Assembly: GCA_043816965.1 (NCBI GenBank)
Contig: JBDRHK010000090.1
Span: 1 to 14,028 of the forward strand
Reading direction: 5' to 3'
DNA from: Candidatus Iainarchaeum sp.
GTDB lineage: Archaea > Iainarchaeota > Iainarchaeia > Iainarchaeales > JAFCCJ01
DNA: 14,028 nucleotides
Both the position numbers and the translations under genes were made by a program. Numbering within the stretch: the first letter of the stretch is position 1; every line of letters starts with the position of its first letter. Below, one piece after another: positions 1-14,028 of the stretch. The notes under the pieces were generated by a model. It made no database searches. It saw nothing but the letters and a program-made list of their open reading frames with translations, and was not told the origin of the DNA.

Positions 1-76
1 ATATAATTATAATATATATAATATAAAGGGCCAAAAATCCTGGAATTTGCCCTAAAAATTTATTTAGAGGTTAATT

Positions 77-607
77 ATGCATATAGAATCTTTAAGGGTG
101 CCCTTGGAAAGAATTGCGGTTATTATAGGCAAAGCTGGCGCCACAAAGGCCGAAATTGAGGAAAAAACCTCCACAAAACTGGAAATTGACTCAGAAACAG
201 GGGAAGTGAGTGTAGGCAGCAAAAAGGATGATGCTGTTGCGGTTCACCGCTCTCTGAATGTGGTCAAGGCCATTGCAAGGGGCTTTTCCCCGAAAAATGC
301 ATTCAGGGTTTTGAAAGAGGGATATTATCTGGAAATTCTCGACCTGAAAGAGTTGGTTGGGAAATCGGAAAAAACAATGATTTCGAAAAGGGGAAGGGTA
401 ATAGGAAGAAGAGGAAAGGCAAGAGAGGAAATTGAGGAAACAACCGGGGCAGTAATATCTGTTTATGGGAAAACAATTTCGATTATAGGTATGGAGGAAG
501 AAATAGAAAAGGCGAGGAGCAGCATTGAAATGCTCCTTGAGGGAGCAAGCCATTCAACTGTTTATGGAATGCTGCACAGGGAAGATGTAGGGAAGTTTGA
601 ATTATAG
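77..607 (+). CDS. KH-domain RNA-processing protein (archaeal Dim2/Pno1-like rRNA maturation factor)
   Basis: 176 aa with two KH GxxG loops (IIGKAGAT, VIGRRGKA) and the family-like segments KAIARGFSP and EMLLEGASHSTVY. SD-like GAGGT lies just upstream. Position before top6B/top6A is a common archaeal arrangement. Confidence 0.9.
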   Translation: MHIESLRVPLERIAVIIGKAGATKAEIEEKTSTKLEIDSETGEVSVGSKKDDAVAVHRSLNVVKAIARGFSPKNAFRVLKEGYYLEILDLKELVGKSEKTMISKRGRVIGRRGKAREEIEETTGAVISVYGKTISIIGMEEEIEKARSSIEMLLEGASHSTVYGMLHREDVGKFEL

Positions 608-615
608 GTGGAAAA

Positions 616-2274
616 ATGGACGGCACAAGGGAACATGTATTGGCTGAGGATATAGCAAAGGACTTCAAGGAGCATTCTGTAGCGGAATTTTTCAAGAAGA
701 ACAAGCAGATGCTGGGGCTTGTCGGAAAGATAAGGACACTTACCACCATAATTCACGAATACGTTACCAATTCATTGGATGCCTGTGAGGAGGCGAAGAT
801 CCTTCCTGATATTGAAATTACGCTTGATGAGCTTGGCAGCGAATATTATGAGCTTACTGTCAAGGACAATGGCCCAGGTTTAACTGAGAAAACTGTTGGC
901 AAGGCATTTGGGCAATTGCTAGCCGGAACCAAATTCCACAGGATGATGCAGAGCAGAGGGCAACAAGGAATAGGTGCAGCCGGCTGCACAATGTACAGCC
1001 AGATGACTACTGGAAAGTCTGTGAGAGTTATTACTGGAAGCGGAAATGGGAAGGCATTCAGTGTTGAGATTAACATCGACCCAAAGGCAAATCAGGCAAA
1101 ACTTTCCAATCTTGTTGAACTGAACAAGCCCTTCAAGGGCGTTGCAGTAAAGGCAAAATTCAAGGGAGTTAAATATGTAAATTCAGAGCAGGCCCCTTTG
1201 GAGTATCTCAGGAGGACTGCGATAGCAAACCCTCATGTGAGGATTAGTTTTAGGGACCCGGCAAAAGAAACAACTATTTTTGAGAGAACCACCAAAACCA
1301 TTCCATCAAAGCCGAGTGAGATGAAGCCCCATCCTAAAGGCGCGACTGTTGATGAAATTATTACTGTTTCAAAATCCACAGACGCGAGAAAGATTAATTC
1401 ATTCCTGAAAAACGAGTTCGACAGGATGGGGGATAAGGCTATTTCCGAGATTACGAAAAAGGTTTCGTTTGATTTAAACAAGGATCCCAAAAAACTCACA
1501 TGGGAGGAATCTGAGGAAATTGTAAAGGCATTTAAGACCATTGATTTCATTGCCCCGAGGACTGATGGCCTTAGGCCTATTGGGGAGGACAGGATTTCAA
1601 AATCCCTGAAAAGCATTGTAGAGCCGGAATTCCTTTCAGTAATAACAAGGAAACCAAACGTTTATTCCGGCGGGTTCCCTTTCCAGACAGAGGTTGCGAT
1701 AGCATATGGCGGGAAGGCAGGAAGGGGTTCAGGCATAAAAACTGATGAGGGTGTTGAGCAGAGGAAGATCGAGGTAATGAGATTTGCAAACAAGGTGCCT
1801 TTGCTCTTTGACGGTGGGGGCTGTGCTATAACAAAGGCTGTCCAGTCCATTGACTGGAAAAGGTATGGTGTCAAGGATATGGAAACCGCACCCATCACAA
1901 TATTTGTGAATTTGATTTCTGTTTATGTCCCTTACACAAGCGCTGGCAAGCAGGCGATTAGTGAGGAACCGGAGATAGTTGAGGACATAAGGCTTGCGCT
2001 AATGGATTCGGGGAGAAGGACAGGGAGATATATTATCGGCAAGAGAAAGCTTCAGGAGAAGAAGATGAAGAGGGAGACATTCCTAAAATACATTCCTGAG
2101 ATTGCAATGGCGCTTAACAAAATTACAAAAGAGAGTGAAGCGATGTTAAAGGAAAAACTCGAGAAACTGGTTATTGCAAAACTCAAACTGGAAGAAAAGG
2201 AAGAGGAAGACCTGCCCGAGGATATTGAGGAAGCGATTAGGGTTACAAAGCTTGATGGAAGGGGGAATAAGTAA
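616..2274 (+). CDS. top6B: DNA topoisomerase VI subunit B
   Basis: 552 aa with GHKL ATPase motifs HEYVTNSLDA, DNGPG and SRGQQGIG, plus transducer motifs RFANKVPLL and VPYTSAGKQ. AGGTGG SD at 606-611. Confidence 0.97.
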   Translation: MDGTREHVLAEDIAKDFKEHSVAEFFKKNKQMLGLVGKIRTLTTIIHEYVTNSLDACEEAKILPDIEITLDELGSEYYELTVKDNGPGLTEKTVGKAFGQLLAGTKFHRMMQSRGQQGIGAAGCTMYSQMTTGKSVRVITGSGNGKAFSVEINIDPKANQAKLSNLVELNKPFKGVAVKAKFKGVKYVNSEQAPLEYLRRTAIANPHVRISFRDPAKETTIFERTTKTIPSKPSEMKPHPKGATVDEIITVSKSTDARKINSFLKNEFDRMGDKAISEITKKVSFDLNKDPKKLTWEESEEIVKAFKTIDFIAPRTDGLRPIGEDRISKSLKSIVEPEFLSVITRKPNVYSGGFPFQTEVAIAYGGKAGRGSGIKTDEGVEQRKIEVMRFANKVPLLFDGGGCAITKAVQSIDWKRYGVKDMETAPITIFVNLISVYVPYTSAGKQAISEEPEIVEDIRLALMDSGRRTGRYIIGKRKLQEKKMKRETFLKYIPEIAMALNKITKESEAMLKEKLEKLVIAKLKLEEKEEEDLPEDIEEAIRVTKLDGRGNK

Positions 2275-4934
2275 TGGCAAAGAAAGCAAATAAGATTCCT
2301 GCAAAGAAGGGCAAGGCTGCAGAAAAAACAACTGCAAATAAAACACAGAAATCACGCACAGGCAAGAAGGACACCCCGAAAGAGATAGCAAAGCATATTG
2401 AGCTTATTGGGAGAGGGGTCGTTGCCGAAATAAAGAAGGGGCAGGATCCCAGCTTTGAGACCCAGATGAGGGGGCGGAGCAATGTTGAGTTTGATGCCAA
2501 GTCAAAGTTTCTTTCCCTCGGGGACAAGATGACTACCAGGAATTTCCTGAACATTGGCCATGCGAGGAAGTTTATGCAGACAATGATGGTTGCTGCAAAA
2601 ACAAATGATTATCTGAAAGAGAACAAGACAGCGGCAATCAGGGAAATTTACTATGAGCTTAAGCACACTTTAGGGAAAACCAAGGAAAATACCTTTGATG
2701 ACCAGACAGAATCAGATTCTGTGATAGTTGATTTGGAACATTCGGTTGATACAATCAGGGAGAAGCTTAATTTACATGCAAACCCAAAGGGAACCCTTTA
2801 CGGAGAGGTAACTCTCAGGGACAAGATGCACAATAACGACACATTCAACTGCGCCAAATTGGGAAGGGGCGGCTGGAGCGTAATGAGCAGGATTGAGCCT
2901 GAGGAAATCCAGATTGTTAAGGCCAATGCGGATTATGTGCTTATGATTGAGACAGAGGCAATGTATGAAAGGCTTGTCGAGGAGGGTTTCCCGAAAAAAA
3001 ACAGGGCGCTTCTTGTAAGCACTGGGGGGCAGGCGGCAAGGGGGACAAGGAGGCTTATCCAGAGACTTCATGCCGAGGCAAATCTTCCGGTTTATTGTTT
3101 TAGCGTGGATGGGGAAGAAACAGTGGTAATTGAGGAAGATGGCCTGATTAAAAATGTGCAGTTGAAGGAACTTATGAACGGCAAAGAAGTACTGAAAATT
3201 GATGGGGTCATAGAGAATGAACGGGCCACAATCAACGCAAAATCAATGTGTTTTGATGATAAAAAAACCAGCTTCGGCCAGATAAATCAGGTAATAAGGC
3301 ACCCTATTGTTGAAGACCTTTATGAGGTTAAAACAGATTTGGGTTACAGTGTAAAGGCAACAAGGTCACACAGCCTCATTGTTTACGATTCAAAAAAACA
3401 GGAATTTGTTGAGAAAACACCTTTAGAGGTTGACATGAACAATGATTTTGCGATTATCAGCCTTGACGTTCCAAACAATGAAAGCCTGAAAAGGATTGAT
3501 TTGGCAGAATTTGCAATCGACCATCCAAACGCCGAAATTGGAAAAGACGAAATAACCAATAAAAAAAATAAGGTTTCAATTCCGCGCTTTATTGAGAAAG
3601 AAAAACTAGGTGACTTTTGCAGGCTGCTCGGTTATTACGCAGCTGAGGGCAATCTAGATGATTATAGAATCGTTTTTAGTTTCAACAAAAACGAGGAAGA
3701 TTACATCCAAGATGTTTTTAATATATCGGAATCACTTTTTAATATTGAAGCAAAAGCACGCGATCCTCACAGTACAGAAACACAAGTGATGATTCATAAT
3801 ACTATTCTGTCCAAGATATTCAGAAACATTGCCTCAACAGGTTCGGCAAATAAAAGAGTCCCAAATATTGTTTTCAATGTACCGACAAAATCGAAGAAGG
3901 AATTTCTGACGGGATATTTTAGAGGCGATGGCAGGGTAGATTTCAAGAAAGAGAAAAGTTCGGTTGAACTATGGGCGAAAACAGTAAGTAAGAAACTGGC
4001 CTACGATTTGGTTCTGCTTATCTCGCAGATTGGCGCCAATGCAACAATTCAGTACCCGAAAGAAAGCAGCGCCGAGCATGAAGTTGAAATGACAACTGCA
4101 TCAGGGATTCAAAAAACTAAAATTATTGCAAGACTAACGCCTTACCTCATAAGCATTTCAAATAAAGAGGCATTGTTAAATCTTAAGGAGCTCGTGTCAG
4201 AACTCAATCCTCTCGCACTGAAACATATTGAAAATAGTTACATAAAAACACCAAAAATTGACAGCCTTCCAAGAGAATTTGTTGAAAGATTCAGGCAAAA
4301 TTTCAGGGAAGAATTTAGGGGGGATCTTGAGAAAAAATTGCCTCCCGCAACATTCCAGTGGCCCAGAATTTCTAAGAAAAAATTGCGTGAATTGCTCAAG
4401 GGCAAGGAATTAAGCAGAGAGCTACAAACTCTGAAGGAGTTTGCCAACAATAAAACAACTTTTGCAAGAATTAGCGGAATAGAAAAAGTGGAGCCGAAGG
4501 ACAAATACGTTTATGATATTGAAATGGCAGGAACCCACAGGTTCTTTGCAAACTTTATGTGTGTCCACAACACAGACGGTGACCCTTATGGATGGTATAT
4601 TTATAGTGTTGTAAAGCAGGGGAGTATGGCACTTGCCGCACATTCTGAATTTATGGCTGTTCCAAGCGCAAAATTCATCGGCATGACTTTGGATGATGTT
4701 GAAACCTATGGCCTGGAAAATGTCACTGAGAAAATGAAGGAAGGGGACATTAAAAGGGCAAAGGAAATGATTGAATATCCCTGGTTCCAGAATGAGCCCT
4801 GGCAGAGGCAGCTGAAAAAAGCCCTTGTCCAGAAAATCAGGATAGAGCAGCAGGCCTTGGCTAATAAATCACTGGACTTTGTTGCAAAGGAATATCTCCC
4901 TAAAAAGATTAAGGCAAAGGACTTCCTACCCTAA
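2274..4934 (+). CDS. top6A: DNA topoisomerase VI subunit A precursor containing an intein (886 aa precursor, 396 aa after splicing)
   Basis: Catalytic Tyr motif IREIYY, TFDDQTESD, TOPRIM glutamate region IETEAMYERL, TGGQAARGTRR and C-terminal RIEQQAL. Removing the insert restores LPVYCF|TDGDPYGWYI. Overlaps the top6B stop by 1 nt (TAATG). Confidence 0.96.
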   Translation: MAKKANKIPAKKGKAAEKTTANKTQKSRTGKKDTPKEIAKHIELIGRGVVAEIKKGQDPSFETQMRGRSNVEFDAKSKFLSLGDKMTTRNFLNIGHARKFMQTMMVAAKTNDYLKENKTAAIREIYYELKHTLGKTKENTFDDQTESDSVIVDLEHSVDTIREKLNLHANPKGTLYGEVTLRDKMHNNDTFNCAKLGRGGWSVMSRIEPEEIQIVKANADYVLMIETEAMYERLVEEGFPKKNRALLVSTGGQAARGTRRLIQRLHAEANLPVYCFSVDGEETVVIEEDGLIKNVQLKELMNGKEVLKIDGVIENERATINAKSMCFDDKKTSFGQINQVIRHPIVEDLYEVKTDLGYSVKATRSHSLIVYDSKKQEFVEKTPLEVDMNNDFAIISLDVPNNESLKRIDLAEFAIDHPNAEIGKDEITNKKNKVSIPRFIEKEKLGDFCRLLGYYAAEGNLDDYRIVFSFNKNEEDYIQDVFNISESLFNIEAKARDPHSTETQVMIHNTILSKIFRNIASTGSANKRVPNIVFNVPTKSKKEFLTGYFRGDGRVDFKKEKSSVELWAKTVSKKLAYDLVLLISQIGANATIQYPKESSAEHEVEMTTASGIQKTKIIARLTPYLISISNKEALLNLKELVSELNPLALKHIENSYIKTPKIDSLPREFVERFRQNFREEFRGDLEKKLPPATFQWPRISKKKLRELLKGKELSRELQTLKEFANNKTTFARISGIEKVEPKDKYVYDIEMAGTHRFFANFMCVHNTDGDPYGWYIYSVVKQGSMALAAHSEFMAVPSAKFIGMTLDDVETYGLENVTEKMKEGDIKRAKEMIEYPWFQNEPWQRQLKKALVQKIRIEQQALANKSLDFVAKEYLPKKIKAKDFLP
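3102..4571 (+). mobile_element. Intein with LAGLIDADG (DOD) homing endonuclease in Top6A, Ser277-Asn766, +1 residue Thr
   Basis: Block A SVDGEETVVI, block B KATRSHSL (TxxH), LAGLIDADG motifs LLGYYAAEG and FLTGYFRGDG, block F YVYDIEMAGTHRFFAN and block G VHN|T. In-frame insert of 1470 nt. Confidence 0.95.
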
Positions 4935-6665
<1,731 letters not shown>

Positions 6666-6712
6666 AATATCAATCCCTTAAAATAGCTGATAGTATTAGG
6701 TGTTTATTATTT

Positions 6713-7954
6713 TTATTTCTTTCCTAAAACCAATTCATTCGCCTTTTCCAGTTCATTCTCGGCAAGGAGTTCGAAAAACCTGCGGAAATCGAATGCATCC
6801 TTAAAATCCGTCTCTTTCAGGTTCTTTTCCAATAAATCAAGGCCCATTTCTGCCACTGATTTTTTGGAGCGCTGCATTTCCCTCAATTCGGAAATTCTCT
6901 TTTTGAACCCCTCAGCAGCAAACTCGCGGGAGATTGAAAAAATCGCCTTCCCCTTGACTTCTGCAAGGATTTCATTGAATGGGATGTCCCCCACACTATA
7001 GCCCTTTGCAAGTTTTCCTGTGAGCTTCAGGCGGATTATTGGAGGAAGATCCAGATCATTTTTCAAATCACCGCAAATTGCATTTTTCACCATTTCAAGG
7101 ACCTGCTCGGAATTCTCACCCTCAAATTTTATTTTATGGTAGAAAAGTTTTCGCTGTTTTGGAAGGGAAAGGAATTTCAGATTATCTGTTTTTGAGTCAA
7201 AAATGTAAATTCCCTTTGAATTTTCCGATTCGATTTTTTTCGACTGGGTGATTATTGTAGAACCAGGCATTATGAATTTGCTTTCACCCAAGTTTTGCTC
7301 AGTTTTCCAGTGGAGATGCCCGTCAATAAGGAGTTCAAATCCCTTCGGCAAATCATCAAGAGAAAGGGTGGAAATCATGTCATCATTAAATGGGAGGAAT
7401 TCATTAAGCGACTGGTGGAAAATGAAAATATTTTTTGCATCAGGAACTGGTTCCGGGCTCAGGAGCTGCAGCACTTCCAGCGCCTTTTTTTCGGGAACCC
7501 CGCCCATTCCCTGCACCGCGATTTTTTCATCACCCTTTTCGAAAATAATCGTTGATGCATGCGCATTCAGGAGCAGGTCTGCCCTCTCCAGAAGCTCAAG
7601 AATGTTTTTGTGGTCCTTGCCCCTGAATTCATGGGTGCCGGGAATTGCAACAACAGGGATTCCGGAAACATAAATTTCTTTTTCCTTCCCGTCCCTCATA
7701 ATTTTTTTCAAATCAATATTTTTTGAGGGGATTCCCTTTGGAATAAGGAGTATTTCAATCGCCTTGTACAAAACATCCTGGGGAGGAATTGCCTCATCAA
7801 ACATGTCTCCGGGAATTAAAATCATTTCCGCGCCATTCTCCAGCGCAAGTTCAATCGCCTGCCTTGCATTCTCAAAACTCTCCCCAACCCTATCCCCCTT
7901 CTCTCCAAAACCAAAATGGAAGTCAGACATTATCGCAATCTTCACTTCACTCAC
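6713..7954 (-). CDS. Mre11/SbcD-family DNA repair exonuclease (metallophosphoesterase)
   Basis: Motifs SDFHFG, GDMFD, PGTHE (at the GNHD position), FHQ, GHLH and MPGS, followed by a capping-domain-like C-terminal half. GTG start overlaps the end of the HAD gene. Confidence 0.85.
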   Translation of the reverse strand: MSEVKIAIMSDFHFGFGEKGDRVGESFENARQAIELALENGAEMILIPGDMFDEAIPPQDVLYKAIEILLIPKGIPSKNIDLKKIMRDGKEKEIYVSGIPVVAIPGTHEFRGKDHKNILELLERADLLLNAHASTIIFEKGDEKIAVQGMGGVPEKKALEVLQLLSPEPVPDAKNIFIFHQSLNEFLPFNDDMISTLSLDDLPKGFELLIDGHLHWKTEQNLGESKFIMPGSTIITQSKKIESENSKGIYIFDSKTDNLKFLSLPKQRKLFYHKIKFEGENSEQVLEMVKNAICGDLKNDLDLPPIIRLKLTGKLAKGYSVGDIPFNEILAEVKGKAIFSISREFAAEGFKKRISELREMQRSKKSVAEMGLDLLEKNLKETDFKDAFDFRRFFELLAENELEKANELVLGKK

Positions 7955-8603
7955 CCAATGAAATTATTTTTTCTACATCAATCTCTTCCAATGATTCAAC
8001 CATCAAATCAGCCCTTGAAAAATCCTGCCCCTTCGAGAATTTTCCGGGAACTGCGATTGCCTTCATTTCCGCATTTTTTGCTGACTCAACCCCTAATTGG
8101 GTGTCTTCCACAGCAACACATTCATTAGGAGCAATTCCTAATTTCTCCGCAGTTTTCAGGTAAACCGCAGGGGAGGGCTTATGTTCAGTGACATCATGAA
8201 TGTCCACCATTACGGAAAATTTATCTGTTAGGTTGAATTTATCGGTAATTAAGTGTATGTTCTTCTTTGAGTTGGCTGATGCAATTGCCAGGATTATTCC
8301 CATTTCCTCAAGGGAATTGATTAATTCTTTCACGCCTGGATTTAGGGGAAGCTCCCCAGCAATCTTTTTTGTCGCCGCAATATGTGTATTATTATGGAAC
8401 TCATCATAATCCCCATCGAGCCCGTATTTTTCTTTTAGTATTTGAAATTTATTGCTGAAGGTTTTTCCAACAATGTTTTCATAATCCTCTTCAGTTAATT
8501 CAATATTCCTTTTTCCCATAAATTCCGCAATGCTCCCATGCCACATAGAATCGGTGTCTGCAATAACCCCGTCGAAATCGAAAATCACCGCCTTAATTGC
8601 CAT
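7947..8603 (-). CDS. HAD-superfamily hydrolase subfamily IA (CbbY/beta-phosphoglucomutase-like phosphatase)
   Basis: Motif I IFDFDGVIAD, motif II ASAN, motif III KPSP and motif IV VEDT..GVESA. Start placed at ATG 8603 (MAIKAVIFDFDG) rather than 8627. Confidence 0.9.
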   Translation of the reverse strand: MAIKAVIFDFDGVIADTDSMWHGSIAEFMGKRNIELTEEDYENIVGKTFSNKFQILKEKYGLDGDYDEFHNNTHIAATKKIAGELPLNPGVKELINSLEEMGIILAIASANSKKNIHLITDKFNLTDKFSVMVDIHDVTEHKPSPAVYLKTAEKLGIAPNECVAVEDTQLGVESAKNAEMKAIAVPGKFSKGQDFSRADLMVESLEEIDVEKIISLGE

Positions 8604-9498
8604 AAACCATCCCTCTCTTTTCCTCAAGCAGTTCTTTAGGGTAGAAAATCAGCGGCCTGAAGACAGGCAGTTCTGCACCAATCCTTTTCAGTTCCTTTCT
8701 CAATTTGGTTTCCCCTGAAACCAGTGCCTGAACATTTATATCTGGCTTTTCAACCAGCTGTCGCAATTTTTGCAGCGGCGTGAAAAGAAAACTCCTGAAA
8801 GAGTTCCATCTCACCAATTTTTCAACTTCCTTCTCAATTTCTTTGGATTCTTTCTCAACAACCGGGAAGATGTTGCAGCCCCTGCGCATCATTAAAAAAG
8901 CCGCGACCAAATCATCCTTTTTACCTGTAAAAAGCATAGCGACATTTCCCTCAACCCCGAGTGGCAAACCTTTTGGGCCGGGAATCTCCTCCAAATAGAT
9001 GAACATATCCTTTCCCCTAATTTCAACATTAACTTCCTTGTCTGGATTGGAAAGATTTACTTTCAGGCCGGGAAATTCCCCCATAATTTCCGAACCCAAT
9101 TTTTCCCCCAATTCCTGATTGGTCAACTCCTTATTGTCAACAACCCTTGGCCTTACTGCAAAACTATCACCCTCTTTCAAAAATCCTTTGCAGACCTCGG
9201 TCCCCTTTTCCAGAATTTTTTTCAGGTTAACGCCGTGGACTGATTCTGCCTTTGCAAAGGAATGGATTCCAAAAACAAGGGGTAAAAGGGCGTGAATTTC
9301 ATCCAGATTTTTCATTTTTTCAGGATAGAGGTAAAGCCTTCCCCCTTTCTTAACTATTCTGCTTCCGGCAAGCTTGTTTGCGCGGAAAACAGATTTCATG
9401 TTTGAGACTAATTTGTCCATGAAATATTTCCTCACAAAATGGCTTTTCAGGGAGATTTCCGAGGAAGTCTTGATCAGGAGGCAATTTGGGGAAAGCAT
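8593..9498 (-). CDS. ThiI-like THUMP-domain protein with a degenerate PP-loop
   Basis: N-terminal LLIKTSSEISLKS, THUMP segments SFAVRPR and LKVNLSNPDKEVNVEIR, and GPKGLPLGVEG. The SGGxDS motif reads TGKKDD, followed by VAAFLMMRRG. The second Met (9498) fits the ThiI N-terminus; 9516 is the alternative start. Confidence 0.85.
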   Translation of the reverse strand: MLSPNCLLIKTSSEISLKSHFVRKYFMDKLVSNMKSVFRANKLAGSRIVKKGGRLYLYPEKMKNLDEIHALLPLVFGIHSFAKAESVHGVNLKKILEKGTEVCKGFLKEGDSFAVRPRVVDNKELTNQELGEKLGSEIMGEFPGLKVNLSNPDKEVNVEIRGKDMFIYLEEIPGPKGLPLGVEGNVAMLFTGKKDDLVAAFLMMRRGCNIFPVVEKESKEIEKEVEKLVRWNSFRSFLFTPLQKLRQLVEKPDINVQALVSGETKLRKELKRIGAELPVFRPLIFYPKELLEEKRGMVYGN

Positions 9499-9504
9499 AA
9501 ACAA

Positions 9505-9529
9505 TTTTAAAGGCATAAGGGTTAAAATA
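9505..9529. promoter_or_regulatory. Candidate divergent archaeal TATA boxes
   Basis: TTTTAAAG (+, 9505-9512) lies about 30 nt upstream of the leader ATG at 9542. TATTTTAA (-, 9529-9522) lies about 24 nt upstream of the thiI-like ATG at 9498. Assigned on motif and spacing only. Confidence 0.4.
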
Positions 9530-9541
9530 TTACTGAGTTAA

Positions 9542-9604
9542 ATGAGTGGTCAAAACAACAAAAAGAAATGCACTTGCAACTGCTGTTGCTGCTGTTGTTG
9601 TTAG
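9542..9604 (+). CDS. Poly-cysteine leader peptide MSGQNNKKKCTCNCCCCCCC (putative attenuator of cysK-cysE)
   Basis: Reads ATG AGT GGT CAA AAC AAC AAA AAG AAA TGC ACT TGC AAC TGC TGT TGC TGC TGT TGT TGT TAG. Contains 9 Cys codons, 7 of them consecutive, mixing TGC and TGT. Ends 65 nt upstream of cysK. Confidence 0.88.
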   Translation: MSGQNNKKKCTCNCCCCCCC

Positions 9605-9665
9605 AGACCTCTCTCAAAAACTCTTTTAACCGGTTTTTTGGGGGATTACAAAACTAGAGAGATGG
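9603..9665 (+). promoter_or_regulatory. Putative attenuator region with mutually exclusive pairings
   Basis: TCTCTCAAAAA (9610-9620) can pair with TTTTTGGGGGA (9635-9645). CCTCTCTC (9608-9615) can instead pair with GAGAGATGG (9657-9665), which occupies the cysK RBS position. T6 tract at 9634-9639. Confidence 0.6.
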
Positions 9666-9669
9666 CTAT

Positions 9670-10584
9670 ATGAAGTTCAGAAACATCCTGGAAACTGTGG
9701 GAAACACCCCTATGGTGAGATTGAACAGGATTTCCGGAAAAGGTGCTGCGGAGATTTACGCTAAACTCGAGATGTTCAATCCAGGGGGAAGTGTAAAGGA
9801 CAGGATAGGCATAGGCATGATTGAGGATGCCGAGAGAAATGGCCTGCTTGGGAAAGAATCGGTGATTGTGGAGCCCACATCAGGAAATACGGGAATCGGC
9901 CTGGCAATTGCCGCTTCGGTGAAAGGCTACAGGGTTATTTTTGTGCTGCCGGAAAATTTCAGCATAGAGCGGCAGAAAATATTGAGGGTGTTTGGCGCCG
10001 AACTTGTGCTTACTCCCAAAGAAACAGGAATGGCCGGCGCCGTGGAAAAGGCGGAAGAATTGGTTAAATCTAACAGGAATTATTTCATGCCACAGCAGTT
10101 CAGGAATCCGGCAAATCCAGAAATCCACAGGAAAACCACAGCTAAAGAGATTTTGAAAGATCTCCCTGATTTGGATGTGTTTGTTGCCGGCATCGGGACT
10201 GGGGGAACCCTTACAGGCGTGGGAGAGGTCCTTAAGTCAAAAAATCCAGGAATAAAGGTAGTTGCTGTTGAGCCTGCAGACTCGCCGGTTCTTTCAGGCG
10301 GAAAACCAGGACAACACAAGATACAGGGGATTGGTGCCGGGTTTGTGCCAGAGGTAATGAACCGGGAAATTGTTGACGAAATAATTCAGGTAGGGAATCT
10401 GGAGGCGATAGAAACTGCAAAGCGGCTGGCGAAGGAAGAGGGAATTTTTGCGGGGATTAGCAGCGGGGCGGCGGCATTTGCGGCATTAAAAATTGCGGGA
10501 AAAATAGGGGCAGATAAAAAAATTGTAGTTATTTTGCCCGACACAGGTGAAAGATATTTATCGACAGAACTCGGGGAGGTATAA
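9670..10584 (+). CDS. cysK: Cysteine synthase A (O-acetylserine sulfhydrylase)
   Basis: PLP lysine motif NPGGSVKDRIG, EPTSGNTGIG, QQF.NPAN, GIGTGGT, HKIQGIGAGFVP and PDTGERYLST. Confidence 0.97.
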   Translation: MKFRNILETVGNTPMVRLNRISGKGAAEIYAKLEMFNPGGSVKDRIGIGMIEDAERNGLLGKESVIVEPTSGNTGIGLAIAASVKGYRVIFVLPENFSIERQKILRVFGAELVLTPKETGMAGAVEKAEELVKSNRNYFMPQQFRNPANPEIHRKTTAKEILKDLPDLDVFVAGIGTGGTLTGVGEVLKSKNPGIKVVAVEPADSPVLSGGKPGQHKIQGIGAGFVPEVMNREIVDEIIQVGNLEAIETAKRLAKEEGIFAGISSGAAAFAALKIAGKIGADKKIVVILPDTGERYLSTELGEV

Positions 10585-10586
10585 AA

Positions 10587-11165
10587 ATGGGTTTGATAAA
10601 AACAATCAAGGCAGATATAAAAACATTCAGGGAGAATGACCCTGCGGTTAAAAGCACTCTGGAAATTTTGCTGTGTTACCACACATTCCATGCAATTCTC
10701 ATACACCGCCTTAACCATCCGCTATACAATCTCAATATTCCCATACTCCCCAGGTTTATTTCAATGGTGAACAGGTTTTTCACAGGTGTGGAAATACATC
10801 CCGGGGCAAAGATAGGAGATGGATTTTTCATAGACCATGGTACGGGAACAGTGATAGGAGAAACTGCAAATATAGGAAAGAGCTGTGTTATGTACCAGCA
10901 CGTCACTTTGGGGGGGACGGGAAAGCATACTGGAAAAAGGCATCCTACATTAGGGGAAAATGTTCTTGTGGGGGTTGGCTCAACAATTTTGGGGCCGGTT
11001 AACATTGGGGACAATGCAAAAATCGGGGCAAACACATTCATAATAATGAAGGATGTTCCTGCAAACGCGACAGTTGTTGGGGTGCCTGGAAAAATCGTGA
11101 AAATTAACGGGAGGAAAATAGTGAAGGAACTGAAGAAAACAGTCCTTCCAAATGGTTTTAAATGA
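10587..11165 (+). CDS. cysE: Serine O-acetyltransferase (short EpsC/Bacillus-like form)
   Basis: NDPA, TGVEIHPGAKIG, FIDHGTGTVIGET, VTLGGTGK..GKRHPTLG, hexapeptide repeats and VVGVPGKIV. GGAGGT SD at 10575-10580. Confidence 0.96.
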   Translation: MGLIKTIKADIKTFRENDPAVKSTLEILLCYHTFHAILIHRLNHPLYNLNIPILPRFISMVNRFFTGVEIHPGAKIGDGFFIDHGTGTVIGETANIGKSCVMYQHVTLGGTGKHTGKRHPTLGENVLVGVGSTILGPVNIGDNAKIGANTFIIMKDVPANATVVGVPGKIVKINGRKIVKELKKTVLPNGFK

Positions 11166-11173
11166 TTTCATAG

Positions 11174-11187
11174 GAAAATCTTTAAGT
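11174..11187 (+). promoter_or_regulatory. Candidate BRE/TATA promoter (GAAAATCTTTAAGT) for the tRNA-Cys transcript
   Basis: Purine-rich BRE-like GAAAA followed by TTTAAG (11181-11186). This would put transcription initiation near 11205-11210. Confidence 0.55.
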
Positions 11188-11197
11188 CTCTAGCGAG

Positions 11198-11283
11198 GGC
11201 GAATGGTCGGTTTCGTAGGTTCCCGAAGGGGACTAGGTGAATTCCGTGGGAATTCGCCGTCGTGTCAACTGAGATAGCAGTTG
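11198..11283 (+). ncRNA. Hairpin-rich element upstream of tRNA-Cys (unknown function)
   Basis: Three consecutive stems: TAGGTTCCC-GAA-GGGGACTA (11216-11235), GGTGAATTCC-GTG-GGAATTCGCC (11236-11258) and CAACTG-AGATAG-CAGTTG (11266-11283). An alternative pairing GGCGAAT (11198-11204) with ATTCGCC (11252-11258) is possible. Confidence 0.45.
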
Positions 11284-11284
11284 T

Positions 11285-11356
11285 GCTGAGGTGGCAGAGA
11301 GGCTATGCATCCGCCTGCAGAGCGGAAGATCGGGGGTTCAAATCCCTCCCTCAGCT
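11285..11356 (+). tRNA. tRNA-Cys (anticodon GCA), no intron, CCA not encoded
   Basis: Acceptor stem GCTGAGG/CCTCAGC, D arm GCA-GAGAGGCTA-TGC, anticodon arm TCCGC-CT GCA GA-GCGGA (GCA at 11317-11319) and T arm GGGGG-TTCAAAT-CCCTC. Discriminator U73 is typical of tRNA-Cys. Confidence 0.97.
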
Positions 11357-11358
11357 TT

Positions 11359-12501
11359 ATGAGAATAATGTGGATGTCAGATTCACCCAATGTTTGTTCT
11401 GGTTACGGGACAGTTACGAGGAATCTCCTTGATGGGTTAACGAAAAATACCGGGCATGAATGGCTTGCCCTGGGCTGGCAGTATGTGGGGCAGCCCACGA
11501 GGTGGGGGAATTTCATGATGCTTCCCAGGGGGCAGAGGGCATTTGGGGAGGATATTCTCCCTTATCATTTGCAGCAGTTCAAGCCTGATGTTCTTATTGT
11601 TCTTGCGGACCTTTTTATGGTGAATTATCTCGCTGCAATGGATTTCAAAGATACTAAACTAGTGAATTACTTTCCCGCAGATGGTTTTCCACTTCCCACA
11701 GGAGGGGCAAATGTTCTTATGAAAAATACCCAAGCTGTTGCAATGTCGAAATTCGGGAAAGAGGTTGCAAAGAAAGAGGGGATTGAGACTGAGGTGATAT
11801 ACCATGGTGTTGATTCAAATGTTTTTTCACCTGTAAAGGATAAGGAACAGCTGAAAAGAAACTTGGGGCTTGAGGGGAAATTTGTAATTGGTTTTGCAGG
11901 AAGGAATCAGGAAAGGAAAAAGATTTCGCGTTTGTTGAAGGCATGGAAAATTTTCTCAACTGGGAAGAAGGACGTCCATCTTATCCTGCACACCGACCCC
12001 TTTGACCCTGAGGGGCCGGCATTGCTTGACAGGAAAGGGCCAGGAGGGCAGAAACTGGAGGGGTTGATCTCAGTTTTGGGCGCTGAAAATGTTTCCTTTA
12101 CCCATATGCCCTCTTTTCAGTTAGGGCTTCCCCTGGACCATCTTAATAGGATTTACAATCTCTTCGACATACATGTTTCAGCAACTTTGGGCGAGGGTTT
12201 TGGCCTTACAACTCTTGAGTCAATGGCTTGCGGAGTTCCGAATATTCTCCCGGATAATACAACCGCAAAGGAATTGATTGGAGGGAGGGGGGAACTTGCA
12301 AAAATACAGGCATGGGTTACTGCCAATAACAATGTTGAAATGGGGCTGGTTGATGTTGAGGATATGGCGGCAAAGATGAATTACCTGTATGAAAACGAGG
12401 ATGTGAGAGGGAAGTATTCAAAAAATGGCAGGAAATTTGCCGAGGAAATGGACTGGAAAAATATTGTGCCGCAGTGGGAGAAATTACTTGCAAAACTCTA
12501 A
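11359..12501 (+). CDS. Glycosyltransferase family 4 (GT-B fold), 380 aa
   Basis: N-terminus MRIMWMSDSP..SGYG, VIYHGVD, GRNQERK and the EX7E motif EGFGLTTLESMACGVP. Start moved from 11305, which lies inside the tRNA, to ATG 11359. Confidence 0.92.
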   Translation: MRIMWMSDSPNVCSGYGTVTRNLLDGLTKNTGHEWLALGWQYVGQPTRWGNFMMLPRGQRAFGEDILPYHLQQFKPDVLIVLADLFMVNYLAAMDFKDTKLVNYFPADGFPLPTGGANVLMKNTQAVAMSKFGKEVAKKEGIETEVIYHGVDSNVFSPVKDKEQLKRNLGLEGKFVIGFAGRNQERKKISRLLKAWKIFSTGKKDVHLILHTDPFDPEGPALLDRKGPGGQKLEGLISVLGAENVSFTHMPSFQLGLPLDHLNRIYNLFDIHVSATLGEGFGLTTLESMACGVPNILPDNTTAKELIGGRGELAKIQAWVTANNNVEMGLVDVEDMAAKMNYLYENEDVRGKYSKNGRKFAEEMDWKNIVPQWEKLLAKL

Positions 12502-12564
12502 TTCCGATTTGTGACGAAAAATGCAATACTCATTATTTAATTAACTTGGCAGGAATTTGATTTA

Positions 12565-13506
12565 ATGAAAGAATCCGCAATTTCAATTAAGGGCCTTACA
12601 AAAACCTACGGGAAACTTAAGGCAGTGAATAACATTTCCCTGGAAATTGAGGAGGGCGAATTCTTCGGCTATTTGGGGCCTAATGGCGCGGGGAAAACCA
12701 CCACAATAAATGCGATAGTTGGATTGCTGAACTTCGATAAGGGTAGTGTAAGGGTTTTCGGGAATGATGTGGTTAAGGATTATGTTCAGGCGAGGAAGAT
12801 TATTGGCTTTGCCCAGCAGGAACTGATGTTTGACCCTTTACTTTCGGTTAGGGATATTCTCCATTACCATGGCGGTTACTTCGAAATGAAGGGAGAGATT
12901 CTTGAGAGAATGGTTGAGAAATTAATGAGGGATTTTGGGATAAAGAAAAATGAGAATGACACTTTCCGCAGGCTTTCCGGGGGGATGAAAAGAAGATTGC
13001 AGATTGCAAAGGCATTAATCCACGACCCGAAAATTCTTGTTCTTGATGAGCCAAGTGCAGGGGTTGATGTTGAACTCAGGCATAACCTATGGAGGTATCT
13101 TTCTAGGATTCATAAGGAGGGGAAGACTATTCTCCTTACAACGCATTACATTGAAGAGGCAGAAAAATTGTGTGAAAGGATTGGCGTAATCAATAGGGGG
13201 AAAATTGTCGCCCTGGACAGGAAGGAAAATATGCTTAGGGAGCTGAGTGAGCAGATGATAAAGATTGACCTTAAAGAAAAGATTGACAAAGTTCCTGAAA
13301 GCCTGAAAAATTTCAGGTGCGATTTGGATGTTAAGAAGGGGAGAATTACAGTAAAATGCAAAAATGCGCAAAGCGAACTCGCAAACATAATGAGGAATCT
13401 GGATAAGGAAAATCTGGAGGTCATTAATGTCGATATTGTGAAGGACAATCTTGAGAGCATTTACATAAAACTTACTGGTGAGAAGAATGAACTTAACGGG
13501 CTTTAG
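12565..13506 (+). CDS. ABC-2 type transporter ATP-binding protein (YadG-like)
   Basis: Walker A GPNGAGKTT, signature LSGGMKRR, Walker B LVLDEP and H-loop LTTHY. A TATA-like TTATTTAA at 12533-12540 lies about 25 nt upstream. Confidence 0.95.
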   Translation: MKESAISIKGLTKTYGKLKAVNNISLEIEEGEFFGYLGPNGAGKTTTINAIVGLLNFDKGSVRVFGNDVVKDYVQARKIIGFAQQELMFDPLLSVRDILHYHGGYFEMKGEILERMVEKLMRDFGIKKNENDTFRRLSGGMKRRLQIAKALIHDPKILVLDEPSAGVDVELRHNLWRYLSRIHKEGKTILLTTHYIEEAEKLCERIGVINRGKIVALDRKENMLRELSEQMIKIDLKEKIDKVPESLKNFRCDLDVKKGRITVKCKNAQSELANIMRNLDKENLEVINVDIVKDNLESIYIKLTGEKNELNGL

Positions 13507-14028
13507 GGCACTGACAATCAGGGAGATAAAGAGGTTTATGCGGATTCCCGCGCAGACCATACTCCCTCCGATAATTTCCTCTGCATTGTTTATTCTCATT
13601 TTTGGCTCTTTTATCGGGGGGAATGTTGGCGAGGTTGAGGGGGTTCCATACATCCTTTTCTTTGTGCCAGGGCTGGTTATGCTAAATGTCATTACAAGCA
13701 GCTATTCCAATTCCGCATTTTCGCTTTTCATAATGCGATTTCTAAATCACATAAGCGATATTCTCACAGCACCGCTTTCATATATTGAGATAGTGCTTGC
13801 ATTTGTAATTGGGGCAGTAATAAGGGGGATGATTGTGGGGATTCTCATATTTGCTGTTTCGGCATTTTTTGTTGAGCTGAGTTTCCACAATCCCTTGTTT
13901 GTGGTTTTTTTCATAGTTATTACTTCGATAATTTTTTCCTCCATTGGCTTGATTGTCGGCTTATGGTCAAGGGAATTTGAGCATCTGGAACTTTTTACCA
14001 CATTCCTTATCACCCCTCTCGTATTTCT
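13487..14028 (+). CDS. ABC-2 type transporter permease (YadH-like), truncated by the window end; absent from the ORF track
   Basis: ATG 13487 with GGTGA SD at 13477-13481. Reads MNLTGFRALTIREIKRFMRIPAQTILPPIISSALFILIFG...YILFFVPGLVML and stays hydrophobic and open to the edge. Overlaps the ATPase by 20 nt. Confidence 0.92.
   Translation, partial: MNLTGFRALTIREIKRFMRIPAQTILPPIISSALFILIFGSFIGGNVGEVEGVPYILFFVPGLVMLNVITSSYSNSAFSLFIMRFLNHISDILTAPLSYIEIVLAFVIGAVIRGMIVGILIFAVSAFFVELSFHNPLFVVFFIVITSIIFSSIGLIVGLWSREFEHLELFTTFLITPLVF

What the first reader, a model, noticed from the sequence alone, without database searches (positions are those of the whole stretch)
9542..9604. Poly-cysteine leader peptide upstream of cysK-cysE: candidate cysteine-sensing attenuator in an archaeon
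Seen: a 20-codon ORF, too short for the ORF track, encodes MSGQNNKKKCTCNCCCCCCC. Nine of its last 11 codons are Cys, with TGC and TGT mixed, which argues for selection on the amino acid over simple trinucleotide slippage. It lies directly before the two cysteine biosynthesis genes. Established: runs of cognate codons in leader peptides mark ribosome-mediated attenuation (trp, his and thr leaders in bacteria; poly-Cys sORFs in mycobacteria and other Actinobacteria). Such control is barely documented in archaea, and I am not aware of a described archaeal Cys leader. Inference: ribosome stalling when Cys-tRNA is scarce turns cysK-cysE on.
Basis: partly seen in the sequence, partly recalled or inferred. 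Interest (0 to 1): 0.93.

Follow-up and report, generated by a model that had tools for sequence, protein, structure and literature searches.

The report
Poly-cysteine leader gene before archaeal cysK
A 20-codon mini-gene ending in seven cysteine codons sits in front of the cysteine-synthesis genes of a tiny archaeon and of many related archaea, and most likely lets the ribosome gauge cysteine supply, a kind of control so far published only for bacteria.

Summary
Window 9542-9604 (+) reads MSGQNNKKKCTCNCCCCCCC and lies 65 nt before cysK-cysE. It is the most Cys-dense of 121,508 stop-to-stop segments in the genome.

It is conserved. Cys-tail sORFs precede cysK in 10 of 30 loci of the window's phylum, across 7 families. 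They also precede it in 14 of 28 public loci of a second DPANN order. Among 160 mostly bacterial loci with the closest cysK, only 3 have one, and the single clear case is the one named archaeon. Chance predicts about 0.04 per locus.

A TATA box starts 29-32 nt before the sORF ATG in 17-19 of 23 loci, against 1.75% of all ATGs, so the sORFs look leaderless. A tRNA-Cys gene lies beside cysK on the same strand in 9 of 59 loci, including this window at 11285-11356.

Best reading: a cysteinyl-tRNA-sensing leader peptide. The regulated step is unresolved: termination at a U-tract or hairpin, or ribosome-binding-site access.

My searches found no archaeal case in print. Earlier unchecked notes of this scan report similar leaders in Asgard archaea. 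No experiment exists.

The parts
9506..9511 (+). TATA-like hexamer TTTAAA, 36 nt before the sORF ATG. It predicts a transcript start near 9535/9536.
   Evidence: It is conserved in G001. In 17-19 of 23 related sORFs the hexamer starts 29-32 nt before the ATG. Here it lies 4-7 nt further upstream, which implies a leader of about 6-7 nt without a Shine-Dalgarno sequence.
9535..9666 (+). Stretch covered without a mismatch by one 151-nt contig of a metatranscriptome library (run X3, record 17).
   Evidence: table 8. Contigs cannot prove a start, an end or a strand, and DNA can be present in an RNA library. The contig bridges the sORF, the T-run and the spacer up to 4 nt before the cysK ATG.
9542..9604 (+). 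Leader sORF of 20 codons plus TAG, reading MSGQNNKKKCTCNCCCCCCC. The Cys run lies flush against the stop codon.
9548..9609 (+). Predicted hairpin H1. GGTC and AACAACAA (9548-9561) pair with TTGTTGTT and GACC (9595-9609), so the 5' part of the sORF pairs with the last Cys codons and the stop.
   Evidence: It is in the MFE fold of both G000 and G001. The whole-leader z-score is only about -1.0. An ACAAC-type 5' arm recurs in relatives in three different codon phases. The duplex test against shuffles gave 16 of 300 shuffles as good or better (0.053) for this locus.
9610..9645 (+). Predicted hairpin H2. TCTCTCAAAAA (9610-9620) pairs with TTTTTGGGGGA (9635-9645). Its 5' arm starts 6 nt after the stop codon.
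   Evidence: Both arms are identical in G001 while the loop differs. With only two sequences there is no covariation to count.
9634..9639 (+). T6 run, a candidate archaeal oligo-T termination signal between the sORF and cysK.
   Evidence: Runs of 5-7 T lie in the spacer in 7 of 10 loci of the phylum (L001, L002, L010, L020, L022, L007, L037). I did not test this against chance in these AT-rich leaders.
9657..9665 (+). Shine-Dalgarno-like GAGAGATGG before cysK (GAGAGGTGA in G001). It is complementary to the CCTCTCTC at 9608-9615.
   Evidence: The alternative pairing is not the MFE structure.
9670..10584 (+). cysK, cysteine synthase A (O-acetylserine sulfhydrylase).
   Evidence: PALP; TIGR01139 above its cut-off.
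10587..11165 (+). cysE, serine O-acetyltransferase.
   Evidence: (TIGR01172 above its cut-off).
11285..11356 (+). tRNA-Cys (GCA), 119 nt after cysE on the same strand.
   Evidence: ARAGORN on L001; Rfam tRNA, 63.4 bits. It is the only tRNA-Cys ARAGORN finds in the assembly, which yields just 19 tRNAs and is 86% complete. The same linkage is seen in 8 further loci. A conserved TATA-like element directly after cysE may give the tRNA its own promoter.

Best explanation
The sORF is a translated leader peptide at the 5' end of the cysK-cysE transcript. A tRNA-Cys gene follows on the same strand and may belong to the unit.

Transcription starts at or a few bases before the ATG, from an archaeal TATA promoter, so the ribosome loads on a leaderless or near-leaderless 5' end. 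When charged tRNA-Cys is scarce, the ribosome stalls on the seven consecutive Cys codons that abut the stop codon. There it covers the 5' half of the sORF and the first 12-15 nt after the stop.

That occupancy prevents the downstream 'off' state. The off state could be the hairpin that uses the sORF's 5' arm or the post-stop CU-rich arm, or the access of the termination machinery to naked nascent RNA at the T-run 30-37 nt after the stop. Expression of cysK-cysE then rises. When Cys-tRNA is plentiful, the ribosome finishes and leaves, and the off state forms.

Shown here:
- the ORF exists, is unique in the genome and is conserved at the codon level;
- the promoter geometry;
- the link with cysK and with tRNA-Cys.

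Inferred:
- translation of the sORF;
- stalling on the Cys codons;
- the direction of control;
- the regulated step.

My split, given that it is a Cys-sensing leader: premature termination or read-through about 50%, access to the cysK ribosome-binding site about 30%, other (RNA stability, reinitiation) about 20%.
For: (1) Uniqueness and position. It is the top Cys-dense segment of 121,508 in the genome and lies 65 nt before cysK-cysE, both named by equivalog models.

(2) Codon-level conservation. Of the 6 base changes against G001, 5 are in third positions, including TGC to TGT. The intergenic leader is 93% identical, while CysK is 70% identical at the protein level.

(3) Recurrence.
- 10 of 30 cysK loci of the phylum, in 7 families, have a Cys-tail sORF.
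- 14 of 28 public loci of a second DPANN order have one.
- Background is 0.036-0.044 per 510-nt window for at least 3 Cys in the last 10 residues. For at least 4 Cys it is 0 in 196 kb of the same loci. Seven of the 10 phylum sORFs have at least 4.
- The peptides share only the C-terminal Cys run flush with the stop. Lengths range from 7 to 35 aa.

(4) Specificity.
- Of 160 loci with the closest, mostly bacterial, cysK, 3 pass the criterion. Only the named archaeon has a clear poly-Cys sORF.
- Of 18 other (TGY)4-stop matches in the 30 fetched loci of the phylum, none has an in-frame ATG with a TATA box.

(5) Promoter. The TATA hexamer starts at -32 to -29 from the sORF ATG in 17 of 23 loci, or 19 of 23 after moving two starts to an ATG 6 nt downstream. 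The same holds for 117 of 6,695 of all ATGs and 97 of 1,881 in AT-rich contexts.

(6) tRNA-Cys lies on the cysK strand in 9 of 59 loci. That is 9 of the 19 tRNA genes found there. In L221 and L224 it sits between the sORF and cysK.

(7) The genome has a class I CysRS, so tRNA-Cys charging reports free cysteine.

(8) In family f21 the sORF and a small winged-helix gene that overlaps the cysK start occur in different genera at the same position.

(9) An RNA-library contig covers 9535-9666 exactly.

(10) Precedents. Mycobacterial leaderless poly-Cys sORFs are shown to be Cys-responsive (10.1101/834739, abstract and passages). Archaeal ribosomes pause with Cys codons in the A site in Haloferax (PMC7261190, passage).
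Against: - There are no expression, Ribo-seq or reporter data.
- The leader does not fold better than shuffles: z is -1.00 in G000 and -0.96 in G001, and 30-31 of 200 shuffles fold as well.
- Folding with a masked 'stalled ribosome' gave no consistent gain in accessibility of the cysK ribosome-binding site in 11 leaders. For the window it fell from 0.53 to 0.35.
- H2 is not a classical terminator, because the T-run is inside its 3' arm.
- The 5'-arm complementarity test is weak overall: mean z is -0.89 over 24 leaders, and 5 of 24 reach 0.02 or less.
- 20 of 30 loci in the phylum and 14 of 28 in the other order lack such an sORF, so the device is not universal.
- In the window the TATA hexamer lies at -36, not -30. 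A second TATA-like element at 9522-9531 would start transcription inside the sORF.
- AT-rich TATA-like sequence in the spacer (9621-9629, also in G001) could be a separate cysK promoter.
- Related genomes are not independent, and I defined the sORF criterion myself.
Confidence: 0.7

Rival explanations
1. Same sensor, but working as in mycobacteria. Regulation would be purely translational: an RNA structure hides the cysK Shine-Dalgarno sequence, and a ribosome stalled on the Cys run opens it. This is a variant of the best explanation, listed because the regulated step differs.
For: CCTCTCTC at 9608-9615, just after the stop, is complementary to the SD-like GAGAGATGG at 9657-9665. The match is 8 bp in G001. 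CU-rich boxes follow the stop in L010 and L097, and G-rich SDs lie downstream. The mycobacterial precedent works this way (10.1101/834739).
Against: The MFE and ensemble folds pair the CU-rich box with the T6-G5 stretch, not with the SD. Masked-ribosome folding gives no consistent opening of the SD in 11 leaders. In L221 and L224 the sORF is followed by a tRNA gene, which is not translated, so control there cannot be translational.
Confidence: 0.2
2. The sORF encodes a functional Cys-rich micro-peptide, for example a metal or thiol binder or a sulfur carrier, that is merely co-expressed with cysK.
For: The ORF looks translated (ATG at the predicted 5' end) and is conserved next to sulfur genes.
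Against: Only the terminal Cys run is conserved. Lengths run from 7 aa (MQFTCCC) to 35 aa, and the N-terminal parts are unrelated. Conservation in the 5' part lies at the nucleotide level, with ACAAC in three codon phases. The link to tRNA-Cys fits decoding, not peptide chemistry.
Confidence: 0.08
3. It is an independent short transcription unit, or promoter-proximal noise, with no cis effect on cysK. In this reading cysK has its own promoter in the spacer and the T6 run simply ends the sORF transcript.
For: A T6 run lies at 9634-9639. AT-rich TATA-like sequence at 9621-9629 is kept in a different form in G001.
Against: One RNA-library contig bridges the T-run from 9535 to 9666. In several relatives the spacer is only 37-55 nt and ends in the SD of the next ORF, which leaves little room for a promoter. 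This reading does not explain why a Cys run recurs only before cysK or tRNA-Cys.
Confidence: 0.07
4. It is a non-coding UG-rich RNA or DNA element, or a trinucleotide-repeat accident, and the ORF is incidental.
For: The tract is a (TGY)n repeat. (TGY)4-TRR matches occur in 132 of 215 genomes of the phylum.
Against: In the 30 other fetched loci, 0 of 18 (TGY)4-stop matches have an in-frame ATG with a TATA box. Upstream of cysK the tract is always framed by an ATG at TATA distance and an immediate stop. TGC and TGT are mixed, and synonymous change is seen.
Confidence: 0.04

Closest known systems
Mycobacterial polycysteine leaderless short ORFs (Ms5788A and other loci), Canestrari et al., bioRxiv 10.1101/834739 (abstract and passages read)
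   Same: A leaderless or near-leaderless sORF is the first cistron. A run of Cys codons lies at the 3' end of the sORF. It sits upstream of cysteine-metabolism genes. The proposed sensor is ribosome stalling when Cys-tRNA is low.
   Different: Different domain of life and promoter type (TATA box at about -30). The leaders are AT-rich. In mycobacteria the Cys tract itself pairs with the SD of the next gene and control is translational. Here folding shows no such pairing, T-runs lie in the spacer, and a tRNA-Cys gene belongs to the locus. No sequence homology is expected or seen.
Predicted Cys leader peptides of Actinobacteria (cys operon of Mycobacterium and Propionibacterium, cbs of Bifidobacterium), PMC1262725 (passages read)
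   Same: A run of Cys codons lies near the stop codon of a short ORF upstream of cysteine genes, and no obvious terminator hairpin is present.
   Different: Bacterial. A Rho-dependent mechanism was proposed there. Archaea have no Rho; the nearest analogue is the factor aCPSF1/FttA (recalled, not from a call).
Classical leader-peptide transcription attenuators (trpL, hisL, thrL of enterobacteria; recalled textbook knowledge, summarised)
   Same: Cognate codons in a short leader ORF couple ribosome speed to expression of the biosynthetic operon.
   Different: No pair of mutually exclusive terminator and antiterminator hairpins could be identified. Archaeal termination relies on oligo-T tracts. 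The regulatory codons abut the stop codon.
Earlier notes of this scan: poly-Cys leader mini-genes before cysK in Asgard archaea (e1-5590286, e1-5672522, AI notes, unchecked)
   Same: An sORF of about 22 codons ends in Cys runs before an archaeal cysK, and the notes interpret it the same way.
   Different: Other phyla and other DNA, with no sequence overlap with this window.

Membership tests
Ribosome-mediated leader-peptide attenuators (functional class) | A short ORF upstream of, and on the same transcript as, the regulated biosynthetic genes. | tested here: inconclusive
   Position and strand are met. One RNA-library contig bridges the sORF and the spacer up to 4 nt before cysK. Contigs cannot prove a single transcript, and none joins into cysK.
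Ribosome-mediated leader-peptide attenuators (functional class) | Enrichment of codons for the pathway's end product. | tested here: met
   9 Cys in the last 11 codons. It is the genome-wide maximum.
Ribosome-mediated leader-peptide attenuators (functional class) | Conservation of the regulatory codons, in frame, among relatives. | tested here: met
   G001; 10 of 30 loci; 14 of 28 loci. Background is about 0.04 per locus.
Ribosome-mediated leader-peptide attenuators (functional class) | Signals for translation of the leader ORF. | tested here: met
   The ATG lies at TATA-box distance in 17-19 of 23 loci, the geometry of leaderless mRNA. In the window the implied leader is about 6-7 nt. Translation itself was not observed.
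Ribosome-mediated leader-peptide attenuators (functional class) | A terminator, or an SD-sequestering structure, whose formation depends on ribosome position. | tested here: inconclusive
   Candidates exist: H1, H2 and the T6 run in the window, a perfect hairpin plus T7 in L007, and a hairpin that encloses the Cys codons in L215. There is no significant folding z-score, no covariation and no consistent switch.
Ribosome-mediated leader-peptide attenuators (functional class) | Expression responds to supply of the amino acid through the leader codons. | not testable with these tools
   Needs a reporter, Ribo-seq or Term-seq experiment.
Mycobacterial poly-Cys leaderless sORF attenuators | The transcript starts at the start codon (leaderless). 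| tested here: inconclusive
   Met by TATA geometry in most relatives. In the window the TATA at -36 and the RNA contig start at 9535 suggest a 7-nt leader. No 5'-end mapping exists.
Mycobacterial poly-Cys leaderless sORF attenuators | The Cys tract base-pairs with the Shine-Dalgarno region of the downstream gene. | tested here: not met
   In the predicted folds the Cys tract pairs with the 5' part of its own sORF, and the SD is not sequestered by it.
Mycobacterial poly-Cys leaderless sORF attenuators | The downstream genes act in cysteine or sulfur metabolism. | tested here: met
   cysK and cysE pass their equivalog models. tRNA-Cys is adjacent.

The most novel reading that the evidence does not exclude
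This would be the first leader-peptide (ribosome-mediated) control system of Archaea. It is spread through at least two DPANN groups and, by earlier unchecked notes of this scan, Asgard archaea. It gates not only cysK-cysE but also the tRNA-Cys gene.

Because archaea lack Rho and hairpin-dependent terminators, the system would work by a new route. A ribosome parked on a Cys run that abuts the stop codon would shield the nascent RNA, or block a hairpin, just behind an RNA polymerase paused on oligo-T tracts.

It may be one of two Cys-codon sensors in these archaea. The second would be a +1 frameshift at a single UGU codon, needed to make CysK in seven related loci.
Probability: 0.4. Interest if true: 0.92.

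Novelty: new variant of a known kind. Interest (0 to 1): 0.8.

Why it matters
None of my searches returned a paper describing leader-peptide attenuation in Archaea. I recall none outside the searched library either. It is often treated as a bacterial speciality that depends on bacterial terminators.

This is a conserved, easily recognised element: a TATA box, an ATG, a few codons, a Cys run and a stop, directly before cysK or tRNA-Cys. It recurs in dozens of DPANN genomes, so the question becomes directly testable. The leader is about 130 nt long and could be fused to a reporter in a tractable archaeon or run in a cell-free archaeal system.

It also bears on three wider points:
- how coupled transcription and translation is used for regulation in archaea;
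- how archaeal termination at oligo-T tracts can be modulated;
- how genome-reduced DPANN archaea, thought to depend on hosts for most metabolites, regulate one of the few amino-acid pathways they keep.

The link to a tRNA-Cys gene suggests that tRNA supply itself may be under leader-peptide control. I found no report of that in any domain, though I ran no search aimed at it.

Tried and rejected
- Rfam, permissive search of 9000-10000: only chance-level matches (E 0.5-8, far below gathering scores). The whole window at gathering scores gave only the tRNA.
- Sigma-70 promoter and terminator scan: not relevant to archaea. The one terminator-like hit, inside the sORF, is at chance level (1 found, 0.4 expected).
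- Thermodynamic support for a structured leader: not significant.
- Masked-ribosome folding for an SD switch: no consistent effect.
- 5'-arm to Cys-tract complementarity against shuffles: only a weak trend.
- Fixed distance from the stop codon to the T-run, measured on six leaders: it varies from about 21 to 55 nt (sequences). I dropped the idea of a fixed ribosome-to-polymerase geometry.
- A regulon of poly-Cys sORFs elsewhere in the phylum: the (TGY)4-TRR pattern is common (132 of 215 genomes). In the 30 fetched loci, 0 of 18 true-stop matches form an ATG-plus-TATA sORF. The roughly 270 other matches were not examined.
- In G000 no second poly-Cys sORF exists.
- Sequencing runs: only 3 runs held part of the stretch, and all are kept as contigs. 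Parts of 9000-11200 without cover in the RNA run say nothing. The 16 letters of the RNA contig that run on unlike the window after 9666 remain unexplained.
- A tRNA-like stretch between the sORF and cysK in L219 was confirmed neither by ARAGORN nor by Rfam.
- Earlier-findings look-up by sequence found nothing.
- The class and phylum searches added only 19 genomes and one locus to the order search.

Full report
**1. Observation**

One search shows an ATG at 9542 and a TAG at 9602-9604. The 20 codons read MSGQNNKKKCTCNCCCCCCC. Nine of the last 11 codons are Cys, 5 TGC and 4 TGT. The stop-to-stop segment is exactly this ORF.

The surrounding genes are:
- 8593-9516 (-): a divergent ThiI/THUMP-like gene;
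- 9670-10584 (+): cysK (TIGR01139, 446.9 bits, cut-off 350.95);
- 10587-11165 (+): cysE (TIGR01172, 222.4 bits, cut-off 210.65);
- 11285-11356 (+): a tRNA-Cys(GCA) gene.

Topoisomerase VI A (with an intein) and B show that the organism is an archaeon. The assembly is 1.34 Mb in 109 contigs, 86% complete and 42% G+C. Earlier unchecked notes of this scan call it a DPANN archaeon of the Iainarchaeota. I did not test that name.

**2. More than chance**

In a six-frame scan of the whole assembly, this is the only one of 121,508 stop-to-stop segments with 7 Cys in a window of 8. The next best have 5.

I counted sORFs of 60 aa or less with at least 3 Cys in the last 10 residues. There are 189 per 2.69 million strand-bases, or 0.036 per 510-nt window. 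With at least 4 Cys there are 18, and with at least 5 Cys in the last 8 residues there is 1, this one.

**3. Conservation**

The same-genus genome G001 has CysK 70% identical. It keeps the sORF as MSGQDNKKKCTCKCCCCCCC. It differs at six bases, five of them in third codon positions and four synonymous, including one TGC to TGT. The 240-nt leader region is 93% identical.

The order of the window holds 196 species genomes. Of these, 32 have a cysK match at E of 1e-30 or better, and 30 loci were fetched. Ten of the 30, the window's own locus included, carry a Cys-tail sORF within 450 nt upstream on the cysK strand. They come from 7 families:
- L001 (the window) and L002 (G001);
- L020: MKTNNARPCNCCCCCYC;
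- L022: MNKVKAEKKCNCCCCH;
- L010: MVFLNRILCKCANCCCCC;
- L007: MKQQNLFRLNSVDLVKTLFCCCFC;
- L003: MKQQNMNLKKSSKTILIEISCCC;
- L037: MTRQQLINSISCCCC;
- L030 and L032: two weaker ones, ending CFYFCFC and CYCFC.

Seven of the ten have at least 4 Cys in the last 10 residues. The rest of the same 30 loci (196 kb) holds none at that threshold. The class and the phylum hold only 215 genomes and added one cysK locus without such an sORF.

**4. Outside the phylum**

The proteins closest to the window's CysK are not those of its own order, which are at most 51% identical apart from G001. They are bacterial, from Dehalococcoidia, Planctomycetia, Omnitrophota and others, at 55-66% identity. cysK was therefore probably acquired from bacteria.

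Of the 160 loci fetched with this query, 3 pass the sORF criterion. Two are marginal, which is below the roughly 6-7 expected at 0.04 per locus. The third is the only named archaeon in the list, a MAG labelled Candidatus Woesearchaeota (L097). It has MTKTTCCCDCCCC 75 nt before cysK.

I then searched 401 genomes of that MAG's order. Seventy-seven have cysK, and 30 loci were fetched. Two come from unpublished genomes (G425, G347).

Of the 28 public loci, 14 carry a Cys-tail sORF. Examples are MSSTTTLYCCTCCC, MTRHYLFGCCFCCC, MQFTCCC, MKKATKKQKCECCCCCKCDCC, MTIKQCCCC, MKQTIDCCC, MTNKTSCCC and MLKAVCCC. Two of the 14 without one had under 140 nt of upstream DNA.

In almost all cases the Cys run abuts the stop codon. 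Nothing else in the peptides is conserved.

**5. Promoter geometry**

For 23 sORFs with enough upstream DNA, a hexamer [CT]TTA[AT]A starts 29-32 nt before the ATG in 17. The count becomes 19 if, in L222 and L228, the ATG 6 nt downstream of the first start is taken. That change was made after seeing the pattern. Among all ATGs of the same loci the figure is 117 of 6,695 (1.75%). Among ATGs with at least 70% A+T upstream it is 97 of 1,881 (5.2%).

An archaeal TATA box about 26-27 nt before the start site is textbook knowledge (recalled). It places the 5' end at the ATG, so these are leaderless sORFs.

The window and G001 are two of the four exceptions. Their hexamer (9506-9511) starts at -36 or -37, which predicts a start near 9535/9536 and a 6-7-nt leader without an SD.

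In one groundwater metatranscriptome library (run X3) a 151-nt contig lies on 9535-9666 without a mismatch. It bridges the sORF, the T-run and the spacer. The match of its start with the predicted start is suggestive only. Contigs cannot show ends, and DNA may be present in an RNA library.

**6. Link to tRNA-Cys**

ARAGORN on 59 cysK loci found 19 tRNA genes, and 9 of them are tRNA-Cys(GCA). All nine lie on the cysK strand.
- Downstream of cysK or cysE: L001 (the window), L002, L010, L020, L022 and L009.
- Between the sORF and cysK: L221 and L224, confirmed by Rfam.
- Upstream of cysK at a contig end: L217.

In G000 it is the only tRNA-Cys that ARAGORN finds. However, only 19 tRNAs are found in this incomplete assembly.

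A stretch of 33 nt after the cysE stop is identical in G000 and G001. It holds a TATA-like CTTTAAGT, so the tRNA may have its own promoter. The genome encodes a class I CysRS, so charged tRNA-Cys reports free cysteine.

**7. Alternatives at the same position**

In four loci of family f21 that lack the sORF (L009, L023, L026, L033), a 71-75-aa winged-helix (MarR-like) gene overlaps the cysK start. The f21 genus g54 (L020, L022) has the sORF instead. Two regulatory solutions at one position fit a regulatory role for the sORF.

**8. RNA features and mechanism**

The MFE folds of the G000 and G001 leaders share two hairpins.
- H1 pairs the 5' part of the sORF (GGTC and AACAACAA, 9548-9561) with the last Cys codons, the stop and GACC (9595-9609).
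- H2 pairs TCTCTCAAAAA (9610-9620) with TTTTTGGGGGA (9635-9645).

An ACAAC-type 5' arm that can pair with the UGU-rich tract recurs in L003, L007, L037 and L097, in three different codon phases. This argues for selection on the RNA. In the short leaders of the second order the 5' arm pairs with a conserved box after the stop codon (consensus near UUCUUUCAUUGUUUUAGUUUUAA). The Cys codons then lie in the loop, and U-tracts follow (L215, L219, L221). In L007 a perfect 12-bp hairpin that begins at the stop codon is followed by T7.

All of these are structures that a ribosome stalled on the terminal Cys codons would prevent.

The support is weak, though:
- leader folding z-scores are about -1.0;
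- the duplex test against shuffles gives a mean z of -0.89, with 5 of 24 at 0.02 or less;
- folding with a masked ribosome shows no consistent change in accessibility of the cysK ribosome-binding site;
- T-runs of 5-7 lie in 7 of 10 spacers of the phylum, but at varying distances, and I did not test them against chance.

I therefore commit to the sensor, ribosome stalling on Cys codons (0.7), and only tentatively to the regulated step. Read-through of a U-tract or hairpin terminator is favoured. The main reason is that in L221 and L224 the first downstream gene is a tRNA, which rules out purely translational control there.

**9. Comparison with what is known**

The closest system is the mycobacterial leaderless poly-Cys sORFs (10.1101/834739; abstract and passages read). 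They share leaderless architecture, a Cys run at the 3' end and cysteine genes downstream. Their defining structural feature, pairing of the Cys tract with the downstream SD, is not met here.

Cys leaders were predicted in Actinobacteria in 2005, without terminators (PMC1262725; passages read).

My searches found no archaeal leader-peptide attenuator and no archaeal Cys leader (search listings, plus passages of PMC7261190). PMC7261190 reports a weak pause with Cys codons in the A site of Haloferax ribosomes. Subscription journals are not in the searched library.

This scan's own earlier notes report poly-Cys leaders before cysK in Asgard archaea and Cys leaders in several bacterial phyla (unchecked). 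So the element is not new to the scan, but it appears to be new to print.

**10. Verdict**

This is a real, conserved, most likely translated poly-Cys leader in front of cysK-cysE(-tRNA-Cys). It is a new variant of a known kind of control, in a domain where that kind has not been described. All evidence is comparative.

Noticed in passing
L028, L031, L030, L032 (family f3), L003 (f8), L007 and L024 (f4): the 60-70 nt before the conserved GNTP motif of cysK: In seven related loci the SD-led ATG before cysK opens an 18-25-codon ORF in the 0 frame. It ends 0-6 codons after a single UGU codon. The CysK body continues in the +1 frame. There is no in-frame ATG or GTG before the GNTP motif, apart from a TTG 4 codons before it in L003 and L007 and a GTG in L024. 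The overlap always holds N-UGU-Y (CCC, GCC or CGG, then UGU), and the +1 codon is GUY (Val). Reading one four-letter step there gives an open 303-320-codon CysK in all seven. Amino-acid conservation switches from the 0 frame to the +1 frame at that point. This looks like a programmed +1 frameshift at a 'hungry' Cys codon, a second Cys-sensing device. A 2021 review lists only one demonstrated -1 frameshift in cellular archaea (PMC8211752, passages). Reinitiation at a non-canonical start is not excluded..
   Followed up: partly
L020 and L022 (genus g54), just before cysK: The ATG nearest to cysK is out of frame with it by -1 (or +2) and opens a 6-9-codon ORF through an A-rich run (A8 in L020, AUG AAA AAG in L022). 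In-frame TTG or GTG starts exist further upstream. The cause could be slippage, an assembly error at a homopolymer, or a TTG start. Not resolved.
   Followed up: no
window 11285-11356, and L002, L010, L020, L022, L009, L221, L224, L217: A tRNA-Cys(GCA) gene lies next to cysK or cysE on the same strand in 9 of 59 loci from two DPANN groups. In two of them it sits between the poly-Cys sORF and cysK.
   Followed up: yes
L009, L023, L026, L033 (family f21): A 71-75-aa winged-helix (MarR-like) gene overlaps the cysK start in loci that lack the poly-Cys sORF. An earlier frame translation suggests L004 has a similar ORF upstream.
   Followed up: partly
window 9670-10584: The window's CysK is closer to bacterial proteins (Dehalococcoidia, Planctomycetia, Omnitrophota; 55-66% identity) than to those of its own order (at most 51%, apart from the same genus at 70%). 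This suggests acquisition from bacteria. The bacterial loci lack the poly-Cys sORF.
   Followed up: partly
window 11166-11284: The 33 nt after the cysE stop are identical in G000 and G001 and hold a TATA-like CTTTAAGT. G000 then has an inverted repeat (GGCGAAT ... ATTCGCC, about 11199-11260), part of which (25 nt) is missing in G001.
   Followed up: no
window 11305-12501: The ATG listed for the GT4 glycosyltransferase ORF lies inside the tRNA-Cys gene, so the true start is probably one of the ATGs after 11350.
   Followed up: no
window 9662-9673: A three-codon mini-ORF (ATG GCT ATA TGA) overlaps the cysK start in an ATGA arrangement. It is not conserved in G001.
   Followed up: no
L215, L219, L221, L224, L227, L209, L199: the first 25 nt after the sORF stop: A conserved box follows the stop codon (near UUCUUUCAUUGUUUUAGUUUUAA). 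The window's CCUCUCUCA ... CUUUUAACC looks like a diverged form. The 3' box is invariant while the 5' partner varies, so it may be more than a pairing partner.
   Followed up: partly
window 2274-4934: The topoisomerase VI subunit A gene carries an intein with a LAGLIDADG endonuclease domain.
   Followed up: no

Follow-up and report, generated by a model that had tools for sequence, protein, structure and literature searches.

A cysteine-codon leader before archaeal cysK and a candidate ribosome-read switch behind its stop codon

Introduction

In a stretch of 14,028 nucleotides of DNA from a MAG of the uncultured archaeon Candidatus Iainarchaeum sp. (hereafter the window), a short open reading frame rich in Cys codons stands immediately before the cysteine synthase gene cysK. 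The arrangement raises the question whether an archaeal ribosome could read such a leader and convey the outcome to the genes behind it. Archaea couple transcription to translation and terminate their transcripts at oligo-U tracts and with the nuclease FttA/aCPSF1, not at hairpin terminators. In the literature that we searched, leader-peptide attenuation was described only for bacteria, and termination controlled by structure was not found for any archaeon. The original prediction for this locus placed mutually exclusive RNA pairings between the leader stop codon and cysK and proposed two possible outputs, conditional termination at a U-tract or translational control through the cysK ribosome-binding site.

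The leader ORF and its gene neighborhood

The leader ORF (9542-9604, forward strand; MSGQNNKKKCTCNCCCCCCC) consists of 20 codons followed by the stop codon TAG at 9602-9604. Nine of the 20 codons encode Cys (9569-71, 9575-77, and 9581-9601), and the last seven of these (9581-9601) are consecutive and immediately precede the stop. The genome was screened for a second leader ORF of this kind and none was present elsewhere. The ORF is kept in G001 and G027, where the changes between TGC and TGT are synonymous. Two other reading frames in the region were considered as well. A poly-Leu frame (ATG 9568 to TAG 9655-57) was rejected, as in G001 it runs into a stop after three codons and in G006 it is without a start; the idea that the G5 run described below serves a concealed ORF (TTG 9638 frame, ending at 9671-73) was dropped as well, with G001 again stopping after three codons.

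A TATA-like box with the sequence TTTTAAA (9505-9511, forward strand) is the putative leader promoter. Because its last base lies 30 nt before the leader ATG, the leader 5′ UTR is predicted from the general archaeal TATA-to-start distance to be very short (0-8 nt), which would make the ORF near-leaderless. The distance from the end of the TATA-like hexamer to the leader ATG is 23-32 nt in all eight leader loci that have enough upstream DNA. The short promoter region is common to the leader and a divergent ThiI/THUMP-like gene (8593-9516, reverse strand; TIGR00342, 122.7 bits, under the cut-off of 264.5), which is probably served by a second AT-rich box at 9522-9532. This neighbor is also present in G001, G027, G105, and G042.

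Downstream of the leader and on the same strand are cysK, encoding cysteine synthase A (9670-10584; TIGR01139, 446.9 bits versus a cut-off of 350.95; PALP domain), and cysE, encoding serine O-acetyltransferase (10587-11165; TIGR01172, 222.4 bits versus a cut-off of 210.65). A tRNA-Cys (GCA) gene (11285-11356, forward strand) follows cysE and is the sole tRNA-Cys gene of the 19 tRNAs detected in the assembly. Such a gene stands after the leader loci in six of nine cases, the same arrangement being found in G001, G027, G006, G105, and G042. The Shine-Dalgarno-like region of cysK (GAGAGAUGG, 9657-9665, forward strand) reads GAGAGGUGA in G001; the 16S rRNA 3′ end was not found in this assembly.

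Across the order, 196 genomes were searched for related leaders. ATG-starting ORFs that end in a Cys run lie upstream of cysK-like genes at 7 of the 30 loci screened. With a relative in G051 that has two Cys codons and a leader before cysE in G027, the total is nine loci in six genera. The N-termini of these leaders differ, and the Cys run adjoins the stop codon in all nine. Between families, the leader region DNA is 76% identical and the neighboring cysE proteins are 62% identical. Searches of the class and phylum (215 genomes) found no leaders beyond the order. In metagenome scans, a pattern made of the leader N-terminus and the Cys run had no matches, and a looser pattern (Cys run, gap, T5G4) returned at least 120 stretches, with no further homologue among the matches listed. 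The matches listed from a contig scan for seven Cys codons plus a stop-like triplet were mostly bacterial coding repeats. When three DNA runs were matched to the region at 80% likeness, coverage was confined to 9741-9845, within a conserved portion of cysK and coming from other organisms, with no coverage of the leader; a search of RNA runs for 8600-11200 listed none. Short BLAST matches in G034, G011, and G055 were discarded as they lie within coding sequence, and so were four matches to a 6-Cys+TGG pattern that lie inside long ORFs in other frames.

We regard the Cys-codon leader as very likely to be a cysteine-sensing device. It probably lets the ribosome gauge the supply of cysteine and adjust the cysteine-synthesis genes of this small-genome archaeon.

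Pairings behind the leader stop codon

The original prediction assigned three partners to the pyrimidine segment that follows the leader stop, and reading of the sequence located all three. Stem (a) is formed by UCUCUCAAAAA (9610-9620) and UUUUUGGGGGA (9635-9645), both on the forward strand, and has 11 uninterrupted pairs, two of which are G-U, with an energy of −8.9 kcal/mol. Its 3′ arm includes a G5 run (9640-9644) and covers U 9635-9639 of a T6 tract (9634-9639, forward strand) that is a putative archaeal termination or pause signal. Pairing (b) is a minor alternative that uses 9608-9615 and has the Shine-Dalgarno-like region of cysK as its 3′ partner (9657-9665), 5-13 nt before the cysK ATG at 9670; it comprises eight pairs and one bulged U (−7.6 kcal/mol). 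Pairing (c), between AGAG at 9603-9606 and CUCU at 9611-9614, has merely four pairs and a 4-nt loop (−2.5 kcal/mol). As had also been predicted, a terminator scan of 9400-9800 detected no hairpin-plus-T-tail terminator at the T6 tract, and the single terminator-like match of that scan lies within the Cys codons.

A fourth partner, absent from the original prediction, was found in the leader itself. GGUC at 9548-9551 (leader codons 3-4) pairs with GACC at 9606-9609, directly after the stop codon, to give a closing helix on the forward strand. The Asn/Gln/Lys codons (AACAACAA, 9554-9561, forward strand) pair with 9595-9602, which spans the final Cys codons plus the stop's first base, in a helix of eight pairs. 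The leader hairpin composed of these two helices stacks directly on stem (a). In the ensemble the Cys tract pairs with leader codons 5-7; the duplex between the leader 5′ end and the Cys tract was not better than shuffles. When the full transcript was folded, stem (a) had 9.2 expected pairs and pairing (b) had 0.01. In these models pairing (b) is a weak alternative and pairing (c) is negligible, and stem (a) together with the closing helix is likely to be the native fold. A search of the whole window with Rfam cmscan (E ≤ 1) gave no match in 9500-9700.

Comparison with shuffled sequences and relatives

The stems had been expected to stand out from shuffled sequence, and the answer depended on what was compared. 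The fold energy of 9603-9669 is ordinary (z −0.20; 71 of 200 shuffles were as good), and that of 9535-9690 is ordinary as well (z −1.04; 27 of 200), such that the region as a whole equals its shuffles. The uninterrupted 11-bp stem, on the other hand, is rare: stems with 11 or more pairs, at most two G-U pairs, and a loop of 3-20 number 154 in the 1,285,296 bases of the genome that were scanned, or 0.0078 per 65 nt.

The predicted covariation was found in part, in a sample of three sequences from two lineages (G000, G001, and G027). Their alignment contains 23 pairs, with 98.6% of cells paired and three pairs changed on both sides. These values were reached by 20 of 500 shuffles, and slid controls paired 46-64%. 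Two of the four pairs of the closing helix are changed on both sides in G027. The 11 pairs of stem (a) contain one compensatory change and one broken cell, both in G027, and the helix between 9554-9561 and 9595-9602 is paired in 100% of cells with no compensatory changes. Stems common to G000 and G001 carry little weight because the two are close relatives, about 90% identical in this region. Over the wider family, the leader 5′ end pairs with the post-stop segment better than shuffles do in six of nine loci (p ≤ 0.052), with a combined p of 0.0024 when the worst member of each genus is taken.

The U-tract and archaeal termination

Runs of T6-8 accompany the leaders. One is present in eight of the nine leader spacers, and among cysK loci such runs occur at seven of eight that bear a leader versus 2 of 19 without one (Fisher p=0.0003; 0.008 by genus). 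The genome background for T6 or longer runs is 94 of 1107 windows upstream of genes and 138 of 1132 downstream; after genes they are just modestly enriched in this genome (12-14% versus 8.5% upstream). A U4 tract (9624-9627) lies 8 nt upstream of the U6 tract at 9634-9639. The termination factor aCPSF1/FttA is encoded on contig C62 (TIGR03675, 862 bits versus a cut-off of 580.2).

According to the available text of Li et al. (2021, PMC8716108), aCPSF1 binds U-tracts and archaeal U-tract terminators are recognized by 4-7 consecutive U residues, a range that includes the U6 tract. The optimal FttA terminator described with the FttA pre-termination complex structure (PMC11616081, 2024) combines U-rich RNA at −30 to −36 with U at −23. 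By our own count, U 9634-39 and U 9647 would occupy these positions if the RNA 3′ end were at about 9669. The same report, in the text available, poses ribosome gating of FttA-dependent termination as a hypothesis.

Modelled ribosome positions

The ribosome was modelled as a masked footprint of 28 nt with an assumed edge at A site +12. Whichever Cys codon occupied the A site, stem (a) kept 8.4-10.2 expected pairs; at the stop codon 0.5 remained, and this was the sole position from which the modelled ribosome melted it. The unpaired fraction of the U-tract was 0.18 in all stalled states versus 0.47 with the ribosome at the stop. The sharp contrast of the stop with the last Cys codon is sensitive to where the footprint edge was set. 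Similar modelling of G027 gave 0.02-0.06 for stalled ribosomes versus 0.21 at the stop, and in G001 the hiding of the U-tract was weak (0.19 to 0.24). In five other leader genomes (G006, G105, G042, G004, and G051) the U-tract was 0.2-0.7 unpaired at every ribosome position. The predicted loss of stem (a) at the stop and its retention at the Cys codons were thus reproduced, whereas hiding of the U-tract was predicted in G000, G001, and G027 only. The mechanism is therefore not general as modelled. Opening of the Shine-Dalgarno-like region by a stalled ribosome was also considered as the switch and was rejected, as it was inconsistent across the nine loci.

A candidate cysteine attenuator

These results are best explained if the stretch 9603-9669 delivers the output of a cysteine attenuator that the ribosome reads. 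Comparison with relatives gives good support to the general idea of a ribosome-read switch on the Cys-codon leader that operates without a bacterial-type terminator. For its output, our tentative choice on the basis of the models is conditional termination at the U-tract. This output, the first of the two originally proposed, gains from the ribosome-mask modelling, from the association of T6+ runs with leaders, and from the presence of FttA; the restriction of U-tract hiding to three genomes counts against it.

Under conditional termination, stem (a) would bury the G5 run along with five of the six U residues in the T6 tract. With Cys-tRNA plentiful, the ribosome would trail the polymerase to the stop codon and its footprint would lie over the 5′ arm of stem (a), so that the U-tract would emerge single-stranded. 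The transcript could then end by intrinsic oligo-U termination or by the action of aCPSF1/FttA, which needs free U-rich RNA. With Cys-tRNA scarce, the ribosome would pause within the Cys codons before it reached the 5′ arm; stem (a) would form, the U-tract would be hidden, and transcription would proceed into cysK-cysE and perhaps the tRNA-Cys gene. The tRNA-Cys neighbor favors termination over Shine-Dalgarno masking because a tRNA gene is beyond the reach of control by a masked ribosome-binding site. Against this, the tRNA-Cys gene may have a promoter of its own, as a TATA-like box is located about 120 nt upstream of it. In G027, the probable ribosome-binding site of cysE is likewise buried in the equivalent of stem (a), and this would work against expression in the 'on' state. 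The complete proposal is an archaeal ribosome-mediated attenuator in which the position of the ribosome on the poly-Cys tract gates a U-tract helix against oligo-U or FttA/aCPSF1 termination, and which may also balance tRNA-Cys supply with cysteine synthesis, given that leader, cysK/cysE, and tRNA-Cys form a conserved cluster to which the module belongs. In this full form it is possible and somewhat doubtful.

Alternative explanations

The alternative that survives best is translational attenuation of the mycobacterial type, which generalizes the second output of the original prediction. The post-stop segment would pair with the region where ribosomes bind to the following gene, and a ribosome that stalls on the Cys codons at the C-terminus would cover this segment and free the site. 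A precedent is available from mycobacteria, in which, according to the text available, the stalling of ribosomes in a poly-Cys tract blocks structures by which the ribosome-binding site is sequestered (10.1101/834739). Duplexes between the 30 nt after the stop and the 20 nt before the start beat 500 shuffles in five of the nine loci (p ≤ 0.026), with 0.074 in a sixth and a combined p of 0.007 for the worst member per genus. In partition-function folds, three of nine loci exceed at least 96% of shuffles in post-stop-to-SD pairs. The position of the Cys run, next to the stop in every leader, also fits, as do the perfect 8-bp match of pairing (b) to GAGAGGUGA in G001 (by eye) and the G6 run that stem (a) buries in G027, 9 nt before the cysE ATG. 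In the modelled window, placing the A site on the last Cys codons left the Shine-Dalgarno-like region 0.49-0.53 unpaired, versus 0.15 at the stop.

Several results oppose a translational output. In the window itself, stem (a) prevails over pairing (b) in expected pairs and we infer that (a) forms first during transcription; the masking of cysK by pairing (b) as originally drawn is thus not upheld, although, taken across the family, the post-stop segment is enriched in pairing to the ribosome-binding region. The opening upon stalling is small or absent in seven of nine loci. For pairing of the Cys tract with the Shine-Dalgarno-like region, the duplex p value is 0.19 in the window and 0.048 at best (G006), and it is not significant in eight of nine loci. 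Stem (a) of G027 is opened only by a ribosome at or next to the stop codon, which is the wrong polarity unless stalls on the last codon dominate. Moreover, the T-run association and the tRNA-Cys neighbor are left unexplained. Overall, we consider a translational output rather unlikely.

The locus might also contain no switch, with pairings incidental to pyrimidine- and purine-rich low-complexity sequence and an ORF that is a Cys-rich micro-protein or a relic. The ordinary folding z-scores agree with this possibility, as do the four possible purine-rich partners of the pyrimidine segment, which low-complexity sequence would offer, and the near-identity of G000 and G001, which makes their common stems little informative. 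However, leaders occur before cysK or cysE in six genera with variable N-termini and a constant Cys-codon ending, and the leader region has 76% DNA identity between families while the neighboring cysE proteins have 62% identity. The T-run association, the rarity of the 11-bp stem, and the compensatory changes speak against chance, and we judge the absence of a switch improbable.

We find it very improbable that the conserved block 9613-9650 acts as DNA, namely as a second promoter or operator for cysK (cysE in G027) of which the pairings are by-products. A TATA-like hexamer makes up the 'loop' of stem (a) in each of the three relatives (TTTTAA, ATATAA, and ATTTAA), and by our own count the hexamer of G027 ends 24 nt before the cysE ATG, a spacing that matches five leader ORFs. 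In addition, CTCAAAAA and T6G5 are invariant, and an 8-bp palindrome is located at 9628-9635 (AACCGGTT; AATCGATT in G001). The palindrome is missing in G027, however, and G006, G105, and G042 have leaders and T-runs without a TATA-like hexamer in the spacer (by eye). RNA helices preserved by changes on both sides are not predicted for a DNA site, and the conserved Cys-codon ORF would be unexplained.

Stabilization of the operon mRNA by a ribosome that stalls near the 5′ end and blocks 5′-to-3′ decay, with stems and T-run that are not a switch, has the right polarity, would also affect a co-transcribed tRNA, and requires just the features common to all nine loci (a 5′-proximal near-leaderless ORF with Cys codons) where no one structure-based model fits every lineage, but it leaves the T-run association, the compensatory changes, and the Cys run adjoining the stop unexplained and is the account to which we give the least credence.

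Relation to known systems

In the tnaC/Rho system of E. coli, a ribosome held at the extreme end of a short leader governs the termination factor's access to the RNA just behind the stop codon. The conditional termination proposed here is alike in that the position of a ribosome at the leader end would control factor access behind the stop. It differs in the factor and in the cause of stalling: free amino acid stalls release at the stop in tnaC, whereas codon starvation would stall the ribosome before the stop here.

Classical bacterial attenuators such as trp and his, as outlined in 10.1101/834739 and from general knowledge, share with this locus the enrichment of end-product codons and a U-tract before the structural genes; their mutually exclusive pairings, selected by the position of the ribosome, would have a counterpart here according to the models. 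Unlike these attenuators, the present leader has no G+C-rich hairpin with an immediate U-tail, its U-tract is inside a helix, and its regulatory codons adjoin the stop.

The mycobacterial polycysteine leaderless sORF attenuators (Ms5788A, the 'Cys ribulon'; Canestrari et al., 10.1101/834739), as far as the available text describes them, likewise have a short ORF with consecutive Cys codons toward its 3′ end and genes of cysteine metabolism downstream, and they also lack a classical terminator; their very short or absent 5′ UTR and the place of the ORF as first cistron are predicted to recur here, and their use of the ribosome to sense charged tRNA-Cys is proposed here as well. In contrast to them, the present system is archaeal and known from its sequence alone, its Cys tract pairs with the leader's 5′ codons and not with the ribosome-binding site, and its module has a T6-8 tract and a tRNA-Cys gene after it, and the output may be transcriptional. 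The actinobacterial Cys-codon leaders (Seliverstov et al., 2005, PMC1262725) also carry Cys runs near the stop of short ORFs before cys or cbs genes. In the available account they have no conserved terminator hairpin, and Rho factor-dependent termination was suggested. The archaeal locus differs from these bacterial leaders in that the candidate factor is aCPSF1/FttA and that a defined helix would compete for the U-rich site.

With the archaeal aCPSF1/FttA terminators (PMC8716108, PMC11616081) the locus shares a U6 tract with a U4 tract upstream, the encoded factor, and, by our own count, a U spacing in agreement with the published optimum. The known cases, in the literature searched and the text available, are gene-end or intra-operon terminators, for which gating by a ribosome or a competing helix was not reported. 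If the proposal is true, a leader stop codon that lies one ribosome footprint from a U-tract-burying helix would represent bacterial logic rebuilt on archaeal machinery, and would provide a compact model for whether ribosomes gate FttA-dependent termination. The module would then mark small-genome archaea that retain regulated cysteine synthesis, physically linked to tRNA-Cys.

Cysteine-codon leaders precede cysK and cysE

G000, the archaeal genome that contains the window, is small (1.34 Mb in 109 contigs, 86% complete) and encodes aCPSF1. Its leader ORF extends on the forward strand from ATG 9542 to TAG 9602–9604, with the product MSGQNNKKKCTCNCCCCCCC, and is followed on the same strand by cysK (9670–10584; TIGR01139, 446.9 bits, cut-off 350.95), cysE (10587–11165; TIGR01172, 222.4 bits, cut-off 210.65) and tRNA-Cys(GCA) (11285–11356), the one tRNA-Cys among 19 tRNAs called by ARAGORN in the assembly. 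Archaeal TATA boxes lie at a usual distance from the start of transcription. Because a TATA-like TTTTAAA box (9505–9511, forward strand) ends 30 nt before the leader ATG, the leader would be expected to have a 5′ UTR of just a few bases. The leader region gave no Rfam match, and a second Cys-run leader ORF of this type was not found in G000.

At the DNA level the region was searched for in 61 genomes and then in 215, all that were available for the phylum; the only matches were in G001, of the same genus, and in G027, of another family (76% identity over 9494–9653). Pattern searches across the order (196 genomes, 34 of them with a cysK-like gene) added the leader of G006. A short ORF that starts with ATG and closes with a Cys run was present no more than 300 nt upstream of the cysK-like gene at seven of the 30 loci screened (G000, G001, G006, G008, G004, G105 and G042; gene starts are uncertain in G105 and G042, with TTG, and in G008 and G004). 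G051, from the genus of G004, carries a version with two Cys, and in G027 the leader precedes cysE while cysK sits elsewhere without one. The family is conserved at nine loci in six genera, counted over one representative per species, mostly incomplete MAGs, with related genomes not independent. The leaders have 15–24 codons and 2–9 Cys, the Cys run is C-terminal in every one, and the spacers to the gene measure 37–91 nt. A TATA-like hexamer ends 23–32 nt before the leader ATG at all eight loci with enough upstream DNA.

The family is also associated with tRNA-Cys. At six of the nine loci, from four families (G000, G001, G027, G006, G105 and G042), tRNA-Cys(GCA) lies closely downstream of the leader-controlled cysK/cysE genes on the same strand; besides that of the window, these are L303 3090–3161, L003 2437–2509, L324 1089–1159, L306 1380–1450 (minus strand) and L310 2410–2480. 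No same-strand tRNA-Cys follows the leader-bearing genes in G008, G004 and G051. The 119-nt spacer between cysE and tRNA-Cys (11166–11284) has a predicted energy of −39.7 kcal/mol, in a fold with three or four hairpins (z −2.70; 4 of 200 shuffles equally good). A TATA-like TTTTAAAT box overlaps the cysE stop ahead of it, and a similar box lies about 115–125 nt before tRNA-Cys in G001, G027 and G006; the spacer could serve as a long structured leader of the tRNA or encode a small RNA of its own.

Several features adjoin the leader. Upstream, on the opposite strand, is a ThiI/THUMP-like gene, a divergent neighbour kept in G001, G027, G105 and G042. It shares about 45 nt with the leader, including two AT-rich boxes in opposite orientations (9496–9532), and judging by spacing it probably starts at its second Met (complement of 9496–9498) on a leaderless mRNA. 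A poly-Leu frame over the leader was rejected, being broken in G001. Another short frame, opening at TTG 9638 (or at ATG 9662, with three codons), closes with a TGA that overlaps the cysK ATG as ATGA (9638–9673); the TTG 9638 frame is not retained in G001. Farther away, the window holds topoisomerase VI subunit genes, and that for subunit A (2274–4934) contains an intein with a LAGLIDADG endonuclease domain.

The segment after the leader stop has competing partners

The original prediction gave the segment after the leader stop three partners, and all three pairings can be formed: (a) 9610–9620 with 9635–9645, 11 unbroken pairs including two G-U (−8.9 kcal/mol); (b) 9608–9615 with GAGAGAUGG at 9657–9665, eight pairs and one bulge (−7.6 kcal/mol); and (c) AGAG 9603–9606 with CUCU 9611–9614, four pairs (−2.5 kcal/mol). 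Folding of 9603–9669 (z −0.20; 71 of 200 shuffles equally good) and of 9535–9690 (z −1.04; 27 of 200) was not unusual, so at the level of the whole region the outcome is the one named beforehand as counting against a switch. Stem (a) fares better in a more specific test: unbroken stems of at least 11 pairs (at most two G-U, loop 3–20) occur 154 times in 1,285,296 scanned G000 bases, or 0.0078 per 65 nt.

In the full transcript (9542–9690) the ensemble is dominated by three stacked helices: a closing helix (GGUC 9548–9551 with GACC 9606–9609), a leader-internal helix (AACAACAA 9554–9561 with UUGUUGUU 9595–9602) and stem (a), with 9.2 expected pairs. Pairing (b), through which translation of cysK was proposed to be controlled, retains 0.01 expected pairs and drops out in the window; it competes for bases with the other two helices, and the 3′ arm of (b) would be the last to be transcribed. 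When G000, G001 and G027 were aligned, 98.6% of cells were paired over the 23 pairs of the three helices; G027 has a single G-G cell in stem (a). Three pairs have changed on both sides, one of them in stem (a) and the others in the closing helix. These values are matched by 20 of 500 shuffles, and slid controls pair 46–64% of cells. Within the window's subfamily the predicted helices are maintained by compensatory changes; because the alignment holds three sequences from two lineages, the covariation is suggestive support, not proof. An 8-bp palindrome, AACCGGTT (9628–9635), is AATCGATT in G001, with both halves changed, and is lost in G027.

The distant leaders differ in sequence, yet the same pairing theme recurs. 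Duplexes between the first 24 nt of the leader and the 30 nt after its stop scored better than those of 500 dinucleotide shuffles (p: G000 0.02, G001 0.016, G027 0.016, G006 0.259, G105 0.01, G042 0.052, G008 0.531, G004 0.106, G051 0.028; Fisher-combined with the worst member per genus, p=0.0024). Duplexes between these 30 nt and the 20 nt before the downstream start likewise scored better than those of shuffles (p: G000 0.014, G001 0.016, G027 0.355, G006 0.395, G105 0.022, G042 0.024, G008 0.026, G004 0.84, G051 0.074; combined in the same way, p=0.007). The segment just after the stop thus has competing predicted partners on either side in most lineages.

A T-run belongs to the leader module

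Eight of the nine leader spacers contain a run of 6–8 T; G008 has none. Six or more T occur within 100 nt upstream of cysK at 7 of 8 loci with a leader versus 2 of 19 without, even though many of the latter are very A+T-rich (Fisher p 0.0003; 0.008 counted by genera; 27 of 30 cysK loci, G111, G159 and G167 being dropped for cut or split genes). In G000 the background, which rests on crude ORF calls, amounts to 94 of 1107 windows of 65 nt upstream, 138 of 1132 windows of 60 nt downstream and 7% of windows placed at random. The T-run therefore belongs to the leader module.

Similar tracts occur elsewhere. TTTTTGGGGG(A) followed by ATG within 3–10 nt precedes other G000 genes (contigs C22, C40, C46 and C69), and a 24-nt near-copy of 9625–9648 (96% identical) stands before a gene at L139 of G098, with ATTATG at its end in place of the window's ATTACA. 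In this order, a T-run combined with a G-run may be a recurrent ribosome-binding signal.

Ribosome position and the output of the leader

Masked folding used a ribosome footprint from −15 to +12 of the A site, a thermodynamic treatment that ignores kinetics. For A-site positions from Cys10 to Cys20, stem (a) kept 8.4–10.2 expected pairs, against 0.5 at the stop; the G5 run (9640–9644) went from 0.03–0.10 unpaired when stalled to 0.67 at the stop. On the RNA existing when the U-tract has just emerged, the tract was 0.18 unpaired in every stalled state versus 0.47 at the stop in G000, 0.02–0.06 versus 0.21 in G027, and 0.19 versus 0.24 in G001.

We tentatively rank conditional termination at the U-tract first, because it uses the T-run, the sole feature to go with the leader, and its polarity is right. 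It also fits the location of stem (a), whose 5′ arm would lie just beyond a Cys-stalled ribosome and be covered by one at the stop codon. Masked folding agrees with this part of the original prediction; hiding of the U-tract did not generalize, since the tract is 0.2–0.7 unpaired at all ribosome positions in G006, G105, G042, G004 and G051, and this is a main weak point. Termination of this kind is compatible with published properties of the factor: aCPSF1 is described as binding U-tracts via KH domains (PMC8716108), and the FttA terminator as reaching from −1 to −36, where −30 to −36 is U-rich and position −23 is a U (PMC11616081), whose authors hypothesise that ribosome coupling and FttA binding are mutually exclusive. 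By our own count, U 9634–9639 and U 9647 would fit this geometry if the RNA 3′ end lay near 9669; positions −25 to −35 would in that case be taken up by stem (a), putting helix and factor in competition.

Masking of the ribosome-binding site is a doubtful second. The nearest counterpart in the literature is the leaderless poly-Cys short ORF of mycobacteria, in which stalled ribosomes are reported to stop the Cys tract from sequestering the ribosome-binding site, a translational control (10.1101/834739). The archaeal leader has the same sensor, but that defining pairing is absent: in duplex tests, pairing of the Cys tract with the ribosome-binding region was not significant at eight of the nine loci, the window's included. 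The T-run is additional. In the window the SD-like region of cysK was 0.31 unpaired when free, 0.49–0.53 for a ribosome whose A site holds the last Cys codons and 0.15 for one at the stop, an opening on stalling that had no consistent counterpart at the other leader loci.

That there is no switch at all, as the whole-region folding would allow, we consider improbable. Slightly less probable still is an internal promoter or operator, to which the loop of stem (a) (9624–9629) would point, being a TATA-like hexamer in G000, G001 and G027 and ending 24 nt before the cysE ATG in G027. Least probable is that a stalled ribosome stabilises the mRNA.

The window departs from classical attenuators in that, as originally noted, no hairpin-plus-T-tail stands at its T6 tract (9634–9639). 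Terminator-less Cys-codon leaders were predicted in Actinobacteria by Seliverstov et al., who suggested Rho (PMC1262725). A literature search for archaeal leader-peptide attenuation, with subscription journals largely uncovered and absence in print thus unproven, returned bacterial work only. Unlike the window, L311 of G004 has a perfect A/U-rich hairpin right behind the leader stop (its 12-bp stem starts inside the stop codon) with T7 immediately following, which looks like a bacterial-type terminator.

The second leader subfamily (L304 of G008; L311 of G004 and L315 of G051, both minus strand) has an extra short ORF in the 60–90 nt before cysK, with a strong GGAGG-type site, that runs into the cysK coding frame. 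It ends in RCQ in G008 and G004, where cysK has no canonical start codon upstream of its conserved N-terminus; in G051 RCQ is found five codons ahead of the stop. This arrangement may reflect coupling, a frameshift or an unusual start.
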